Below, piece by piece: positions 1 through 64,000 of a stretch of DNA of 64,000 nt (positions within the stretch are counted from its first letter, which is position 1; each line of letters starts with the position of its first letter). This stretch comes from an uncultured Candidatus Saccharibacteria bacterium (lineage in GTDB: Bacteria; Patescibacteriota; Saccharimonadia; Saccharimonadales; UBA4665): the NCBI GenBank assembly GCA_964483005.1, contig CAYZZH010000001.1:23370-87369 (forward strand), given 5' to 3'. The position numbers and the translations under genes are program-made. The notes under the pieces were generated by a model. That model saw only the letters and a list, made by a program, of their open reading frames with translations. It did no database searches and was not told the origin of the DNA.

Positions 1-495
1 CAACGCCGCCTTTAGCAGCGCGTTGCGCTGCGACACCACCCGGCGATAGTTTTTACGAAAGCTTGCGTAGCCTGGTTTGGTTTGTTCTAAAATGTCGTCG
101 AGGTAACTGCGGCGTGTTTCTGGCACCCCCGAAACAAGCGCAAGATGCTCTGGCTCAAAAAGCACCACCGGTAGCGTGTGGCCAGCCGGGAGGCGGCGAT
201 ATGGTTTTTCGTCAAACACATACGTTTTACGGTCGCGCCCATCGACCTGGAGCTTGACCGTACGTTCGTGGCCGTCACTCGTACTGGTGTCTAGCCGGGC
301 CCAGTCGCTGCCATGCTGCACCAACCCCTCGTCGCCCACCCGAAACGAAGCACCCCGCAGCAGCACAAGTACCGCCTCGAGTAGATTTGTTTTGCCGCTG
401 CCGTTTGGCCCCACCACAACATTGACCCCCTCACCAAACGCAAACGTCGCATCTTGGTAAGACCGAAAGTGTTGCAAGCGAATGTTTGTAAGCAT
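1..495 (-). CDS. recF: DNA replication/repair protein RecF, N-terminal part (CDS runs off the left edge)
   Basis: Not in the ORF track because no stop lies in the window. Reverse translation from ATG 495-493 stays open to base 1: MLTNIRLQHFRSYQDATFAFGEGVNVVVGPNGSGKTNLLEAV..., with Walker A GPNGSGKT. Canonical dnaA-dnaN-recF order. Confidence 0.85.
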   Translation of the reverse strand, partial: MLTNIRLQHFRSYQDATFAFGEGVNVVVGPNGSGKTNLLEAVLVLLRGASFRVGDEGLVQHGSDWARLDTSTSDGHERTVKLQVDGRDRKTYVFDEKPYRRLPAGHTLPVVLFEPEHLALVSGVPETRRSYLDDILEQTKPGYASFRKNYRRVVSQRNALLKAAL

Positions 496-523
496 GTGTT
501 TTAGTATATACCCATCAACTATT

Positions 524-576
524 ACAGGGTGACTCCTTGCAGCGATACTGCAAGATACTACAAGGAGTCACCCTGT
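524..576. repeat. Perfect 16-bp inverted repeat (hairpin) between the dnaN stop and the recF start
   Basis: ACAGGGTGACTCCTTG (524-539) pairs with CAAGGAGTCACCCTGT (561-576), 21-nt spacer. Read directly. Confidence 0.8.
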
Positions 577-662
577 AGTGTGTTGTAGTATGGGTTGAAA
601 CGCCGACGTTTTATATGGGAGTGTGTTTTTACAGGGGTTGGTTTTACCCCATTTTTAGTTGG

Positions 663-1754
663 CTAAGACTTGAGGGGCATAATAATGTGTAGGTATTCCT
701 CTTTGGTTGGGTCGGTTAAAAGCACCGGTTCGACTTTGCCGTTAAAGGCAATTTTAATCTCTTTGCCGTTCATAACCTGCAACGCATCTAGTATGTAGCG
801 CGAGTTAAGCGTAATAGAACCCGAACCGGTCGCCTGCACGGTCGCACTCGCGTTGTTTTCGCCAAGCTGTGAGGCAACGGCGCGCAGCCAAATACTCTCG
901 CTCGGCTCGTCCACACTCAACACCACACTACCAGCACTCTCGCGGGCAAACAAACTCGTGACTTTGGTAATATTTGCCAGCTCGGCGCGCGACATAACGG
1001 CTGTCGTCGCAAAAGACGAAGGAATAAGTTTTTGATAGTCCGGGTAGTTGCCCTCGATAAGCCGTGCCACCAACTCGACATCTCCCATTTGAAACAAAAC
1101 TTGCTGGTCGTCAAACGTTACGTCGACAACCTCAGTGTTGTCGTGGATCACACGCAACACGTCTTGGAGTGCCGTGGCCGGAATAAGCAGTTTGCAGGTC
1201 TCATTTACGCCCGCAATTTGCCGCTCTGCCAGCCGATAACTATCGGTACTTGCAATACGCAACACGCCGTTTTCGGCCGTAAAAAGCACCCCCGTTAGCA
1301 CCGGGCGACTTTCGTCGTTTGACGCCGCGAAGGTCACCTGCTGCAGTGCTTCTTTAAACGCCTGAGCCGGAAGACTCAGTGCCGTACCGTGCTCGATAGC
1401 TGGCATAAGCGGAAACTCTTCGGCTGACACACCGTTTATAACCGAACTATAGCGATTTGTCTGTATTTTAAGCCGCATCGCGTCTTGCTCAAGCTCAATA
1501 ACGCCCGCCGGCAAACCAGCCACAAGCTCTTGAAACAGACGGGCGGGGACGGTCAGAGAGCCTTCGGTCTGTATTTGGGCGCCGACATAGCTCGAGATAG
1601 CAATATCGAGGTTGGTGGTGGCAAGTTTAAGGCGGTTGTCTTCGACCGTAAGTAAAACATTTGCCAGGACCGGCAGGGTACCCCGGGTGTTGGCAATGCG
1701 CGCAACGTAGCTAATAGCCTTGTTAAGATTTTCTTGGGTGACTTTGAGTTTCAT
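663..1754 (-). CDS. dnaN: DNA polymerase III beta subunit (sliding clamp)
   Basis: 363-aa ORF, MKLKVTQENLNKAISYVARIANTRGTLPVLANVLL..., full-length clamp. GAGGAG Shine-Dalgarno (SD) upstream. Lies between dnaA and recF. Confidence 0.95.
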   Translation of the reverse strand: MKLKVTQENLNKAISYVARIANTRGTLPVLANVLLTVEDNRLKLATTNLDIAISSYVGAQIQTEGSLTVPARLFQELVAGLPAGVIELEQDAMRLKIQTNRYSSVINGVSAEEFPLMPAIEHGTALSLPAQAFKEALQQVTFAASNDESRPVLTGVLFTAENGVLRIASTDSYRLAERQIAGVNETCKLLIPATALQDVLRVIHDNTEVVDVTFDDQQVLFQMGDVELVARLIEGNYPDYQKLIPSSFATTAVMSRAELANITKVTSLFARESAGSVVLSVDEPSESIWLRAVASQLGENNASATVQATGSGSITLNSRYILDALQVMNGKEIKIAFNGKVEPVLLTDPTKEEYLHIIMPLKS

Positions 1755-2034
1755 GTCTGCTCCTCTGCGCTTATTATAAATGTATTCATTTTTTCACATA
1801 GTCATGCTTATTATAGGTCGTGTGGAAACTGTGTATAAAAACTGAAAAACAGGGGTAATTTTTGCTAAAACACGGCGGAAAAGGCCGAGCATAACAGGCG
1901 GCCTTTGCTGGGTACAACGCCGCAGTTTACCCCCACCAACACGCGTGGCCGCAGCGTGCAGTGGAAAGTTACGCAACATACCCAACTGTGTATACACGGT
2001 CGTTCCACTCGTTTTCCACAGCAAGACAGCAAGG
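1755..2034. promoter_or_regulatory. dnaA-dnaN intergenic region: AT-rich tract plus DnaA-box-like 9-mers (candidate oriC half / unwinding element)
   Basis: TGTGGAAAC at 1821-1829 and TTTTCCACA at 2012-2020, each near the TTATCCACA consensus. AT-rich run at about 1770-1870. Confidence 0.45.
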
Positions 2035-3438
2035 CTATGCATAAAGTCGATCCTTTATTTCGCCAATGGCGCTACGAAGCGTGGGGTTAAGGGCAATTTC
2101 TCGCTCGATTTTTTCGACCGAATGAATGGCAGTGGTGTGGTCTTTGCGGCCAAGCTCTTGGGCAATTTTTGGAAAGCTAAGGTGAAGCTCGCTGCGCAAC
2201 AGGTGCATTGCTACTTGGCGAGGCAGTACAATGTCGCGGTCGCGCTTGGGGCTAAGCAGGTCGTCGAGACCAATGTCGTAGTATTTGGCACAACGCTCAA
2301 CGATTTGCCGGGCACTCAGGTGTTTGGGCCGGCCGCGACCATTGCCAAGTAGCCCCGTTACGGTTGCCAAGTTTGGTTCGAGCCCGCGTAATTCACACAG
2401 CGCAATAACCTGGTTAAGCGCTCCTTCGAGCTCGCGAATGTTAGACGGAAACTGGTTCGAAAGAAACTCGGTGGCGTTGTGGTCAAGCACAATGCCTTTT
2501 TCCTCTGCTTTGGACTGAATAATAGCGCAGCGCGTTTCAAAGTCGGGGTTTTGCATGTCGATACTCATGCCCCACACCAAACGACTGCGCAAGCGTTCTT
2601 CGAGGGTGGGGATTTCTATGGGGGGTTTGTCGCTGCTAATAATCATTTGTTTGTTTGCCTGGTGCAGGGCGTTAAAGGTGTGAAAAAACTCTTCCTGGAT
2701 TTTTTCTTTGCCGGCAAAAAACTGTACATCGTCGACAATAAGCACGTCGGCACTACGGTAGTAGCCGGCAAAGGCGGTGTTTTTTTTGAAACGCAGCGCG
2801 TCGACAAACTCTTGTACAAACTGCTCACTCGAAATGTACACAACGCGGGCGTTTGGTGTGCGGGCAAGCACGGCGTTACCAACTGCTTGTATAAGATGAG
2901 TTTTGCCAATCCCGACGCCGCCATAGAGAAACAGCGGGTTATATTTGGTGCCGATTTCGGCCGCCACCGCCTGACAGGCAGCGTAGGCAAGCTCGTTGCC
3001 TGCGCCAACCACAAAGTTTTCAAACGTGTAGCGTTCGTTGAGCCCCTGGCGGTACTGGTGTGTGAGAGCATTTTTGCTTGAGGGAGTTTGCATGGTAGGG
3101 GCCAGGGAAGCGCCTTGGGGTGGCGACATCGACGACGAAGATGGGGCGGCTGTTTTTGTCGCTAGTTTTGCTGAAGCGCTGGGTTGGGTGTGGATTTTAA
3201 ACACAACCTCTTTGAGGGGTAGGCTGTTTGTTTTGATCATGTCGGCAATACTTGCGCTGTACTTTTTTTCGAGCTGGTTTTTGAAAAATATGTTTGGAAC
3301 GCCTATTACCAACTGCCCGTCGGCGTGTTTGACAACGTGGGTACGGGAAAACCAGGTAACAAAGTTGGCGTGCGACAAAGAAATCTCGATGTTGCCGAGT
3401 ATGGTTTGCCACAACTGATCGCCTTGCGATGTTTGCAC
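2035..3438 (-). CDS. dnaA: Chromosomal replication initiator protein DnaA
   Basis: Track frame 2035..3573. AAA+ Walker A GGVGIGKTHL and a C-terminal DnaA-box-binding domain. I place the start at GTG 3438, preceded by AAGGAGG at 3446-3452. The 45 codons upstream look like read-through. Confidence 0.93.
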   Translation of the reverse strand: MQTSQGDQLWQTILGNIEISLSHANFVTWFSRTHVVKHADGQLVIGVPNIFFKNQLEKKYSASIADMIKTNSLPLKEVVFKIHTQPSASAKLATKTAAPSSSSMSPPQGASLAPTMQTPSSKNALTHQYRQGLNERYTFENFVVGAGNELAYAACQAVAAEIGTKYNPLFLYGGVGIGKTHLIQAVGNAVLARTPNARVVYISSEQFVQEFVDALRFKKNTAFAGYYRSADVLIVDDVQFFAGKEKIQEEFFHTFNALHQANKQMIISSDKPPIEIPTLEERLRSRLVWGMSIDMQNPDFETRCAIIQSKAEEKGIVLDHNATEFLSNQFPSNIRELEGALNQVIALCELRGLEPNLATVTGLLGNGRGRPKHLSARQIVERCAKYYDIGLDDLLSPKRDRDIVLPRQVAMHLLRSELHLSFPKIAQELGRKDHTTAIHSVEKIEREIALNPTLRSAIGEIKDRLYA

Positions 3439-3563
3439 GGGAACCCCTCCTTTACGCGTGCCTGGCGCCGACCTATACGAAATAAGCAGCTGCCCACCCA
3501 GCGTCAATATAGTCCAGCGACAAACACAGCCTGTGTATAAGACTATACGAGTATTTGGGCTGC

Positions 3564-3684
3564 TTTTCCACAATATTTTCTACAACTACCGTTCGCACAC
3601 AAAACGGGCTAAAAGGGGCAAAGTTATCCACACCCTGTAAGCGCCTCTGTTAACTTGTGGAAAAGACTGGAAAAAGGTGGATAA
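3564..3684. promoter_or_regulatory. Cluster of four DnaA boxes upstream of dnaA (oriC / dnaA autoregulation)
   Basis: TTTTCCACA 3564-3572, TTATCCACA 3624-3632 (perfect consensus), TGTGGAAAA 3656-3664, GGTGGATAA 3676-3684. Confidence 0.65.
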
Positions 3685-3720
3685 CTTTGCTACAATATCT
3701 TAGAAATAGCAAGCCTGTAG

Positions 3721-3800
3721 GCCTGGCCCACATGGACCTCCCGCCAAATTGACCCAACCGAAGGTCACCGGTAAAGTGCCCCTTTTGTCAAAAAGGCACG
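3721..3800 (-). repeat. Copy C3 of a ~95-nt structured intergenic repeat family (minus-strand orientation, pointing toward dnaA)
   Basis: The reverse complement CGTGCCTTTTTGACAAAAGGGGCACTTTACCGGTGACCTTCGGTTGG matches C2 at 35 of 43 aligned positions. Shared core GGTGACCTTCGGT (plus-strand 3757-3769). Confidence 0.6.
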
Positions 3801-3836
3801 GTTGGCCAGAGCGGCGAGACGGCACCACGGGCCGCA

Positions 3837-3845
3837 TGCTATACT
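3837..3845 (+). promoter_or_regulatory. Extended -10 promoter element upstream of rpmH
   Basis: TGcTATACT, 31 nt before the rpmH ATG. AAGGAA SD follows. Confidence 0.4.
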
Positions 3846-3875
3846 AGTGACAATCTAAACGAATAAGGAACTACC

Positions 3876-4013
3876 ATGCCAAAACGAACCTACCAACCCA
3901 AAAAACGCCAACGCTCGCGCGAGCACGGCTTTATGAAACGCATGGCGACCCGAGCTGGTCGTCTTGTGCTGCAGCGTCGCCGCAACAAAGGTCGCGCGCG
4001 GCTGACACACTAG
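3876..4013 (+). CDS. rpmH: 50S ribosomal protein L34
   Basis: 45 aa, below the track cutoff. [45 protein letters not shown], stop TAG 4011-4013. Confidence 0.92.
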
Positions 4014-4026
4014 GTCTGGACGGACT

Positions 4027-4365
4027 GTGCTGGCACAAAACCATCGCTTTCGGGGGAGTCGAGACATACGACGCCTGTATAAAACGGGGCGGGGTGCCCG
4101 CACAAAATCGCTCGGCTTGCGCTACTGCGCTCAAACAGGCCAACCGTTTCGTGCAGCGGTAGTAGTCAGTCGCAAAGTACACAAATCTGCCGTGGTGCGC
4201 AACCGCATACGCCGCCGCTTGTACGAACTGCTACGCACCGAGTACGCGGCACACCTCACCGGCATATACCTACTTATTACCATCTTTGACCCTTCGCTGG
4301 CCACGAAACCAAGCTCAGACGTCCGGGCCGAATTGGCACGCTTGTTGTCAAAAGCACAGACTTAG
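4027..4365 (+). CDS. rnpA: Ribonuclease P protein component
   Basis: 112 aa, basic. ...RLRKSRDF-like start, VVVSRKVHKSAVVRNRIRRRLYELLR. Immediately after rpmH. Confidence 0.85.
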   Translation: MLAQNHRFRGSRDIRRLYKTGRGARTKSLGLRYCAQTGQPFRAAVVVSRKVHKSAVVRNRIRRRLYELLRTEYAAHLTGIYLLITIFDPSLATKPSSDVRAELARLLSKAQT

Positions 4366-4382
4366 GCAAACAACTGTGACGG

Positions 4383-4603
4383 CCTGTACTCACTTTTTGA
4401 CGAAAGAGGTGTGATGCTGAGCCACGTCCACTTTTTTCAACCGGAGGGGTTGCAAGTGAAGCAAAGGTGAAAAAGTGCTTGTGCACTTTTTCCCTTGCAA
4501 ACGCCTGGAGGGCGAAAAAAGAGGGCGTGGCTCAGGGTGTGACTACAAGCGACCTTCGGTTATGCTATGGCGCTTGCTCCCGCCTTTCTGACAAAAAAGT
4601 GAA
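4383..4603 (+). repeat. Copy C1 of the intergenic repeat family, interrupted by the 119-bp element at 4417-4535
   Basis: CCTGTACTCACTTTTTGACGAAAGAGGTGTGA ... GCGACCTTCGGTTATGCTATGGCGCTTGCTCCCGCCTTTCTGACAAAAAAGTGA aligns with C2 (38663-38761). Confidence 0.65.
4417..4535. mobile_element. MITE-like non-autonomous palindromic element, copy A
   Basis: Terminal inverted repeats CTGAGCCACGTCCACTTTTTT / AAAAAAGAGGGCGTGGCTCAG. Flanked by GGTGTGATG (4408-4416) and GGTGTGACT (4536-4544). About 85-90% identical to copy B over the shared ~65 nt. Confidence 0.65.
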
Positions 4604-4640
4604 TATGTGTGAAACAACTGCGGCGACCGAAGACAAACCA

Positions 4641-4649
4641 TGGTATAGT
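4641..4649 (+). promoter_or_regulatory. Extended -10 promoter element upstream of yidC
   Basis: TGgTATAGT. AAAGGAG SD at 4658-4664, ATG at 4670. Confidence 0.4.
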
Positions 4650-4669
4650 AAATAAGCAAAGGAGCGTGT

Positions 4670-5740
4670 ATGTTTACGGAGCTTGTGGTTCAACCTATCT
4701 TTAACCTGCTGGTGCTCATATATGCGCTAATTCCGGGGCATAATTTTGGCATAGCGATTATCATCTTTACCATCGTGATTCGACTGCTTATGTGGCCATT
4801 GGTCAAAAAACAGCTGCGCCAAACAAAAATTACCCGCAAGCTGCAGCCAGAGCTCAAACGTATCAAAAAGGAGGCTGGCGGCGACAGACAGCGTGAGGGC
4901 CAGATGATGATGGAGCTGTACAAAGAGCGCGGTGTTAACCCCTTTGGCATGCTGCCGACACTGGCGGTGCAAATGGTGGTGTTGATTGGTTTGTACATAG
5001 GGCTGGTCAAGGTTATTAAAGATCCGCGGCAGATCGTCGAGTTTGCCTATGGCCCGCTGCAAAACGTTGGCTGGCTGAAGCACCTTGCGGGCAATATTGG
5101 GGCGTTTGACAATTCGCTTTTTGGGCTGATTGACCTCTCAAGGGCGGCGCTCAGCCCCGTCGGCACCTACTGGCCAGCCTTGCTGCTGGTTTTTGCGAGC
5201 GCTGGCATACAGTTTGTAACCAGCCGGCAGCTGATGCCCTCTGACGCCGACGCCCGCAAGCTGCGACACATTTTGCGTGACGCCGGGGACGGCAAGCAGG
5301 CCGATCAGGCCGAGGTAAGCGCCGCAGTTAGCCGCAGCATGCAGTATGTTATACCGGCTATGGTACTTATTTTTACCGTCAATCTTGCGGCGGCACTTAG
5401 CCTGTATTGGTTTGTAGGGGGGCTGGTTGCGTATTTTCAACAGCGTGCTGCCCTAAAAGACGAAGGGGAAGACCTAGAACAGGTCGCAACAACCAGGGGG
5501 GCAAACGCCGTCTCGGCAAAACGGTCTCTTGGCAAACCCGCAGCAGCAACAGCAGCACGGCAGCCTAAAGCCACCATCCAAACCACCCTCGCCCAAACCA
5601 CACAGCGTGTTACCACCACAACCAAGCGGGGCAGTACTGTTTCGATTTCTACTGGTGGCACAACAAAACCGGCAGCTACCGTGACAAAACCCAAACCAAA
5701 ACCAGCCAAAAAAGCAAAAACCAGGAAAAAAAGGAGGTAA
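4670..5740 (+). CDS. yidC: Membrane protein insertase YidC/Oxa1 family with a long basic C-terminal tail
   Basis: 356 aa. ...IIIFTIVIRLLMWPLVKKQLRQTKITRKLQPELKRIKKE...MELYKERGVNPFG. Position after rnpA. Confidence 0.9.
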   Translation: MFTELVVQPIFNLLVLIYALIPGHNFGIAIIIFTIVIRLLMWPLVKKQLRQTKITRKLQPELKRIKKEAGGDRQREGQMMMELYKERGVNPFGMLPTLAVQMVVLIGLYIGLVKVIKDPRQIVEFAYGPLQNVGWLKHLAGNIGAFDNSLFGLIDLSRAALSPVGTYWPALLLVFASAGIQFVTSRQLMPSDADARKLRHILRDAGDGKQADQAEVSAAVSRSMQYVIPAMVLIFTVNLAAALSLYWFVGGLVAYFQQRAALKDEGEDLEQVATTRGANAVSAKRSLGKPAAATAARQPKATIQTTLAQTTQRVTTTTKRGSTVSISTGGTTKPAATVTKPKPKPAKKAKTRKKRR

Positions 5741-5744
5741 CACC

Positions 5745-6215
5745 ATGGACGATCAAACCGAAGCAGCAATCCAGTACGCCAAAAAATATCTCGAAGATCT
5801 CTTGTCGTTTTTTGGGCTCAACACCGACGTATACGCGACGTGTGAGGATGGGGAAGTTATTGAGCTAAGCATTCCTTCGACGCATTTGAACGGTTTTTTG
5901 ATAGGCCAACGTGGCGAAACCATGCGTTCGCTCCAATTTGTGGTGAGCAGTGCACTTAAAAACCAGCAGTATGCCCTTAGCCGAGTCAATGTCGACGTCG
6001 CCGACTACAAAAAACACCGGGCAGACCGGCTGGCCGAAGAGGCTGAGGCCTGGATCAAACAAGTCAAAGAAACCGGCGAACCATACGCGCTCAAACCTAT
6101 GAATGCCGCCGATCGCCGAACGGTGCACAAAGTAGCCGCCGAAGCGGGTCTGGCGAGCGATTCGGCCGGTGAGGGCCGCGAGCGGCATATTGTGCTCAAA
6201 CCAGCCGAAAAGTAG
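5745..6215 (+). CDS. jag: Jag/KhpB-type RNA-binding protein (KH + R3H domains)
   Basis: 156 aa. GQRGETMRSLQFV (KH-like) and ADRRTVHKVAAE...GEGRERHIVLKP (R3H). GGAGG SD. Follows yidC. Confidence 0.8.
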   Translation: MDDQTEAAIQYAKKYLEDLLSFFGLNTDVYATCEDGEVIELSIPSTHLNGFLIGQRGETMRSLQFVVSSALKNQQYALSRVNVDVADYKKHRADRLAEEAEAWIKQVKETGEPYALKPMNAADRRTVHKVAAEAGLASDSAGEGRERHIVLKPAEK

Positions 6216-6255
6216 CCGGTGAGCGCTTTACCAAAACCAAAATACCATCATACTA

Positions 6256-6284
6256 TTGCAAGCCACACACTTTTGGTGTATAAT
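6256..6284 (+). promoter_or_regulatory. Sigma-70-type promoter candidate for the 6311 gene
   Basis: TTGCAA (6256-6261), 17-nt spacer, TATAAT (6279-6284). Confidence 0.45.
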
Positions 6285-6310
6285 AACCGTAAGTAACAAA
6301 AGGTGAACAG

Positions 6311-9300
6311 GTGAGTGGTTTGCGTCGTTCTCTCTATGTCTCGTTGTACGTCGTTTCTGCGGCGGTGTGTTTTGCCGTAGTCAGTGGCGTTGTGGCCGCA
6401 GCTACTCAGAACCGACCACTTTGGCTTAGCGGCTCTGCCCAGCCCCAGGTCGAGAAACTATCTGAACTACCAGCAAACACCTTGCCAGAAACGTACGGTT
6501 TTGACTGTGTTGGTCGAGACACTCGTAACGGCTCCACCTGGTGCGCCTACAAAACCCCACTCGGGACTATGGCAAACGCCCGCTTGCTCGATGGCCCCAA
6601 CGGCGACTACCAAATGGAGACCTTTTACGGCTTTATCGCCCCCAGCAATCCCGGGCAACCACAAACGGTCATCACCTACGCATACCCCCGCAGCTGGGAT
6701 GACGGCGCCGCTATACTGTACAGAAGCACCTACGACCCAGCAAAACTGAAATACGTTGAGAGCTACGGTCTGCCCACCATCAAGCGCTACGAGTATAGAG
6801 ACGCAACCGCACAGCGCTTTGCCGACGCAAGTGGCACCGCATACCCCCTCTACCCAGATTCTATTGCCTATTCCCAAAACGGCAAATGGATGGTGGCCGG
6901 TCTGTCCGGTGGGGGTATTGTGCGCTTCGACACCCAAACCTACACCGGCAAAGCCATTGCCATTGACCAAAACCAGTCAGTCATAAATGGCGGCTACCAT
7001 GGCTCCCCCAACCTTGCCGTGAGTGACGACGGCCGGTTCGTTGCCAGTAACCGTACCCTCGGCTATCCCCCCAACACCACACCAACTCTTCGCGTTTACG
7101 ACGCCGAAAGCTGTCGCGACCAATTCACCAACCGGCTTAAAGCAACCGCCGGCCACGACTGCGAATACAAAGACATATGGAGCGGACAGTACCGCACCGG
7201 CAACACCCAGGGCCTAAAACAGCTACTGCCAGGCGTAGAAGCGCCCCAGCGCCTACGGTTTCTCAGTCCCACTGCCCTCACCTTTGACGGTATTTACGAC
7301 CGCACCAGCCCCACCCAATACCGGGTTGCTCGGTACCGCGTAACCATGACCCACACAACCACCCGCGACTACGTGGGCGTGCTTGGCATGGGTGACTCGT
7401 ACATATCTGGCGAAGGCGCCAAAGGCAAATATTTTGCCGGGACAGATACCCAGAACAACAAGTGCCACTTAGCTTGGACGTCTTACCCGTATGCTATTGG
7501 CGCCAAAACCTTCCCCTATGGCCGCTCGGTTGCCTGCTCTGGCGCCAAGATGCTGGATGTTAGTATGGCGGCGGGGGATCCTGAGCCTGATCCGACGAAG
7601 AAGATTAATGACGGTGACAACTACAAGGGTCAAGTTAAGAAAAAAAGTGAGTGGGGTGGAAGAATTGATAGAGAAAACATAATATCTACCTTCACCCCCG
7701 GCTACGCCCAACAAACCATCTTCGCCCGCGAGTACAAACCCCGCACCGTGCTCCTCTCGATTGGTGGTAACGATGTGGGCTTCGCCCAGATTATCGTAAG
7801 CTGCGTTACCCCGCTTAACACTAGTTCGTGCTATCGGTTTTACGAAGACCGTGTGCCCCTGGCACAACACATCTTGAGTCAGTACGATCGCCTTGTTGCA
7901 ACCTACAAACAAGTGCAAGCCGACAGCGGCGGCAAGCTGTACGTTGTAGGCTACCCTACCATAGCCAAAGACGGTGGTAACTGCGCTGCAAACGTCATGT
8001 TTAACGCCGAAGAAGTTGTGTTTAGTTCCCAGCTTACCACCTACCTAAACAGCGTCATTAAGCGCGCCGCCGCCGAAGCCGGCGCATACTACGTCGACAC
8101 CACCACAGCATTTACCGGCCACCGACTGTGCGAAACAACAAAAGACCAGATTGCGATGAACGGCCTTACCAAAGGCGACGACAAGGGGTACGCCGGCATG
8201 GTCAATATCGCCGGCGCCCTGGTGTATGTAGACTTGCGTCTTGCCAACGAAAGCTACCACCCAAATGCACTCGGCCACAAGCTGCTTACCCAGACCATTC
8301 TTACCAAAACAAACAACCTAACGGCCCCCATGCCCAACCCAGTCAAAAACAGCAAACCACCATTTGACACGAACGACCCGTTTTTGCGGGTCCCTCGCGG
8401 TGTTAACCTAACCACTCGCACCGAGCCAATCGTCTGGCAGCAGTCAAAAACCACCCCCATATATCTTCGTAACCAGCCCTACAAACTCAACTCGCAGCTC
8501 AGCCTTGCGCAGGGGGCACAAACAGAAGTTGTGCTGCACTCTGACCCTGTGACACTGTACAAAGGCACCGACGCAGCCCAGACCACATTTACCATACCAG
8601 CCACTACCCCGCCAGGCTTTCACACGCTCGATGTCTACGGCGTGACCGCCACTGGTGAGCCGGTTGACTACCGCCAGTTGGTGTACGTTGTTGCAGACAT
8701 ACACGACTACGACGGCGATGGCCTAAAAAACGAAGACGATAGCTGCGTAGCCGTACCACAATCTGGCCTAGACGACGACCAAAACGGGGTAGATGACGCC
8801 TGCGATAGCGACACCCCATACCAGGCACCCACGGTTTTGGACTACGATCTTCCCCCAGACGAGCCAAGCACCATTACCGACGACGACTCGTTGCAACCAA
8901 ACGACCCCTACACCGACAGTCTCGCTGTACCCTTCACCCCGCCCCAGCCAAAACCAACAGAGGAAAAAGAGCCACCCCAGCCAAAACCTACCCCCGCTGC
9001 AGATCCCACCCTCCCCCCTACTCCCGCTACTCAACCGACACCAATTCTGCCAGCCAAAAATAGCCCGTTGCTTGCGCTATCTCCCGCAATCAGCCCAATC
9101 ACTGCCACCCTCACCACTAACACGCGACGACCGAGCACTACTCTTGCCCCAAACTACGGGACGATTCTTACCCCGCCCACGGACCTACCCCAACCAAACC
9201 TAACCCCCACCACCCCACCCACTGAGGTTTTAGGTACACACGCGCAACGGCCCAAAACCCTACCAAAAACAGCCGCCACAACCACGACTCCCCAAGCCCA

Positions 9301-9394
9301 AAACCACCCCACCCGCACCATAGTCATCGCCAGCCTCTTCGCAATGAGCCTACTGGCAGCGCTACTGTGGCGTACACGATCTCACAAACACTAA
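6311..9394 (+). CDS. Large secreted/surface protein with an SGNH (GDSL) hydrolase domain, acidic Ca-binding-type repeats, a Pro/Thr-rich stalk and a C-terminal TM anchor
   Basis: 1027 aa. N-terminal hydrophobic signal. GMGDSYISGEGA (block I), LLSIGGNDVGF (block II-III), SYHPNALGH (block V). DYDGDGLKNEDDSC...DDDQNGVDDACDSD. C-terminal IVIASLFAMSLLAALLW. Confidence 0.6.
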   Translation: MSGLRRSLYVSLYVVSAAVCFAVVSGVVAAATQNRPLWLSGSAQPQVEKLSELPANTLPETYGFDCVGRDTRNGSTWCAYKTPLGTMANARLLDGPNGDYQMETFYGFIAPSNPGQPQTVITYAYPRSWDDGAAILYRSTYDPAKLKYVESYGLPTIKRYEYRDATAQRFADASGTAYPLYPDSIAYSQNGKWMVAGLSGGGIVRFDTQTYTGKAIAIDQNQSVINGGYHGSPNLAVSDDGRFVASNRTLGYPPNTTPTLRVYDAESCRDQFTNRLKATAGHDCEYKDIWSGQYRTGNTQGLKQLLPGVEAPQRLRFLSPTALTFDGIYDRTSPTQYRVARYRVTMTHTTTRDYVGVLGMGDSYISGEGAKGKYFAGTDTQNNKCHLAWTSYPYAIGAKTFPYGRSVACSGAKMLDVSMAAGDPEPDPTKKINDGDNYKGQVKKKSEWGGRIDRENIISTFTPGYAQQTIFAREYKPRTVLLSIGGNDVGFAQIIVSCVTPLNTSSCYRFYEDRVPLAQHILSQYDRLVATYKQVQADSGGKLYVVGYPTIAKDGGNCAANVMFNAEEVVFSSQLTTYLNSVIKRAAAEAGAYYVDTTTAFTGHRLCETTKDQIAMNGLTKGDDKGYAGMVNIAGALVYVDLRLANESYHPNALGHKLLTQTILTKTNNLTAPMPNPVKNSKPPFDTNDPFLRVPRGVNLTTRTEPIVWQQSKTTPIYLRNQPYKLNSQLSLAQGAQTEVVLHSDPVTLYKGTDAAQTTFTIPATTPPGFHTLDVYGVTATGEPVDYRQLVYVVADIHDYDGDGLKNEDDSCVAVPQSGLDDDQNGVDDACDSDTPYQAPTVLDYDLPPDEPSTITDDDSLQPNDPYTDSLAVPFTPPQPKPTEEKEPPQPKPTPAADPTLPPTPATQPTPILPAKNSPLLALSPAISPITATLTTNTRRPSTTLAPNYGTILTPPTDLPQPNLTPTTPPTEVLGTHAQRPKTLPKTAATTTTPQAQNHPTRTIVIASLFAMSLLAALLWRTRSHKH

Positions 9395-9412
9395 GAAACG
9401 TTGCTAAAATAC

Positions 9413-9421
9413 TGCTACAAT
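9413..9421 (+). promoter_or_regulatory. Extended -10 element 6 nt before ATG 9428 (leaderless-type)
   Basis: TGcTACAAT then aagcgt then ATG. No SD. Confidence 0.45.
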
Positions 9422-9427
9422 AAGCGT

Positions 9428-10048
9428 ATGTCACATAACGCTAAAGCTATACATACCACAACAAAAGCCAAAACACCTTTCAGAAAACCAAAACCACCAG
9501 TCACACCTAGCAAACCCAAACTTAGCAAAAAACAAGGCTGGTTACTCGCTACGCTCGCTATAGCGGCCGCCCTATTTCTTTCTTACCAAATCCCCATCTA
9601 CCGTGAAAAGCGTGTCTACCGCGAAGCCGAAAAGCAAATAACTCAATTTGTCGACGAAGCCGCCAAACTTGCCCCCAGTACCAAAGAAATACGCAAGTAC
9701 TGCAGCTATAGCTCGGAGAAATATGGCAAGGGGAGTTTGGGATGTACGGTAGGGGCGGAAGTTCATTTTGAAGCTATGGCAGACGATGAAATTAACAATA
9801 CGATCAACAAGTTGAATACTATACGAAACAAGTTAAGCTGGGTTCATCCGCAAGATAATACCTGGAACGAGACAAATGGGCCTAAGACTGAAATTAATAG
9901 CATAGCCTATGATTATGCGAGTATCGGGTGTGCTGTGGCGTATAAGTATAAGACAGACGAGCGGCGCAAAATCGTACAAATTGCTGACAAAAAAATCATC
10001 TTTGTAGACGTGAGTTGCACTGGCTCGGCCTTAAAGGAGTATTACTAA
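9428..10048 (+). CDS. Hypothetical membrane-anchored protein (basic N-terminus, one TM)
   Basis: Track ORF 9401..10048. ATG 9428 is preferred from the promoter geometry. TM WLLATLAIAAALFLSY. No recognisable domain. Confidence 0.45.
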   Translation: MSHNAKAIHTTTKAKTPFRKPKPPVTPSKPKLSKKQGWLLATLAIAAALFLSYQIPIYREKRVYREAEKQITQFVDEAAKLAPSTKEIRKYCSYSSEKYGKGSLGCTVGAEVHFEAMADDEINNTINKLNTIRNKLSWVHPQDNTWNETNGPKTEINSIAYDYASIGCAVAYKYKTDERRKIVQIADKKIIFVDVSCTGSALKEYY

Positions 10049-11142
10049 TTGGTAGGCTTGAGTGCGCGTTCGTATACGGCAAGCGTTTGCTCGGTCATGC
10101 GTCGCCAAGAGTATGTTGCTGCTTGGGCGTGACCGCGGGCAATCAAATTGTTGCGTAGCGCTTGGTTGTCGAGTACCTCGGTGATTTTGCGGGCAATATC
10201 ATCCACGTTGAGCGGGTCAAAATAGTGCGCTGCGTCGCCATACACCTCGGGCAAGCAGGTTGCGTTGCTGCTTACCACCGGTGCACCGTGCACCATGGCT
10301 TCGAGCCCCGGCAACCCAAACCCTTCACTGAGGCTCGGAAACACATAGGCCGCGCAGTGCTCGTACAACCACCGCAGCTCCCCTTCGCTCACGTACCCCG
10401 TAAATAGCACATTTTTTACACCCTGTTCCGCCACCAACCGTTCGTGCCGCGCATAATTTGCATCCTTTTTCCCCGCCAAAACCAACCAAACCTCGGGTCG
10501 ATCTGCCACCAGTTTTTGCTGTGCGTAGATAAGGTTTTCTAAGTTTTTGTGGGGCAACGGCCTGCCAACGTATAGCAAAAAAGACTTGGCTTGAGCCGGT
10601 TTGTACACAACACTCTTTTTAGTAATTTTGTCTGCGCCAAGCGGTATCACGGTACACTTTTTGCTGGGCACTGTCGCAAAGTGGGCGACATCATCACGCA
10701 CGTAGGCACTATAGGTGATAATTGCCGTAGATTTGTGCGCGACACGCTTGTTGAGCCACACGTAGACTTGCTGTTTTAGCCAAAAAACAACTGCATTTTT
10801 TGCGGGGTTACGAAACCGCGTCGTCGTTAGGTCGTTCATGGTAGTCACAACGTTTCCGGTGTAAAACGCCGGTTGCTGCACCATGGGAAAGTGGACGAGG
10901 TCTGCCTTGAGTGAGCGCAGCTGCCGCAAAAATCCTAGCTGCTCGCCGAGCGAAAATTCTTTGTAAGGGCATGGTATTTTTACAAACCGCGGGTTTGTTG
11001 GCTGCCACCCCGCAAAGTCAGCCGGTTTAAGCAGCACAACAAAGTCATGAGGAGGGTCAAGCTGCTGGAGATAGTACAGCAGGCGCTCGACATAGCGCCC
11101 GGTTGTGGTACAAAGTTCGCGGGCGTCTATGACTATTCTCAT
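10045..11142 (-). CDS. Glycosyltransferase family 4 (GT-B)
   Basis: 365 aa. FPSLSEGFGLPGLEAMVHGAPVVSSN motif. Confidence 0.8.
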   Translation of the reverse strand: MRIVIDARELCTTTGRYVERLLYYLQQLDPPHDFVVLLKPADFAGWQPTNPRFVKIPCPYKEFSLGEQLGFLRQLRSLKADLVHFPMVQQPAFYTGNVVTTMNDLTTTRFRNPAKNAVVFWLKQQVYVWLNKRVAHKSTAIITYSAYVRDDVAHFATVPSKKCTVIPLGADKITKKSVVYKPAQAKSFLLYVGRPLPHKNLENLIYAQQKLVADRPEVWLVLAGKKDANYARHERLVAEQGVKNVLFTGYVSEGELRWLYEHCAAYVFPSLSEGFGLPGLEAMVHGAPVVSSNATCLPEVYGDAAHYFDPLNVDDIARKITEVLDNQALRNNLIARGHAQAATYSWRRMTEQTLAVYERALKPTN

Positions 11143-11218
11143 AAGTTCAGTATACCGGGCAATGCGCCCAAGTGATATACTCGTAACAGAGTATTAATAC
11201 AGGGGAGACAAACGCGAT

Positions 11219-12265
11219 ATGACGAAAAAAGCGCTTATTACCGGTGTGGCGGGTCAAGACGGTGGGCATTTGGCAAAACTTTTGCACGAAAAAGGCTATG
11301 AAGTGTACGGAGTAGTTCGCGGACAAATGGAGTCCAGCCACCCTCGCTACAAAGCCATCAAAGAAGAAATGCCGTACGTGCAACTGGTAATGGCAGACCT
11401 CCTCGACCTATCGGCTTTGACGCGCGCCGTGCAGACCATACAGCCCGACGAGGTTTACAACCTGGCGGCAATTAGCCACGTCGGCTATTCGTTTCGCGAC
11501 CCCATACTCACCTGTGATGTAACAGGCAAGGGGGTACTCAACATGCTCGAGGCGATTCGCCTAAGCGGACTCGAGAAAAAAGCGCGGTTTTACCAGGCTT
11601 CAACCTCTGAAATGTTTGGTGGCCTCGACTACAACAGGCCAGGGCAGGGCTATGACGAAGAGTCACGTTTCCACCCGCGCAGCCCATATGGTGTTGCAAA
11701 ACTGTATGGTCACTGGATTACCAAAAACTATCGCGAGAGCTATGGTATGCACGCAAGCTGCGGCATACTGTTTAACCACGAGGGTGAGCGCAGGGGGCCA
11801 GAGTTTGTCACGCGCAAAATTAGCAATTCTGTCGCTCGTATAAAACTTGGGCTGCAAGAGTATATCGAACTCGGTAACCTCGACAGCAAGCGTGACTGGG
11901 GCTATGCCGGCGACTACGTAGAAGGCATGTGGCGTATGTTGCAGCAAGACGAGCCAGGTGACTATGTGCTCGCCACGGGCGAAACCCACACGATTCGTGA
12001 GTTTTGTGAACTAGCCTTTGCCGAAATTGGCGCCAAGCTCTCGTGGCGTGGCGAAGCAGAGCAAACCGAAGGCATTGACGACAACGGCGTCGTGCGCGTA
12101 AAGGTCAACCCAGAGTTTTACCGTCCTGCCGAAGTCGACATATTGCTCGGCAACCCATCTTTGGCCGAGACAAAGCTCGGCTGGAAACGCGCCGTCGACT
12201 TCCCCGGCCTGGTCAAGCTTATGGTCGCCCACGACCTAGCCTATGAATCTGGCGAGCAGCTGTAG
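11219..12265 (+). CDS. gmd: GDP-mannose 4,6-dehydratase
   Basis: 348 aa. KKALITGVAGQDGGHLAKLLHEKGYEVYGVVR, YGVAKLYGHWITKNYRESYG, GNLDSKRDWGYA. Confidence 0.9.
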   Translation: MTKKALITGVAGQDGGHLAKLLHEKGYEVYGVVRGQMESSHPRYKAIKEEMPYVQLVMADLLDLSALTRAVQTIQPDEVYNLAAISHVGYSFRDPILTCDVTGKGVLNMLEAIRLSGLEKKARFYQASTSEMFGGLDYNRPGQGYDEESRFHPRSPYGVAKLYGHWITKNYRESYGMHASCGILFNHEGERRGPEFVTRKISNSVARIKLGLQEYIELGNLDSKRDWGYAGDYVEGMWRMLQQDEPGDYVLATGETHTIREFCELAFAEIGAKLSWRGEAEQTEGIDDNGVVRVKVNPEFYRPAEVDILLGNPSLAETKLGWKRAVDFPGLVKLMVAHDLAYESGEQL

Positions 12266-12336
12266 GCTTCTACTTTTTGCGCGGTTATACGGGAGAGATG
12301 TGGCACAGATCTGGAGCGCCTCAGCCTAGGTGGGCT

Positions 12337-13269
12337 TTATGTTCGAGAGCGCCAGTCGGCGATCACATCGGCAATGGTAGTTTCGAGCGGGATTTGGGGT
12401 TCCCAACCTGTGTCAGTCGTGAGTTTTTGGTGGCTGCCATAAATATCTGGCGTGTCCGACGGGCGCATACGTGCCGGATCTTGCTCAACACGCACCTGTG
12501 TATCGGCCTGCGCGAGTATCATATCTAGCATTTCCTGCCCGCTGCGACTTGTACCAGAACATATGTTGTATGTTTCGCCAGACTTACCTTTTTCGAGCAG
12601 CAATCTATATGCTCGCACAATATCTCGCACGTCAGTGTAGTCCCGCCTGGCCTCAAGGTTACCCACCAGCACTCTGTCTGCAACACCACGCTCCACATCC
12701 ACCACTTGCTTGGTAAGATCCGGCACGACAAAGCCGAGGTTCTGATCGGTTCCGATATGGTTAAACGGCCGCGCAACTATTATCTCAAAACCACGCGTCG
12801 TGTAGTAGTGTCCCATTTGCTCTTGGCCAAATTTACTGACGGCGTAGGGAGAGTTTGCAAGGACAGTCGAGGTTTCCGTAAGCGGCATGGGCGCAGCAGG
12901 GTCATAAAGCGTGCCACTACTGACAATAATGCACTTTGGTTTGACACCTTGCTTTGTTGCTTCCTCAAGAAGGTTGACCTGCAAGCCAATGTTTATGGTG
13001 ACGTATTGTAGCGGCTGGTCAAAAGACGGGCCGACAGCGGCAAGCCCTGCGAGGTGGATAATGCCAGTCACACCTGCAAAGTTAAGGCGAGCAACTTCTT
13101 CTGGTTTACTCAAATCGGCGACCACATATTCACTGAGTCCCTCGGGGTCACTCATGCCAGGTAGTTTTGGTCCGCCAACACCAATAACTATATAGCCAAA
13201 CTCAGACAATTCTGTAACCAGATGGTTACCTACGAACCCATTTGCCCCAGTCACAATAACTTTTCCCAT
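12337..13269 (-). CDS. NAD-dependent epimerase/dehydratase (SDR); candidate GDP-4-keto-6-deoxy-D-mannose reductase (Rmd-like)
   Basis: Track ORF 12337..13302. The Rossmann motif starts at MGKVIVTGANGFVGNHL (ATG 13269). YAVSKFGQE catalytic YxxxK. Convergent with gmd. Confidence 0.55.
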   Translation of the reverse strand: MGKVIVTGANGFVGNHLVTELSEFGYIVIGVGGPKLPGMSDPEGLSEYVVADLSKPEEVARLNFAGVTGIIHLAGLAAVGPSFDQPLQYVTINIGLQVNLLEEATKQGVKPKCIIVSSGTLYDPAAPMPLTETSTVLANSPYAVSKFGQEQMGHYYTTRGFEIIVARPFNHIGTDQNLGFVVPDLTKQVVDVERGVADRVLVGNLEARRDYTDVRDIVRAYRLLLEKGKSGETYNICSGTSRSGQEMLDMILAQADTQVRVEQDPARMRPSDTPDIYGSHQKLTTDTGWEPQIPLETTIADVIADWRSRT

Positions 13270-13305
13270 AGTAGCAGTATGACAGTTTTTTTCGTGTGTC
13301 ACAAT

Positions 13306-14463
13306 CTAGCTCGATAGATTGCGGAGTGCTTCGGCGACAATCCGAGAATTTTTCTCCCAACTAAATGTAGCCAGTCGTTTCTTGCCGGCTACTACTAGTT
13401 TTTGTTGTAGCGCAGTATTTGAAAGTAGGTTCGTAATTGTTTCGGCGATATCTTGCGGGTTGTCTTTATCAAAGTAGACTGCCGCATCGGCAGCAACCTC
13501 ATGAAATACCTGGATGTTACTGATTGCAGTCGGAATACCGTGCGATAGAGCTTCTAGTATGGGCATACCGAAACCTTCGTAGTGCGAGGGCAAGACAAAA
13601 CACGCAGCATTCTCATATAGCGCTACTTTTTCTACATCTGTTACGTATCCAGTTTGTATGATTCTAAACCCATCTGCTTGTTTTTGAGCAATGTCGGTGA
13701 GTATTGCATCGTCCCGCCACCCCTTCCCACCTGCCAAGACGAGTGAGTATTGGCTGCGAGTTTTGGCCGGAAGATGAACGTATGCCTCAATAAGATTTTG
13801 GATATTTTTGCGCGGCTCAACTGTTCCCACGTAGAGTATATATTTTTTATGCATAACCCCCTTTTTTGCTAAACTGGGTGGCAAAATACTCGGTGCTTGA
13901 GGGGTGAGTGGGGCTGGAGGAATATGCGTGACGATAATACGAGCCGTTAGGTCGGGAAAATGATGGAGCAAACGCTGTCGGGTATACTCAGAAATAGTTA
14001 CAATAAGGTCCGCCGTGCGGATCGAACGTGAACAAAAACGTTGAAGATAGGCCAGATTTTTAGGCTGTATGTACTCAGGATGGTCCAAATAGCCCAAGTC
14101 ATAAACTACCAGAGCTGTTTTCCGTCTCCTCAACAGCGGCAATGACACGTAATTTGTGAAAAGAACAACATCTGAACCGCGTGGTATAAAAAACTCAAGC
14201 GGAGGTTGAAAACCCAGCCGCCTACATGCGGATAGCAGCTTTCCAGGCGAGAACCTTATCTTATGAAATCTAACCCTCGGTAACGCTGGTGCTTTTTTAC
14301 CGCGTCTGCCAAAAAAGTCGAAAAAGAAGCCGTCAAGTCGTATGGCTTGACTCTCATTTTCGGACATAGCACGCATCAGTCGATCTACGTAATACCCAAC
14401 GCCAGTTTTTTGGTTGTCTACCATCGGGCTTGCTTCAAAGACGACAGAAACACTTTTTTTCAT
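13306..14463 (-). CDS. Glycosyltransferase family 4
   Basis: 385 aa. LPSHYEGFGMPILEALSHGIPTAISN. Confidence 0.8.
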   Translation of the reverse strand: MKKSVSVVFEASPMVDNQKTGVGYYVDRLMRAMSENESQAIRLDGFFFDFFGRRGKKAPALPRVRFHKIRFSPGKLLSACRRLGFQPPLEFFIPRGSDVVLFTNYVSLPLLRRRKTALVVYDLGYLDHPEYIQPKNLAYLQRFCSRSIRTADLIVTISEYTRQRLLHHFPDLTARIIVTHIPPAPLTPQAPSILPPSLAKKGVMHKKYILYVGTVEPRKNIQNLIEAYVHLPAKTRSQYSLVLAGGKGWRDDAILTDIAQKQADGFRIIQTGYVTDVEKVALYENAACFVLPSHYEGFGMPILEALSHGIPTAISNIQVFHEVAADAAVYFDKDNPQDIAETITNLLSNTALQQKLVVAGKKRLATFSWEKNSRIVAEALRNLSS

Positions 14464-14739
14464 ACCACCTAAGTATAGTTTGAGAATGGCGTTGACACAA
14501 TTTAAAGAGGATAAACAGACGAAAAGCCTCCACGATTTTCGGGTTAATCCTCAGGCTCGGCGTAACTGCCGCTAGTACGGGCAGGCGAGGGCTTACATTG
14601 GCGGGTTATTCTGCATGTTGTGGAATCGGTTAGACCCAAACCCGAACACTGCATCAACCATAAAATCTTTGGAGAGTCAGGTATTACGCGTTTGCCAAAT
14701 AAGCTCTCTGACCTGACCCCGATATCATACGCACTATGT

Positions 14740-14776
14740 CTACGCTCCCCCGGAGGGAACCGGAGGGGGAGCGTAG
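14740..14776. repeat. 12-bp-stem GC-rich hairpin inside the IS remnant
   Basis: CTACGCTCCCCC / GGGGGAGCGTAG. Its loop/stem carries AACCGGAGGGG (14758-14768), the same 11-mer found in both MITE-like copies. Confidence 0.7.
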
Positions 14777-14900
14777 ATCGGTTCCAGTACAATTATTAAT
14801 GTAGCCTGCTGCTGGTAGTAAGGTTGGTGCTGTCATCACTTGGTTAAGAGCAGCCCATCATCAGGCAGCAGCATGGCGTAAACAAGAAGGGGGTGCGGGT

Positions 14901-15255
14901 ATGGGCCAGCTTATTGCTACAGACAAAAAGCAGCAGGTCGTGAAAGAAATTCGTGATGATGGAAAGCGTCAATGTCTGGCAAAACAACTGGACAGCCCTG
15001 AGCCAGTACTTTGCCTTCAGCCCTGAGATACGCAAGATGATGTATACCACCAACCCAATCGAAAGCTACAATTCAGTCCTCAGAAAATACACCAAGAACA
15101 AACGCAGTTTCGTGAGTGATGACGCCCTCAGAAAAGTACTCTACCTCGCCACCCAGAAAGCCATAGAACATTGGGATAAATGCGTTCCCAACTGGCCAAC
15201 CATCCTCAACCAATTCGCTATCCACTTTGAAGGGAGGGTTACTATGACGCTGTAG
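14901..15255 (+). pseudogene. IS256-family (Mutator-type) transposase, C-terminal fragment, frameshifted and truncated
   Basis: 14953..15255 encodes ...WQNNWTALSQYFAFSPEIRKMMYTTNPIESYNSVLRKYTKNKRSFVSDDALRKVLYLA..., the conserved IS256 C-terminal block. The upstream piece (ATG 14901) is in another frame. The N-terminal ~300 aa are absent. Confidence 0.7.
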
Positions 15256-15424
15256 TAAAACCGCACCCCCTCGCCTAGGCGGGCTCGCGCCCGCCTAGGC
15301 TCCCACCCGCACACTAACAGAATGAGTTTACACAACAGTCCCGGTCAAACGCGTAATACCTGAGAGTAAAGAAGCTAATATTGCTAGACTGTAATGCGGG
15401 GGTTGGCGATAGCCTAGAAATAAG

Positions 15425-15433
15425 TGGTATACT
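15425..15433 (+). promoter_or_regulatory. Extended -10 element 9 nt before the wzm-like GTG start
   Basis: TGgTATACT. Confidence 0.35.
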
Positions 15434-15442
15434 TTACATAAG

Positions 15443-16249
15443 GTGCAACAGATAGGAAAACGGTATCGATACTCGATTATACTACTACGTGAGTTAGTGC
15501 GAACTGACTTTAAGTTGCGCTACCAGGGTTCTGCGCTCGGTTATCTTTGGTCACTTCTTCGCCCGCTCTTTCTCTTCACTATACTGTATTATATATTCGT
15601 TCACTTTGCGGGAACCATTAAAGGCATTGAGTCCCCCGGAGTGTACCTCTTGTTGGGCATCATACTCTGGAACTACTTTGTAGAAGTAACAACGGGAAGT
15701 GTGGGGGCTATTGTTGGTAAAGGCGACTTGCTCCGAAAAATTAACTTCCCCAAATACGTAGTTATACTTGCTGGCTCTATAGGTGCACTTATAAATCTCT
15801 CGCTCAATTTCCTGGTTATCTCTATTTTTATGGCTTTGTCTGGGGTTTCAGTCAGCGTACACGTATTGTTGTTAATCCCGCTTATTATTGAGCTATTCTT
15901 GGTATCTTTGGGTATGGCTTTTTTGCTCAGTGCGCTTTTTGTAAAATTCCGCGATATTTCTTACATCTGGGAGATTGTCATGCAAGCCGGATTCTATCTC
16001 ACCCCTATTTTGTATGTGGTAACGCTGCTTCCTCATCGTGTGGCTGAGATACTCATCCTTAGCCCGCTCGCACAAATAATTCAAGACGCACGCTATGTAC
16101 TTGTTTCGACCAAGACGCAAACCATTGCTCAGCTATATCCCAGGCAGGCGTATATGTGGTTAATACCTATTGGCATAACAGTATTCATTGTTTTTGTTGG
16201 TGCTGTTTATTTTAGAAAAAGATCAAAATACTTTGCCGAGGATGTATAA
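15443..16249 (+). CDS. wzm: ABC-2 type polysaccharide export permease (Wzm/TagG-like)
   Basis: 268 aa, about 6 TM. ELVRTDFKLRYQGSALGYLWSLLRPL, an ABC-2 signature region. Immediately precedes the ATPase. Confidence 0.8.
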   Translation: MQQIGKRYRYSIILLRELVRTDFKLRYQGSALGYLWSLLRPLFLFTILYYIFVHFAGTIKGIESPGVYLLLGIILWNYFVEVTTGSVGAIVGKGDLLRKINFPKYVVILAGSIGALINLSLNFLVISIFMALSGVSVSVHVLLLIPLIIELFLVSLGMAFLLSALFVKFRDISYIWEIVMQAGFYLTPILYVVTLLPHRVAEILILSPLAQIIQDARYVLVSTKTQTIAQLYPRQAYMWLIPIGITVFIVFVGAVYFRKRSKYFAEDV

Positions 16250-17440
16250 ATGCCAGACATAGCAATATCGGTTTCAAATGTTTCAAAAGACTTTATTCTC
16301 CCGCATGAGAAGGTGAGCAGTGTGAAAAGCTTGTTTACTTCTTTAACAAAAAAACGGACGCATACTATTGATATACAGCATGCGCTCCGAGGCATTTCTT
16401 TTGACGTGAAGAAAGGTGAATTTTTTGGCATAGTCGGGCGCAACGGGTCGGGTAAAAGCACGCTACTAAAAATCCTTGCAAACATATATCAGCCGACATC
16501 TGGTTTAGTCAAGCATACTGGCAAACTCGTGCCATTCATTGAGCTGGGGGTAGGGTTTAATCCTGAGCTGACCGGTCGAGAAAATGTTTTCCTAAATGGT
16601 GCTATGCTTGGGTTCTCTAGACGAGAAATCGAGGGATTTTATGATGACATTGTCAAGTTTGCTGAGCTTGAACGTTTTATGGATCAAAAACTGAAGAACT
16701 ACTCTTCTGGGATGCAAGTTCGCCTCGCATTTTCTATGGCGACTCGATCCGAGGCAGACATCCTGCTCGTAGATGAGGTCTTGGCTGTCGGCGACGCGGA
16801 TTTCCAACGCAAGTGTTTCGAGTATTTCCGCGAATTGAAAAAGCTGCAGAAGACAGTTGTGTTTGTAAGTCATGATATGAACGCAGTTCGCGAGTACTGT
16901 GATAGAGCGGTGCTTATAGAAAAAAGCCAAATAGTTAAAAAAGGGAAGAGTGATGCCATTGCTGTCGAATATGCGAAAATGTTTCTTGAAAGGGACAATG
17001 CTAGCGGAAGAAAAAGTGAAGAGATTAGATGGGGAACTGGCGACGTAAGGATATCTGATGTTGTGGCGAATAATGGTGCTGCGCTGACAAAGGAGAAAGA
17101 TGTGCTCGTTGTTGTCTTTAGCATTACTGCTAAGAAAACGGCTATCAATGTATGCTGTGGTTTTCAGATTAAAAATGCCGCAGGAGAGCTCATTACTGGA
17201 ATAAACACTCAGATGTTGAAACAAAAACTTACTGACATGAAAGCAGGGGAAATTAGAACGTATGAATGGTCCATACAAAACATTTTCGCAGAGGGGAGTC
17301 ATAGCCTATCTCTGGCAGTGGAGGCAAACGACAAGACTGCCGACTGGGTCGACGACGCGGCAATAGTTGATGTTTTACTCGAGCAACGTACACCCTTCAT
17401 AGTCAATCCGAGGATTTCGATTCAAGAACTACAAAACTAA
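16250..17440 (+). CDS. wzt: Polysaccharide ABC exporter ATP-binding protein with a C-terminal substrate-binding-type extension (Wzt/TagH-like)
   Basis: 396 aa. Walker A GRNGSGKST, signature YSSGMQVRLAFS, Walker B ILLVDEVLAVGD. About 150-aa C-terminal domain starting RWGTGDVRISDV. Confidence 0.85.
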   Translation: MPDIAISVSNVSKDFILPHEKVSSVKSLFTSLTKKRTHTIDIQHALRGISFDVKKGEFFGIVGRNGSGKSTLLKILANIYQPTSGLVKHTGKLVPFIELGVGFNPELTGRENVFLNGAMLGFSRREIEGFYDDIVKFAELERFMDQKLKNYSSGMQVRLAFSMATRSEADILLVDEVLAVGDADFQRKCFEYFRELKKLQKTVVFVSHDMNAVREYCDRAVLIEKSQIVKKGKSDAIAVEYAKMFLERDNASGRKSEEIRWGTGDVRISDVVANNGAALTKEKDVLVVVFSITAKKTAINVCCGFQIKNAAGELITGINTQMLKQKLTDMKAGEIRTYEWSIQNIFAEGSHSLSLAVEANDKTADWVDDAAIVDVLLEQRTPFIVNPRISIQELQN

Positions 17441-17631
17441 ATAATCACACTCTTATTTCTTAGCCTATGCCTATACTCATTCGCGTCACCGCAATTGAGA
17501 AGTGTGTACTAGCTAGGCTCCTCACTGTCTTGTGGTAGTTCTGTTAAAATAGAGGGGTGCTTCTTTATCGAGAAGGAATAAAGAGCCAGATAAAAAATTA
17601 AATGAAAAATGGTAATGTCTAAGGAAAAACT

Positions 17632-18750
17632 TTGACCGACTATACAGTTACGTATGCGCAGAATCGTGAGGACATAATAATAGCAGGTTTCTTCCCGGCG
17701 GGGTATTGTGGCTTTTATGTCGACGTAGGAGCAAATGATCCGGTAAAAGATTCGGTTACCAACTACTTTTATAGGTTGGGCTGGAGAGGTATGAATATTG
17801 AACCGATTGAAAGGCATTATAAAAATCTTTGCACACAGCGCCCACGCGATATCAACCTTAAGACTGGAGTCGGTACTAAGGCTGGTGAACTAGCGTTTCG
17901 TGAATACGCAGGCGATGGGTTGTCGACCTTTTCTAACAATATGAAAAAGCAATACGAAAGAGGAGCAGAAGACGGTAACACCGCAAAATACAAGGACTAT
18001 ATCGTACAGATAAAAAAACTGGAAGATATATTTCTACAGTACTCAGTAACAAATATTGATTTTATTAAAATTGACGTCGAGGGATATGAATACGACGTTA
18101 TAGTGAGCAATAACTGGAAAAAGTACCGGCCAAAAGTCATATGCATAGAGGCAAATCATATTAATAAAGACTGGAGGCCTGTACTGAGGGACAATGGATA
18201 TATCTTGAAATTTTTTGATGGGCTTAATGAATACTATGTTGATAAAACAATAAAGTCGCTTCTGTCGTTTGATTACGTCAAAGCGGTCATAGGTATAAAC
18301 TATATACGTAATGACGTTTTTCGTGAATTACACTATGTCCAAAAAGATATTCAGCGTCTAAAGCAAGAAAATAGCGAACTTTATGAGCGTATTACCTATC
18401 TCGACGCACATATTTACGAACAATCACGACTAAAGAACATGATCAAGAGTTTGATTAGAAAGGTGCACACCATTGCCTTGCTCTATCTTACGAAGTCTTT
18501 TAGAGGTAAAAAACGCTATCCTAAAATCAGTGAGGCTGACTTTTCTTCTTCAGAAAGTATGATCAGTGTTATTCATCAAGCTGACGTAAAAGCATTTAAT
18601 ACAAAACTTTCATTGGGCGCTAGGTCTAGAATAGTGCTTGCTAAAGGCGTGTATATTATGTATAGAGCAGCGGCGAGATCAATGTTTTTAGCTCTAAAGC
18701 ACCTTAAAAGACTGGTCAGGCAATCTAAAAAGCGAGATAAAACCCTATGA
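17632..18750 (+). CDS. FkbM-family methyltransferase with a C-terminal coiled-coil
   Basis: 372 aa. YAQNREDIIIAGFF..YVDVGANDPVKDSVTNYFYRLGWRGMNIEP...GELAFRE. Then a heptad-rich stretch, LHYVQKDIQRLKQENSELYERITYLDAHIYEQSRLKNMIKSL. Confidence 0.65.
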   Translation: MTDYTVTYAQNREDIIIAGFFPAGYCGFYVDVGANDPVKDSVTNYFYRLGWRGMNIEPIERHYKNLCTQRPRDINLKTGVGTKAGELAFREYAGDGLSTFSNNMKKQYERGAEDGNTAKYKDYIVQIKKLEDIFLQYSVTNIDFIKIDVEGYEYDVIVSNNWKKYRPKVICIEANHINKDWRPVLRDNGYILKFFDGLNEYYVDKTIKSLLSFDYVKAVIGINYIRNDVFRELHYVQKDIQRLKQENSELYERITYLDAHIYEQSRLKNMIKSLIRKVHTIALLYLTKSFRGKKRYPKISEADFSSSESMISVIHQADVKAFNTKLSLGARSRIVLAKGVYIMYRAAARSMFLALKHLKRLVRQSKKRDKTL

Positions 18751-21083
18751 GCGTAGAAAAAAAGCTTGTTATTGACTGTCAGGTTTTTCAAACGTCTTCG
18801 TGGCACCGTGGTATGGGTAAGTATTCGTTGGCTCTTCTCGATGCGCTTCTAGCCGAAAGAGAGCTCCGGGTAACATATAAGCCATACTTTATTTTTAATG
18901 ATTCTCTACAAGTTCCCGAAGCGGTCGAGACTATGCTCGCAAAAGCTGACCAAGGGACAATCATCCGTTTGCCATTAAAGCTTCCGCGGGAACCACGGAA
19001 TGAGCATTCTGTCGAGGAGGCTCGTCTGGCCAACAAATCCATCTTTGGACATCACCTCCCTAGCTATGTAAGCGGAGCATTTGACTACATGATTCTTGCG
19101 CTATACCTTGATGAAGTCTGTCCGGTTTTTCCAGATAATGCAGAGGAAAAGTTACTTATCTACTACGATGCTATACCCCATCTGTACTACGAACGGTATA
19201 ACAAGTTTGCTGGGTTCTTCGATAATTTTTATTATCCACACACTGCGACGGTGTATGAAGCAACTAAGCTCCTGGCCATTTCCAAGACAGTAGCAAATGA
19301 CCTAACTGTCACATTTGGCTTTCCCGCAGAGCGAATACATGTTATTAATGGGGCGCCCATTCCTAGAGAAGAACTTGAGCCAGACATACCCTGCGCCCAA
19401 CTGCTCAAGAGTACTCGGTACATTCTTATGCCGACAGGCCAGGAGTTGCGCAAGAATAATAAACGAGCTGTCGAGGGTTTCTCGTTGTTCAACCAATCAC
19501 TTGAGAAGAAGTTAAGGCTAGTTATTACGTCTCATTTTACAGAGGAGGGGCGTAAGGAACTGCAGGCTATCAGCCGTGACATTGTTTTTACGGGCAATGT
19601 AAGTGAGTCAGAAATAGACTGGCTTTATCAGAATTGTGAAGCGCTGCTTTTCCCGTCAGAGTACGAGGGCCTAGGGCTTCCTGTGCTAGAAGGGGTGTGT
19701 GCAAACAAACCGATAGCCTGCTCCGATATATCGGTGTTCAGAGAAATATCGCATGATGCCTTTGAATTTTTTAATCCATTTGATACGCAAGATATCGCGA
19801 CGGCTTTGCGGCATCAGTACGACGCCGACGGCGTATCACCGAAAGCGTACCGCAAGATTAAACAACGCTATACGTGGCAAGAAACGGCTCGAGCCAGCTT
19901 AGTGGCGTTACGTACTCGATCACCAGGTTTAACGAAGAAAGTAAAAAGGCTCAAGGTGGCAATATTTTGCCCCGATCCTGCGGGCTTCTCGGCAATCGGC
20001 AAAGTTGTGATCGAGAGTCATGCATGGTATGCGGAATACTTTGATATAACGTATTACTTTGATCGGGGGCCAAACCATAAGATAATGCGACCCAACCCTT
20101 TGCCAGCTCTCGTGCACTGCCGGTCTGCGGAGGATGTTACTGCCGCAGATCTCGCTGTGTATGACGCGACCATATACCATATCGGTAACAGTGAATATCA
20201 TCTCAACACACTACATGTCGCACTGGCAGTACCGGGCTATGTAATCTTACACGATACCTTCTTGCAGGGTGCATACAATGGTTTCGCTGAGCTTGGCTAT
20301 ATTTCATCGCAGAGATTTGAACTCGAGAAGAAACTCGATGGGCTAACAGAAGCTACTCAATCTCAGAGTACATTTCTCGTATCACTTATAAATAATCAGC
20401 ACGGAATAATTGCTCATTCTGGTTATGCAAAACGCGCAATTAAAGAGAGACTCTTTAATAAAAATGTGAGCGTACGACAGGCTAATCTTCCGGTCTCTGT
20501 GCCGGTATTTCCCGAAACGGTGTATCGTCCTGTGGGCTCAGTGACGACGATAGCATTTGCGGGCATCTTAGCGAGTGTGAAAGGCATTGATGTTATGGAA
20601 GAAATCGCGACTTCAGAGGAATTTAATGAATGTCAGATAAATATTTTTGGTTATAGTGCGGTAGAGCCAGAGCAAGTGAACAAGCTTAGAAATCTACCGC
20701 ATGTGCGTCTTGTGACAAGCCCAAGCGATCACGAGTTTCAGACCCTCATGAGGCAAACAGATATACTCATCAACGTCCGGCTGGCCTATAGAGGAGAAAC
20801 GTCGCTTACTACACTTGAGGCGATGCGCTACGGCGCAGTCGTATTTGTACGCGCCTTTGGATGGTACGACGAGCTACCAGATGATGTTGTTATCAAGCTT
20901 GACGACCCGTATATGACAATGCCAAAACTAAGCGACACAGTGCGCAACCCCGAGGGGTGTCAACAAATAGGTGAAAGAGCTGTACGCCACATCGCCCTAC
21001 ATCACAAACATAAGACATATGCACAGACTATGTATGAGCTCATCATAAACGTCAAAAATCAAAAAGACGAGACGGAGCAATAG
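18747..21083 (+). CDS. Two-module glycosyltransferase (tandem GT4-like domains)
   Basis: 778 aa. LFPSEYEGLGLPVLEGVCANKPIACSD in the N-terminal half, and GETSLTTLEAMRYGAVVFVR in the C-terminal half. Confidence 0.7.
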   Translation: MSVEKKLVIDCQVFQTSSWHRGMGKYSLALLDALLAERELRVTYKPYFIFNDSLQVPEAVETMLAKADQGTIIRLPLKLPREPRNEHSVEEARLANKSIFGHHLPSYVSGAFDYMILALYLDEVCPVFPDNAEEKLLIYYDAIPHLYYERYNKFAGFFDNFYYPHTATVYEATKLLAISKTVANDLTVTFGFPAERIHVINGAPIPREELEPDIPCAQLLKSTRYILMPTGQELRKNNKRAVEGFSLFNQSLEKKLRLVITSHFTEEGRKELQAISRDIVFTGNVSESEIDWLYQNCEALLFPSEYEGLGLPVLEGVCANKPIACSDISVFREISHDAFEFFNPFDTQDIATALRHQYDADGVSPKAYRKIKQRYTWQETARASLVALRTRSPGLTKKVKRLKVAIFCPDPAGFSAIGKVVIESHAWYAEYFDITYYFDRGPNHKIMRPNPLPALVHCRSAEDVTAADLAVYDATIYHIGNSEYHLNTLHVALAVPGYVILHDTFLQGAYNGFAELGYISSQRFELEKKLDGLTEATQSQSTFLVSLINNQHGIIAHSGYAKRAIKERLFNKNVSVRQANLPVSVPVFPETVYRPVGSVTTIAFAGILASVKGIDVMEEIATSEEFNECQINIFGYSAVEPEQVNKLRNLPHVRLVTSPSDHEFQTLMRQTDILINVRLAYRGETSLTTLEAMRYGAVVFVRAFGWYDELPDDVVIKLDDPYMTMPKLSDTVRNPEGCQQIGERAVRHIALHHKHKTYAQTMYELIINVKNQKDETEQ

Positions 21084-21158
21084 CACAACCCTTCGACACT
21101 TTTGACACATCGATACTAGAGCCAGCCCCCAAACCACGTCACACTCCATTCAGCACGG

Positions 21159-21195
21159 ACACACCCTTACAACGCCGTGCGATGTAAGGGTGTGT
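21159..21195. terminator. 13-bp perfect hairpin between convergent genes
   Basis: ACACACCCTTACA (21159-21171) / TGTAAGGGTGTGT (21183-21195). Confidence 0.45.
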
Positions 21196-21203
21196 AGTCG
21201 TAT

Positions 21204-23510
21204 CTAAGGGACAAATATGCGGATGTCGGTGTAATCGCCGGGCTGGGTGAGTGTTACGCCAGAGTCAAGGAGTACAGGCTTTAGTTTTTCGTTATACGTA
21301 GTGCCAGTTATGGCAGTCCAGGGTGTTGTTTCGACGAAGCAAAATTTAGCGGTGTGGTTTGGTAGGACGATATGTGGATTTGGGATTATCTGTGTCCCAT
21401 TCTGGTCATACACGCTATCGAGCGTATCAACGGCAACCTGTTTAGGATTACGTGTGTCTGTCCAAAGATAGCTAAAGATACTTAGATTATTTGCATTGGC
21501 TGTAGCAACGGCAACGGAAGGCACGCCCGGCCATTTTACAGTTTTGTCATGCCAGGCGTAAGCGCCCTTGTTTTTGTACTGGGTACACACCCAGATGGAC
21601 GCGCCTTTTGCTATCCCCAGGGCTTGATTTTGGGCACTGAGTTTTGCTTGCCAGGCTGGTGTAGCAATTTCGTAGCCCGTAACTGCATTTAGGCTAATGC
21701 CCGAGCCGTACAGAACTGGCTTGAAATACTCTACATACTTTCCTGTTTTGACGCTCCACGGTGCGGTTACTGTTACTTTAAACTCTACGATTTGACCAGG
21801 CAGTACAAGGTGCTGATTGACCGCAGCGGATTGACCGTCTGATTCATAGACTTTGTTAAATATCTTTGCTGCGATACCGTTTGTTGGCCATGTGCTGCTA
21901 AAAATACTCATATTATTACCGTTTGCTGTAGCGAGATATACAGGTGGGAGACCAGGCCAGTTTGCGGCGTCATCACGCCACGTGAACTGACCAGTATTGC
22001 GGTATTTCATGAGTAGCTCGGTAGATTCACCTGGGGTTAACGATGGCCATTCACTTTGTCCAGCATTTGCAGCCCGAAAGACAGGAGGGACATCGACAGC
22101 TATGACTGCTTGCGCGCTGTCGCCTAGATCAATCGATGTGCCAGCCAAGACCGGTTTGAACGTCTCTGCATAAGAACCACTTGCGAGCGACCAGGGAACA
22201 GTAAGAGGGAAAGTAAAGCTGATGATTTGACCAGGGTTTATAATGTGTTGGCTAGCTATAGATAATGTGACCCCATCTGATTCATACACTTTCGTTGTTA
22301 CGTTTGGCGTATAGCTATTAACCCAGCCGTAGGAGAAAATGCTGCTGCGTGCAAATGGATTTGTCGTGGCGAGCCTGAGCGGTGGTATGCCCGGCCAGTC
22401 AACACTGTCGTCGTGCCATGCCCATAGTCCTGTGTTGCGGTAACTGAGCGTAATGGTTCCGCTCGTACCAGCACCGGCGCTAATAGAGGGGCTTTGGGTG
22501 ATGAGTGAAGCATTGAATAGGTTCCCATAGGTCGTGACAAACCAGTCGCTGTATACGCGCCAAAAGTTTCGATTTCCGTATGCGCTACATCTATCCCCCG
22601 TGCCGTACATGTTCGAGAGCGCCGCTGCGTTTGGTTGATATGGGGTGTAAGTGTAGAGTGCAGCCGTTGCTCTAGATTCAATATAGACATTTGAGGCACC
22701 ACAGCCGCTTGGCTCCACATTCCATAATATGCTGTTTGTTTGGTAAGGCTTTTTGTACTGCCACCATGGCTGGGTCATACTATCTAGGTACCACCGCAAT
22801 AGGGCGGCGGCTTCGTCCATTTGTAGAGAAAACCCAGCATAGTTGCTGTCGCAGTTTGCGCTACCGCCAGGACCACTATCGGGGCAGTGCGCGCCCATTG
22901 CGTACAGGTATTGGTTTTGAAAGGGCCAATCATCAGAGGTCAAGGGACCAGCTGACTCGGTGCCAAGCTTTACGAGGAGAACCTTAGGATTAATACCGTA
23001 CTTTACGGCCGAGTCATGGATAAGCTGAGCGGCACTTTTGGCGCCGGCTGGTTTGGGTAGCCCTGCGAAGTTGCTCGTAGGAATACTGGGCCCCGGAGAA
23101 AGCTTCGGCACCTCATAGTAGTCTTTGAGGCATGTAAATGGGATTGCGCCATCACTACTTTGATAGTAGGTGTTATAGCGTTGAGCGTAGGTTGCCCGTG
23201 ATGTTGTAACCCATGGTCCGATTGTCTGCGAAAAACTTGGCTGCCCAGTCGAGGAATTATAATAATATCCCACGCTCTTGGTGCCGTAGTTGTCGCAAAC
23301 GGGGACTTTACTATTCAAGAAGTTCTGAATATCTGGTACCGACATAGCGGCTGAGTCGGCGAAAACACTGTCGTCAATGATTCTGCCGGCCTTCCAATCA
23401 GAGGCTGCAATTGCTGATGCGTGGTTTTTGCCCAGTATGGCTGCCATCATAGAGGTAGTTAGAGCTACTAAAAGACAGAGAATAATGGCGTTGTGTGTGT
23501 GCCGTCTCAT
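21204..23510 (-). CDS. Secreted protein: ~330-aa N-terminal domain of unknown function plus three ~145-aa tandem Ig-like repeats
   Basis: 768 aa, with a signal peptide. Repeats share YRNTG.W.W.DD...WPG.PP..LAT.N...SIFS..W......KVYESDG.....H...PGQI..F....T.PW....G.Y.E.FKPVL. Confidence 0.5.
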   Translation of the reverse strand: MRRHTHNAIILCLLVALTTSMMAAILGKNHASAIAASDWKAGRIIDDSVFADSAAMSVPDIQNFLNSKVPVCDNYGTKSVGYYYNSSTGQPSFSQTIGPWVTTSRATYAQRYNTYYQSSDGAIPFTCLKDYYEVPKLSPGPSIPTSNFAGLPKPAGAKSAAQLIHDSAVKYGINPKVLLVKLGTESAGPLTSDDWPFQNQYLYAMGAHCPDSGPGGSANCDSNYAGFSLQMDEAAALLRWYLDSMTQPWWQYKKPYQTNSILWNVEPSGCGASNVYIESRATAALYTYTPYQPNAAALSNMYGTGDRCSAYGNRNFWRVYSDWFVTTYGNLFNASLITQSPSISAGAGTSGTITLSYRNTGLWAWHDDSVDWPGIPPLRLATTNPFARSSIFSYGWVNSYTPNVTTKVYESDGVTLSIASQHIINPGQIISFTFPLTVPWSLASGSYAETFKPVLAGTSIDLGDSAQAVIAVDVPPVFRAANAGQSEWPSLTPGESTELLMKYRNTGQFTWRDDAANWPGLPPVYLATANGNNMSIFSSTWPTNGIAAKIFNKVYESDGQSAAVNQHLVLPGQIVEFKVTVTAPWSVKTGKYVEYFKPVLYGSGISLNAVTGYEIATPAWQAKLSAQNQALGIAKGASIWVCTQYKNKGAYAWHDKTVKWPGVPSVAVATANANNLSIFSYLWTDTRNPKQVAVDTLDSVYDQNGTQIIPNPHIVLPNHTAKFCFVETTPWTAITGTTYNEKLKPVLLDSGVTLTQPGDYTDIRIFVP

Positions 23511-23513
23511 ACC

Positions 23514-24071
23514 CTACGTTACCTGTAGTTTTATTGTTTTTTCAAGCGATGCTCCACCGGATGAGGGGGAGACCGTCAGCGTGATGTCCCATGAGCCGAC
23601 GCCGACACTGCTCACCGGCACGCTGAATCCGCTGCAGGAAGAAAATTCTGGCTGATACATAACATTGGCGGATACGGTTGATGACCGCGCCCCGTTTTTA
23701 ATCGTCAGAGTACACGTACCAGCTGATACATTTTGCAGCTTGGTGAGGATTATCACAGTTTGGTCCTGTTTCGCTGCCGTCATACTTGCAATAGCACTCA
23801 CTGAGTTCGATGAAGTTGGAGGCAGCCCAGGAGTAGGGGTAGTAGTATTTGCCGTTTTGTCTAGGAATGCTTCTTTTTGCTGGCTGGCCGTCTTTTCCTG
23901 GAGAACCACCTCTTCTTTAGTGGGTCCGTTTGTAGTAGTGTCAGAGGGTTTTGCGCGAGGATAATAGTGCAGAGCTATAAAGCAGATTGCTCCAAGTACG
24001 AGCACAATAAATACAATGATGATGAATTTATGCGATGTAAAACCAGTAGGTCTTGTGTTTGTTTTTTTCAT
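23514..24071 (-). CDS. Hypothetical membrane-anchored protein
   Basis: 185 aa. N-terminal TM FIIIVFIVLVLGAICFIAL. Thr/Ser-rich linker. Confidence 0.45.
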   Translation of the reverse strand: MKKTNTRPTGFTSHKFIIIVFIVLVLGAICFIALHYYPRAKPSDTTTNGPTKEEVVLQEKTASQQKEAFLDKTANTTTPTPGLPPTSSNSVSAIASMTAAKQDQTVIILTKLQNVSAGTCTLTIKNGARSSTVSANVMYQPEFSSCSGFSVPVSSVGVGSWDITLTVSPSSGGASLEKTIKLQVT

Positions 24072-24199
24072 AATCAGTATGGATAACCATAAGAATTATA
24101 CACTACAGTTTGAGGCTTGACAAGATGCTGATAATCCCGCATGAGGTTTAGCTGCTGCCACAAAAGTGGATCTCTCATGGTGCTGAAACAGGGTCAGGG

Positions 24200-25873
24200 C
24201 TATTTGTCGAAGCCAGAAAAGTGCGACATTTTGCTGCCAATATCATAGTCAAACACCAAAATCTGTATACCAGCTACAGTAATAGTCTTTGTAGGATTTC
24301 CAAACTGCTTTATTACCTGCGCTGGAGTACAGTTTGGAGGGGCGCTGTAAGAAGGGTCATATAAGTAAAAACTTTTCTCTGCAGGCTTGCCAAATTGACT
24401 TCCGTCGACGAGCCATTTAAATGTACGTAGCTGGCCGCCCTCACAAAGAGTCGGCAGATAGAGTGTTGTTCCTTTTGAAAGGTAGGTATTAATGTTGCCT
24501 TGCCAATATGTTGTATAGCCTTTATGAACGTGGAGGTTGTCTACTGCCCGGATGAGCGTATAATTGAGCGCATTCCCCATGTTACTACTGACGTTTGGTT
24601 GGCCTTTTACGTAACCACTCATCGTCGTAATGCTGAGATTGAAGCATGTTCCACCGAGGAGGAGTAGCACGAGTATTGCCCGGGCTAACTTATTCAGTTT
24701 TGACCCCAGCGTAAACACCAAAGCAATGATGCCACAGTATACGAAAACAACAAAGAAACGATAGTTCGACACAAGCACGAGCGTTGAGACAGTATAAACG
24801 ATGAACATAAAGAGCATGACAATACCCCAAAATATCTTCCATAACTCGGGCAGCTTCAGAGTATGAATAGTTGATACCTTGAGTCTCTGTGCACTATGCC
24901 AAATGTACCACCAGATAACAGCGACGAGAGATGCATTCATCAAATTCCCAAATGTCGACGGGGCAGTAACTTGTTTGCCAAAAAAATCTGCCCCAAAGAT
25001 TATGAGTAATCCTTGCAGGGAATTTGCAACATTGAGAAGAAGCCCATCTAGACCGACAAAGGCAGAGGGTATCTCTGCGGGTATATGAAGCCCAGCCTTC
25101 TGCCCGATATATGCAAACACGCTTGAAGATATGATGCTCGCAAAGCTTCCGACTGTAATTAATACAAGTTTTTTGCGGTCAATACGCTTTAGAGCAAAAA
25201 GCAGGACGGTAAAAATAAGTACCGGACCTAGAGTAAAAATAAGGAAATAGGGGTCACTGTATGAGACAAGCCCAACGTATAATATTGCTAAGACACTCAG
25301 AAGCTTATTCCGAACATTGCGTAACGGCATAAAATCATCAAAACATATGGCTGCCACAAGCATAAAAGTGAGCATCGCTATTCCGACCTCTAGTGTTCGC
25401 CAATCGGAGTTAAGATAATTTTGCACAAGCGGATACCCGAAACTTGCTAGCCAAATAAAGGGCAGCAGACTGGCTATATTGATGCGTAGTTTCAATTTAC
25501 GCATAAAATATACTGAAGCAAAATACGCAGATACAAAAGTCAAAATAGTAATGAACCAAGCCTCAAAAAGTATCAGAGACCTACTGGGCGCAAAAATAGA
25601 CTCAAAGAACATAAAAAACGGCGCAAGCATCACAAAGATGTCTTTTGTGCCAAAGTAAAATATCTCGCCACTGAAAGGTCTCCAGGTTCGGATTGTCTGC
25701 TGCCAGTATAGGTCATCACTGTTAAAGGGTCGTATACTGCCAATATAAATAATATTAAAAGAGAGTATGACAAGACCTATAAATAATATGATTGCGACAG
25801 GGTGTTTTTTGATTAAGGCTGTTATTCTTCGGATAAACGGTTTGTTTCGCATGTGTCGTAGGCCGGTAAGCAT
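24200..25873 (-). CDS. Polytopic membrane protein with a C-terminal extracytoplasmic domain; GT-C-type glycosyltransferase candidate
   Basis: Track ORF 24200..25900. ATG 25873 is preceded by GGAGGAG. About 12 predicted TM segments, then a ~130-aa soluble tail. Confidence 0.45.
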   Translation of the reverse strand: MLTGLRHMRNKPFIRRITALIKKHPVAIILFIGLVILSFNIIYIGSIRPFNSDDLYWQQTIRTWRPFSGEIFYFGTKDIFVMLAPFFMFFESIFAPSRSLILFEAWFITILTFVSAYFASVYFMRKLKLRINIASLLPFIWLASFGYPLVQNYLNSDWRTLEVGIAMLTFMLVAAICFDDFMPLRNVRNKLLSVLAILYVGLVSYSDPYFLIFTLGPVLIFTVLLFALKRIDRKKLVLITVGSFASIISSSVFAYIGQKAGLHIPAEIPSAFVGLDGLLLNVANSLQGLLIIFGADFFGKQVTAPSTFGNLMNASLVAVIWWYIWHSAQRLKVSTIHTLKLPELWKIFWGIVMLFMFIVYTVSTLVLVSNYRFFVVFVYCGIIALVFTLGSKLNKLARAILVLLLLGGTCFNLSITTMSGYVKGQPNVSSNMGNALNYTLIRAVDNLHVHKGYTTYWQGNINTYLSKGTTLYLPTLCEGGQLRTFKWLVDGSQFGKPAEKSFYLYDPSYSAPPNCTPAQVIKQFGNPTKTITVAGIQILVFDYDIGSKMSHFSGFDK

Positions 25874-26056
25874 GGTGGCTCCTCCCATAGAAGCATACAT
25901 GGTTTTCCGTGCTCCGTAAATCCTTCCCTACACGCACCTCTCCCCTTGTAAATGCCAGCATGGTGAAAAGCTTCGTGTGATCGGTTACGAGTGGACGTGG
26001 GCGCTCTGAAGATATTTACTTTTGTGTAGACAACAGATATTAGATAATATATACAT

Positions 26057-26623
26057 ATGATTCGTGGGCTTTTCTTTGATCTAGATGGAACGCTTGTAGA
26101 TACGCACCGCGCAAACTACGAGGCCTATAAGCATGCGCTTGGGCTTGAGGGTTTTAAAATTGACTTTGATCAGTTTAAACAAACGATTGGTATGCATGCT
26201 GGGCAGTTTCTACCCTTGCTCGCACCGGGCCTTTCCGTCAAAGGTTTTGATAGGGTCACGCAGAACAAGGCTGCGAAGTATCGAGAGATCGGCCATACGA
26301 CGACGCTCAATACGAACCTCAGGTCTTTTATAGAAAAGATGAAACCACGTATGAAAATTGCTCTGGTAACTACGGCAAAACGAGTAAACGCTGAAGCGAT
26401 CTTACAGTACCATGACCTGACCGAACTATTCGATACAGTTATTACTGCAGACGACGTAAAGGTTAGCAAGCCAGATCCTGAAGCGTACGTGCTTGCACTA
26501 GATAAAACAAAGCTACACTCTTATGAGGTGATTGCTTTTGAGGATTCGGAAACAGGCAGAAAAGCAGCGGAGAGTGCAGGTATCGCCGTAGTGGTAGTAA
26601 AGGACTTTCACGATGTCACTTAG
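26057..26623 (+). CDS. HAD-superfamily hydrolase (beta-phosphoglucomutase-like subfamily)
   Basis: 188 aa. FFDLDGTLVDT motif I, VTTAKR motif II, FEDSETGRKAAESAG motif III/IV. Confidence 0.7.
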   Translation: MIRGLFFDLDGTLVDTHRANYEAYKHALGLEGFKIDFDQFKQTIGMHAGQFLPLLAPGLSVKGFDRVTQNKAAKYREIGHTTTLNTNLRSFIEKMKPRMKIALVTTAKRVNAEAILQYHDLTELFDTVITADDVKVSKPDPEAYVLALDKTKLHSYEVIAFEDSETGRKAAESAGIAVVVVKDFHDVT

Positions 26624-28733
26624 GAAGGCTTTACTTATACCTTTGCTCGTATCTCTGGGGGTGGTGCTAGCTTTTTCCGGACAAATTCTTCATAGCTTGA
26701 AGGTGCTAAGCGAAGCGGTGCAAGTCTCATCTTCTTTCTTAAGTATGTTAATGCTGGCAGCGCTCCTTCAACTGGCTGGCCATGTAGTGCGGGCATATAA
26801 AACACGCTACATTCTTTCTCCCGTTAAGGCGTCGAGCACAAGGTTCCAGTTTCGCGCACTGACGTTGGGGTATCTCTGTAATACTGTATTTCCGTTGCGA
26901 CTCGGGGAGCTTGTGCGATCATATATAATGGCCTCGGCCGATAAGATTAGTTGGGGCCTGACGCTATCCCTGGTGCTCTTTGAAAGAGCTATTGACGCGC
27001 TACTACTATTGATTTTCGTGAGCGTCCTAGTGCTCTTTGGCTGGATAGACCCAACCAAAATTATTGCAGTGCTGATGGCGCTCGGTGTTTTTTCAGGAGG
27101 TGTATTAATATTTACCATTGCATTAGTGTATGAATGGCCACCACTTATTCGTTGCATACAACGTACGGCAGAGCTGTTTAACTCGAGGGTCAAACAGGCC
27201 GTACGCTTTAAGGCGTGGTCAGTTATATATGGACTCCAACAGGTTATGCGCCGACAATCGATTGGACGCTATGTTGCGCTTTCGTGTCTAAGCTGGGTAT
27301 TCTATGCGGGCTCTATGGTTCTTGTTGTTCTGCAATTCAACGCAATTACCATAAACACAAAAAATCTATCTATCGGAGCCGCAAGCCCATATTACGGGGT
27401 AGCGGTGCCTTCTGTTGGTCCTGCAAGTCTGGGAAGTTATTCAAAACAGGCGAACGATATCAATGCAGCGTTGCCACTATCTGAAAACGAGCGAACTGCA
27501 TTTGACCTCACAGCTTGGTTTGTGGTTGTTGCCCCAACGGCGTTCGTGGCTGTCATTCTTCTGCTAATAAAAACTAAAGAACCTCTATGGAGGCAACTAC
27601 CTAAATCATCGGCTAGGAGTGCATTGCTAGATAAGTTGGCTAGAGAGGAAGACATTAGCAAAGAAATGGAAGAATTTCTAGAGAACTATTTTGCAGGAAA
27701 TACACTTTCTAGAATTGTGCATAGATTAGAACGTGAAGGAGAGTTTAGCTTACTCAAATATTTTAAAGGTGGATCTGACGCCATTACTATTCTTGTCTCT
27801 GATAAGCAGGGGAACGTATTTGTCAAAAAAATTATCGCACTTTCATACAAAGATAGGCTAAAAGCACAGTACGAATGGTTGAAGCGACACGCTCACAAAA
27901 ATATAGTTAAAGTTGATTCCGAAAAGACGGGGAGCGACTACTATGCAATAGACATAGCGTATGATGAAAACGATGAAATGTTTTTCGACTATCTCCATCA
28001 CGCTTCTCCTGAAGACACACAACAGGTAATGATTGCTGTGTGGAAGTGTCTATCGCACACACTCTACCAACATACAGAAACAGTTACGGACTATGTTGCC
28101 CTCGATGAGTACGTGAATAAGCATGTCTGGGGTTGTTTCGAGAAGGCTGCCTTAGCGCATGCTGAACTTAAAATGGCGGTAGTGCCCCGTACCATACGCA
28201 TCAACGGCAAGCGCTATGACAACCTATCTACCATTATGAAGAAAATCATGGCGCATCCACAGGCACGTAAAGACCTTGCGACGTATGCGAAGGGCACGGA
28301 AGTGGATGGTGACATTGCGGTTGATAACATCCTGGTTTCTAAAAAAACTCGTCAAGTACGCATCATTGATCCCGCACCAGACGGTAACATTTTTACCGGA
28401 CCGGTCTTTGATTTCGGGAAAAATATGCAGTCACTGTACTGCGGATATGAGTTTTTGTTTCGCAGCAACGAAGCTGTTGTGCTGGGTGAGAACGGGGAGA
28501 TTAACTTCCAAGACCAGCGTTCGCAACAGTATGTACAGTTATGTGATTTCGTGCGACGTGAACTCGCTCCGCAGTATCTCAGTACCGGAGAGCAAAAGGC
28601 AATTATATTTCATGCTGCTGCCTTGCACATCCGTCGCCTAAAACACCAGGTGTATCAAAATCCATCAGTTGCCCTGGCTATGTATGCAGTGGGCGTAAGG
28701 ACCTTTAACGATTTTCTCAACCAATACAAATGA
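26613..28733 (+). CDS. Fusion protein: N-terminal UPF0104/LPG-synthase-TM (flippase-like) domain plus C-terminal APH/choline-kinase-like phosphotransferase domain
   Basis: 706 aa. LGYLCNTVFPLRLGELVRSYIMA in a ~320-aa multi-TM part. VDGDIAVDNILVSKKTRQVRIIDPAPD resembles the HxDxxxxN...D kinase core. Confidence 0.5.
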   Translation: MSLRKALLIPLLVSLGVVLAFSGQILHSLKVLSEAVQVSSSFLSMLMLAALLQLAGHVVRAYKTRYILSPVKASSTRFQFRALTLGYLCNTVFPLRLGELVRSYIMASADKISWGLTLSLVLFERAIDALLLLIFVSVLVLFGWIDPTKIIAVLMALGVFSGGVLIFTIALVYEWPPLIRCIQRTAELFNSRVKQAVRFKAWSVIYGLQQVMRRQSIGRYVALSCLSWVFYAGSMVLVVLQFNAITINTKNLSIGAASPYYGVAVPSVGPASLGSYSKQANDINAALPLSENERTAFDLTAWFVVVAPTAFVAVILLLIKTKEPLWRQLPKSSARSALLDKLAREEDISKEMEEFLENYFAGNTLSRIVHRLEREGEFSLLKYFKGGSDAITILVSDKQGNVFVKKIIALSYKDRLKAQYEWLKRHAHKNIVKVDSEKTGSDYYAIDIAYDENDEMFFDYLHHASPEDTQQVMIAVWKCLSHTLYQHTETVTDYVALDEYVNKHVWGCFEKAALAHAELKMAVVPRTIRINGKRYDNLSTIMKKIMAHPQARKDLATYAKGTEVDGDIAVDNILVSKKTRQVRIIDPAPDGNIFTGPVFDFGKNMQSLYCGYEFLFRSNEAVVLGENGEINFQDQRSQQYVQLCDFVRRELAPQYLSTGEQKAIIFHAAALHIRRLKHQVYQNPSVALAMYAVGVRTFNDFLNQYK

Positions 28734-28734
28734 G

Positions 28735-29220
28735 CTAGTGTTTGTTTTTTGCGTGAAAAACAAACCTGTCATAGGTGAGGAAATTGTATATAAGTATAAG
28801 TACAACCATAAAACCGAATGCTCCCGTTTTAGCGACAAAGTCATAGCTAAAGGGTAGGTGCAGGTTGCTGGTAATGGTATGTACGGCACGGTATAGAGAG
28901 TTAAAATGAATGAATACGCTCAATAAAACAGGTCGTAGTATCCACATACCTAGGCCAGTAAATGTAAAAAACTTCAGTATAGTTACACGACTCACAGAGC
29001 GATCGCGCCACGTAATGAAACGGTGCGTGAGAAAAGCACAAAGGAGCGCAACAGTGCCCGAAATAAAGCCTGCGAGAGCCAAGCTGTTCTGCTCCGTCAA
29101 AAATACTTGTGTCAATACAGTGTAAAATGCGAAGTCAAGCAGTGTATTGAAGATCCCGACACAAAGAAAAACTAATTTTCGTGTATGTTTTGTGTGAGGT
29201 GATATCTTTTGCTCGTTCAT
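28735..29220 (-). CDS. GtrA-family membrane protein
   Basis: 161 aa, 4 TM. KLVFLCVGIFNTLLDFAFYTVL. Confidence 0.7.
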   Translation of the reverse strand: MNEQKISPHTKHTRKLVFLCVGIFNTLLDFAFYTVLTQVFLTEQNSLALAGFISGTVALLCAFLTHRFITWRDRSVSRVTILKFFTFTGLGMWILRPVLLSVFIHFNSLYRAVHTITSNLHLPFSYDFVAKTGAFGFMVVLILIYNFLTYDRFVFHAKNKH

Positions 29221-29936
29221 TGCATGCCTTTCAGGTAAGCTTGTAGCTCCTCAGGCGTTCCAAATATGTATTTTCGATCAACTTTGGCTATCTCGACAGT
29301 GCCACCTCGTGTAAGGAGCATATTGAAAAGGTGGGAAACAAAGTATTCTTTCAGATCATGTGCCAGCGGTTTACTTAAAAATTCTGAGGCTAATGCTTTG
29401 AACTGTGCGCCAGTCGAGAAAAAATAACCACCCAAAAGTGCCTGGTTAGATATCACTATTTTTTCGGCAGTACGCAGTACCTTGCCGGCTTTATCTGTTT
29501 CTACATAACTGTACCGCGGGTCGGTTGACGCAAAGGTGAGTAACATACCATCGGGTTTATCATCGGCTGCAATCTTCTTAAAATAATCCGTTGACTCAAA
29601 GTATATGTCACAGTCTGCGATAGCAATCGGATCTCTGTCGCCGATGTCATTTGCGGCTACCATACATGATTCGACTGCACCTTCAGTATCATGATCAAGT
29701 ATGTTGATGCGGGCGTTCGGTATTTGTGCTCGGATCTGTTGAGTGAGTTGGTGTGTGTCATCGTGTTCTTTCCGTATCACGAATATATACTGCACATTTT
29801 TAACTGGCTTGAAACTGTCGAGTGCGCGCATGAACATTGGCTTGCCGTCAACCTCTATAAGTGGCTTCGGCGTTGTATAACCTTCTTTGGCAAAACGGCT
29901 TCCTAGGCCTCCCATAGACATCAGAACTTGTAGCAT
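29217..29936 (-). CDS. Sugar-phosphate nucleotidyltransferase-fold protein
   Basis: 239 aa. MGGLGSRFAKEGYTTPKPLIEVDGKPM N-terminal NTP-binding loop. Confidence 0.55.
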   Translation of the reverse strand: MLQVLMSMGGLGSRFAKEGYTTPKPLIEVDGKPMFMRALDSFKPVKNVQYIFVIRKEHDDTHQLTQQIRAQIPNARINILDHDTEGAVESCMVAANDIGDRDPIAIADCDIYFESTDYFKKIAADDKPDGMLLTFASTDPRYSYVETDKAGKVLRTAEKIVISNQALLGGYFFSTGAQFKALASEFLSKPLAHDLKEYFVSHLFNMLLTRGGTVEIAKVDRKYIFGTPEELQAYLKGMQ

Positions 29937-29937
29937 G

Positions 29938-30714
29938 TCAGAGCACCTCTTTGCATTGGTAATCGTCTGATTTTTTGGTTTGCCTATACTTTAGAAAACC
30001 AAATCGCCAGCCCAGAAGGTTTATGAGTGCTGTTTTGGCGATGTTGAAATTACGCGCATTGGAAACTTGGTCTTCCTCACGCCAGGTTATGGGCACGTAT
30101 GCAAACCTTACACGTCTTTTTATAAGGTCGAGCAGGAGCTCAAAGTTAAAGGTGAGCTTATCAGCAAACTCAAGGTATGTACGCTGGTCGAGATCCTTCA
30201 CTGCAAACAAATTTAGGCCGGACCCGAGGTCTTGACAGTGTCGAAAAGTCAAAAGCGTATACGCCACATTGAGTACACGGTTGCCGGCTATTCGTTTCCG
30301 GTCGTATCCATGTAACGTGGATCCTCTACTGAAACGAGAGCCCAGCACAGTTTGTGCCTCTGCGTGTGCAGCAGCGTAGTCGAGCAGCAGATTACCCTCA
30401 TCACTTTTCGCTTGGTTATCACCGTGGAGTATCAGCACGTGTGTCAAATCTAGTTCTTGGGCGTGCAGAAACGCGACTTTATGGGTACCGCCTAGATTGT
30501 AATTATTGACATTCTGATACACATGCAAGTCTTTAAGTCGATTCGCTTTTTTGTATTCTAGAGCAGCCTGCACTGTGTTATCTGTGCTACCATTGTCGAT
30601 AACGGCTATCTCGTGGACGCGTCCCGCCAGCTTCTCATCAATTTCATCAAGCGTGCGTATAATTTGCTTCTCGCAGTTATACGACGGTATGGCTATGAGA
30701 ACTCTTTGTTCCAT
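29938..30714 (-). CDS. Glycosyltransferase family 2 (polyprenyl-phosphate sugar synthase-like)
   Basis: 258 aa. IAIPSYNCEKQI...VIDNGSTDNT...ILHGDNQ (DxD-type). Confidence 0.75.
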   Translation of the reverse strand: MEQRVLIAIPSYNCEKQIIRTLDEIDEKLAGRVHEIAVIDNGSTDNTVQAALEYKKANRLKDLHVYQNVNNYNLGGTHKVAFLHAQELDLTHVLILHGDNQAKSDEGNLLLDYAAAHAEAQTVLGSRFSRGSTLHGYDRKRIAGNRVLNVAYTLLTFRHCQDLGSGLNLFAVKDLDQRTYLEFADKLTFNFELLLDLIKRRVRFAYVPITWREEDQVSNARNFNIAKTALINLLGWRFGFLKYRQTKKSDDYQCKEVL

Positions 30715-30796
30715 GACGGTAGTATATCACTCGGTCTGGCTGAAAGTAGAGGAGAAACGGTGTATACTGAAAACGCAGACTAAAGGAGGGAAACAG

Positions 30797-31573
30797 GTGA
30801 AAAAACTTATTGCGTTTGATTTGGATAATACGTTGGCGGAGTCGAAGTCGCAAATCCCCGACGCTATGGGTGAGGCGCTGGGTAAGCTGCTAGAGAAATA
30901 CGATGTGTGCATTATATCGGGCGGTAAGTTTGAGCAGTTTTTAAAGCAGGTTATTAACCGTTTAGAGGTGTCAGACGAACAGCTGAGCCGGCTACACATT
31001 ATGCCCACCTGCGGCACGCGCTATTATCGCTATGAACAGGTCGAAAAAAAGTGGAAAATGCTTTATCACAACGACCTCACCGCCGACCAAAAAAAGCGCG
31101 TGCGAGCAGCGTTTGAAAGCGGTGCAAAAAAGCTCGGGCTATGGGAGGCAAAGCCGTACGGCGAAATTATCGAGGACCGTGGTTCGCAAATGACCTACTC
31201 GGCACTGGGCCAAGACATTGGTGAAATGCTCGGCGAGGAAGGCATAAAGCGTAAGTACGAATGGGACCCAGGCATGTCCAAGCGCAATAAACTCAAAGAG
31301 CTCATTGCGCCAGAGCTCGACGACTTAGAGGTGCGCGTTGGCGGCGTGACTAGCATAGATGTCACGCTGATCGGTGTCGACAAAGCGTACGGCATGAAAA
31401 AACTTATCGAAGCACTTGGCATTAGCAAAGAAGAAATCGTGTTTGTAGGCGACATGCTGCAAGAGGGCGGCAACGACTATCCCGTACGCGCCATGGGCAT
31501 CGACTGGGTGGAGGTCGAGAACTACAAGGCAACACCATACGTCATAAACGGCATGTTGGCAGTAACCGAATAA
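30797..31573 (+). CDS. HAD-IIB phosphomannomutase-like protein (eukaryotic-type PMM family)
   Basis: Track ORF 30551..31573. Start placed at GTG 30797 after AAGGAGG. KKLIAFDLDNTLAES, GGVTSIDVTLIGVDKAYG, FVGDMLQEGGNDYPV. Confidence 0.6.
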   Translation: MKKLIAFDLDNTLAESKSQIPDAMGEALGKLLEKYDVCIISGGKFEQFLKQVINRLEVSDEQLSRLHIMPTCGTRYYRYEQVEKKWKMLYHNDLTADQKKRVRAAFESGAKKLGLWEAKPYGEIIEDRGSQMTYSALGQDIGEMLGEEGIKRKYEWDPGMSKRNKLKELIAPELDDLEVRVGGVTSIDVTLIGVDKAYGMKKLIEALGISKEEIVFVGDMLQEGGNDYPVRAMGIDWVEVENYKATPYVINGMLAVTE

Positions 31574-31596
31574 AAAGTCTTGAGAAAGGGAAACTC

Positions 31597-32670
31597 ATGA
31601 AAATCATCGTGACAGCAGGTGGGCAGGGAACAAAAATGTGGCCGTACAGCCGACAAGAAAAACCAAAGCAGTTCCAGCCTATCATCGGCGACGAATCGAC
31701 CTACGTCCACAACATAAAAGTGCTGTTGCAAGACTTTGCCCCAGAGGACATTTACGTGTCAACCAAGCACAAATTTATTAAGTACATTAGTGAGCAGTCG
31801 CCGCAAATTCCGCTCAAAAACTACATTGTCGAGCCAGACATTGCCAAAGACCGTGGTCCAGGGGAAGGCCTGGCGTTTGTGCGGCTGAGTATGTTACATC
31901 CCAACGAGCCGTTTTTCCTCGTGCAGGCAGATTGTTACCGTGAGCCAGCCAACGAATTTTTACAGATGATCCACCACGCCGAAAAACTCGTTACCAAGCA
32001 CAAAAAACTTGTGACAGGCGGCGTAAAAGCCACCGAACCAAGCATTGGCGTCGACTACTTGCAGCTGGGTAAAACTCTTGGTGCAGATGCGTATGTTATA
32101 GACAAATTTGTGTTTCGCAAAAAAACCATCCGGGAAACGCGCGACCTTATTCAAAACTTTCACGTGGTGACACACTGTAACCACATGTGCTGGTACCCCG
32201 AACTCGCGCTTGACGCATACAAAAAGTATCGGCCAGATTGGTACGAAAAGCTCATGGCTATCAAAGAGGCCATTGACCAGCCGGGCGAACACGAAACCAT
32301 CGAGCGTCTTTACGGCGAAATGGAAAAAGGCCCCACCGAAGAAGTCACCACAAACATTATGGATAGCGGCGAGGCCATGGTCATACTGCTGCCGTTTAAA
32401 TGGACCGACCTTGGCACTTGGAACTCCGTGTACGACTACTTTTCCGGCACCCCCGAAAACTACGAAGACGGCAATGTCGTGACGGTCGACGCGCAAAACT
32501 CCCTTATAAAGTCGAGCAACCCGCAAAAGCTTGTGGCCGTAGCGGGGGTAGACGACCTGATCGTCGTAGACACCGACGACGCGCTCTTGGTGGTACCCAA
32601 AGACCAAGTCGATAAGATCAAAGACATCCAAGAGCTACTGGCGCAGCGCGAGAGCACCGAGTATCTATAG
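31597..32670 (+). CDS. manC: Mannose-1-phosphate guanylyltransferase-like nucleotidyltransferase
   Basis: 357 aa. MKIIVTAGGQGTKMWPYSRQEKPKQF. Confidence 0.6.
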   Translation: MKIIVTAGGQGTKMWPYSRQEKPKQFQPIIGDESTYVHNIKVLLQDFAPEDIYVSTKHKFIKYISEQSPQIPLKNYIVEPDIAKDRGPGEGLAFVRLSMLHPNEPFFLVQADCYREPANEFLQMIHHAEKLVTKHKKLVTGGVKATEPSIGVDYLQLGKTLGADAYVIDKFVFRKKTIRETRDLIQNFHVVTHCNHMCWYPELALDAYKKYRPDWYEKLMAIKEAIDQPGEHETIERLYGEMEKGPTEEVTTNIMDSGEAMVILLPFKWTDLGTWNSVYDYFSGTPENYEDGNVVTVDAQNSLIKSSNPQKLVAVAGVDDLIVVDTDDALLVVPKDQVDKIKDIQELLAQRESTEYL

Positions 32671-32678
32671 GGAAGACC

Positions 32679-33764
32679 GTGAAAATACTCTACGTTACGC
32701 GCAAATTCCCGCCCACTGTTGGCGGTATGGAAACAGCGGCGTACGAACTACATCGTGCCTTGCAGCCCCTGGCAAATGTCTGCCTCGTGAAGTACGGTGG
32801 CCCAAACAAATATTTGCCCATCATATACCCAATTCTCTTACTCCGCGCTCTTGTCACGGCGCTTTGGTTTCGCCCGCACATCCTGTACCTGCAAGACGGC
32901 ATGCTTGCCCCAATGGGCGTGGTGCTGCGGGCACTCACCCGTCGACCGTGCGTTATGTCGGTGCATGGTTTAGACGTCACGTTCAAAAACAAACAGTACC
33001 AGAAGATTATGCGGTACTGTTTTCCCAAAATGGATCAGCTTGTGGTAGGCAGCGACCAGACAGCGCAGGCCGTACAAGAGCGGTTTCCTGCGTTGCAGAC
33101 GGCGACAGTCATCTACGGCGTGCGCGACACGTTTTTTGTCGACAAACCGCGCACCGCACTGCGGCAGCAGCTTGCTACGGCGCTTCGGCTTGACGACGAC
33201 CTGACACACAAAAAGCTCATTGTCACAACTGGTCGACTTGTCCCGAGAAAAGGCGTCGCATGGTTTGTTGGTTCGGTCATGCCAGACCTAGTGCGTCACC
33301 AGCCCGAGCTGGTCTATCTTGTTGCAGGTAACGGGCCAGACAAAGAGGCTATTGCGCAACTGGTTGAGACCCACGGGCTGCAAAAACATGTTCGCATGCT
33401 GGGGTATGTTTCTGACGAGGTGCGAAACCTTTTGTACAATACGGCCGATATTTTTCTTATGCCAAACATCCGTATCCCGGGTGACATGGAAGGTTTTGGT
33501 CTGGTGGCTCTAGAGGCGGCCAGTTGCGGCACGCCTGTTTTTGCCAGCGGCATAGAAGGTCTCCTAGACGCAGTCGCCGACACTCACACTGGCTATCTTC
33601 TGCCCGCCCAAGACGCCCAGCAGTACGTGCAAATCCTCACGCGCGAGCTCAAAAACCCTTCGCTAGCACGCTCAAAAGTTCGCCAATACGTTTTAGAAAA
33701 CTTCTCGTGGGAAAAATCCGCCCAAGGCTACCTAAAAATTTTTGAAAAAGCAACTCGCCCCTGA
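32679..33764 (+). CDS. Glycosyltransferase family 4
   Basis: 361 aa. MEGFGLVALEAASCGTPVFASG. Confidence 0.8.
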   Translation: MKILYVTRKFPPTVGGMETAAYELHRALQPLANVCLVKYGGPNKYLPIIYPILLLRALVTALWFRPHILYLQDGMLAPMGVVLRALTRRPCVMSVHGLDVTFKNKQYQKIMRYCFPKMDQLVVGSDQTAQAVQERFPALQTATVIYGVRDTFFVDKPRTALRQQLATALRLDDDLTHKKLIVTTGRLVPRKGVAWFVGSVMPDLVRHQPELVYLVAGNGPDKEAIAQLVETHGLQKHVRMLGYVSDEVRNLLYNTADIFLMPNIRIPGDMEGFGLVALEAASCGTPVFASGIEGLLDAVADTHTGYLLPAQDAQQYVQILTRELKNPSLARSKVRQYVLENFSWEKSAQGYLKIFEKATRP

Positions 33765-33901
33765 GTCTCAACCGTTTTCATGCAAATATTTCTTACGATC
33801 GTGTAAGGTACTGCGGCTTAACTAACCATATCCGGCTGCGTCAGGGTTGGACCCTGGCGCAAGGGGTGCGATAGAGCGTAAGCTGTTGATCGACCGACTG
33901 A

Positions 33902-35740
33902 TTATTCCACCGTGACAGATTTGGCGAGGTTGCGGGGTTTGTCGACGTCGAGGCCTTTGCCGGCGGCAACGTAATAGGCAAAAAGCTGCACGACCATTGC
34001 GGTCAATATCGGGGCGGTTTGCTCCATGGTTTCGGGTATGTACACAACGTCGTCGGCGAGCTGGGCTATGTGCTGGTTGCCCTCGGTGGCTATTGCAATC
34101 ACCGGGCCTTTACGAGCGCGGATTTCCTCGATGTTACTGTACATTTTTTCGAGTAGTTGGTCGTTGGTGGCAATCACGAGGGTGGGGAAGTTTTCGTCGA
34201 TCATGGCGAGCAGGCCGTGCTTCATTTCTCCGGCCGCGCACCCCTCGGCGTGTATGTAGCTGACCTCTTTAAGCTTAAGCGCACCTTCGAGCGCGGTCGG
34301 GTACTGATAGCCGCGACCCATAAACAAAAAGTCTCGGTAGGTCGAATATTTGTTTGCCAAGTCTCGAATATGATCGGCTAGCCCAAGCACTGTCTCGGCT
34401 TTTTGCGGCAAACGGTCGATTTCCTCGAGCAGTGGGCGGTATAGCTCAGTGCGTCCTTGGCTGAGTGACAGGGCAATAGAAAGCAGCACAACATACTGTG
34501 CAATAAACGCTTTGGTGCTGGCAACCGCCTGTTCTGGTCCAGCGTGGCAGTACACGCCAGCATCAGTGGTGCGGGCAATGGTGCTGCCAATGGCGTTGAC
34601 GACCCCCAGCTTTAACACGCCGTAGTTTTGTACTTTTTGTAGTGCTGCGATGGTGTCGGCCGTTTCGCCCGACTGCGAAACAACTATTAGCGCAGTGCTC
34701 CGCGAAAACGGTTCTTTGCGATATTTAAACTCCGACCCCGCCTGCACCTCAACCGGTATACCGGCCAATTCCTCGATAGCATACTCGCCGAGCATCGACG
34801 CATAGTAAGCCGTGCCGCAGGCCACAATCACGATCCGGTCAATGTATTTTAGCTGGTCTTGCACGTCTTCGAGCCCGCCAAGCTTCACGATGCCGCTTTC
34901 TGGCCGTATTCGACCGAGTGCGGCCGAACGAATTGTTTGCGGTATTTCGTGTATTTCTTTGAGCATAAAGTGCGGGTAGTCGCCCATACTGGCCTGGTCG
35001 GCGTCGTAGTCAAGCGTTTCGGTGTCTCGCTCGACTGGTTCATCGCGGCCAAGGTCATATATGCGGTAGTCTCCGCCTCGCGTCACCACTAAGCGTTCTT
35101 TGTCGTTTAGGTACACAACCTCTTTGGTATGGGCAAGGAGCGCCGCCGGGTCAGAGGCAACAATGTACGAACCAGTCTCGGTCACACCCAGCACCAGCGG
35201 GCTACCAAGCCTCGCTGCATACAGCTTGTCTGGTTCGTGCGTGCTCATTGCCAAAAGCCCATATGCGCCTCGTAGTTGTTGCAGCGTTTGTACAAATGCT
35301 TCGGCAAAGCTGTTCCCTTGCTGGCAGTAAAAATCGAGCAAATGCGGAATAACTTCGGTGTCTGTTTCGGTCAAAAACTCGTAGCCCTTTTTCTTTAGCG
35401 TTTCTCGCAGGTCGGCGTAGTTTTCGATAATACCGTTGTGCACAACCAGTATGGAACGGTCGTGGTTAAAGTGCGGGTGAGCGTTTTGCACCGTTGGTGA
35501 ACCGTGCGTTGCCCACCGGGTATGGCCAATAGCGGTTTTGCTGCTGGGTGCAGGAGAGCCAAGTTTGTCGGCCAGTGACTGAACGCGCCCAGCCTGTTTC
35601 TCGACGACCATTTCGCCAGTTTCGCTTAAATACGCCACGCCCGCCGAGTCGTACCCGCGATATTCCAGCGCTTGCAGCCCGCTTACGACGACATCTACCG
35701 CCTTGTCTTCTGTACCAATAAACCCGACAATACCGCACAT
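33902..35740 (-). CDS. glmS: Glutamine--fructose-6-phosphate aminotransferase
   Basis: 612 aa. MCGIVGFIG... N-terminal nucleophile Cys. Two SIS domains. ends ...NLAKSVTVE. Confidence 0.96.
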   Translation of the reverse strand: MCGIVGFIGTEDKAVDVVVSGLQALEYRGYDSAGVAYLSETGEMVVEKQAGRVQSLADKLGSPAPSSKTAIGHTRWATHGSPTVQNAHPHFNHDRSILVVHNGIIENYADLRETLKKKGYEFLTETDTEVIPHLLDFYCQQGNSFAEAFVQTLQQLRGAYGLLAMSTHEPDKLYAARLGSPLVLGVTETGSYIVASDPAALLAHTKEVVYLNDKERLVVTRGGDYRIYDLGRDEPVERDTETLDYDADQASMGDYPHFMLKEIHEIPQTIRSAALGRIRPESGIVKLGGLEDVQDQLKYIDRIVIVACGTAYYASMLGEYAIEELAGIPVEVQAGSEFKYRKEPFSRSTALIVVSQSGETADTIAALQKVQNYGVLKLGVVNAIGSTIARTTDAGVYCHAGPEQAVASTKAFIAQYVVLLSIALSLSQGRTELYRPLLEEIDRLPQKAETVLGLADHIRDLANKYSTYRDFLFMGRGYQYPTALEGALKLKEVSYIHAEGCAAGEMKHGLLAMIDENFPTLVIATNDQLLEKMYSNIEEIRARKGPVIAIATEGNQHIAQLADDVVYIPETMEQTAPILTAMVVQLFAYYVAAGKGLDVDKPRNLAKSVTVE

Positions 35741-35809
35741 AGCACGCTCCTCTACTATCTTATTTTCGCTTTAGTACCTCCCCGCACCTAAACCTATGGC
35801 CAGACAACT

Positions 35810-35903
35810 GCTCAGAAATAGTGCCAGAGTGTCTGAGACAGGCCTGAAGTGTAACCGTAGTTACTCTGAAGACTGGCTGAGTACTCTGGTGCTGTTTCTG
35901 AGC
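35810..35903. repeat. 94-nt long hairpin/imperfect palindrome in the 309-nt glmS upstream region
   Basis: GCTCAGAAATAGTGCCAGAGT (35810-35830) pairs with ACTCTGGTGCTGTTTCTGAGC (35883-35903): 18 Watson-Crick pairs, plus 3 positions that are G:U only on the plus strand. Apical AGTGTAAC/GTTACTCT hairpin. Confidence 0.7.
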
Positions 35904-36049
35904 AGTTGGACCCGTAGGAGTAGGTGTGGTGAGGTACTAAGTATATTCCTCTAGTCTGCGCAACAACTCGCATTCCCACAACCACCGCTGGCATCAACTA
36001 TTTGACACCCCCTTCCCCTAGACCTACCGCAAAAAGGCTATAGCCTCTC

Positions 36050-37171
36050 TCAAGTCGAGTGGTTTGTTAGGGCATGGGTGAGCTGGTGGCGCATGTGTTT
36101 GCGAAACTGGGTGTCGGAAAACTTTTGGGCGTAGGCGCGTATGGCAGCGCTGCTATAGGCACCACCGTCAAACCGCTTGAGCGCCAGCGCCAGCGACCGC
36201 GCCGTTTGCGTGTCAAAAAACTGGCCGGTAACCCCCGGCTTTATGTAGTCCAGCGCTCCACCAGACCGATAGGCGATCACCGGTGTCCCTGCCGCCATAG
36301 CCTCTAGCGCGGTTATCCCAAAATCGTCAAGCCCAGGGAAAAGCAACGCCTCTGCCCGCGCAAGTTCATCGGCCAGTACTGCGTCAGACACATTTCCTAA
36401 AAACGTCACCGATTTACCAGCAAGCTGTCGCAATCGTGCGTGGTCAGGCCCGGTGCCAACCACCGTCAGGGGTAGGCCCAGTTTGGTGCAGGCCACTACC
36501 GCCAGGTCAAACCGCTTGTAGGGCGTTTGTCGCCCGGCTATCACAAAACCCCGTCGCTTCACACTTTGCCCAGGTTTTTGCCCAAATCGATCAATGTAGA
36601 CCGGTGGAAAAACAACAGCCGCCTCTCGCCCGTAGTAGGTGCGTATTTCACGCTGCGTATGGCTCGAGTTGGCCAGCATAACGTGCGGTCGCTGGGCGGC
36701 CCGCTTGTCCCACGCCCGCAGTGGTCGCACGAGCAGCCACAGCCCAACTCGTGCCAGCGGATCGAGCAGCCCAAAACCCGGTCGTTTCATGTACTCGTCG
36801 TAGCGGCTCCAGTAGTAGTGGGTTGGGGCATGGCAATAGTTTACATGCAGCACACCGCGGGGCACTCGTACGCCCTTTGCCTCTGCGCCCGACGTAGAAA
36901 TGACCATGTCGTACCCACGCAGTTTCAGATGAGTAAACCACCATATACGCAAAATGGGGATGAGTTTGCGAACCTTACCGAGTGGCTGCAGCCAGCCGGT
37001 GCGAACCTTTCCGTCGAGCCGTTTGCGCCACTCACGGGTGGCGTACGAAGTGTAAATTGGCGCCTCAGGGAACATGCGGTGCAGCTGCTCGACAACCAGC
37101 TCTGCGCCACCCCCCACGAGCCAGTCGTGTACAATCGCCACCTTTACCGTCGGTTGCGTCGAGCGTTTCAC
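36050..37171 (-). CDS. Glycosyltransferase family 4
   Basis: 373 aa. LLFPGLDDFGITALEAMAAGTPVIAYRSGG. Confidence 0.8.
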   Translation of the reverse strand: MKRSTQPTVKVAIVHDWLVGGGAELVVEQLHRMFPEAPIYTSYATREWRKRLDGKVRTGWLQPLGKVRKLIPILRIWWFTHLKLRGYDMVISTSGAEAKGVRVPRGVLHVNYCHAPTHYYWSRYDEYMKRPGFGLLDPLARVGLWLLVRPLRAWDKRAAQRPHVMLANSSHTQREIRTYYGREAAVVFPPVYIDRFGQKPGQSVKRRGFVIAGRQTPYKRFDLAVVACTKLGLPLTVVGTGPDHARLRQLAGKSVTFLGNVSDAVLADELARAEALLFPGLDDFGITALEAMAAGTPVIAYRSGGALDYIKPGVTGQFFDTQTARSLALALKRFDGGAYSSAAIRAYAQKFSDTQFRKHMRHQLTHALTNHST

Positions 37172-38637
37172 TAGATGTATCTCGCTCCGTGGCGGGCCAG
37201 ACGCTCAAGTACCACGCGGACCGTTTTAAGCACAATAATCATGTCGAGCCCAAAGCTCCAGTTTTGCACGTAGTACAGGTCAAGTTTGCGTCGTTCTTCA
37301 AAACTCATAGTGTGCCGACCCGAAACCAGCGCCAGACCAGTTAGGCCAGACTTGACGCTTAGTATAAGGTTGCGTTTGTCGTAGCCCTGTATTTCGCCTA
37401 CGTCGAGTGCCCGCGGGCCGACCAGACTTATTTCGCCGTGCACGACATTCCACAGTTGCGGCAGTTCATCGAGGCTGGTGGCTCGCAGCAGTCGTCCGGC
37501 TCGGCTCACACGCGGGTCATGTGGGAGCTGGTCGCCGTTTGCCCGGTACTGTTTGCTTAGCTCGGGCTTGCCCATTTTGGCAAAACCTTGCTCGGGAGTC
37601 AGACCATTGTAGGCTTGTTTCATACTACGAAACTTGTAGACATGCACGGTGCTCCCAAAACGACTCATGCGCGCCGCTCGGTAAAACACTGGTCCTTTTG
37701 GGTCGGTTAGTTTAATAAGCAGCGCCGCAAAAACCCACAGCGGCAGGCTTAAAACCAACAAAACACTGCCGAGCACAATGTCTGACAGCCGTTTGAGTAT
37801 TCTCCCCCAGCCAAACAGCGCGGTGTGGTGCACATTTATAACCGGCACGGCACCGCGAAAAAGGTCTACGTCTATGTTGCCGACAAACAGCTCGCTGTTG
37901 CCCGGCACAAAACGGTAGCCAACATGATGCTCCTGTGCATAACTCAAAATCTCGGTGTTGCGCGTTTCGTCTGCGTACAGTTCTGTCTGAATAATACCGT
38001 GCAGGTTTTGCGGCCGACTCGCCAAAAAAGCCTGAAACGTCGGAAACGTCGTCGCAAACGCAGGCGCCGTTTTACGGTATCCGACCAACCCGAGCAGCTT
38101 ATACCCTGACTGCTTAGGGTTTTTAAGCGACTCTACCAGCTCTTTGGTAATCGGTGTGTTCCCTACTATGGCAATGCGCGTCAGTCCCACACCGTACGCA
38201 AACAGCGCCGTTCGAGCTATACGCAGCAGGTTGCGAAAAGACAGCAGCAGCACCCACGTAATCACAAACCCATACACCGGTACAAGTTTTGCCGGGAACA
38301 GCGCCTCGAGGCTCATGTAATCCCACGAAACCATAAAAAGCAGGCCAATAAACGAACCAGTTGCCAGACGCCCTGCTTCGGCAAAACGTCGTTCGTAAAT
38401 GTTGGTGTTGTACAGGCCCAGCAGGGCAAAAATTACCAGCCAAAAAGGGATAATGCTCACCAGCAGCACCGCGTATGTGTTCCATTCCATGGGGTGAGCA
38501 ACACTTACCGGGCTGGCAGCGCGTATCGCAAACGCAGCGATAAAGCCGCCCACCACCGCCAGCACATCGCCCACCACCAAAAAAAAGTTATAGGCCAGCG
38601 ACGCATTGTTCTTCATTGCTATACTGTATTGTACCAT
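37171..38637 (-). CDS. Polyprenyl-phosphate hexose-1-phosphate transferase (WbaP/CpsE-type initiating sugar transferase)
   Basis: 488 aa. N-terminal TM bundle. C-terminal [23 protein letters not shown]. Confidence 0.85.
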
Positions 38638-38662
38638 CTATGACAGACAAGAGAGCCAACAG

Positions 38663-38761
38663 CCCTGACTCACCTTCACTTTTTCGACGAAAGGGGCGTC
38701 TTGCAGGTGACCTTCGGTCGGCCTGTGGCGCTTGTTCGCCTCTTTCTTACAAAAAAGCGAG
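38663..38761 (+). repeat. Copy C2 (uninterrupted) of the ~95-nt structured intergenic repeat family
   Basis: CCCTGACTCACCTTCACTTTTTCGACGAAAGGGGCGTCTTGCAGGTGACCTTCGGTCGGCCTGTGGCGCTTGTTCGCCTCTTTCTTACAAAAAAGCGAG. Internal stems GAAAGGGGCG/CGCCTCTTTC and GGCG/CGCC. Confidence 0.65.
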
Positions 38762-38813
38762 TTCGGGTCAGGCTAAAAGCGACACAACAGTCAACAGCGC
38801 AGGCTCAAAGGCT

Positions 38814-40145
38814 ATGCCGGCAGAAAACCCCAGTCCACTCCACGGCGATCGTGTAGCGCAGTGGCTTGTGGCGGTGCTGCTGGCTGGCGTGCCGTTTCAC
38901 GCGTTTCTCACGGTGTGGGGAGCGTCGCTGGTCGGCCACTATACGGTGCTTAGGCTGTGGAGCGCCGGCCTACTTGGGCTTATTGTACTGCTGGCGGCGT
39001 ACCGGGTTGCCCGCGACAAAGCGGTGCGACGGGTAGTTACAGACGACTGGTTACTACGGGGGATTTTACTGTACGGCGTGTTTATGGTTCTTGTGGGTGT
39101 GCGAGCGCTGCTCGACGGCACAGTGACAGGCAAAGCGCTCGCCTACGGCCTGCTAAGCGATGGGCGCTATCTGGCCATGTTTGTAGCGGTCTACGTTTTG
39201 GCCCGGTCGAGTCGGTGGCTACACGGGCATTGGCGCGGCTTGGTGTTTGTCCCAGCCTGTGTCGTTGGGTTGTTTGCCTGTCTGCAGTACCTGGTGCTGC
39301 CAACCGATTTTTTGACGCACTTTGGCTACGGCCCCGCCACTATCAAGCCATTTGAAACCATCAACAGCAACGCCGCTTATCTTCGAGTTGCAAGCACGCT
39401 GCGAGGAGCAAATCCACTTGGCGCATACATGCTGGTGGTACTAAGTTTAGTGGTAGCGTTGTGGCTACGACGGGCGACGGCACGCTGGTGGTTGGCAGGC
39501 GTTGGTGTGCTGGGTACTGGAGCGTTGCTGTTTAGCTTTTCGCGGAGTGCGTGGGTGGGGGTGGCCATAGCCTGTGTCGTGCTTGTCTGGGCGGTTGCGA
39601 GAACTCGTGCGGCGCGGGTGCGCGTACTGCTAGTTTTAGCTGGGATGATGGTTCTGACAGGGGTGGCTTTTGTTTCGTTACGGCACGACCGCACCGTACA
39701 AAACGCCATTTTTCACACCGAAGATCGCTCAACGGTGGCCGTAAGTTCCAACGACCAACGGGCGCGGGTAATGACTCAGGCGCTGCGACAAGTCGCCGCT
39801 GAACCGTTTGGTCGTGGCCCCGGTACAGCTGGTCCAGCCAGTGTGTACAACACCCCGCACCCGCTACGTATTGCCGAAAACTACTACCTGCAAATTGCCC
39901 AGGAGGTTGGCTGGCTTGGACTACTGGTATTTGTTATCATCCAATGTACTGTACTGCTTCGGCTATGGTATTGTCGCCAGTCGCCGCTGGCACTTGGTCT
40001 TTTCGCTTCGGGTGTTGGTCTTGTAGCAGTCAACATGCTTTCCCATGCCTGGACAGATGACACACTAGCATTTCTATGGTGGGGCCTAGCCGCTCTGGCT
40101 ATTGCGTTAACCACTCAAAAATTCTCAGGCTTTTCACGTAAATAG
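38814..40145 (+). CDS. O-antigen ligase/polymerase-like (Wzy_C-domain) membrane protein
   Basis: Track ORF 38616..40145. ATG 38814 is preferred, because the upstream part overlaps the repeat. FSFSRSAWVGVAIACVVL motif. About 11 TM. Confidence 0.6.
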   Translation: MPAENPSPLHGDRVAQWLVAVLLAGVPFHAFLTVWGASLVGHYTVLRLWSAGLLGLIVLLAAYRVARDKAVRRVVTDDWLLRGILLYGVFMVLVGVRALLDGTVTGKALAYGLLSDGRYLAMFVAVYVLARSSRWLHGHWRGLVFVPACVVGLFACLQYLVLPTDFLTHFGYGPATIKPFETINSNAAYLRVASTLRGANPLGAYMLVVLSLVVALWLRRATARWWLAGVGVLGTGALLFSFSRSAWVGVAIACVVLVWAVARTRAARVRVLLVLAGMMVLTGVAFVSLRHDRTVQNAIFHTEDRSTVAVSSNDQRARVMTQALRQVAAEPFGRGPGTAGPASVYNTPHPLRIAENYYLQIAQEVGWLGLLVFVIIQCTVLLRLWYCRQSPLALGLFASGVGLVAVNMLSHAWTDDTLAFLWWGLAALAIALTTQKFSGFSRK

Positions 40146-40155
40146 CGCCAATGCT

Positions 40156-40569
40156 ATGATTAGTCATTTCCTAAAAACTAAAAACTACACGCTAAAAACT
40201 TTCGCCTTTTTCAATCTCGGAGGCATTGCGTTTTTCCTAAGCGGCTACGCTGTTTTTGGGCTCCTATACGGCGTGTTGCACTGGCACTGGCTGGTGGCAA
40301 AAGGTTTGGCCGATCTCGTCGGATGGTCGGTTAACTACCTCGTGCAGCACTATCTGGCATTTCATGACGCAGCTCGCAAGCAGGGGCATAAAAAAGTGCT
40401 CAAAAAGTTTGTGCCATTTAGCCTGCTCAACATCCCGCTCGACTACGCCATTGTGGGCGGTCTCAAGCTGCTCGGCGTTAGCCCACTCCTCGGCCTCTGG
40501 CTTTCGAGCCTCTTTTTTACCGTCTGGAAATGGCTCTGGTACAAACACTACATCTTCTGCAACAAATAA
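40156..40569 (+). CDS. GtrA-family membrane protein (second copy)
   Basis: 137 aa, 4 TM. FNLGGIAFFLSGYAVF...VNYLVQHYLAF. Confidence 0.6.
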   Translation: MISHFLKTKNYTLKTFAFFNLGGIAFFLSGYAVFGLLYGVLHWHWLVAKGLADLVGWSVNYLVQHYLAFHDAARKQGHKKVLKKFVPFSLLNIPLDYAIVGGLKLLGVSPLLGLWLSSLFFTVWKWLWYKHYIFCNK

Positions 40570-40584
40570 CTCACTTTGGGACCC

Positions 40585-40611
40585 ACTTTGGGAGGACAGT
40601 CCTCCCAAAGT
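40585..40611. terminator. Bidirectional intrinsic-terminator-like hairpin between convergent genes
   Basis: ACTTTGGGAGGAC a GTCCTCCCAAAGT, followed by agTTTTata. Preceded by the direct repeat CACTTTGGGA x2. Confidence 0.55.
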
Positions 40612-40693
40612 AGTTTTATATCGGTAAATAGCTATATTTTTACGCTTTTTTGCGCGTAAGCTACAGATACACTAATGTAAAAAACACAACTAT

Positions 40694-41543
40694 CTATCTT
40701 GTCAGGCAAATTGCTCCAAGGCAGCAGAGCAGGGCAGCGGCCACTTTGCGTGTGGCGTCGTGCCGCTCGTCGCGCAAAAAAGCAAAGGCCAGCAGTGTGG
40801 TAAAAATTGTCGCCGTCTGGCGCAGTGGTGCGACTAGGCTAAACGGCCCGTCGCGATACGCCAGCGTCATGGTAAAGCTGCCCAGGCCATACAGCAGAGC
40901 GGTCACGAGTAGCAGTGGAAGAGTGGCGGGCCGAAACACGGTGTGTAAGCGTTGCACACCGCGAGGCGACACCGCAAACGAGGCGAGTCCGCTTAGGGCA
41001 AAACTCACAAACGTCCAGGTCAGGACGTCTACGTGTCGCCCAACGTATGAGCTCGCCGTAACCGCTATGCCGTAAATAAAACCGGTAAGCAGGCTTAGCA
41101 CTAGTCCGCGGCTCGCGCGTATGTTGTCAAAACGCTTGACCAGCAGGGCAATACTGGCAAAAACCAGGGCGCTTCCCGCAATGTGGTTCACGCGCATTAG
41201 CTCACCCAACACCACCACGCCAAACAGGGCAACCCAGACCGCTTGGCTGGCAAAAATCACCGTAAACACACCTGCTTCTGTCTGTTTAAGTGCCTTGGCG
41301 TACACCACCGAACCCATGCCAAAACAGGCAACCGAAATGCTTACCGGTAACCACACAGCGCTGTAGCCACTAAAGTCTATGTCGTGCAGCAACGCTATAG
41401 GCAACAGCACTGCCGCGACCAGCAGCTGAAACCCGCCCGCAAACGCTCCGCTATCTGGCTTGCCGCGCTGTAAAAATCACTCGTTGCAGCAAAATAGCCA
41501 CCACAAAAAGTGCCACACAAAGGCTGGTATACACTTGCCACAT
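40694..41543 (-). pseudogene. EamA/DMT-family transporter, apparently split by a 1-nt frameshift
   Basis: The 238-aa ORF (40694..41410) has 8 TM and lacks the N-terminus. A 30-codon ORF (41451..41543, MWQVYTSLCVALFVVAILLQRVIFTARQAR) in another frame supplies a first TM. The frames overlap at 41454-41476, around a T5 run. Confidence 0.45.
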
Positions 41544-41596
41544 ATCCCAAGCATACCACTAAGAAACAGAATTTTGGTTTCCCGAGCGACGGTAGC

Positions 41597-42082
41597 CTAC
41601 CGAAACAAATCTCGGTTTTTGACTCCTTTGACGTCTTTGCGATGTCGACCAACGTAGTAGGCAACAATTCCCGAAGTGACAAACACCGCAACAAGTAGTG
41701 TCGCACCTACCACCGGCGCAAGCTCTAGCTCGGCACCTGCAATCGTGCCGTCAGCTAGGCGCTGCGTCTCTGTGTGCACCAGGCTATGCCCCTCAGTAAG
41801 CCAAAACACAGACTGAACAAGCGTGCCCAGCCAAAATGCCGCCATAATAATCGTGCCGTATATGGCCGAACGCGAAGCCCGCATAGTGCGCGGTGCGTCG
41901 GTGATAACAACGGCGCATATGGCCACGACTGCAAAAAACCACACTAGCCCAACGACGCTCGACTTTTGAGGTGTTGCCAGGTCTACCACCAACACGCTCG
42001 CAAGCGTCAGCAGCGCTACGGCTACTCCGCGCCATTTGCGCGACCGTACATCTTGTAAAATCGTTAAAAGCTGCTTTTTCAT
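41597..42082 (-). CDS. Hypothetical membrane protein (4 TM), co-directional with the PadR gene
   Basis: 161 aa. Overlaps the PadR stop by 4 nt. Confidence 0.45.
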   Translation of the reverse strand: MKKQLLTILQDVRSRKWRGVAVALLTLASVLVVDLATPQKSSVVGLVWFFAVVAICAVVITDAPRTMRASRSAIYGTIIMAAFWLGTLVQSVFWLTEGHSLVHTETQRLADGTIAGAELELAPVVGATLLVAVFVTSGIVAYYVGRHRKDVKGVKNRDLFR

Positions 42083-42360
42083 GCCAAAATCTCCTGTATT
42101 TGTGGGTTATTGATAAGCGCGCACATATTACGCGTAACAAAACGGTCGAGCAAACGCCGCCCAATTGTGCTCAAGGCATACAGCTTCGTGGCGGGTCCTT
42201 TGGGGTTGGGCTGGAGTGTGTAGTCAACCATTTCGGTGTCGTAGTAGCGCCGCAAAGAGCGGTACAGGCTCTTGTCGTCGGCGGTGAGCATTCCGCCAGT
42301 AGCTGTTTCTACATAGTTTTTAATGGCGGCCGTTGTTTTGGGGCTTTCCGCGAGAGCCAA
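42079..42360 (-). CDS. PadR-family transcriptional regulator (true start probably upstream, up to 42453)
   Basis: ...GMLTADDKSLYRSLRRYYDTEMVDYTLQPNPKGPATKLYALSTIGRRLL. The in-frame upstream sequence TDYETELLEAWEASYKQGQLTLWVFLALAE looks like the first PadR helices but has no ATG/GTG/TTG. Confidence 0.55.
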   Translation of the reverse strand: MALAESPKTTAAIKNYVETATGGMLTADDKSLYRSLRRYYDTEMVDYTLQPNPKGPATKLYALSTIGRRLLDRFVTRNMCALINNPQIQEILA

Positions 42361-42463
42361 AAAGACCCACAGCGTCAGCTGGCCTTGTTTGTACGATGCT
42401 TCCCACGCCTCAAGAAGCTCAGTCTCGTAGTCGGTGTTATTCGTAGGCGACTCCTATGTTAGG

Positions 42464-42498
42464 TAGTATACAGCCAGTATACTACAGCGTGTATACTA
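42464..42498. promoter_or_regulatory. Three GTATAC-centred dyad boxes in the PadR / LexA-like divergent promoter region
   Basis: TAGTATAC (42464-42471), AGTATACTA (42476-42484), GTATACTA (42491-42498). Confidence 0.45.
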
Positions 42499-42542
42499 CG
42501 TCAAGACTTTTCTTTTGGCGGGCAACAGAATATCATACAACC

Positions 42543-43061
42543 ATGAACGAAAAGCAAACACCCGCGCCGCCTCCTCCAAACTCCAAACTCCAAACTCCAA
42601 ACTCTCTTGCCGTACGGCCAACGAAAAAACAAAAAGAGCTACTCGGCTACATAGAGCAGTTTATTGCCGAGCACGGCTATAGCCCCAGCTACCGAGAGAT
42701 TATGCATGGGCTGCAATACACCTCTGTTGCTACGGTGGCTTTGCATGTCGGCAATCTTATCAAACGCGGGCACGTAATAAAGCGTGATCGTAGCGCGCGC
42801 TCGCTCGAAGTCGTCGCACCGACACTTTCCGCTCAAAAACCACTGCTGACAAACGAGGTAAAGCCTTCAGAGGAAAAATGGCTCACCGAGAAGGTCGAAA
42901 AGCTTTTTGCCGACGCCGAAGGGCAGGCCATGGCTACCGAAGCGCAACTCCAAGACCTCACCATTGTACTCGCCGCTCTGCGCGTCTTGGGCCTAGAGGC
43001 TGCCGCCCAAAGCTTTGCCGCTCGCCTCGCCACCCTCCGTACCTCCACCCCCAACCCTTAA
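42543..43061 (+). CDS. LexA-type winged-helix DNA-binding-domain protein lacking the S24 peptidase domain
   Basis: Track ORF 42456..43061. ATG 42543. KKQKELLGYIEQFIAEHGYSPSYREIMHGLQYTSVATVALHVGNLIKRGHV matches the LexA N-terminal domain. The C-terminal ~90 aa are helical, with no Ser/Lys dyad motif. Confidence 0.6.
   Translation: MNEKQTPAPPPPNSKLQTPNSLAVRPTKKQKELLGYIEQFIAEHGYSPSYREIMHGLQYTSVATVALHVGNLIKRGHVIKRDRSARSLEVVAPTLSAQKPLLTNEVKPSEEKWLTEKVEKLFADAEGQAMATEAQLQDLTIVLAALRVLGLEAAAQSFAARLATLRTSTPNP
42574..42601 (+). repeat. Tandem heptanucleotide repeat (CTCCAAA) x4 inside the 5' end of the LexA-like CDS
   Basis: Units at 42574-80, 81-87, 88-94 and 95-601, followed by a partial CTC. Confidence 0.9.
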
Positions 43062-43088
43062 CCCCAACTGACGCCAACCGGGACGCCA

Positions 43089-43130
43089 ACATTCTCACTT
43101 TTCTAACGGCCGTTAGAAAAGTGAGAATGT
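43089..43130. repeat. 42-bp perfect palindrome, family copy 1
   Basis: ACATTCTCACTTTTCTAACGG|CCGTTAGAAAAGTGAGAATGT. 28 nt after the LexA-like stop. Confidence 0.9.
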
Positions 43131-43363
43131 TTTGACAGAAGGCGGAGGACGAGAGGTGGCAAGCGGGAAGGCTACAAAAACGTAAAAATTACCATATCTA
43201 GTGTCGTAACGCTCGTGCTAGACTCTAGATAGTTTCTCAAAGTTTACAAACAAAATCGGAATGAGGTGTAATTCCTCAGCTGTGCCGCAACTGTAATGTG
43301 AAAGGATTATCCTCTCACAAAGCCAGACACGATTGTAAAGTCTTCCGAGCAGAAGCGAAGTAT

Positions 43364-43377
43364 GTCAACATGTTGAC
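43364..43377. promoter_or_regulatory. 14-bp perfect palindrome upstream of the 43421 gene (possible operator)
   Basis: GTCAACATGTTGAC. Confidence 0.3.
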
Positions 43378-43420
43378 GTAGCTGTACCTTTTTGCCCCCG
43401 GAAGCACCGAGGGTATTTTT

Positions 43421-45073
43421 ATGCACGAGCATGCGCCGTACGCACACGAACAGATACAGAATCTTGCACTTGCGGAGGCGCGTCTCTTAACTGAGGTCGA
43501 TACGCTCACGCGTAATCTTGACTGGCGGGGTAATGTCCCCTCGGCGGTCGAGCATGATACCAAACAAAATATGGGCACAGCTCTCGCCGAGGCCGCCATG
43601 CCGTCGGCAGTCACTACCACGTACCACCGGGTGGAGTACCATGAGGAGCAAGGTCGACGCGAACGAGTCATAAAGTGGCTTGGTAAAACAGCAATTGAGG
43701 TTGCCGAGACTGGCAAACAATTCCATTTCTCGCCGGCAGCACTTGCACGGGTGGATGTTGAGATTGCAGAGGCGATTCATGCCCAGAAATCGCTTCGGCC
43801 AGGGGTGGCACAAGTGTTTATTTCACCAAAAATGACTGCGACCGATGCACCTGCGCACATTGCGAAAGCCGAGCATTTGTACCATGACGATTCGCTCCGA
43901 GTCTCATACCCAGTCACCAATGAAAACGGGGAAGTTGTGGCGCGCAAAATGCAATCACTCTTGGTGCGAGATATTCCGCTCAGCGCATGGGTGGCGATGC
44001 TAAAAGATCCTAAGAACGTTTTTGGACGCGCATTTGAAATCGCAGATGAAGACTCTGCTCTTTCAGTCATGAAGCTTTTTTCGCAGCTTGAATTGCCAGA
44101 AGACAAACTGCCGAATGGTCCGGTTGGCCTTGTAGAAGTAGTGCTGCCGTACATAAAAGATAGAGGTACGCACCTTAGTGTGCAGCAACAACTCCTAGGC
44201 TACCGCGGCGATCAAACGCACTACGCTGAACAAGCACGCCAAAAGGCAGAGCAGTGGTTTGACTCTGACCTTGAGCTCGCCCGCAGTCTCAAGCTCGGCA
44301 AGGCCACAGACGCGGTGCGGCAGCGAATCGTTTCCGGGCAACATAGCTGGAATGCCGATGCACTAGCAGTGATTAATCGCCACCAGCTTAGCGACACAGC
44401 CTATAAGATGACCCGCGAGTTGGCCGCCGTACTTGAGCGTAGTATTCGGCTTGAACTTGAAGGGCGTATTGCCGTGAATGTCGACAACGAACGGGCGCTC
44501 AAAGCCGTTTCGCACAATGCTCGGGCGGCAATTGCTACAGGGGATGCTCAGCTAGAAGCAATGCGAGCTGCTGGCGTTAGCGCCGAAGAAATCTATCGAA
44601 CACAAGTAAGGCTTACGCGAATGGTAGCTGGCCAACCTATCCGGACTGGCGGAGGCTGCGCTGGTACTACCAAGGGCGTGTATGGCAGCGAATTAAACGA
44701 ACCAGGCTCTGAGTTTGAAAATGGTGTTGGTGAGCGAACGAGCCCGTATAACCAAGAAACTGGCGAAGATAAATCGAAGTGGAAATGGAAAAAGGGCGTC
44801 TGCCAGGTCAAGTCTTGCGCGAGTCACCCTGGTCAAACAGAAGTTGGGCCGTGCAATGTCTGTCGTCATTGCCAAGCAGAGTTCGATGCTGGTCGCGACC
44901 CCACGAAAGGGGGCTTTATAAGTTCTATAAGAGAAAAAATAACGAAAAAGAAAGAAGCAGTAACCTTTGCGGCACTGTTCCTCAGCGAAAAATCCAAACG
45001 AAAGACACAACAGATTGCCAAAGGTATTGGAAGTATTGCTCTCAAAGTGGGGAATGGAGAAAACAAGAGGTAA
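43421..45073 (+). CDS. Hypothetical protein with a C-terminal Cys-rich (zinc-ribbon-like) segment and a basic tail
   Basis: 550 aa. No domain recognised. ...KGVCQVKSCASHPGQTEVGPCNVCRHCQAEFD. Confidence 0.5.
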   Translation: MHEHAPYAHEQIQNLALAEARLLTEVDTLTRNLDWRGNVPSAVEHDTKQNMGTALAEAAMPSAVTTTYHRVEYHEEQGRRERVIKWLGKTAIEVAETGKQFHFSPAALARVDVEIAEAIHAQKSLRPGVAQVFISPKMTATDAPAHIAKAEHLYHDDSLRVSYPVTNENGEVVARKMQSLLVRDIPLSAWVAMLKDPKNVFGRAFEIADEDSALSVMKLFSQLELPEDKLPNGPVGLVEVVLPYIKDRGTHLSVQQQLLGYRGDQTHYAEQARQKAEQWFDSDLELARSLKLGKATDAVRQRIVSGQHSWNADALAVINRHQLSDTAYKMTRELAAVLERSIRLELEGRIAVNVDNERALKAVSHNARAAIATGDAQLEAMRAAGVSAEEIYRTQVRLTRMVAGQPIRTGGGCAGTTKGVYGSELNEPGSEFENGVGERTSPYNQETGEDKSKWKWKKGVCQVKSCASHPGQTEVGPCNVCRHCQAEFDAGRDPTKGGFISSIREKITKKKEAVTFAALFLSEKSKRKTQQIAKGIGSIALKVGNGENKR

Positions 45074-45082
45074 AATAGTGAT

Positions 45083-45256
45083 ATGAACAACATTGATCCA
45101 TATGTAGAAATGGTGAAAGAGCGGGCGCCGGAGCTGTTTTGTGAGGTGTGTGGGCACTATCCGCTAGAGCCGGTGCATGGGCATTTTGCGTGCCCCGCGT
45201 GCAAAAGCATTACCAAATGTTGCGAAGGCATGCCGATCGCCAAAGAGGACATATGA
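45083..45256 (+). CDS. Small zinc-ribbon protein (57 aa)
   Basis: Below the track cutoff. MNNIDPYVEMVKERAPELFCEVCGHYPLEPVHGHFACPACKSITKCCEGMPIAKEDI. CxxC...CxxC. Confidence 0.45.
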   Translation: MNNIDPYVEMVKERAPELFCEVCGHYPLEPVHGHFACPACKSITKCCEGMPIAKEDI

Positions 45257-45257
45257 A

Positions 45258-45878
45258 GTGAAAGTCGCATCTGTAATAGCTCCATCCCAGACAAAACAAC
45301 GCCGCGTGGGCATATACGCGGGCACATTTGACCCGGTGCACACCGGGCACATTGCCTTTGCGCTGCAGGCGCTGGACAGGGCAGAGTTGGACGTAGTGTA
45401 TTTTGTGCCCGAACGTGAGCCGCGCGGCAAAGTGGGGGTGACACATTTTGCCCACCGCATTGCGATGGTTCGCCGGGCGCTACAGTCATATGCACAACTC
45501 CAGGTGCTGGAACTGCCGGACAAATGTTTTTCGGTGAGCCGCACGTTACCACGCTTGCGGCAGTTGTTTTTGACAGACGAACTGGTGTTTTTATGTGGTT
45601 CCGATGTCTTAGCCGCAATGGTGCATTGGCCATACATACAAACGCTGCTTACTACCAGCGAACTATGCGTCGGTCAGCGCAAAAACGAAACAAAACGCGC
45701 TAGTACAAACTCGCTCGCTGCGCTGCCTTGTTCGCCGCGGCGCGTCACCATGCTCAAAAGCTATGCCCCGGCAGTGAGCTCTCGCCATGTTCGCCAGGCT
45801 ATTCGGGCTCACCGCCACGCTGCGGGGTTGTTGCGCAGCGTACAAGCCTATGCGGCCCGCGAATGGCTGTACGTGTAG
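45258..45878 (+). CDS. nadD: Nicotinate/nicotinamide-nucleotide adenylyltransferase
   Basis: Track ORF 45177..45878. GTG 45258 after AAGAGGA. GIYAGTFDPVHTGHIAFAL, the (T/H)xGH motif. Confidence 0.7.
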   Translation: MKVASVIAPSQTKQRRVGIYAGTFDPVHTGHIAFALQALDRAELDVVYFVPEREPRGKVGVTHFAHRIAMVRRALQSYAQLQVLELPDKCFSVSRTLPRLRQLFLTDELVFLCGSDVLAAMVHWPYIQTLLTTSELCVGQRKNETKRASTNSLAALPCSPRRVTMLKSYAPAVSSRHVRQAIRAHRHAAGLLRSVQAYAAREWLYV

Positions 45879-45933
45879 GTGTACTACCTAAAATCAGAGA
45901 TAAAACGCTGCCAAAAACACCACGCTCAACCCC

Positions 45934-45963
45934 TTGCGAAAGCACTGGTCGAGCTGCTATAGT
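45934..45963 (+). promoter_or_regulatory. Sigma-70-type promoter for a small plus-strand transcript
   Basis: TTGCGA (45934-45939), 18-nt spacer, TGcTATAGT (45955-45963). Confidence 0.45.
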
Positions 45964-46069
45964 ATAAGCATCTTCTGTTGCACGGCGAGGTGCAAAAAGA
46001 GACAAAAACGTAACAAAAAGCAGGTGCGCACCGTACGTCTTCGTACTGGTGTGTCTGCAGGAGGCTCTT

Positions 46070-46162
46070 ATGTCTATACCAATCAAACTGAGTGCTGGTA
46101 CGGTACCGCACACCCAGGTTAACGTGCGGCGACCAGGCTGGCAGCAGTACATACACTACTAA
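46070..46162 (+). CDS. Candidate small ORF (30 aa) with a strong SD
   Basis: AGGAGG at 46059-46064, then 5 nt, then ATG. MSIPIKLSAGTVPHTQVNVRRPGWQQYIHY. Preceded by a ~16-bp hairpin (46020-46058) and followed by a terminator. Confidence 0.3.
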   Translation: MSIPIKLSAGTVPHTQVNVRRPGWQQYIHY

Positions 46163-46165
46163 AAC

Positions 46166-46193
46166 AAAAAGAGGGCGCAACCGTCCTCTTTTT
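46166..46193. terminator. Bidirectional intrinsic terminator
   Basis: AAAAAGAGGGC gcaacc GTCCTCTTTTT. A-run and T-run on either side. Lies between the small ORF (+) and the DsbA-like gene (-). Confidence 0.6.
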
Positions 46194-46215
46194 CGTTGTA
46201 TCAACCTGGTGCAGG

Positions 46216-46908
46216 TTACTTGCCAGCGGCCAAGGCTTCGTCGAGCACTTTACTAAACGCCTCTACAGAGGGTTGGGGTTGTTGCGAGTTGTCTAGCAAG
46301 CGGCTGCTTTCGACACGCGTGCCATTTATAAAAAACGTGGGTGTTGAAAGCTGTGATTTTGTGGCCTTAAATGTGTCGAGGTCGGCATTTATGCGGTTGT
46401 TAACAGTGGCGCTGGCAAAATCTGTTTTGAACTTTGTGGTGTCGAGACCAAGCTGTTTTGCATAGTCCACAAAATGGTCAGAGAGCGGGTCCTTGCTGGC
46501 CACCCAACCACTGGCACCGTAGGGGTCTTGGTTTTCGTACAATAGGTCGTGCATTTCCCAAAACTTCCCCTGCAAGTCGGCTGCTTCGGCGGCGCGAGCT
46601 CCGGCAAATGCATTGGGGTGCATGCTGGTGAGCGGTAAGTTGCGAAACTGGAACCGGACCTTTCCGGCGTATTTGTCTTTGACCTGTTTGACGACTGGGT
46701 AAAAGCTTTTGCAGGCGGAACACTGGTAGTCGCCGTACTCGGTGAGGGTGACTTTGCTGTCGAGCTTGCCGGTGTAGTGGCTGGTGGTTTGTGCGGCGTT
46801 GTTTTTGGGGTTGGATGTGTCTTTGGCAGCTTTTTGGTTGTTCACCAAAACAATGCCCATAAAACCGATAATAATCACCCCCACGATAGCCCAAAAGCGT
46901 TTATCCAT
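46216..46908 (-). CDS. DsbA-family thiol:disulfide oxidoreductase, membrane-anchored
   Basis: Track ORF 46216..46950. ATG 46908 after GGAGGA. TM FWAIVGVIIIGFMGIVLV. Active site YGDYQCSACK. Confidence 0.75.
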   Translation of the reverse strand: MDKRFWAIVGVIIIGFMGIVLVNNQKAAKDTSNPKNNAAQTTSHYTGKLDSKVTLTEYGDYQCSACKSFYPVVKQVKDKYAGKVRFQFRNLPLTSMHPNAFAGARAAEAADLQGKFWEMHDLLYENQDPYGASGWVASKDPLSDHFVDYAKQLGLDTTKFKTDFASATVNNRINADLDTFKATKSQLSTPTFFINGTRVESSRLLDNSQQPQPSVEAFSKVLDEALAAGK

Positions 46909-46942
46909 AGTCATTCCTCCTGCTTTATCCAGTATGGTAGCA

Positions 46943-47112
46943 TATACCACTCACAAACTAAACTTCGGCTTCTCCACGTGAGCCCTCACCGGTCAAAACC
47001 AGCCAAGACCTTCGCACCATCCGCCGCCGTGGAAGACTAGTCAGTCTTGACTGGTTTTGGCTGGGCGATCATCTGCCCCCGAAAAACCGAATGTTAGTTT
47101 CTGAGTGGTATA
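46943..47112. repeat. 170-bp imperfect palindrome
   Basis: Outer arms TATACCACTCACAAACTAAACTTCGG (46943-46968) / CCGAATGTTAGTTTCTGAGTGGTATA (47087-47112). Inner arms CAAAACCAGCCAAGAC (46994-47009) / GTCTTGACTGGTTTTG (47044-47059). Confidence 0.8.
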
Positions 47113-47198
47113 GACACCGCCAGAAACTAAAATCTCGGCTTACGCGGGACAGCGGCCGCGGACAGTCTCTTTCCCACGTAAGGTATACTATATAAGAC

Positions 47199-48242
47199 AT
47201 GACATCGTTTATTCTCGGTCTAGTTTGTGCGTTTTGTGCCATTTTGTGTGCAACGCTGTACCGGACGTTTCACCGTGTGACTCCAAAAGAACTAAAACGC
47301 CGAGCGCGCAGTGGTGACGAAGTGGCGGCGCTGCTGTACCGCACCGTTTCGTATGGGCTTAGTACAAAGCTGCTGTTGGGTGGACTGACTGCCTTGTTTG
47401 CGTATGGGGCATTTGTAGGTATGGTAAAGGCGCTCGATATGTGGCTGGCGCTCCCGGTGTTAGTAGTAATTACGCTGCTTGGTACAATGCTGGTCGAAAT
47501 GAAAGGCGGAGCCAGTCGTGTTTCGCTGCGACTGGCACAGCTTGCGTCACCGGTGTTTGCCTGGTTGCTCGAGCGGCTTCACCCTGTTTTTGACCGTTTG
47601 AGTCGAGCGGCGCGTCGGCTGCGCCCGATTCATGTTCACAGTGGACTGTACGAAAAAGAAGATCTTGTCGCGCTGCTCGACGCGCAAAAAACCCAGCCCG
47701 ACAACCACATTGACCCCGGCGAGATTGACCTACTGTCGCACGCTCTGCGTTTTGGCGACAAAACCGTTGCCGACGCGCTGGTGCCAAAGCGTGTCGTAAA
47801 AAGCATAGCCGTCGACGAAGCCATTGGCCCCGTGCTAATGGCCGAGCTTCACGCCAGCGGGCACAGTCGTTTCCCGGTGTACGAACACCAAAAAGACAGC
47901 ATAGTGGGCGTGCTGTATTTGCACGACCTCATTCACACGGTTACCTCTGGCACGGTCAGGGAGGTAATGCGCCCAAAGGTAACGTATGCCCACGAGGACT
48001 TTACGCTGTACCAAACGCTGCAGGCGTTTATAAAAACCAAACAGCATCTTTTTGTGGTGGTGAATAGTTTTGAAGAATACGTCGGGATTATTACTATCGA
48101 AGACGTGCTCGAGTGGGTTATTGGCAAACTTATCGTCGACGAGTTTGACCGCTACGACGACCTCCGCGCTGTCGCTGCAGCTGCCGCCCACAAAGACCAC
48201 ACCGCCACCTTAGCCTCGCACGCCGAGCTTAAAGCCAACTAA
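47199..48242 (+). CDS. CNNM/CorC-type transporter-associated protein (DUF21-like TM region + CBS pair)
   Basis: 347 aa. 3-4 N-terminal TM. ...VADALVPKRVVKSIAVDEAIGPVLMAELHASGHSRFPVYEHQKDSIVGVLYLHDL. Confidence 0.7.
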   Translation: MTSFILGLVCAFCAILCATLYRTFHRVTPKELKRRARSGDEVAALLYRTVSYGLSTKLLLGGLTALFAYGAFVGMVKALDMWLALPVLVVITLLGTMLVEMKGGASRVSLRLAQLASPVFAWLLERLHPVFDRLSRAARRLRPIHVHSGLYEKEDLVALLDAQKTQPDNHIDPGEIDLLSHALRFGDKTVADALVPKRVVKSIAVDEAIGPVLMAELHASGHSRFPVYEHQKDSIVGVLYLHDLIHTVTSGTVREVMRPKVTYAHEDFTLYQTLQAFIKTKQHLFVVVNSFEEYVGIITIEDVLEWVIGKLIVDEFDRYDDLRAVAAAAAHKDHTATLASHAELKAN

Positions 48243-48277
48243 ACCTTTGTTAACTCCCGTTCGTATACGTCGCCTAT

Positions 48278-48315
48278 ATTCTCACTTTTCTAACGGCCGT
48301 TAGAAAAGTGAGAAT
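48278..48315. repeat. 38-bp perfect palindrome, family copy 2 (overlaps the stop codon of the 48315 gene)
   Basis: ATTCTCACTTTTCTAACGG|CCGTTAGAAAAGTGAGAAT. Confidence 0.9.
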
Positions 48316-48833
48316 TATTTTGGAAAGAGGCGGAGGCTCTCGTGAACCTCTACGCAGGTCTCAATGCCGAGATCGCGAATGGCTTCAATAACTATTTTTC
48401 GATGGTCGGTGTCGGTCACCCACACGCTTTGCTGGATCATAGTAAAGCCAAGGTTTTTGAGCAGGCTGCGAAATGAATGGCGTACGGCCACGCGGTGCTC
48501 TGGAATGTCGAAAATGACAATCAGACGAGCATCTTTGCCAAGCTTCTTGGCGACAAACGGTGCAATTTTGCGTAGGCCTTTTTCAGTCAGGCGCGGGATT
48601 TTATCTCCAGAAAACAGGTCTTGTTTGCGAGCTCGGTAGTACGCATTTCTCAAAGCGGCCTCGCTGTGACCCGAAACCCGTGACATCTCGTAGAAAAAGG
48701 TGCTTGGCTTAAAAGAGAGCAAAACGTTTTCGTTTGTGTACGGCAAAAGCCCGCGCAGCATGAAAATCATGGCCGGATGCTTCGCGTCTCGGTAGTTATA
48801 ACGGTACTTGTACATAGTTTCTGCCATATCCAA
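48315..48833 (-). CDS. PaaX-like protein with a Cas2-fold (ferredoxin-like) C-terminal domain
   Basis: 172 aa (TTG 48833 or ATG 48827). DARLIVIFDIPEHRVAVRHSFRSLLKNLGFTMIQQSVWVTD matches the beta-alpha-beta core of the PaaX C-terminal / Cas2 family. Assignment is from memory of the motif only. Confidence 0.45.
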   Translation of the reverse strand: MDMAETMYKYRYNYRDAKHPAMIFMLRGLLPYTNENVLLSFKPSTFFYEMSRVSGHSEAALRNAYYRARKQDLFSGDKIPRLTEKGLRKIAPFVAKKLGKDARLIVIFDIPEHRVAVRHSFRSLLKNLGFTMIQQSVWVTDTDHRKIVIEAIRDLGIETCVEVHESLRLFPK

Positions 48834-48840
48834 ATTGTAT

Positions 48841-48868
48841 CACTTTTCTAACGGCCGTGAGAAAAGTG
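48841..48868. repeat. Palindrome family copy 3 (28 bp, 1 mismatch, left tip missing)
   Basis: CACTTTTCTAACGG|CCGTGAGAAAAGTG, then AGAATGTTTT as in copy 1. 8 nt upstream of the 48315-48833 gene. Confidence 0.8.
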
Positions 48869-49030
48869 AGAATGTTTTATGGGGTTTGAGGGTGAGGGTG
48901 GTAAAATGGGGGAGATGAAACAGTGGTTGCGTAGAGATATAAATCTGGGGGTCGGCAGGTAGCCCGGCTGAGGCTGCTTGTGCGAACGACCCTTTGCTAG
49001 CCACCATACTTATTTTACGAAGGAATATAC

Positions 49031-50785
49031 ATGAGAACACTTGCTACCGAATCAGTTACTCGCATTGGCGACACCGTTACCGCCATGGGCTGGGTGCAAT
49101 CGCGCCGCGATCATGGCGGCCTAATCTTCATCGATCTGCGCGACCACACCGGCCTGCTGCAGTTGGTTATCAACCCCGAAACAGCCGAGGCATTTAAACT
49201 CGCCGAAGAACTGCGTGACGAATACGTTATTGCAGCTACGGGGGTGGTGACAGAACGGGACGAAACCCTGCGCAATCCACATCTCGAAACAGGCAGTGTC
49301 GAGGTAAAAGTTAACGACATTCGCATTTTGAACCGAGCCGAAACCCTGCCCATACAGCCATTTGCCGAAGCTCAGGCAAACGAAGACTTACGGCTGCGCT
49401 ACCGCTACCTCGACCTGCGCCGTCCCAAAATGCAGCACATGCTGAAAAAGCGTGCCGAGTACTACACATACATGCGCGATTACGTGGAGTCGGCCGGTTT
49501 TACAGAGGTTGCCACGCCTATTTTGGCAAATAGCAGCCCGGAGGGTGCACGCGACTTCCTCATCCCTTCACGCATCCACCCCGGCAAATTCTATGCGCTT
49601 CCGCAGGCGCCGCAGCAGTTCAAACAGCTGCTCATGGTGAGCGGTGTGCCGCGGTACTACCAGCTGGCAGCGTGTTTTCGCGACGAAGACCCGCGGGCAG
49701 ATCGTCTCTACGGTGAGTTTTACCAGCTCGACGCCGAAATGAGTTTTGTGGAAGACGGCGAAGAAGTGCGTGCCACGTTTGACCCGCTTATCAAATCGCT
49801 CGTGACCAATTTTGCGGGCAAAAAGCTGTTGGCCGAAGACGTGCCGCGCATACCCTACGCCGAAGCCATGGAGCGGTATGGCAGCGACAAACCCGACCTG
49901 CGGTTTGGGATGGAACTGGTCGAACTGAGCGATGTTTTTAGAGACTCCGAGTTTGGGGTGTTTAAAAACGCGGTGGCTGGCGGCGGTGCAGTCAAGGCTA
50001 TTTGCGTCAAAGGCGGGGCATCACTTTCGCGCTCGCAGATAGACAGCTTTACCGAAATCGCCAAAAGCGAAGGCGCTGGTGGGCTTGCCTACCTCACGTA
50101 CAAAGATGGTGAGGTGCAATCGCCCATAGCAAAATTTATGAATGAAGCGGAACTGAACGAAGTTAAAACGAGATCCCAGGCAGAAGATGGCGACGCCGTG
50201 TTTTTTGGCGCCGACACGCGCACGCGTGTGAACAAAGTGCTGGGGCGCTTGCGTAACGAGCTTGCGACACACTTCAACCTCAAAGACCCAAATGTCGTCG
50301 CGCTGTGCTGGATTATCGACTTTCCGTTTTATGAGCTCGATGAAAAGACTGGCAAAATGGACTTCGGCCACAACCCATTCAGTATGCCGAAGGGCGGCGC
50401 TCACGCGCTCGATAGTACCGAAAACAAGCTTGAGATTCTAGCCGACCAATACGACATGGTAGCGAATGGCTACGAAATCTGCAGCGGCGGCGTGCGCAAT
50501 CACAACCCAGAAGTGCTCTACAAAGTATTTGGCCTGCTCGGCTTCTCACCAGAGTACGTCGAGGAAAAGTTTGGTGCCATGCTCGGTGCGTTTAAGTACG
50601 GCGCGCCACCGCATGCCGGCTGCGCCTTCGGCATAGACCGACTTTTCATGGTGCTGATGGGTGAGGAAAATATCCGCGAAATAGTCGCCTTCCCCAAAAA
50701 CGGCTCCGGCCTAGACGTCATGATGAACAGCCCAGGTGGCGTGGACGAAACCCAACTCAAAGAGCTCTCAATAGCAGTGAAGTGA
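49031..50785 (+). CDS. aspS: Aspartate--tRNA ligase (bacterial type)
   Basis: 584 aa. GWVQSRRDHGGLIFIDLRDHTGLLQLV (OB fold). Class II motifs FRDED, GGVRNHN, PPHAGCAFGIDRL. Confidence 0.95.
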   Translation: MRTLATESVTRIGDTVTAMGWVQSRRDHGGLIFIDLRDHTGLLQLVINPETAEAFKLAEELRDEYVIAATGVVTERDETLRNPHLETGSVEVKVNDIRILNRAETLPIQPFAEAQANEDLRLRYRYLDLRRPKMQHMLKKRAEYYTYMRDYVESAGFTEVATPILANSSPEGARDFLIPSRIHPGKFYALPQAPQQFKQLLMVSGVPRYYQLAACFRDEDPRADRLYGEFYQLDAEMSFVEDGEEVRATFDPLIKSLVTNFAGKKLLAEDVPRIPYAEAMERYGSDKPDLRFGMELVELSDVFRDSEFGVFKNAVAGGGAVKAICVKGGASLSRSQIDSFTEIAKSEGAGGLAYLTYKDGEVQSPIAKFMNEAELNEVKTRSQAEDGDAVFFGADTRTRVNKVLGRLRNELATHFNLKDPNVVALCWIIDFPFYELDEKTGKMDFGHNPFSMPKGGAHALDSTENKLEILADQYDMVANGYEICSGGVRNHNPEVLYKVFGLLGFSPEYVEEKFGAMLGAFKYGAPPHAGCAFGIDRLFMVLMGEENIREIVAFPKNGSGLDVMMNSPGGVDETQLKELSIAVK

Positions 50786-51258
50786 TGCTGTCTAGTTACG
50801 TTCCTGGTTGTGAGAAAGACTATATTGAGATGATGTACTCTTGGTACCCAGGTGGACGTGATGGTGGCATGATAAAAGTGTGGAGAGTAGACGATCCACG
50901 TAGACTTAAGCAGGGGATGCGCACTGCACGTACAATTTTGGCGGCCGAGGGAATGCTGAAAGTGGATTATGGCTTTGACGGTTTCGATGTCGATGCGCAT
51001 ACAAGTTCGACATTTAAAACTCGGCTTCAGAACCCACTATGCTGCAAGCATGGTGTCGGGTCACCTTTTTATAATAGCGAAATTATAAGAACGGCACTTA
51101 AAAAAGACTCAGCCTCACGCCTTTTTCAGATTATTGTGCCGACAAACCGGGTGATTATCCCTCACTTTAGACCAGAGCCTTCGCTGCAAAACTCTCAAGA
51201 ACTTTTGGTCATTGGTGATATCGATAGAGATAATTATATACTGTACACCCCCACTTGA
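50782..51258 (+). CDS. Hypothetical protein
   Basis: 158 aa. Start overlaps the aspS stop (TGATG). No recognisable motif. Confidence 0.35.
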   Translation: MMLSSYVPGCEKDYIEMMYSWYPGGRDGGMIKVWRVDDPRRLKQGMRTARTILAAEGMLKVDYGFDGFDVDAHTSSTFKTRLQNPLCCKHGVGSPFYNSEIIRTALKKDSASRLFQIIVPTNRVIIPHFRPEPSLQNSQELLVIGDIDRDNYILYTPT

Positions 51259-51359
51259 CACTCGGTATAGTCGCGAGTACACTTTTGGGGAGAATTTGTG
51301 AGGTTTCGCACAAAATGTACGTCAAAACACTAGATTAACCATAACTTTAAGGGAGTGAC

Positions 51360-53000
51360 ATGGCTTTAAAGAGTAAAAACGAATATATCAAGGTGGCGTC
51401 ACATGAAGGTCGGAAGGGTGAGGTTAAGAAAGTTGTGTTGCTGTACAGCGGCGGGCTCGACACGTCGACTATGCTGAAGTGGATTCAGGAGCAGTACAAG
51501 GCTGAAGTAATTGCGCTTACCATAGACATCGGTCAGCAGGCCGATGACCTTGAGGAGATTCGCAAAAAGGCACTGAAGCTGGGCGCGCTCAAAGCCATTG
51601 TGGTCGACGCAAAGGATGAGTTTGCCGAGGAGTACATCGCCAAAGGCATCAAGGCAAATGGCATGTACCAGGGGCGGTACTACCTGAGCACACCGCTTGG
51701 CCGGCCGCTGCTGGCAAAATGGGCGGTAAAAATCGCGGCGCAGGAAGGTGCAGACGCCATTGCCCACGGCGCAACGGGTAAAGGCAACGACCAGGTGCGC
51801 ATAGAAGGCTCGGCACTGGCTATGAACCCGGACATAAAGGTCGTTGCGCCGGTGCGCGAGTGGGGTATGGGCCGCGACGAACAGCTGGACTACTGCAAAA
51901 AACACGGTATACCGGTTAAGCAAACCAAAGACAAACCCTATAGCTACGACGACAACATGTGGGGCGTGACGGGCGAGGGCGGGGAAATAGAAAACCCAGC
52001 GCTTATACCGCCCATGGAAGACATATTGCAGGTGAGCACGGTACCAGAAAAAGCCGCCGATGAGTCAGAGCTGATTCAGATAGAGTTTGAAAAGGGCTTG
52101 CCGGTGGCTGTCGATGGCAAGCAAATGAAGCTAGCCGATATCATCCAGCAGCTGAACCATCGGGGAGCAAAACATGGCGTGGGGATTACGCACCTGCTCG
52201 AAGACCGCATAATTGGCCTAAAAGTGCGCGGACTGTACGAAGCGCCAGCGGCCGAAACGATCATTACCGCCCACAAGGCTCTCGAGCGTTACACCAGCAC
52301 GCGGCTTGAAAACGAGTTTAAAACCATTGTCGACGAAAAATGGGCCTACCTGTGCTACGGCGCGCTTTGGTACGAACCACTTATGGATGACCTAAATGCC
52401 TACATCGACAAGGTCAACGACAAAATTACCGGCACCGTGACCGTGCGGCTTTACAAAGGGCACGTCGAAGCTGTGGCGGTCGAAACACCAAACACCGTTT
52501 TTGACGAAAAACTAGCTACCTTTATGGCAGACGGCAACCTGTTTAACCAAAATTCATCGGCCGGGTTTATCGAGCACTACACCTTGCAAATGAAGCTCGC
52601 GCAGACCCGGCAACGCACCGTGCTGCTTTCTGTCGGCACACGCGCGCACAAGCTCAAACTGCTGCCAGAAATGAAACAGCTGCATGCCATGGGCTACCGT
52701 ATGTACGCCACCTATAAAACGTACAAGTTCCTAAAAAGCCACGACATCGAAGCAATTTTGGTAAACAAAATTAGCACGCCAGAACTCAAACCAAATCTGG
52801 GCGACTTGCTCGACGCACGCCGCTTTGACTTGATTGTAAACATCCCCACCCACGACGAAAAGTCTGACGGAGCCGACAAAGAAAAGGGCGACGGCCAGGT
52901 TATACGCGAAAAGGCCGTGCACACCAACACACCACTCGTCACTTCGGTACCAGTCGCCAAAGACATGATAGCCAAAATCGTCCGCGCGAGGGTCCGGTAA
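51360..53000 (+). CDS. argG: Argininosuccinate synthase fused to a C-terminal MGS-like domain
   Basis: 546 aa. VVLLYSGGLDTS, HGATGKGNDQVR, YSYDDNMWGVTGEGGEIE. The extra ~140 aa, RTVLLSVGTRAHKLKLLPEMKQLHAMGYRMYATYKTYKFLKSHDIEAILVNK..FDLIVNIP, resemble a methylglyoxal-synthase-like domain. Confidence 0.85.
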   Translation: MALKSKNEYIKVASHEGRKGEVKKVVLLYSGGLDTSTMLKWIQEQYKAEVIALTIDIGQQADDLEEIRKKALKLGALKAIVVDAKDEFAEEYIAKGIKANGMYQGRYYLSTPLGRPLLAKWAVKIAAQEGADAIAHGATGKGNDQVRIEGSALAMNPDIKVVAPVREWGMGRDEQLDYCKKHGIPVKQTKDKPYSYDDNMWGVTGEGGEIENPALIPPMEDILQVSTVPEKAADESELIQIEFEKGLPVAVDGKQMKLADIIQQLNHRGAKHGVGITHLLEDRIIGLKVRGLYEAPAAETIITAHKALERYTSTRLENEFKTIVDEKWAYLCYGALWYEPLMDDLNAYIDKVNDKITGTVTVRLYKGHVEAVAVETPNTVFDEKLATFMADGNLFNQNSSAGFIEHYTLQMKLAQTRQRTVLLSVGTRAHKLKLLPEMKQLHAMGYRMYATYKTYKFLKSHDIEAILVNKISTPELKPNLGDLLDARRFDLIVNIPTHDEKSDGADKEKGDGQVIREKAVHTNTPLVTSVPVAKDMIAKIVRARVR

Positions 53001-54001
53001 TGCCCAGAGCCGAGTGGCAGCAAATAGATCCAAAACACCTTTTACTACAGCGGATTGCCGCTGCTGGTGGATGGGTCAATGCCCATACACACATAGACCG
53101 CAGCTACATTATTAACTGGGATAACTGGGATAAAATAGGCGACCCGCTGCACGTAAAATGGGATCATCCCGACGAGTTTAAAGCTACCGTTAGTGTTGAT
53201 AAAATCGTGACACACATGTGTCAGGTGGTCGAAAACCAGCTGGCGCAGGGGGTCCGGGCGATTGGTTCTTTTATAGACTGCGATAGCATTGTAAAAGACA
53301 AAAACCTCAAGGCGGCCGACCTGGTACGAGCCAAATATAAAGGTCAAATGGAAATCAAGTTTATTCATCAGCCTATCAAAGGGCTTATGGATGAAACGGA
53401 GCGTAAGTGGTTTGAAGAGGCGGCCAGTTTTGTCGACATTATTGGCGGGCTGCCCGAACGTGACAGTAAGATTAAGATTGGCGTTGACCGCAAGGCAGAG
53501 CACCTGGACATACTTTTTACGACCGCAAAAAAGCACAGCAAACCACTGCACGTGCACGTCGACCAATATAACGACCCGGCGCAGCGAGACACTGAGTTAC
53601 TCGCAGATAAAACCAAAGAGTATGGGTATAAGGGCAAGGTTGCGGCTGTTCATTCCATTTCACTGGCAGCGCAGCCTAAAAAGTACCGCGAAATGGTTTA
53701 CAAAAAACTTGTCGACCAAGACATAACCATCATCGCTTGTCCGTCTGCCTGGATAGACAGTCGCCGCAGTGAAGTGCTGGCGCCTTCGCACAACTCGGTT
53801 ACGCCTATAGACGAAATGATCCCGGCCGGTGTACGGGTGGCGCTGGGCACCGACGACATTGCCGACATATACAAACCGTACAGCGACGGCGACATGTGGA
53901 CCGAACTACGCTTTCTTCTCGAGGCAACTCACACCTACGACATGGACGTCCTCGCCGACATCGCCACCGTAAACGGCCGCAAGGCGCTGTTTTTGGACTA
54001 G
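53000..54001 (+). CDS. Metal-dependent amidohydrolase (cytosine-deaminase-like)
   Basis: 333 aa. WVNAHTHIDRS (HxH), PLHVHVDQ, AAVHSISL, ALGTDDIADIYKPY. Confidence 0.55.
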   Translation: MPRAEWQQIDPKHLLLQRIAAAGGWVNAHTHIDRSYIINWDNWDKIGDPLHVKWDHPDEFKATVSVDKIVTHMCQVVENQLAQGVRAIGSFIDCDSIVKDKNLKAADLVRAKYKGQMEIKFIHQPIKGLMDETERKWFEEAASFVDIIGGLPERDSKIKIGVDRKAEHLDILFTTAKKHSKPLHVHVDQYNDPAQRDTELLADKTKEYGYKGKVAAVHSISLAAQPKKYREMVYKKLVDQDITIIACPSAWIDSRRSEVLAPSHNSVTPIDEMIPAGVRVALGTDDIADIYKPYSDGDMWTELRFLLEATHTYDMDVLADIATVNGRKALFLD

Positions 54002-54580
54002 ATGCCTACGTTATTAGAAACCGCCCCATCTATAGTAGAAGCCACTATAGAAGATTTTGATGACATAAAAAGTATGATGGCATGCGCGAACTGCTATGCT
54101 TTTGAGCGCGGTGGTCAAGAGCAATGGCCAAACACCGAAGTTGTTCACGGACAAATACGGCATCACATAGAATGGCCTGGAGATGAATACTGGATTGTTC
54201 GTGGCCGTGAGGGGCTAATTCTTGCAGGTATAGGTGTGGCGTACTCAGATGAACGATGGGACGACGAAAGAGCTCTGTACTTTCACAAATTTATGAAGGA
54301 TCCAAGCCGCAGTGTACCAGGTGTAGCTGCGGCATTACTCGGGCATGTTGTGGCGTGGGCAGAGGCGCAAAGTATTGAACGTATTCGATGCGATGCCCAA
54401 ACGAGTATGCCAGGGCTTGTACGTTACTACACCAATTATTACGGGTTTACGGTTGTAGGTAAGTCGGTTTATGAAAGCCTGGGTAATGCCGAGGCGACTT
54501 TGTTAGAAATACCAACGGCAACACTGGCTGCCCGTTGCGCGGAAATAACCATGGCAGCCTCTGCCGAGTTGGTTGCATGA
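54002..54580 (+). CDS. GNAT-family N-acetyltransferase (tentative)
   Basis: 192 aa. ...PGVAAALLGHVVAWAEAQSIERIRCDAQTSMPGLVRYYTNYYGFTVVG resembles the acetyl-CoA-binding core. Confidence 0.45.
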   Translation: MPTLLETAPSIVEATIEDFDDIKSMMACANCYAFERGGQEQWPNTEVVHGQIRHHIEWPGDEYWIVRGREGLILAGIGVAYSDERWDDERALYFHKFMKDPSRSVPGVAAALLGHVVAWAEAQSIERIRCDAQTSMPGLVRYYTNYYGFTVVGKSVYESLGNAEATLLEIPTATLAARCAEITMAASAELVA

Positions 54581-55395
54581 GCGGAACTGAGCTGTTTTGG
54601 TTGAGGGTGGCGCTTTCGTTTGTGATTGGGGGCGTGTGGCTGATGCTTGTTTCTGTCATAGCCGAAAAGAAGGGGACGAAACTGGGCGGGTTGCTGGGCG
54701 GCATGCCGCACACGGTGCTGGTGGCGCTGCTTTTCATCGGGCTGAACCAGGGGGCTGAGTTTGCGGCGCAGTCGGCGGTGTCGACCATTGTACCTTTCAT
54801 CGTCAACCCGTTTTTCTTGTGGCTCTTGGCAGCGTGGGCGCGCAAAGGTTTGCCCTTTGGTCTAGTGACATCGGGGCTGTTTTGGCTTGTCGCTATGGTC
54901 ACTACGCATGCGCTGCACCTTACAAACATAGGGGTAAATCTCGCTATCTGGGTAGTCGGGATGGTGGTGCTCGTCAGTAACTTTAAACGTATCTTGCCGG
55001 TGCCCGAAGTAAAAAGCAGTCCGGTGAAATTTACGAAAACACAGCTGCTTGCCCGCGCGCTTTTTGCCGGAAGCATTATCGCCAGTGCGGTTGTGGCAGG
55101 GAAGTATGGCGGCGCTGTTTTGGGTGGGATATTGGCTGGGTTTCCGGCTGGGTTTCTTTCGACCTTTATCATTGCGTACTTTGCGCGCGGGCTTGCCTTT
55201 ACCCAGTCATTTGCCCGCATGCTCATGCTCAGCGGCGCCACAAACCCAGCAGTGTACGCCGTGGCCGTCCATTTTCTGTACCCGCAGGTTGGCCTGTGGT
55301 GGGGCACGCTCATTGCCTTCGCCATTAGCCTCCTCTCCATGCGCTACGTAGTCGCGCCAGTTATAAATCGTCTACTTCGCTCCACAAAGAGCTGA
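54577..55395 (+). CDS. Hypothetical integral membrane protein (about 8 TM)
   Basis: Track ORF 54535..55395. ATG 54577 overlaps the upstream stop (ATGA). Confidence 0.45.
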   Translation: MSGTELFWLRVALSFVIGGVWLMLVSVIAEKKGTKLGGLLGGMPHTVLVALLFIGLNQGAEFAAQSAVSTIVPFIVNPFFLWLLAAWARKGLPFGLVTSGLFWLVAMVTTHALHLTNIGVNLAIWVVGMVVLVSNFKRILPVPEVKSSPVKFTKTQLLARALFAGSIIASAVVAGKYGGAVLGGILAGFPAGFLSTFIIAYFARGLAFTQSFARMLMLSGATNPAVYAVAVHFLYPQVGLWWGTLIAFAISLLSMRYVVAPVINRLLRSTKS

Positions 55396-55411
55396 GCAAC
55401 ACAGTGGGAAA

Positions 55412-55475
55412 CGTTGAACGGTGCTAGAGTCGTTCAACGGTTGTAAAACGTTGAACGGTTTGGTATAGTTGAACG
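55412..55475. promoter_or_regulatory. Four (C)GTTGAACG boxes interleaved with the vapB promoter (antitoxin operator candidate)
   Basis: CGTTGAACG 55412-55420, CGTTCAACG 55431-55439 (inverted), CGTTGAACG 55449-55457, GTTGAACG 55468-55475. TGgTATAGT at 55461-55469, 7 nt before ATG 55477. Confidence 0.5.
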
Positions 55476-55476
55476 T

Positions 55477-55719
55477 ATGAACAACACCGTTACCCTCAGC
55501 GCAAAATACCAAGTCGTCATCCCGAAAGAAGTTCGGCGCAAGTTAGGCATTATGCCTGGCCAAAAAATACGCATTACAGGGGGACAAAACGGAGAGGCCG
55601 TCATAAGAACGCATTCTGTTATAGACGAGTTGCGTGGTTCTATGAAAGGCGCGTGGGGACCAAATAGTGACGAATATTTACGAAAGCTGCGCGAAGAAGC
55701 CAATCGTGATCGCACTTGA
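55477..55719 (+). CDS. vapB: AbrB/SpoVT-domain antitoxin (VapB-like)
   Basis: 80 aa. VTLSAKYQVVIPKEVRRKLGIMPGQKIRI. Confidence 0.75.
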   Translation: MNNTVTLSAKYQVVIPKEVRRKLGIMPGQKIRITGGQNGEAVIRTHSVIDELRGSMKGAWGPNSDEYLRKLREEANRDRT

Positions 55720-56137
55720 CACCAATATATTCATATATTGGCTTGATGACAACCCCGAGTTTTCCACCCAAGCAACTACAATTTTTCACCAAGCAGAGAG
55801 AGGGGATGTGACACTCTGTGCGTCAGACTTGGCCGTGATGGAAATACTCTCATCACCATTTTTAGACAGTGCAGACGCAACTGCCGGATACGCCAAAATC
55901 ATGGCTCTGGGGGTCTGTTACGAGCCTATTAGGAGAGATGTTTTGCTTACGGCTGCAAGTATCCGTCGAACGTATAAACTTGGTCCGATGGATTCCATCC
56001 ACGTCGCCTCGGCGCTCACCGCCGGCTGCACCCACTTCATCACAAACGACCGCCACATTTTGCGCCACAAAGTCCCCGGCATTGCCGTCACACCGCTCCA
56101 TGGAGCATCTGAAATGCTTGGTTTAGGTGTAAAATGA
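55706..56137 (+). CDS. vapC: PIN-domain ribonuclease toxin (VapC-like)
   Basis: Track ORF 55667..56137. GTG 55706 gives VIALDTNIFIYWL.. Later acidic residues lie in MEIL, PMDSIHVA and FITND. Overlaps vapB. Confidence 0.75.
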   Translation: MIALDTNIFIYWLDDNPEFSTQATTIFHQAERGDVTLCASDLAVMEILSSPFLDSADATAGYAKIMALGVCYEPIRRDVLLTAASIRRTYKLGPMDSIHVASALTAGCTHFITNDRHILRHKVPGIAVTPLHGASEMLGLGVK

Positions 56138-56141
56138 ACAC

Positions 56142-56750
56142 ATGATTAATGAAAAATTTGTGTTGGTTGGAGTGCTACTCAACATTACAGGTAGTGCTAC
56201 ATATGCATGGAAGACGCTGCAGGGCAAAACACAGCCCAACCGAGTCACGTGGTTTTTATGGGCGCTTGCACCGCTGATAGCTTTTTTCGCACAGTGGGGA
56301 GAAGGGGTAAAGTGGCAGTCGCTCATGACGTTTATGGTTGGGTTCGGTCCGCTCATAATTTTTATAGCTTCTTTCGTAAACCGCAAAGCGTTTTGGCGAG
56401 CTACGGTGCTAGATTATGTCTGTGGAGGTATTTCGGTCGCAGCACTGATACTGTGGCTTATCACCGGTACGGGTTGGGTTGCTATCAGCTTTAGCATTGT
56501 AGCTGATCTCCTTGCTGGTGTACCTACGCTCATTAAGGCTTGGAAAGAACCCGAAACAGAACATCATAGCGTGTTTCGAAATGGTGCTCTCAGTGCTGCC
56601 ATTACGCTGCTGACCGTCAAACACTGGAACTTCGCAAATGCCGGCTTCGCGATATATATATTCCTTATTTGTACTGTCCTATACATTTTCATTCGCTTTA
56701 GATTAGGGAAAAGGTTTAATATGAATTTGAGCGATGCATCCAAACATTGA
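56142..56750 (+). CDS. Hypothetical membrane protein (about 6 TM)
   Basis: 202 aa. No motif recognised. Confidence 0.4.
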   Translation: MINEKFVLVGVLLNITGSATYAWKTLQGKTQPNRVTWFLWALAPLIAFFAQWGEGVKWQSLMTFMVGFGPLIIFIASFVNRKAFWRATVLDYVCGGISVAALILWLITGTGWVAISFSIVADLLAGVPTLIKAWKEPETEHHSVFRNGALSAAITLLTVKHWNFANAGFAIYIFLICTVLYIFIRFRLGKRFNMNLSDASKH

Positions 56751-57453
56751 GGCGTGGAAGGGGCATGTGCGGGAGGCGGCGGGGCGGCCGGAGTTTGTGC
56801 ACCACGAGTGGTTTGTGCGGTGGCACCTGGAAATTGTGGAGCAGCTGGCGCTGGAGCTCTGCGACAGGTATCCAGAGGCAGACAGAGAGCTCGTTGAGGT
56901 GATGGTGTGGTTGCACGACTACGGCAAGATTCTTGTTGGGCCGACGGAGAGCGATGCATTTCGGGCGAAACAGTCCGCTTCTCGCTCCGCCGTACCTGCC
57001 GTACGTCTGCGCTCCGATGCTCCTGTTTCATCCCAAACTGCATCACTCTCCGTCACCCCAGACCCTCCAGAAAATGAATACACAACGACCATTTCGGCTG
57101 GGAGGGCGAAATTGACAGAGGTGGGTTTTGCCCCGGATTTTGTGGAGCGGGCTGTTTTGGGCATTGAGACCATGGATAAAAAGATGGAAATTGACCTGCG
57201 TGAGGTGCCGCTGGAAGTGCAGATTGTGGCGAGTGCCGACGGGTGTTCGCACATGGTTGGGCCTTTTCTAAGCTTGTACTGGCGGGAGCACCCAGAGCTT
57301 TCCACCGAAGAGCTTTTGGCTGCCAATAAAGCGAAACTGGAAAAAGACTGGAACCGCAAAATCACGCTGCCCGAAGCGCGCGCCGCCTTTGCCGCTCGCC
57401 ACGAGTTTTTGCTCGAACAAACCGGCAAGCCGCCAGACTCGTTTTTGCGGTAA
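56734..57453 (+). CDS. HD-domain phosphohydrolase
   Basis: 239 aa. VMVWLHDYGK (HD motif). Later ASADGCSHM. Confidence 0.55.
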   Translation: MHPNIEAWKGHVREAAGRPEFVHHEWFVRWHLEIVEQLALELCDRYPEADRELVEVMVWLHDYGKILVGPTESDAFRAKQSASRSAVPAVRLRSDAPVSSQTASLSVTPDPPENEYTTTISAGRAKLTEVGFAPDFVERAVLGIETMDKKMEIDLREVPLEVQIVASADGCSHMVGPFLSLYWREHPELSTEELLAANKAKLEKDWNRKITLPEARAAFAARHEFLLEQTGKPPDSFLR

Positions 57454-57477
57454 GAGTAAGAATACCCAGTGTTGTTT

Positions 57478-57552
57478 CTGACCCATGTCCTCTTTTTTCA
57501 CCTTTGCTTCACCTACCAACCCCTCCGGTTAAAAAAAGAGGACATGGGGCAG
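57478..57552. mobile_element. MITE-like non-autonomous palindromic element, copy B (75 bp)
   Basis: CTGACCCATGTCCTCTTTTTT / AAAAAAGAGGACATGGGGCAG (20 of 21 complementary). Perfect 9-bp direct repeats GTGTTGTTT at 57469-57477 and 57553-57561. Confidence 0.7.
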
Positions 57553-57578
57553 GTGTTGTTTTAATCGGTTGGTCGCTC

Positions 57579-57587
57579 TGCTACAAT
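57579..57587 (+). promoter_or_regulatory. Extended -10 element upstream of the 57608 gene
   Basis: TGcTACAAT. AAAGGAA SD follows. Confidence 0.4.
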
Positions 57588-57607
57588 TGAGGTAAAGGAA
57601 AAGCACT

Positions 57608-59530
57608 ATGGCACGCAAGCTACCCAACACCGACCCAGAAGAAATCAAGGCCGAAAAACACGTCGCCGAAATTATGGGCGAGGCGCACGATGCTGGTGGT
57701 AGCGCGACAGAACAGCCAAGGCCAACAGATCACACCGACGACGCTGCAAGGCCAGACAGTGGTCAGCCGCCACTTGGCGACCAGGCTGCTGAGGCAGACC
57801 TTGACATGGCAAAACTGCCCGAAGATTTCAAAACCACTGCGAGTACCGCAGACGACCCCCAAACTACTGCTGCAGTCGACGATATATTGCGCCACGAGGC
57901 CGAAAACGCCCTGCCCGACGCCGAAGCCGAGGCCGACGACAGCCCGTCAGCGGCAGTTGTGATGAAACCATCGTTTTTTGAACGGGTTAAAAACGGTTTT
58001 TATCACTGGTGGACAAACCCCTGGAAGCGCTATGGGACAATCGCCGCCCTGCTACTGCTATGTGTCGTGGTTTTTGTGGTGCCCAAAACACGCGCCATGG
58101 TTTTTAACGCAATTGGTGTACGCACCAGCGTTATGGTGACGGTGTACGACGGGGCAAGCAAATTACCGCTTAAAAACGCGCAGCTGCACGTCGACGGACG
58201 TGTTGCCAAAACAGACGAAAAAGGCGAGGCAAAGGTCACGGGAGTGCGACTCGGCACTCAGCAAGTGACGGTAAGTAAACCGGCCTTTGCCAGTAGCAAA
58301 AAAACGGTGCAGCTTGGCATGCGTATTACCGACATCGGCGAAGTCACCCTTAAGCCAGTTGGCGTACAGCTAACCTACCAGCTGAGCGACTATCTTTCGG
58401 GCAAGCCACTGGTCGACGTAGAACTAAGCAGTGGTGAGGCAACGGCAAAGTCAGACAAAAAAGGCAAAGCCGTTATTACACTGGCGCCGAGTGAGGTCGG
58501 CGACACAACCATTCGTTTTGCCAAAAAAGGGTTTCGTGACGAAAAAGTCGCAGTCACTGCCCTTTCGTCGGCCACAACAGAACAAAAAATGGTTCCCCAG
58601 GCTCGGGCAATCTACATTAGCAAAGAAAGCGGCAAATACGACGTGTACAAAGTGTACATAGACGGTAAATCGCGCGAGGTTTTGTACCCAGGAACAGGGC
58701 TAGAGCTACAGACTATTACCACGCTGCCTGCGCCTAGTGGCGAACATGTGGCGGTTGCCTCGACTCGTGACGAAAAACGCAATAAAGACGGCTACCTGCT
58801 CACCGCGCTCAACGTTGTCGATGTCGAGTCTGGCAGTGCCGTTAACCTCGACTACGCCGAGCAAATTACGTTGCTTGGGTGGCGGGGAGATGTGCTACTG
58901 TACCAACAAATAGTCGCCGGAGCGAGCGCCGCCAACCCTGCTCGTCAAAAGCTGATTGCTTACGATGTCGGCGCAAACAAACGCCTGCAGCTTGCGGCGG
59001 CCAACTATTTTACAAACGTCCAGCTTATTGGCAATACCCTGTACTACGGTGTGTCGTCGACCGACCCCAACGCAAAAGACGCGTTTGCTCGCATAGACGT
59101 CGACGGTACCGCCAAAAAATCTCTGTATAGCGGTGATGTGTGGTCGGTTATGCGCACCGAGTACACAAAGCTCAAGCTGCAGACACCCGACAAATGGTAC
59201 GAATACACGCTTGGAGCAACCAGCCCAGCGGTATCTACCCCGGCTGATGAGTATCGGTTTAGGACCTATCTCGACAGCCCAGACGTAAAACAGGCTGTTT
59301 GGGTTGATGTACGCGACAGTCGCGGGGTGTTAATGCGCCACAATGTGGCAGATCATACCGAAAAAGAGCTGGTGACGCAGCGCAACATGCAGGCCCCGTT
59401 GTATTGGTTGGGCGAAAACACGGTGGTGTTTCGAGTTGCAGGGGCGAGTGAAGTGGCCGACTATGTGGTGAGTACAGACGGGGGAGCCGTTAAAAAGATT
59501 GCCGACGTGAGTCTAACTGGCATGCGTTAG
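57608..59530 (+). CDS. Membrane-anchored protein with an acidic N-terminus, Ig/PEGA-like beta domains and a beta-propeller-like C-terminal region
   Basis: 640 aa. TM IAALLLLCVVVFVV. VTVYDGASKLPLKNAQLHVDGRVAKTDEKGEAKV. No catalytic motif recognised. Confidence 0.45.
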   Translation: MARKLPNTDPEEIKAEKHVAEIMGEAHDAGGSATEQPRPTDHTDDAARPDSGQPPLGDQAAEADLDMAKLPEDFKTTASTADDPQTTAAVDDILRHEAENALPDAEAEADDSPSAAVVMKPSFFERVKNGFYHWWTNPWKRYGTIAALLLLCVVVFVVPKTRAMVFNAIGVRTSVMVTVYDGASKLPLKNAQLHVDGRVAKTDEKGEAKVTGVRLGTQQVTVSKPAFASSKKTVQLGMRITDIGEVTLKPVGVQLTYQLSDYLSGKPLVDVELSSGEATAKSDKKGKAVITLAPSEVGDTTIRFAKKGFRDEKVAVTALSSATTEQKMVPQARAIYISKESGKYDVYKVYIDGKSREVLYPGTGLELQTITTLPAPSGEHVAVASTRDEKRNKDGYLLTALNVVDVESGSAVNLDYAEQITLLGWRGDVLLYQQIVAGASAANPARQKLIAYDVGANKRLQLAAANYFTNVQLIGNTLYYGVSSTDPNAKDAFARIDVDGTAKKSLYSGDVWSVMRTEYTKLKLQTPDKWYEYTLGATSPAVSTPADEYRFRTYLDSPDVKQAVWVDVRDSRGVLMRHNVADHTEKELVTQRNMQAPLYWLGENTVVFRVAGASEVADYVVSTDGGAVKKIADVSLTGMR

Positions 59531-59533
59531 AAG

Positions 59534-59705
59534 CCATTCCAAATCTTATACCATATCCCACCCCTGTATAGCAGCACATCTCTGTCACATTTTCTTGCTT
59601 CCATTTTTGCACCGTACTTCTAGTACGGTGCAAAAGCCGGGTCAAGAAAATGTGACATTCTGTACTACTCTACAGAAGCGCTATATGGCATAAGATTTGG
59701 AATGG
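59534..59705. repeat. 172-bp imperfect palindrome immediately after the 57608 gene
   Basis: Outer arms CCATTCCAAATCTTATACCATAT / ATATGGCATAAGATTTGGAATGG (22 of 23). Inner perfect arms GTCACATTTTCTTG/CAAGAAAATGTGAC and TTTTGCACCGTACT/AGTACGGTGCAAAA. Confidence 0.85.
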
Positions 59706-59735
59706 GTTCCTAGCCCCTGCCCTTTTTACGCCCGT

Positions 59736-59792
59736 TTGACTCGGCGATCATCTACGTAGGAAAACCGAATTTTAATTTCTGAGTGGTATAGT
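59736..59792 (+). repeat. 57-bp promoter-proximal module homologous to 47047-47113
   Basis: TTGACTC..GGCGATCATCTACGTAGGAAAACCGAATTTTAATTTCTGAGTGGTATAGT, compared with TTGACTGGTTTTGGCTGGGCGATCATCTGCCCCCGAAAAACCGAATGTTAGTTTCTGAGTGGTATAGA. Ends in TGgTATAGT, 6 nt before ATG 59799. Confidence 0.75.
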
Positions 59793-59798
59793 TTTTGT

Positions 59799-64000: not shown

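Follow-up and report, generated by a model that had tools for sequence, protein, structure and literature searches.

How did a 119-bp imperfect palindrome come to lie between rnpA and yidC, in the origin-proximal gene cluster of a Candidatus Saccharibacteria (TM7) chromosome, and is it a mobile element, a regulatory signal or a product of local rearrangement? The sequence in question, referred to below as E1, was found in a 64-kb stretch of DNA that was analysed over its full length (the window), and for which the best named YidC relatives belong to Saccharibacteria / Saccharimonadales. A first-pass annotation of the window had described E1 as a MITE-like insertion, flanked by a target duplication and located 135 nt upstream of yidC, a distance that agrees with a yidC start at 4670. 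The origin-proximal cluster and the promoter that follows the insertion site are as follows:

2035-3573, minus strand: dnaA
3876-4013: rpmH
4027-4365: rnpA
4641-4649, plus strand: extended -10 promoter of yidC (TGGTATAGT), kept in relatives and downstream of the C1 and E1 insertions described below
4670-5740: yidC
5745-6215: jag

The rnpA-yidC spacer measures 304 nt, and TGGTATAGT is present just upstream of yidC in all relatives examined. We would also like to point out that rnpA is a 112-aa open reading frame with a GTG start that is left uncalled in JGI annotations of the same species (loci L007 and L009); in the annotations of relatives rnpA is called, at lengths of 106-185 aa.

Anatomy of the element

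E1 starts with CTGAGCCACGTCCACTTTTTT and ends with AAAAAAGAGGGCGTGGCTCAG, and can be divided as follows:

4408-4416, unstranded: left flank, putative target-site duplication copy GGTGTGAtg (GGTGTGATG)
4417-4535, unstranded: E1, 119-bp MITE-like imperfect palindrome; similarity to a second copy, E2, ends exactly at its termini
4417-4438, plus strand: left terminal inverted repeat, CTGAGCCACGTCCACTTTTTTC, 22 nt, 91% complementary to 4514-4535
4439-4513, unstranded: core, with an inner hairpin at 4469-4492
4514-4535, plus strand: right terminal inverted repeat, GAAAAAAGAGGGCGTGGCTCAG, pairing with 4417-4438
4536-4544, unstranded: right flank, putative target-site duplication copy GGTGTGAct (GGTGTGACT)

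The earlier description of an imperfect palindrome proved accurate at each level at which it was re-measured: the outer 10 bp of the terminal arms are perfectly complementary, the inner palindrome (4469-4478 / 4483-4492) is complementary at all of its 10 nt (100%), and a recount of the flanks GGTGTGATG and GGTGTGACT again gave identity at 7/9 positions, the first seven being contiguous and the two mismatches adjoining the element [P(>=7/9) = 1.3e-3 at a fixed position]. The core additionally carries two GGAGG-containing mini-hairpins, CAACC-GGAGG-GGTTG and GCC-TGGAG-GGC. No credible gene is present in either E1 or E2, which are crossed only by spurious frames, and their concatenated six-frame peptides gave 0 matches at E <= 10 among 5.8 billion proteins. 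Assemblies of many samples (JGI, ENA and Logan) contain the identical E1 sequence and, since it is read through in contigs of other samples (L007, L009, L167, L171 and L175), E1 is not an assembly artefact.

As RNA, E1 folds into a long hairpin in both orientations, with a minimum free energy of -65 kcal/mol for the plus strand (z = -8.1; 0/200 shuffles fold as well) and of -57 kcal/mol for the minus strand (z = -7.5; 0/200 shuffles as stable). Such a very stable fold (z = -8) could denote a functional cis-acting RNA or DNA signal, such as a palindrome bound by a protein, a hairpin that stabilises the 3' end of an mRNA, or a terminator or insulator separating rnpA from yidC, whose likeness to a transposon would then be incidental; the GGAGG or CCUCC motifs in its loops, the identity of the sequence in every same-species contig that covers it and the position of both E loci after a stop codon and ahead of the promoter that follows it would all suit such a role. 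However, Rfam 15 covariance models returned nothing relevant at E <= 10 in 3500-4800, and consensus scans for terminator or promoter function at E1 gave no support. An intrinsic-terminator scan of E1 picked up only the inner 10-bp stem, and on the minus strand only, the outer stem being followed by GGGTGTGA; there is thus no U-tract after the stem, and the T-runs sit inside it. Moreover, the hairpin is missing from the orthologous spacer in 3/3 relatives, E1 and E2 are oppositely oriented relative to their flanking genes, and flanking duplications together with sharp homology boundaries are unexpected for a signal that evolved in place. We therefore regard a cis-acting signal as a very improbable explanation of E1.

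A second, shorter copy of the element

A 75-bp copy, to which the first-pass annotation had alluded, does exist. It was located by a 3-mismatch search with the left terminus of E1 (site at 57478) and lies 53 kb away from E1:

57469-57477, unstranded: left copy of the E2 target-site duplication, GTGTTGTTT, 9/9 identical to the right copy (P = 3.8e-6)
57478-57552, unstranded: E2, 75-bp member of the E family, in opposite orientation to E1, with 21-nt terminal inverted repeats that are 95% complementary
57553-57561, unstranded: right copy of the E2 target-site duplication, GTGTTGTTT, 9/9 identical to the left copy

When E2 is aligned with reverse-complemented E1, the identity starts exactly at CTG and stops exactly at CAG, and the flanks are unrelated; the ends of the E elements read CTGAGCCACG...CGTGGCTCAG. 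The difference in size corresponds to a 44-nt block (4470-4513, the right-hand core of E1, directly after one terminal repeat) that is missing from E2 and whose junctions are CTTTTT(T)C direct repeats (CTTTTTTC and CTTTTTC). As such junctions would remain after a deletion between short direct repeats, E2 may be a deletion derivative of an E1-like element that lost 44 nt between two such repeats. The arms of E1 and E2 also differ by paired substitutions at positions 5 and 9, seen in both arms, which are also expected from selection on the hairpin.

The second copy bears directly on a further explanation, according to which the extra 128 bp at the E1 site were made locally, by palindrome formation, template switching or a replication duplication, with no mobile element involved. 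That E1 is an imperfect palindrome throughout, and that its host repeat C1 (see below) is a hairpin with a similar terminus, could be read in this way. A local event, however, does not provide for a 75-bp relative with the same ends, placed 53 kb off between unrelated flanks and bearing its own perfect duplication, nor for the further copies to which breaks in the assembly graph point; in addition, E1 is not derived from the adjacent C1, the local alignment of the two being at chance level (score 9 vs 8.3 +/- 1.5). The existence of E2 already largely refutes a local origin, to which we accord hardly any probability. In contrast, the terminal inverted repeats, the sharp limits of homology, a 9-bp target-site duplication (9/9 at E2 and 7/9 at E1; n = 2 copies), the two size classes and the non-coding sequence make it likely that E1 and E2, the only copies seen directly within the window, form a genuine MITE family.

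The insertion site is itself a hairpin repeat

E1 interrupts a repeat of ~100 nt (C1) that has two paralogues in the window:

3723-3809, minus strand: C3, shorter third paralogue (CTGGCC...GGCCAG) in the dnaA-rpmH spacer, uninterrupted at the E1 point
4384-4416, plus strand: left arm of C1, the older hairpin repeat that hosts E1
4536-4605, plus strand: right part of C1, with core GACCTTCGGT and a right arm ending in AAAAAAGTGAATA
38665-38771, plus strand: C2, uninterrupted paralogue of C1 (CTGACTCACC...GGGTCAG), its left end homologous to the left end of E1

The statement that C2 runs straight through the equivalent point, and is colinear with C1 once E1 and one flank copy are removed, was borne out, and it extends to C3. 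In a MAFFT alignment of C1 with C2 and C3, both paralogues share a single 129-column gap that corresponds exactly to E1 plus one flank copy, and the edges of this gap are conserved among C1-C3 (GACGAAAGRGG on the left, GACCTTCGGT...TGGCG on the right); the comparison of C2 with C1 from which E1 and one flank copy had been removed gave E = 2.4e-9.

Beyond what had been described earlier, host repeat C turned out to be a hairpin element with the terminus of E. C1 and C2 are long hairpins themselves, and the left end of C2 (CTGACTCACCTTCACTTTTTCGACGAAAGGGG...TTGCAGGTGA) aligns from its first nucleotide with that of E1 (CTGAGCCACGTCCACTTTTTTCAACCGGAGGGG...TTGCAAGTGA), with a local score of 17 (shuffles 8.2 +/- 1.4; 0/1000 reach 17). 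Comparisons of E2 with C were not significant alone; the termini of E1, E2, C2 and C3 have CTGR..CCA....C.CTTTTT in common. Because the left ends of C2 and E1 are significantly similar, it looks as though an element has inserted into an older relative of its own kind. With its diverged copies, its lack of recognisable target duplications and its lack of assembly breaks, C would be the old and decayed branch and E the young one.

Related genomes and same-species contigs

The orthologous locus was compared in three relatives among the Saccharibacteria, with YidC identities of 71-81%. Their rnpA-yidC spacers are short, namely 1 nt in L014 (CP064992.1), 57 nt in L015 and L016, and 105 nt in L017, and neither C1 nor E1 is present in this spacer in any of them (absent in 3/3); C3 is likewise absent from the dnaA-rpmH spacer of L014, and nhmmer detected no E or C element in ~60 kb of the relatives' DNA. 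The first-pass annotation had named, as the observation that would speak against an insertion, an ancestral presence of the same sequence at this site; in these relatives the E1 sequence is not ancestral. As both are missing from the orthologous loci, C1 and E1 are lineage-specific insertions, E1 being nested in C1.

Within the species, defined here by YidC identity over 90%, the contigs of Logan, JGI and ENA samples that extend to E1 or E2 are all filled, with zero sequence difference in the covered part, and an empty allele of either site was not found among them. The empty sites seen are thus paralogous only (C2 and C3), the spacers of the relatives lacking E1 but also its host repeat C1. 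Being present in all sampled strains and missing from the three relatives and the GTDB representatives, the insertions may serve as a lineage marker.

Assembly breaks point to further copies

Logan contigs are assembled with k = 31, so that each 31-mer is unique, and contigs under 150 bp are unreported (PMC12424806). At the E1 locus, the left-hand contigs of 4 samples all end at 4443 and the right-hand contigs of 8/9 samples all begin at 4507, their far ends being scattered over various positions. With k = 31 and distinct 31-mers, a contig beside a collapsed repeat runs exactly 30 nt into it; breaks 30 nt inside therefore define a collapsed 123-bp repeat at 4414-4536, which exceeds E1 by 3 nt at its left end and by 1 nt at its right end; the 123-nt repeat unitig itself falls below the reporting size. 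Note that the graph-defined unit reaches 3 nt (ATG) past the left inverted repeat, which leaves the left boundary of E1 and the length of its duplication (7 or 9 bp) uncertain.

Other causes of the breaks were considered. A single SNP, a deletion between GGAGGG repeats and an inversion of the core each predict positions other than 4443 / 4507. Self-complementary k-mers, or k-mers shared by E1 and E2, are excluded, as a search of both strands of the window showed no second occurrence of any 20-mer from E1 or E2. Since neither the palindrome nor E2 can thus cause the breaks, further near-identical copies of E1 are implied outside the window, as judged from the behaviour of the graph rather than from a direct count. 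For the earlier question of whether copies other than E1 exist, the answer is accordingly one inside the window (E2) and, through the breaks in the de Bruijn graph, more outside it. E2 also ends Logan contigs, at 57523 and 57530, and a collapsed repeat accounts for the reproducible breaks at E1 and E2 in short-read assemblies of this organism.

A similar observation was made beyond the right end of the window. The last ~60 nt of L184/L185, ~420-475 nt past that end, belong to a 3334-nt Logan contig that ends in CTGTTAACTCACCTTACGC...TTTTCGTTGAAAGCGAGCACCGCAGCGTA; its ends are identical in at least 9 samples, and its terminus is C-like and lies just downstream of the 554-aa gene that leaves the window. 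This is probably another copy of the C family, which also breaks assemblies.

Proposed mechanism of insertion

We consider E1 most likely to be a MITE that was mobilised in trans by a DDE transposase making 9-bp staggered cuts. Such an enzyme, supplied in trans, would bind the terminal inverted repeats (CTGAGCCACG...), cut the target with a 9-bp stagger and insert the element, and repair would then duplicate 9 bp. The locus would have been built in two steps: C1, an older hairpin repeat with a related terminus, would first have entered the spacer, behind the stop codon of rnpA and ahead of the promoter of yidC, and E1 would subsequently have landed inside the decayed C1.

The hairpins could also have been moved by a single-strand (HUH/Y1) transposase, E1 and E2 then being palindromic elements of the REP/BIME type served by a RAYT, or palindromes associated with or derived from IS200/IS605, rather than DDE-type MITEs. 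E1 and E2 do form strong hairpins on both strands, their paired changes preserve stem complementarity, and several unrelated-looking families of hairpin repeats occupy intergenic regions of the window. Yet REP/BIME and IS200/IS605-type elements insert without target duplication, beside a short specific motif, whereas E2 has a perfect 9-bp duplication and E1 one of 7/9; the complementarity of the E elements extends to the very termini instead of being sub-terminal, and the window ORFs that were checked include neither a RAYT nor a TnpA gene. A single-strand mechanism thus appears quite improbable, and a DDE-type transposase remains our preferred agent.

Search for a parent transposase

An autonomous insertion sequence with matching ends was found neither in the window nor through a scan of GTDB with the E core 18-mer (CCCCTCCGGTTNAAAAAAG). 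The latter, run on one genome for each of 185,579 GTDB species (a representative set evidently without the window's own genome), gave 25 matches, all attributable to chance, with 0 in Saccharibacteria and 0 with E ends. The degenerate terminal-repeat pattern CTGNNCCAYGYCCWCTTTTTT is too permissive for metagenome contigs, where it gave at least 120 matches that were single chance matches, with no E copy among the matches listed; in viral contigs it gave 8 single chance matches, none of them paired. A blastn search with C1 plus E1 against plasmids and phages returned no match. As far as seen in GTDB representatives, viral contigs, plasmids and phages, the E family is confined to one species. E1 appears non-autonomous on account of its lack of coding capacity; a partner transposase with matching ends was not found in the window or in the GTDB scan, and may exist elsewhere in the genome.

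As had been noted before, no transposase with matching ends is present in the window. The only transposase trace in it is a dead one, namely the last ~70 residues of an IS256-family enzyme (14953-15255, plus strand; PF00872 profile positions 309-378 of 379, E = 1.4e-10). IS256-family elements generate 8-9-bp duplications, as do IS1, the IS903 group of IS5 and ISAs1. The remnant was rejected as a parent of E, its right end (...GAGTTTACACAACAGTCCCGGTC) being unlike the E terminus. Separately, the remnant region (14678-15360) carries at its two edges a perfect 18-bp inverted repeat, TCAGGTATTACGCGTTTG (14678-14695 and 15343-15360), and a hairpin within it (14742-14780) carries in its loop an 11-mer, AACCGGAGGGG, in common with E1 and E2.

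Other repeats and signals in the window

A third repeat family consists of 38-nt palindromes (ATTCTCACTTTTCTAACGG|CCGTTAGAAAAGTGAGAAT) at 43091-43128, 48278-48315 and 48840-48873, two copies being identical at 38/38 positions. On the plus strand a short T-run comes directly after each palindrome, giving it a terminator-like look, and the inner motif TCACTTTTCTAACGG resembles CCACTTTTTTCAACCGG of E1. One of them lies between a gene for a LexA-type DNA-binding domain (42456-43061) and a cobalamin riboswitch (RF00174, 43213-43349, plus strand, 34.8 bits), itself upstream of a 550-aa gene (43421-45073). This riboswitch is the only Rfam match at gathering level in the 64-kb window, and no tRNA gene was reported there.

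Several further regions have a repetitive structure. The leader of glmS (35771-35940; gene at 33902-35740, minus strand) is filled by two nested inverted repeats with 29-nt and 26-nt arms, and matches no Rfam family at gathering score, the glmS ribozyme included; a 31.3-kb Logan contig, the one behind L001, would have its end inside this structure, at ~35827. A common segment of ~58 nt, 77-94% identical and ending in an extended -10 box (TGGTATAG), is found at 47056-47113 and 59735-59791, upstream of two unrelated genes (starts at 47199 and 59799), and may represent a duplicated promoter cassette or another repeat family. Directly downstream of a 640-aa gene, positions 59530-59709 form a 180-bp double-nested palindrome (outer arms 49 nt, 80%; inner arms 36 nt, 83%). 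Finally, a 592-nt non-coding region (60617-61210) is dense in short repeats, for example GACAGGGACTTTTGCTAAAA, GACAGATCTTTTGCTAGAAAA and GGACCTTTTGCTGCCAAAAGGTCC, and contains a perfect 15-bp hairpin (60856-60888); Logan contigs from several samples start inside it, at 61140.

It is conceivable, though in our view unlikely, that E, C and perhaps the 38-nt palindromes (43091, 48278 and 48840) form one superfamily of hairpin elements (CTGR...CACTTTTT...), confined to one Saccharibacteria species and still active in an epibiont genome of ~1 Mb in which an intact cognate transposase is lacking. If so, their mobilisation would depend on an external enzyme, encoded by the host actinobacterium, by a phage or by some other member of the community, or on an unrecognised type of transposase, and some copies may now serve as terminators or insulators.

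Effect on the host and significance

Both E copies and C1 are situated between the stop codon of the upstream gene and the extended -10 promoter of the downstream gene. Since the conserved promoter of yidC lies downstream of the insertion, the effect of E1 on this gene is probably small, and the E copies and C1 probably persist because their sites are neutral. Any transcript that reads through from rpmH-rnpA would carry the -65 kcal/mol hairpin at its 3' end, and could be stabilised or blocked by it; there is no evidence for a dedicated regulatory role of E, given the lack of a U-tract after the outer stem and the opposite orientations of the two copies.

MITEs as such are well known, and the novelty lies in the fact that no description was found for Saccharibacteria: a full-text literature search returned no paper pairing Saccharibacteria with 'miniature inverted-repeat', and the results listed for Patescibacteria and 'MITEs' concerned arthropod mites. 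The E family would document recently active mobile DNA in a reduced genome of the Saccharibacteria (CPR/Patescibacteria), as well as the tolerance of insertions at the chromosomal origin cluster dnaA-rpmH-rnpA-yidC, and cataloguing where its copies have inserted could give a clue to the transposase that is, or once was, at work.

Comparison with known elements

Like the REP/BIME sequences mobilised by RAYTs, the E elements are intergenic palindromic repeats that are clustered or nested; unlike REPs, which measure 20-40 nt, carry a 5' tetranucleotide and have no duplication, they are longer and possess true terminal inverted repeats and duplications. Correia/NEMIS of Neisseria, ERIC and RUP are also intergenic repeats of ~100-150 bp with inverted-repeat ends, forming long RNA hairpins upon co-transcription and occurring in full-length and internally deleted classes. 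These duplicate a TA dinucleotide and are linked to IS630-like or unknown enzymes, whereas E has a 9-bp duplication and an unrelated sequence.

The IS4-family elements IS10 and IS50 end in CTGATGAATCC... and CTGACTCTTATAC..., respectively, and generate 9-bp duplications. The E and C termini likewise begin with 5'-CTGA (CTGAGCC in E1, CTGACCC in E2 and CTGACTC in C2), CTGC ends being seen beside CTGA, and E has a 9-bp duplication, the agreement with these ends amounting to only 4-7 bases. On the other hand, no IS4-family transposase was found in the window and duplications of 8-9 bp are not specific to IS4, so that an IS10/IS50-like origin of E is a lead only.

MITEAba12 of Acinetobacter baumannii is 113 bp long and AT-rich, with imperfect 16-bp terminal inverted repeats, 9-bp duplications and few copies per genome; its terminal repeats match those of a co-resident proposed parent, ISAba12, which identifies its mobilising enzyme, and its transposition has been observed (PMC6382973). 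E differs in being a GC-rich long hairpin with no co-resident candidate parent, in that we infer its transposition, and in having no sequence similarity to MITEAba12. What the two have in common is their very small size (119 and 75 bp vs 113 bp), the absence of coding sequence, imperfect terminal inverted repeats, a 9-bp duplication and an intergenic or gene-proximal location, and MITEAba12 is thus the closest described analogue of E in anatomy.

Follow-up and report, generated by a model that had tools for sequence, protein, structure and literature searches.

A probable family of decaying MITEs with insertion-sequence ends in a small Saccharibacteria genome

The Correia/NEMIS elements of Neisseria and the RUP elements of Streptococcus pneumoniae are bacterial MITEs derived from insertion sequences. 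Together with MITEAba12 of Acinetobacter baumannii, they resemble the repeat described here in being non-coding, dispersed and about 100-150 bp long. As in the present element, the terminal inverted repeats (TIRs) of bacterial MITEs are shared with an autonomous insertion sequence, and the whole element forms a long hairpin. Such elements are also mostly intergenic, lie in either orientation and can be nested, as is the case here. The target-site duplication (TSD) of MITEAba12 has a length of 9 bp, the same as that of the element.

The window is a stretch of 64,000 nucleotides (contig C1:23370-87369) from a Candidatus Saccharibacteria assembly of 1.198 Mb in 67 contigs, having 52% G+C. A sequence-only reading had singled out three related stretches in it, and a pairwise repeat comparison within the window confirms that these are real and related. 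Window positions 4546-4602 and 38704-38760 are 77% identical over 57 nt, and 3754-3794 is 80% complementary to 38681-38721 over 41 nt. The blocks GGTGACCTTCGGT, TGGCGC and CTTTCTnACAAAAAAG, listed as common to the copies, are present as described. The repeat is very probably a MITE family, a non-coding DNA transposon of ~107 bp, of which the window holds old, decaying relics. It is present in several copies with TIRs and TSDs, its ends match those of an insertion sequence, its orientation is random, its distribution is patchy and its copies are decayed. Mobilisation would have taken place in trans, by the transposase of that insertion sequence.

Searches with the three window copies (blastn, nhmmer) found better-preserved copies on contigs C10, C5, C32, C39, C3, C22 and C30, and a covariance model used on the whole genome added a copy on contig C33. 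The supposed three-copy repeat has 8 more copies elsewhere, 11 in total, and the family thus comprises at least 11 copies on 9 contigs of the ~1.2-Mb genome. The young copies are 103-110 bp long and have no ORF. Their consensus of ~107 bp ends in 15-bp inverted repeats, CTGACCCACAGTCAC...GTGACTGTGGGTCAG, which are perfect at both ends in the copies on contigs C5 and C32. In each of the copies on contigs C10, C39 and C3 a single end is perfect and the other has 1-3 mismatches; in the window copies the repeats are degenerate. The TIRs are followed by T-rich and A-rich inner arms and then by a central core, and the whole element folds as a single long hairpin. What had been described as a local 5' hairpin is part of this fold-back, in which the T-run pairs with the 3' A-run. 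The TGGCG..CGCC hairpin, previously counted among the common parts, is private to window copy C2, the family consensus being TGGCGCTTGCTCACCCC.

Window copy C2 is a full-length, diverged MITE at 38665-38771 on the plus strand. Its boundaries had been drawn too narrowly, omitting the degenerate TIRs. It is 85% identical to the consensus, the alignment spanning consensus positions 1-107. The left TIR (38665-38679) reads CTGACTCACCTTCAC and the right TIR (38757-38771) reads GCGAGTTCGGGTCAG; a TSD is no longer recognisable in the flanks of this copy. The conserved 58-nt core (38689-38746, plus strand) scores 70.1 bits with covariance model R1 (E = 1e-15); four of its 19 loop positions and four of its 36 stem positions have changed from the consensus. 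The z-scores for the fold of this copy are -3.4 (plus strand) and -3.6 (minus strand).

Window copy C1, delimited by consensus alignment, blastn and nhmmer, lies between rnpA and yidC at 4384-4613 on the plus strand. It is old, and a later insertion has split it into a left part (4384-4416) and a right part (4544-4613, consensus 38-106). Changes from the consensus have accumulated at 11 of 30 TIR, 9 of 36 stem and 5 of 19 loop positions. The inserted DNA is itself a MITE, 119 bp long (4417-4535, plus strand) and of another subfamily. Its termini, CTGAGCCACGTCCAC...GTGGCTCAG, are of the same class as those of its host, and its two TIRs match each other at 18 of 20 positions. Its 9-bp target duplication, GGTGTGATG (4408-4416) and GGTGTGACT (4536-4544), matches at 7 of 9, and a near-identical copy is found at contig C8:17496-17614.

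Window copy C3 (3742-3809, minus strand), in the dnaA-rpmH intergenic region, is truncated. It covers only consensus 1-66, from the left TIR to the middle of the core, with 95% identity over consensus 17-54, and homology ends within the core. The DnaA-box-like sequence TTATCCACA is located at window 3624-3632 and its complement at 3679-3687, between dnaA and this copy, which thus lies in the likely dnaA promoter or oriC-proximal region. Within the family, degradation has gone furthest in the three window copies, one being 85% identical to the consensus, one split by a MITE and one truncated.

Flanking duplications are retained by copies outside the window and have a fixed length of 9 bp. The copy on contig C10 is flanked on both sides by ATAGGGAAAG, the flanks matching at 10 of 10 positions. 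The duplications of the copies on contig C39, GCTACAT(A/G)G, and contig C3, ACAGAGCA(A/G), match at 8 of 9 positions each. The contig C10 insertion is the youngest, and the pattern of an empty site for it had no exact match in metagenome contigs. A genome-wide census was made of elements of 100-165 bp having the ends CTGACCCAC...GTGGGTCAG and at least 16 of 20 terminal bases complementary. At least 26 elements share these termini. Ten of the 26 have at least 7 of 9 flanking bases identical in strict register, and in several more the flank duplication matches at a 1-nt offset. When the register was shifted by 30 nt as a control, none of the 26 reached 7 of 9. The 26 elements fall into discrete subfamilies with unrelated cores, one of which contains the MITE nested in window copy C1. 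Within the window, elements with these termini are found at 4417-4535 and about 57478-57552. Numerous contig ends of the assembly fall in such repeats.

The absence of the element from 27 congeneric species and the nesting of one MITE within another also bear on mobility. One copy, outside the window (approximately contig C33:8202-8316), lies in frame within purL, the gene for FGAM synthase (1367 aa; contig C33:5232-9335, minus strand). It adds about 35-39 residues to PurL: QAWE|ATSVLGDSQGYASATGEPKAPRTAPLGAPNTDVAQ|TYGKPERI. PurL has two more odd segments, VILSEAVGEVERS... and VILSKAEGSSKKQEDLS..., which resemble the translated core of another MITE. Several insertion sites (contig C10 ~25000-25037, contig C39 ~4730-4745 and window 3689-3707) are at TTGCTACA..TATAG or TGCTACAAT-like sequences. 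These extended -10-like sites hint at a preference for promoter-like, A+T-rich targets.

All three window copies face a gene start 50-280 nt downstream, the fold of the element is more stable than that of shuffled sequence and its stems covary across genomes. From these points it could be a cis-regulatory 5' leader, a riboswitch-like RNA transcribed in the 5' UTR whose folding controls the downstream gene. This is now highly improbable. Although the three window copies do face a downstream gene, the family as a whole follows no such rule. Five copies, including those three, are sense, four are antisense and situated between co-directional genes, one lies between convergent genes and one is inside purL; a crude flank test on the copies of other genomes is also balanced. 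Across the family, neither the position upstream of a gene nor the orientation is constant, and the neighbouring genes are functionally unrelated. The element is likewise not conserved at orthologous loci. The core occurs in none of the 27 other species of the genus, and the ligase-like gene of the same-genus genome G023 is preceded by only ~54 bp of intergenic DNA, without the element. The corresponding region in the window has 176 bp, 107 bp of which are the element.

Folding is equally good on the two strands, with z-scores of -8.3 and -9.0 for a young copy. The check for covariation that had been proposed did reveal compensatory changes, but these are equally expected of a palindromic DNA element, both strands of which fold equally. 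Conserved positions of the loops have mutated in the three window copies, two of which are disrupted. In the old copies (window copies C2, C1 and C3 and the copy on contig C33) the unpaired conserved positions have changed as often as the stems, showing that the resident copies are not under purifying selection. The repeat is a structured, dispersed one matching no Rfam family, as had been stated. At gathering thresholds, the sole Rfam match in the whole window is a cobalamin riboswitch at another place. Permissive scans of a young copy and of a copy from a genome of another family (G037) gave only chance-level miRNA and snoRNA matches. SRP RNA, a tRNA-derived origin for UAGCUCA, the hammerhead, twister, pistol and hatchet ribozymes, integron attC sites and IS200/IS605 ends had also been considered, and were dropped as their defining motifs are absent from the sequence. 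The copies end like an insertion sequence and are flanked by TSDs, and those elsewhere in the genome show no positional or orientation bias. On the terms set by the sequence-only reading itself, the idea of a gene-directed leader or riboswitch is thus largely refuted.

The insertion sequence was found among relatives. A DNA search of 40 related genomes detected no full copy of the element, but 25-nt matches to its end were present in two genomes of the same genus, G023 and G014. The first 25 nt at the left end of the MITE match the right end of the insertion sequence at 24 of 25 positions. In G023 the insertion sequence is 1164 bp long, with the TIR CTGACCCACACTCACTTTTTT, which has one mismatch to the 15-bp TIR of the MITE, the direct repeat (g)ccgaacgac and an ORF of 355 aa. 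G023 has five copies, and G014 has fragments at contig ends. In a genome of another family (G049) the insertion sequence has identical ends and a transposase that is 74% identical. A scan of GTDB genomes gave 14 loci in Candidatus Saccharibacteria/Saccharimonadales MAGs and one in a genome labelled Nomurabacteria. Where the contig allows, the end motif is seen at both ends in about 10 further Saccharibacteria/Saccharimonadales MAG loci. The MITE ends are thus shared with an autonomous insertion sequence of ~1.15 kb, having CTGACCCACNNNCACTTTT at both ends, in relatives. A MITE of 150 bp with the same ends and another core adjoins the G023 insertion sequence. There, at ~1157573-1158896 of contig C1 of G023 (L006 362-1685), and at a further locus (L098 318-1595), the order is TSD-IS-TSD-MITE-TSD, with one target repeat between the two elements. 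The two genomes having this arrangement are unrelated.

The 355-aa transposase matches Pfam DDE_Tnp_1 (PF01609) with 25.9 bits, against a cut-off of 23, and a YREK signature (Y-x2-R-x3-E-x6-K) can be read in it as YAERFEIEEAFKDVK. Its best NCBIfam model is transpos_IS4_2, which aligns over nearly the full length with 86.2 bits, below the cut-off of 152; the IS701 models are weaker. The only relatives in the PDB are chains of the Tn5 transposase, the match being weak (E = 0.035). As it lies under the curated IS4 cut-off, the transposase is called IS4-like rather than a proven member of IS4.

No autonomous partner was found in the genome of the window itself. A tblastn search of the assembly with the partner transposase detected neither a homologue nor fragments at contig ends. 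In blastn searches for the insertion-sequence ends, only the TIRs inside the MITEs were recovered and the interior was absent. Analysis of the contig ends revealed many repeat families and zero insertion-sequence fragments. The PF01609 proteins of this genome were examined as possible partners and rejected, as they belong to two unrelated insertion sequences with other ends. Two insertion sequences other than the partner are located on contig C25 (~50-1330) and contig C8 (~25990-27180), with end types GCTCACCTTACGCAAA and CTAGCTCGACTTACGCAAAA; the one on contig C25 is a pseudogene, because it has in-frame TGA and TAG stops. In the order, the insertion sequence occurs in 9 of 301 genomes, the core in 28 and both in 2, a co-occurrence not beyond chance over the 301 genomes.

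The core is formed by three stacked helices, has an asymmetric internal loop and is capped by a GACC-UUC-GGUC hairpin. The covariance model of the core, built on 8 sequences, finds it in 28 of 301 genomes of the order. These genomes, which hold 1-17 copies each, belong to 26 genera and about 17 families. Outside the order only two genomes match in a phylum-wide sample of 401, both weakly. In genomes of other families these inner 58 nt are carried between other outer arms, and the core is not contained in the partner insertion sequence. Among 65 distinct cores 93% of the cells are paired, 13 of 18 pairs have changed on both sides and 201 cells are compensatory. The covariation score is 0.452 compared with 0.167 for shuffled alignments; 0 of 500 shuffles scored as high, and the signal collapses when the partners are slid. 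The bases C-R-C-U-Y-U-A on the 5' side and U-G-G-C-G-Y-U-W-G-C-Y-N-A on the 3' side are unpaired and near-invariant, although the covariance-model search itself selects for such "invariant" bases, which is an ascertainment bias. In G048 (L026) and G102 (L037), which are of different families, the core lies at ~1440-1560, directly after the stop codon of the same gene, whose C-terminus ...EAKALAKLRKHKD... resembles a sigma-70 factor. An old insertion common to both genomes, or coincidence, could account for this.

The spread of the core through 28 of 301 genomes and about 17 families, its strong covariation, its near-invariant unpaired bases, its persistence between differing arms, its absence from the partner and its near absence outside the order may point to a functional structured nucleic acid, a passenger or driver of the transposon that is selected during spread and not in each resident copy. 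It might act as a small RNA or a ribozyme, bind protein as an RNA, or serve as a site in single-stranded DNA. Such a function is compatible with the MITE reading, and we consider it possible but rather unlikely. The near-invariance is favoured by the model search; G·U (38) and A·C (40) are equally frequent, indicating no RNA strand; and the orientation relative to genes is random. A consensus scan and reading of the sequence gave no internal promoter or terminator in the element, and the loops decay in old resident copies. Compensatory changes in palindromes can, moreover, come from template switching without selection.

In genome G301 the copies have CTGA(C/A)C... ends and 9-bp duplications. 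As many as 7 of 15 end positions vary from copy to copy, yet in 10 of 12 copies the two ends are perfectly complementary to each other. In some other genomes the arms of the core do not obviously resemble CTGACCCAC, and there is no clear target duplication. It is conceivable, if somewhat doubtful, that the core is a Saccharimonadales-specific structured module that is needed for, or promotes, the spread of the hairpins carrying it, possibly by folding as a single-stranded intermediate, by offering a binding site or by acting as a small RNA. If so, the complementary, copy-specific arms would be regenerated or corrected on the hairpin in each round.

Arms that are complementary within a copy and differ between copies, in an element that is one long hairpin, might also suggest a REP/REPIN-like or fold-back palindrome, spread not by a DDE enzyme but by a Y1/HUH transposase of the RAYT type or by hairpin-primed copying. 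The genome encodes six diverged Y1_Tnp-like proteins, each flanked by short palindromes. The genes lie outside the window, at contigs C4:~26390-26617, C27:~2954-3178, C1:12047-12271, C2:11242-11466, C1:3039-3275 and C9:33096-33320. These six Y1/HUH (PF01797) paralogues of ~210 aa, each with its own perfect palindromes (GGACTGTCC, AAAGGCCTGGCCTTT, AAGGATCTGATCCTT), present a RAYT/REP-like arrangement. Nevertheless, spread by such an enzyme is very unlikely. The 9-bp target duplications are not a product of Y1 transposition, a DDE insertion sequence has identical termini, and the element is ~107 bp long, as opposed to 20-40 nt for a REP. The palindromes beside the Y1 genes (GGACTGTCC, GGCCTGGCC, GGATCTGATCC) are unlike the core or the termini; REP or REPIN sequences would be expected to be identical to the palindromes flanking a RAYT gene and to lack a TSD.

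There is likewise only a slim chance that the element acts as a mobile promoter or terminator module, supplying its neighbours with a -35 box, the TTGACA of the left arm, or with a hairpin that resembles a terminator. A perfect TTGACA is present in the left arm of the consensus from this genome and is inherited from the right end of the insertion sequence, where TACAGT stands 17 nt further on, ahead of the transposase gene. Several insertions, furthermore, are at TGnTAnAnT-like promoter sequences. The box, however, is conserved neither in the G301 copies nor in other genomes, the element has no matching -10 box, no U-tract follows the hairpin and the orientation is random. At window copy C2, a consensus scan for promoters and terminators gave no promoter, and terminator-like matches only on the opposite strand at the edge of the element.

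The MITE reading leads to the following proposed history. The element consists of two TIRs of 15-21 bp (CTGACCCAC-AGT-CAC-TTTTT), A/T-rich inner arms and a folded core of 58 nt. Lacking its own transposase, it would use the ends that it has in common with the 1.15-kb IS4/Tn5-like insertion sequence of Saccharimonadales. Cleavage by the DDE transposase may take place at the CTG ends, and insertion through a cut staggered by 9 bp would then yield the observed 9-bp target duplications. The family was probably acquired by this genome after the split from the sequenced congeners and then amplified to about 11 copies, which would have entered intergenic DNA in either orientation and, once, purL in frame. 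The insertion sequence was apparently either lost from this genome or never present in it, and the copies may now be fossils in neutral decay. The three window copies are probably among the oldest, and their place upstream of dnaA, yidC and the O-antigen-ligase-like gene would be a coincidence. The arms of the G301 copies, private to each copy and yet self-complementary, count against this mechanism, since simple decay of TIRs does not predict them. The lack of a transposase in the assembly itself, the rarity of genomes having both the insertion sequence and the core, the lack of an empty site in the metagenome contigs, the genomes in which the core has dissimilar arms and no clear duplication, and the transposase score below the NCBIfam IS4 cut-off are further points against it.

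For annotation, the window copies should be masked as relics of a mobile element, not studied further for any regulation of dnaA, yidC or the ligase-like gene. The family is of a known kind, MITE, and its novelty is only that of a further member, from hosts in which such elements had not been described; a literature search on MITEs or palindromic elements in Saccharibacteria or CPR found no relevant description. The tiny Saccharibacteria genome is nonetheless dense in hairpin repeats. The family offers a concrete, testable mechanism of mobilisation, by an IS4/Tn5-like insertion sequence that has the same ends and the same 9-bp duplications. The residual interest is in the order-wide structured core and in the self-complementary, copy-specific arms. 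With its covarying stems and near-invariant loops, the core is a candidate for testing whether spread needs a folded core. Were it to promote spread, the family would link Saccharibacteria hairpins that have a conserved tip and private arms to a DDE (IS4-like) transposase and 9-bp TSDs.

REP/REPIN sequences, which depend on RAYT (Y1/HUH) enzymes, resemble the element in being dispersed, hairpin-forming repeats, and the genome does have palindrome-flanked Y1_Tnp-like genes. Unlike them, the element has TSDs, a length of ~107 bp and DDE-type termini, and it is unrelated to the palindromes adjoining the Y1 genes.

The partner insertion sequence shares with the IS4 family (IS50/Tn5, IS10/Tn10) the DDE_Tnp_1 domain, the YREK signature and the 9-bp target duplication. 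Its ends begin with CTGAC, as does the outside end of IS50 (CTGACTCTTATACACAAGT). It differs from Tn5 in its shorter transposase (355 aa versus 477) and in the size of the element, only about 1.15 kb, and from IS4 members in that the transposase fails the NCBIfam IS4 equivalog cut-off and has a weak PDB match.

The Rickettsia palindromic elements (RPEs), reportedly described by Ogata et al. in 2000, are comparable in another respect. They too are palindromes of ~100-150 bp that have proliferated in the small genome of a host-dependent bacterium, and they are found both in intergenic DNA and in frame inside essential genes, as the element is in purL. The density of repeats in the present genome is a further reminder of them. 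Unlike RPEs, the element has clear TIRs, 9-bp TSDs and an identifiable DDE insertion-sequence partner, and only 1 of its 11 copies is intragenic.

The element departs from the DDE-derived bacterial MITEs in three ways. Its partner insertion sequence is not in the same genome, and its host is a Saccharibacteria (CPR) bacterium with a 1.2-Mb genome. Across genomes, furthermore, it is the inner core of the element, rather than its ends, that is conserved, and its arms covary.

Follow-up and report, generated by a model that had tools for sequence, protein, structure and literature searches.

In the genome of an uncultured Saccharibacteria bacterium, a 75-bp element at 57478-57552, which we denote copy B, is very probably a MITE, a non-autonomous DNA transposon, that has lost roughly 45 bp of its interior and was inserted with a 9-bp duplication of its target. 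Judged from its surroundings and from those of its relatives, the insertion point of copy B does not appear to be random and points to promoter-anchored insertion: copy B is a clean example of a rule that recurs across families and genomes, by which elements ending in CTGACCCAC lie 29-30 nt upstream of a -10 promoter box. As an element, copy B is of an ordinary and well-known kind; the position rule looks like a new form of transposon behaviour. Positions are those of the whole 64,000-nt stretch of DNA that was analysed (the window), which corresponds to C1:23370-87369 of an assembly of 1.198 Mb in 67 contigs (52% G+C, 96% completeness). The relatives of this host genome are metagenome-assembled genomes of Candidatus Saccharimonadales (Saccharibacteria, TM7). 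Contigs of the assembly are denoted C, genomes of relatives G and loci in relatives L.

Copy B consists of two 21-nt arms that lie 33 nt apart and are paired at 20/21 positions (95% complementary), a complementarity that an earlier, sequence-only reading had reported and that direct inspection of both arms confirms (Table 1). The arms stand out in the window, where a search for the arm pattern that tolerated at most 3 mismatches gives four occurrences, compared with 0 in 100 shuffles; the four matches are both arms of copy B and both arms of a longer element, copy A. The flanking 9-mer GTGTTGTTT has 3 occurrences in the 64-kb window, 2 of which are the flanks of copy B. The element is too short to have any coding capacity, and an Rfam search with it matched zero families. 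As the sequence-only reading had it, copy B is placed between an HD-domain gene and the promoter of the gene at 57608, the latter recognizable by TGCTACAAT. It starts 24 nt past the stop codon of the HD-domain gene and ends 55 nt ahead of the ATG at 57608, and the 154-nt spacer between the two genes is made up of 15 nt, the duplicated target, copy B and the promoter region. The observation made on copy B in that reading is correct.

Table 1 Features of the copy B locus and the full-length copy A (positions in the window)
Feature	Position	Strand	Remarks
Copy A, full-length 119-bp member	4417-4535	+	Nested in an older MITE with the same kind of terminus
HD-domain gene, 239 aa	56734-57453	+	PF01966; upstream of copy B
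Left copy of duplicated target, GTGTTGTTT	57469-57477	.	Equals 57553-57561 at 9/9
TIR arm 1, CTGACCCATGTCCTCTTTTTT	57478-57498	+	15/21 against nt 1-21 of the 24-nt TIR in the G052 IS4-like element
Copy B interior, 33 nt	57499-57531	-	Minus-strand reading is the family's left subterminal part, AACCGGAGGGGTTGGTAGGTGAAGCAAAGGTG
TIR arm 2, AAAAAAGAGGACATGGGGCAG	57532-57552	+	Promoter-facing end of copy B
Right copy of duplicated target, GTGTTGTTT	57553-57561	.	With the next T, forms the U-rich tail GUGUUGUUUU 3' of the hairpin
Extended -10 box of the 640-aa gene, TGCTACAAT	57579-57587	+	Same TGCTACAAT upstream of the orthologue in L070
640-aa gene, CarboxypepD_reg-like	57608-59530	+	Downstream of copy B; promoter adjoins the element

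Copy B belongs to a family of elements whose typical member is 119 bp long. Searches of the whole assembly with blastn and iterated nhmmer located the family at approximately 18 loci on 13 contigs, with elements of 75-120 bp, a census that bears out the proposal of a MITE present here in a second, shorter copy. Twelve copies of 118-120 bp share 89-100% identity with copy A. Besides copy B, the other loci comprise a copy cut by a contig end (C10), a 5'-truncated copy (C14), a diverged copy of 114 bp (C2) and fragments at C16 and C3:53836. Relative to their flanking genes, family copies are oriented in a ratio of 8:4, a split that would not be significant. Copy A is itself nested in an older element; when copy A and one 9-mer were excised in silico, the length that remained came within approximately 1 nt of that of a sister repeat at 38655-38770. 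Among 40 relatives, recognizable family copies were present only in the congener G007, which has two, at 76-80% identity and one of them with an 8/9 duplication. From the census here and the G007 copies together, we conclude that the 119-bp family is older than the host species and expanded within it.

The 75-bp length is unique to copy B among the family loci, and its origin can be read from its longer relatives. Reversed copy B resembles copy A, as had been claimed for it, at 89-90% identity across roughly 50-53 nt. It is nearest to a subfamily marked by GTTGGTAGGTGAAGC (C4, C27, C22 and C13:31171), with 97.7% identity over 44 nt; the same identity, 97.7%, is found when its interior is compared with the copies at C4:15224 and C27:8482. 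Read on the minus strand, copy B has the left 58 nt of the family joined directly to the final 15-16 nt. The roughly 45 nt that are absent hold a central AAAAAGTGC-TTGT-GCACTTTTT hairpin and a CCTGGAGGGCG block. This missing stretch is bounded by GTGAAAAAG and GCGAAAAAAG, its boundaries fall within GAAAAA repeats, and the junction is held by the T-run at 57493-57498 in arm 1. Slippage or recombination between the two GAAAAA runs, before or after insertion, would account for such a deletion; in such an event the central hairpin would be lost along with the right subterminal part, and both terminal repeats would be spared.

The perfect 9-bp flanks of copy B, which the sequence-only reading had interpreted as a target-site duplication, are one instance of a pattern in the family. 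Of 13 complete family copies, 5 have flanking 9-mers that agree at no fewer than 8/9 positions at the exact junction (9/9 for C47, C4 and copy B; 8/9 for C31 and C13:25438), and 7 do so when a one-base offset is allowed, which adds C8 at 9/9 and C27 at 8/9; the flanks of copy A match at 7/9. When flanks were paired across different copies as a control, a match of 8/9 was never reached. Because the 9-mers vary between copies, they represent duplicated targets and not element sequence, and the family flanks together with those of the IS4-like relatives described below establish the copy B flanks as a real target-site duplication. With terminal inverted repeats (TIRs) in all its members, target-site duplications of constant length and variable sequence, no transposase gene and many dispersed copies, the family has features by which MITEs are recognized, including ends like those of an autonomous insertion sequence (IS), in this case an IS of genome G052.

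The link to autonomous elements came through genome G354, in which a terminus hit lies 45 nt past the stop codon of a DDE_Tnp_1 transposase. A search across the order with this transposase protein as the query yielded a group of IS4-like elements of 1.1-1.3 kb, whose transposases match PF01609 and are approximately 340 aa long. The intact member, in G052 (L136:412-1573), spans 1162 bp, is bounded by a perfect 24-nt TIR, CTGACCCACACTCACTTTTTGCCA, and codes for a transposase of 339 aa; in G240, a genome from the taxonomic family of the host, an IS copy contains two stop codons, and a relative in G197 (L138; 1320 bp) has a 9/9 duplication. A sister group of ISs ends in CTGAACCACCC, and in it L142, L143 and L145 have 9/9 duplications. 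Among the ISs examined, L140 has an 8/9 duplication. The transposases contain a Y(2)R(3)E(6)K motif (YqeRfeiEeafkdmK in L136 and YakRfeiEehfkdiK in G354) that can be aligned to Y319-K333 of the Tn5 transposase, which was the only relative found to have been solved. The best NCBIfam model for the transposase is that of the IS4 family (NF033591), with 99.3 bits against a curated cut-off of 152; as the score lies under this cut-off, we name the group IS4-like and not a confirmed member of the family. A PF13006 search across the order was uninformative.

The MITEs match these ISs at their ends. Identity to the first 21 nt of the G052 TIR is 14-15/21 for copy B and 16-17/21 for the 119-bp family, and identity to the same TIR is 19/21 for a sister MITE family and 20/20 for a MITE in G271. 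The match is confined to the ends, the interiors of the 119-bp family and the IS being unrelated. By sequence comparison, then, the MITEs have ends in common with the ISs and did not arise by simple deletion from any of the IS copies found. An IS4-like transposase supplied in trans would cut the target with a 9-bp stagger, and gap repair would then duplicate GTGTTGTTT. A tblastn search of this assembly with the G354 transposase gave zero matches; since a transposase of the matching group is absent from the assembly, mobilization in this genome is something that we infer, and the MITEs here may now be fossils. Two sets of candidate partners were rejected: PF01609/DDE_5 insertion sequences at C8 and C25 of the assembly have ends of the type TTACGCAAAA, not CTGACCCAC, and the PF01609 insertion sequences of the MITE-bearing genomes G159, G174, G390, G043, G007 and G271 also have different ends.

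The 119-bp family is one of several with this type of end, CTGACCCA(C/T)GTCC. More than 20 further elements in the genome, of 100-195 bp, start with CTGACCCAC and have unrelated interiors; they sort into at least three more families, also with approximately 9-bp duplications. A 95-nt intergenic repeat at 38663-38761 belongs to one such CTGACCCAC family, and the element in which copy A is nested is another member. Beyond the host genome, the terminus pattern CTGACCCACRTSCA is present in 11/401 sampled Saccharimonadales genomes (10 genera, several families) and in 9/28 congeners; a reversed-pattern control gave 6 hits across the order and 0 in the genus. Occurrences of CTGACCCACRTSCA for which the DNA was fetched are MITE-sized pairs or solo ends, with the exception of the one in G354, which adjoins a truncated IS. 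Searches of phage collections, plasmid collections and viral contigs were all negative.

Elements with this terminus sit at a preferred distance from promoter-like sequence. Counting offsets outward from the element, with offset 1 as the first base of the flanking target copy, copy B ends at 57552, the TG of the extended -10 box occupies 57579-57580 and the hexamer TACAAT 57582-57587, so that the hexamer starts at offset 30, with 29 nt between; a Shine-Dalgarno-like AAGGA follows the box, and then the ATG at 57608. Using a threshold of at least 5 bits for -10-like hexamers, which are motif calls and not mapped transcription starts, and an offset window of 28-33, which was chosen with a value of approximately 30 already in mind, we find a hexamer on one side of 18/34 elements in this genome and of 9/14 in the 119-bp family, compared with an expectation of 11% over all possible 9-bp targets in 506 MITE-free spacers (binomial P ~2e-9). 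The offset in this genome is usually 30 or 31, often with a TGn extension, and the background outside 28-33 is approximately 2 hits per 3-nt bin. The same spacing, mostly exactly 30, is present in 13/18 MITEs from 8 other genomes, and the full-length ISs L136 (G052) and L138 (G197) have a -10 hexamer at exactly offset 30; it was not seen in any of the 5 examined CTGAACCACCC-ended ISs (L141-L145). The flank between the target and the -10 box is not conserved, and the box is therefore not part of the element. Likewise, 30 reconstructed empty sites contain no information except at the -10 region, and their target 9-mers have no consensus. A hybrid promoter with a -35 box supplied by the element was ruled out, as the element end, 29 nt from the -10 box, is too far away. 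In line with these controls, one of the -10 boxes lies approximately 11 nt upstream of a tRNA-like sequence (tRNA identity being judged by sequence).

Such a pile-up of insertions at one distance could arise because the transposase chooses these sites or because other insertions are lost. Selection certainly filters insertions in this compact genome, in which approximately 82% of the sequence is coding by a rough gene call: 15/17 family copies are intergenic, 8 of them 2-28 nt past a stop codon, and the pile-up could be increased if only those insertions survive that leave promoter and upstream gene unharmed. At C31, C13:25438 and C14, moreover, the target touches the stop codon, leaving no alternative position. 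If insertion were near-random and selection spared only insertions between the upstream stop codon and the -35 region, however, elements with free spacer on their far side should not be held to one distance, yet the offset is 30 +/- 1 at copy B, with 15 nt of free spacer, at C47, with 19 nt, and at C13:2783 and C4:38887, each with more than 180 nt. The offset histogram has a sharp peak and no shoulder at larger offsets, and the offset is identical in 8 other genomes and in full-length ISs. We therefore consider survivorship unlikely as the whole explanation; the free far-side spacer at many copies and the lack of a shoulder in the peak favour active target choice, and targeting of some kind is the probable cause of the spacing.

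How such targeting would work is a more tentative matter. An IS4-like transposase might pick its target by reading the promoter, either as an extended -10 element or as sigma-bound RNA polymerase holoenzyme, and not by the sequence of the target, a proposal that we regard as nearly evenly poised, if slightly on the doubtful side. The cue may be the TGnTAnnnT element itself or docking on the promoter-bound RNA polymerase holoenzyme; insertion would fall approximately 42 bp before the point at which transcription is inferred to begin, and the duplicated target would keep the promoter whole. If the transposase does home to promoters, this would be a new form of target selection for bacterial DDE transposons and would parallel, in bacteria, promoter-tethered integration of the Ty3 or Tf1 type. 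Mobile DNA would then also have a safe haven, which would explain how it persists in 1-Mb symbiont genomes without killing genes, and the transposase could serve as a promoter-proximal insertion tool.

Parts of this behaviour have precedents. The IS4 family (IS10/Tn10, IS50/Tn5 and IS231) makes 9-bp duplications, and derivatives such as MIC231 are mobilized in trans; IS10 and IS50 targets have a loose symmetric consensus inside the 9-bp target. The elements described here resemble this family in their CTG-starting ends, as in IS50 and IS10, in their 9-bp duplications and in a DDE transposase with the Y(2)R(3)E(6)K motif. In contrast to IS10 and IS50, however, the transposase is only approximately 340 aa long, the targets have no consensus and all that they have in common is a -10 box approximately 21 nt beyond the target. 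Position relative to an initiation signal is the hallmark of the retrotransposons Ty3 and Ty1, at Pol III genes, and Tf1, at Pol II promoters, the integrases of which are tethered by transcription factors, as has been demonstrated experimentally. The likeness lies in a fixed, short distance to the initiation signal that is independent of the local target sequence; unlike those systems, the mechanism proposed here is derived from positions alone.

As a small mobile element, copy B has close parallels in other bacteria. MITEAba12 of Acinetobacter baumannii is non-coding, 111-114 bp long and has TIRs that match an IS (PMC6382973); its 9-bp duplications are kept by 40% of copies, and its copies are mostly intergenic, with possible effects on adjacent genes (PMC6382973). 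Its parent, ISAba12, is co-resident, its movement has been observed and AT-rich targets are preferred (PMC6382973). The present family shares with it small size, lack of coding capacity, IS-type TIRs, 9-bp duplications in a fraction of copies and an intergenic location. For MITEAba12, however, no fixed promoter distance is reported; the IS that matches the elements here is IS4-like and absent from the genome, and copy B, unlike MITEAba12, is a 75-bp deletion derivative. Correia elements (CREE/nemis, Neisseria), ERIC, RUP and bcr1 are likewise small, abundant intergenic inverted repeats that form long hairpins when transcribed (PMC3184786). These elements are often near promoters or gene ends, and compensatory stem changes have been reported for bcr1 (PMC3184786). 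Correia elements duplicate TA and can bring their own promoters (PMC3184786), whereas the duplications of the 119-bp family are 9 bp long, and its copies lie upstream of a promoter that is resident at the site and not brought in by the element. Literature searches returned no relevant description of MITEs in Saccharibacteria or Patescibacteria and none of promoter-anchored IS targeting.

The paired arms also raise the possibility of a role at the RNA level. As single-stranded RNA, copy B with its flanks has a predicted folding energy of -32.0 kcal/mol on the plus strand (z = -3.9) and -36.7 kcal/mol on the minus strand. Transcripts that run past the stop codon of the HD-domain gene would contain the hairpin. 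From the stem and tail, it is possible, if rather doubtful, that the 21-bp stem with GUGUUGUUUU terminates HD-gene transcripts or stabilizes their 3' ends. In that case the downstream promoter would be insulated; it is itself undamaged, as its -35 region is retained through the duplication of the target. Against such a role, the 33-nt loop is atypical and too long for the limit set in a scan with a terminator consensus, which left the hairpin uncalled, and the U-tract that follows the stem here is missing in other family members.

Pairing is maintained across the family. In an alignment of 13 copies, 97.8% of cells are paired, and 9 pairs have changed on both sides, 8 of these in the terminal helix (8/23 pairs), with observed values unmatched in 500 shuffles; copy B's own doubly changed pair is C:G to T:A at position 9. 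This co-variation fits selection on the hairpin, the fitting of both ends to one transposase, or hairpin repair, and it does not discriminate among them. It could nevertheless be taken, together with the very stable hairpin and the absence of a transposase of the matching group from this genome, as a sign that copy B is a host-selected repeat of the REP/REPIN or terminator type, with incidental 9-mers, and not a product of DDE cut-and-paste transposition. REP-type elements moved by Y1 transposases are not known to leave target duplications, whereas 9-bp duplications are present here, each copy duplicating a different 9-mer, and at the ends there is a match to the TIRs of IS4-like elements, which have the same 9-bp duplications. 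Co-variation, for its part, would likewise arise where a single transposase must accommodate both ends or where hairpin mismatches undergo repair. We consider an origin as a host-selected repeat to be very unlikely and retain the interpretation of copy B as a transposed MITE.

The sequence-only reading had further pointed to an 11-mer, AACCGGAGGGG, that copy B shares with a hairpin at 14740-14776 in an IS256 remnant, and had taken this as a hint of a shared origin or binding motif. The 11-mer is indeed there, at 14758-14768, and occurs in the window at 4439, 14758 and 57520(-); genome-wide, its 12 occurrences comprise 10 family copies, the hairpin at 14740-14776, which is itself single-copy in the genome, and a family remnant at C3:53843. 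Even so, a common origin or binding motif is negligibly probable and the match is due to chance: random 119-mers of this genome have a mean of 6.9 exact 11-mers in common with the window (97% have at least one), copies A and B have 11 other 11-mers in common with unrelated window sites, nothing around the 11-mer at 14758 aligns, a PF00872 search of the genome gave a 70-aa remnant as its only match, and the matching autonomous elements are IS4-like, not IS256.

The locus itself could be followed in further samples and relatives. Both flanking proteins recur, unaltered in sequence, in assemblies from five samples (JGI 3300045330 and 3300045331, DRR685534, SRR23702521 and SRR32217605). An empty allele of copy B would read GAATACCCAGTGTTGTTTTAATCGG, with a single GTGTTGTTT; the insertion is present in all five same-strain assemblies, in which the sites are filled or broken and none is empty, and when metagenome contigs were searched for the two flanks joined together, as an exact pattern, there were 0 hits. 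In the nearest other lineage, the HD protein has at most 76% identity and the gene order at the locus is different. Relatives with HD proteins of 72-76% identity have an extra gene, for a membrane protein of 208-217 aa, before the homologue of the 640-aa gene, with gaps of 18-52 nt between genes; this membrane-protein gene is absent from the host genome, and because of the extra gene at the locus the spacers of the relatives are not alignable to that of copy B.

Copy B is unchanged in both JGI contigs, and the Logan contigs break inside the element, as assemblers do at hairpins. Hairpins of this kind matter for annotation, as short-read assemblies are interrupted by them and they could be wrongly taken for terminators or RNA genes; the elements also flag probable promoters in a phylum with few mapped promoters. 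A repeat at contig ends that starts with CTGACCCGCATAC, the interior of which was found neither in the assembly nor in congeners or metagenome contigs, may be a long palindromic MITE that stopped the assembler.

Between the HD-domain gene and the homologue of the downstream 640-amino-acid gene, three loci from relatives (L023, L064 and L070) carry a membrane-protein gene of 208–217 amino acids, as compared with window 57454–57607; this gene is missing altogether from the genome under study (tblastn, best E-value 0.008). The HD gene itself contains an in-frame palindromic insert of 43 codons, with a fold energy of −58 kcal/mol, which is absent from the otherwise similar 196-amino-acid homologues P0011, P0022 and P0026. 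The insert is a distant relative of another MITE family, with ends TTACGCAAAA that match IS701-like elements on contigs C8 and C25. It looks like a translated MITE relic comparable to the Rickettsia palindromic elements.

A sister group of IS4-like elements with ends CTGAACCACCC, represented by loci L141–L145 from five other Saccharimonadales genomes, produces perfect 9-bp duplications. None of the five has a −10-like box at 28–33 nt from the element end, and promoter anchoring seems to be limited to the CTGACCCAC group. A three-copy structured repeat in the window is apparently a further MITE family whose ends are of the CTGACCCAC type; the alignment of this repeat covered 38655–38770 and the flanks of copy A (the 119-bp family member). 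Copy A sits nested within one of the repeat copies. A cobalamin riboswitch (RF00174, 43213–43349, 34.8 bits) is the window's sole Rfam hit that exceeds the gathering score.

Several MITE families in this genome, as in the Fam2-type elements, have interiors composed of short GTCATCCCGACCGAAGTGGAGGGATC-type hairpin modules, and these modules recur in MITEs of four other Saccharimonadales genomes (G023, G015, G021 and G002).

The repeat content of this 1.2-Mb genome is unusually high. At least 13 groups, each of three to eight contig ends, break off inside shared repeats, whose termini are distinct (ACGTGAATCAAGAAACCC and CAGGGCAATCGCACTTACC are examples). The repeats are insertion sequences present in multiple copies, and the bin lacks their interiors. 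Five contig ends have CTGACCCGCATACACTTTCTACCCCGTTGACCCTTTTGTAAAAATAAGCAAGCACTTTTTCTGGCG in common, and the interior of this repeat is found nowhere in the assembly. The repeat is either a long perfect-palindrome MITE that halts the assembler or the end of an unassembled insertion sequence.

Repeats and palindromic elements in the window and on other contigs (C) of the genome
Feature	Location	Detail
Palindromic insert	window 56935–57063	129 nt, inside HD gene
Structured repeat, three copies	window 38663–38761, 3721–3800, 4383–4603	95 nt; copy A within 4383–4603
Fam2-type elements, examples	C11:16159–16284, C4:38887–39011	hairpin-module interiors
Contigs with ends in repeat groups, examples	C22, C3, C34, C39, C48, C7; C24, C27, C36, C58, C8	
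Contig ends with CTGACCCGCATACACTTTCTACCCCGTTGACCCTTTTGTAAAAATAAGCAAGCACTTTTTCTGGCG	C5:1–65, C49:1–65, C67:1–71, C43:8806–8868, C26:1–55
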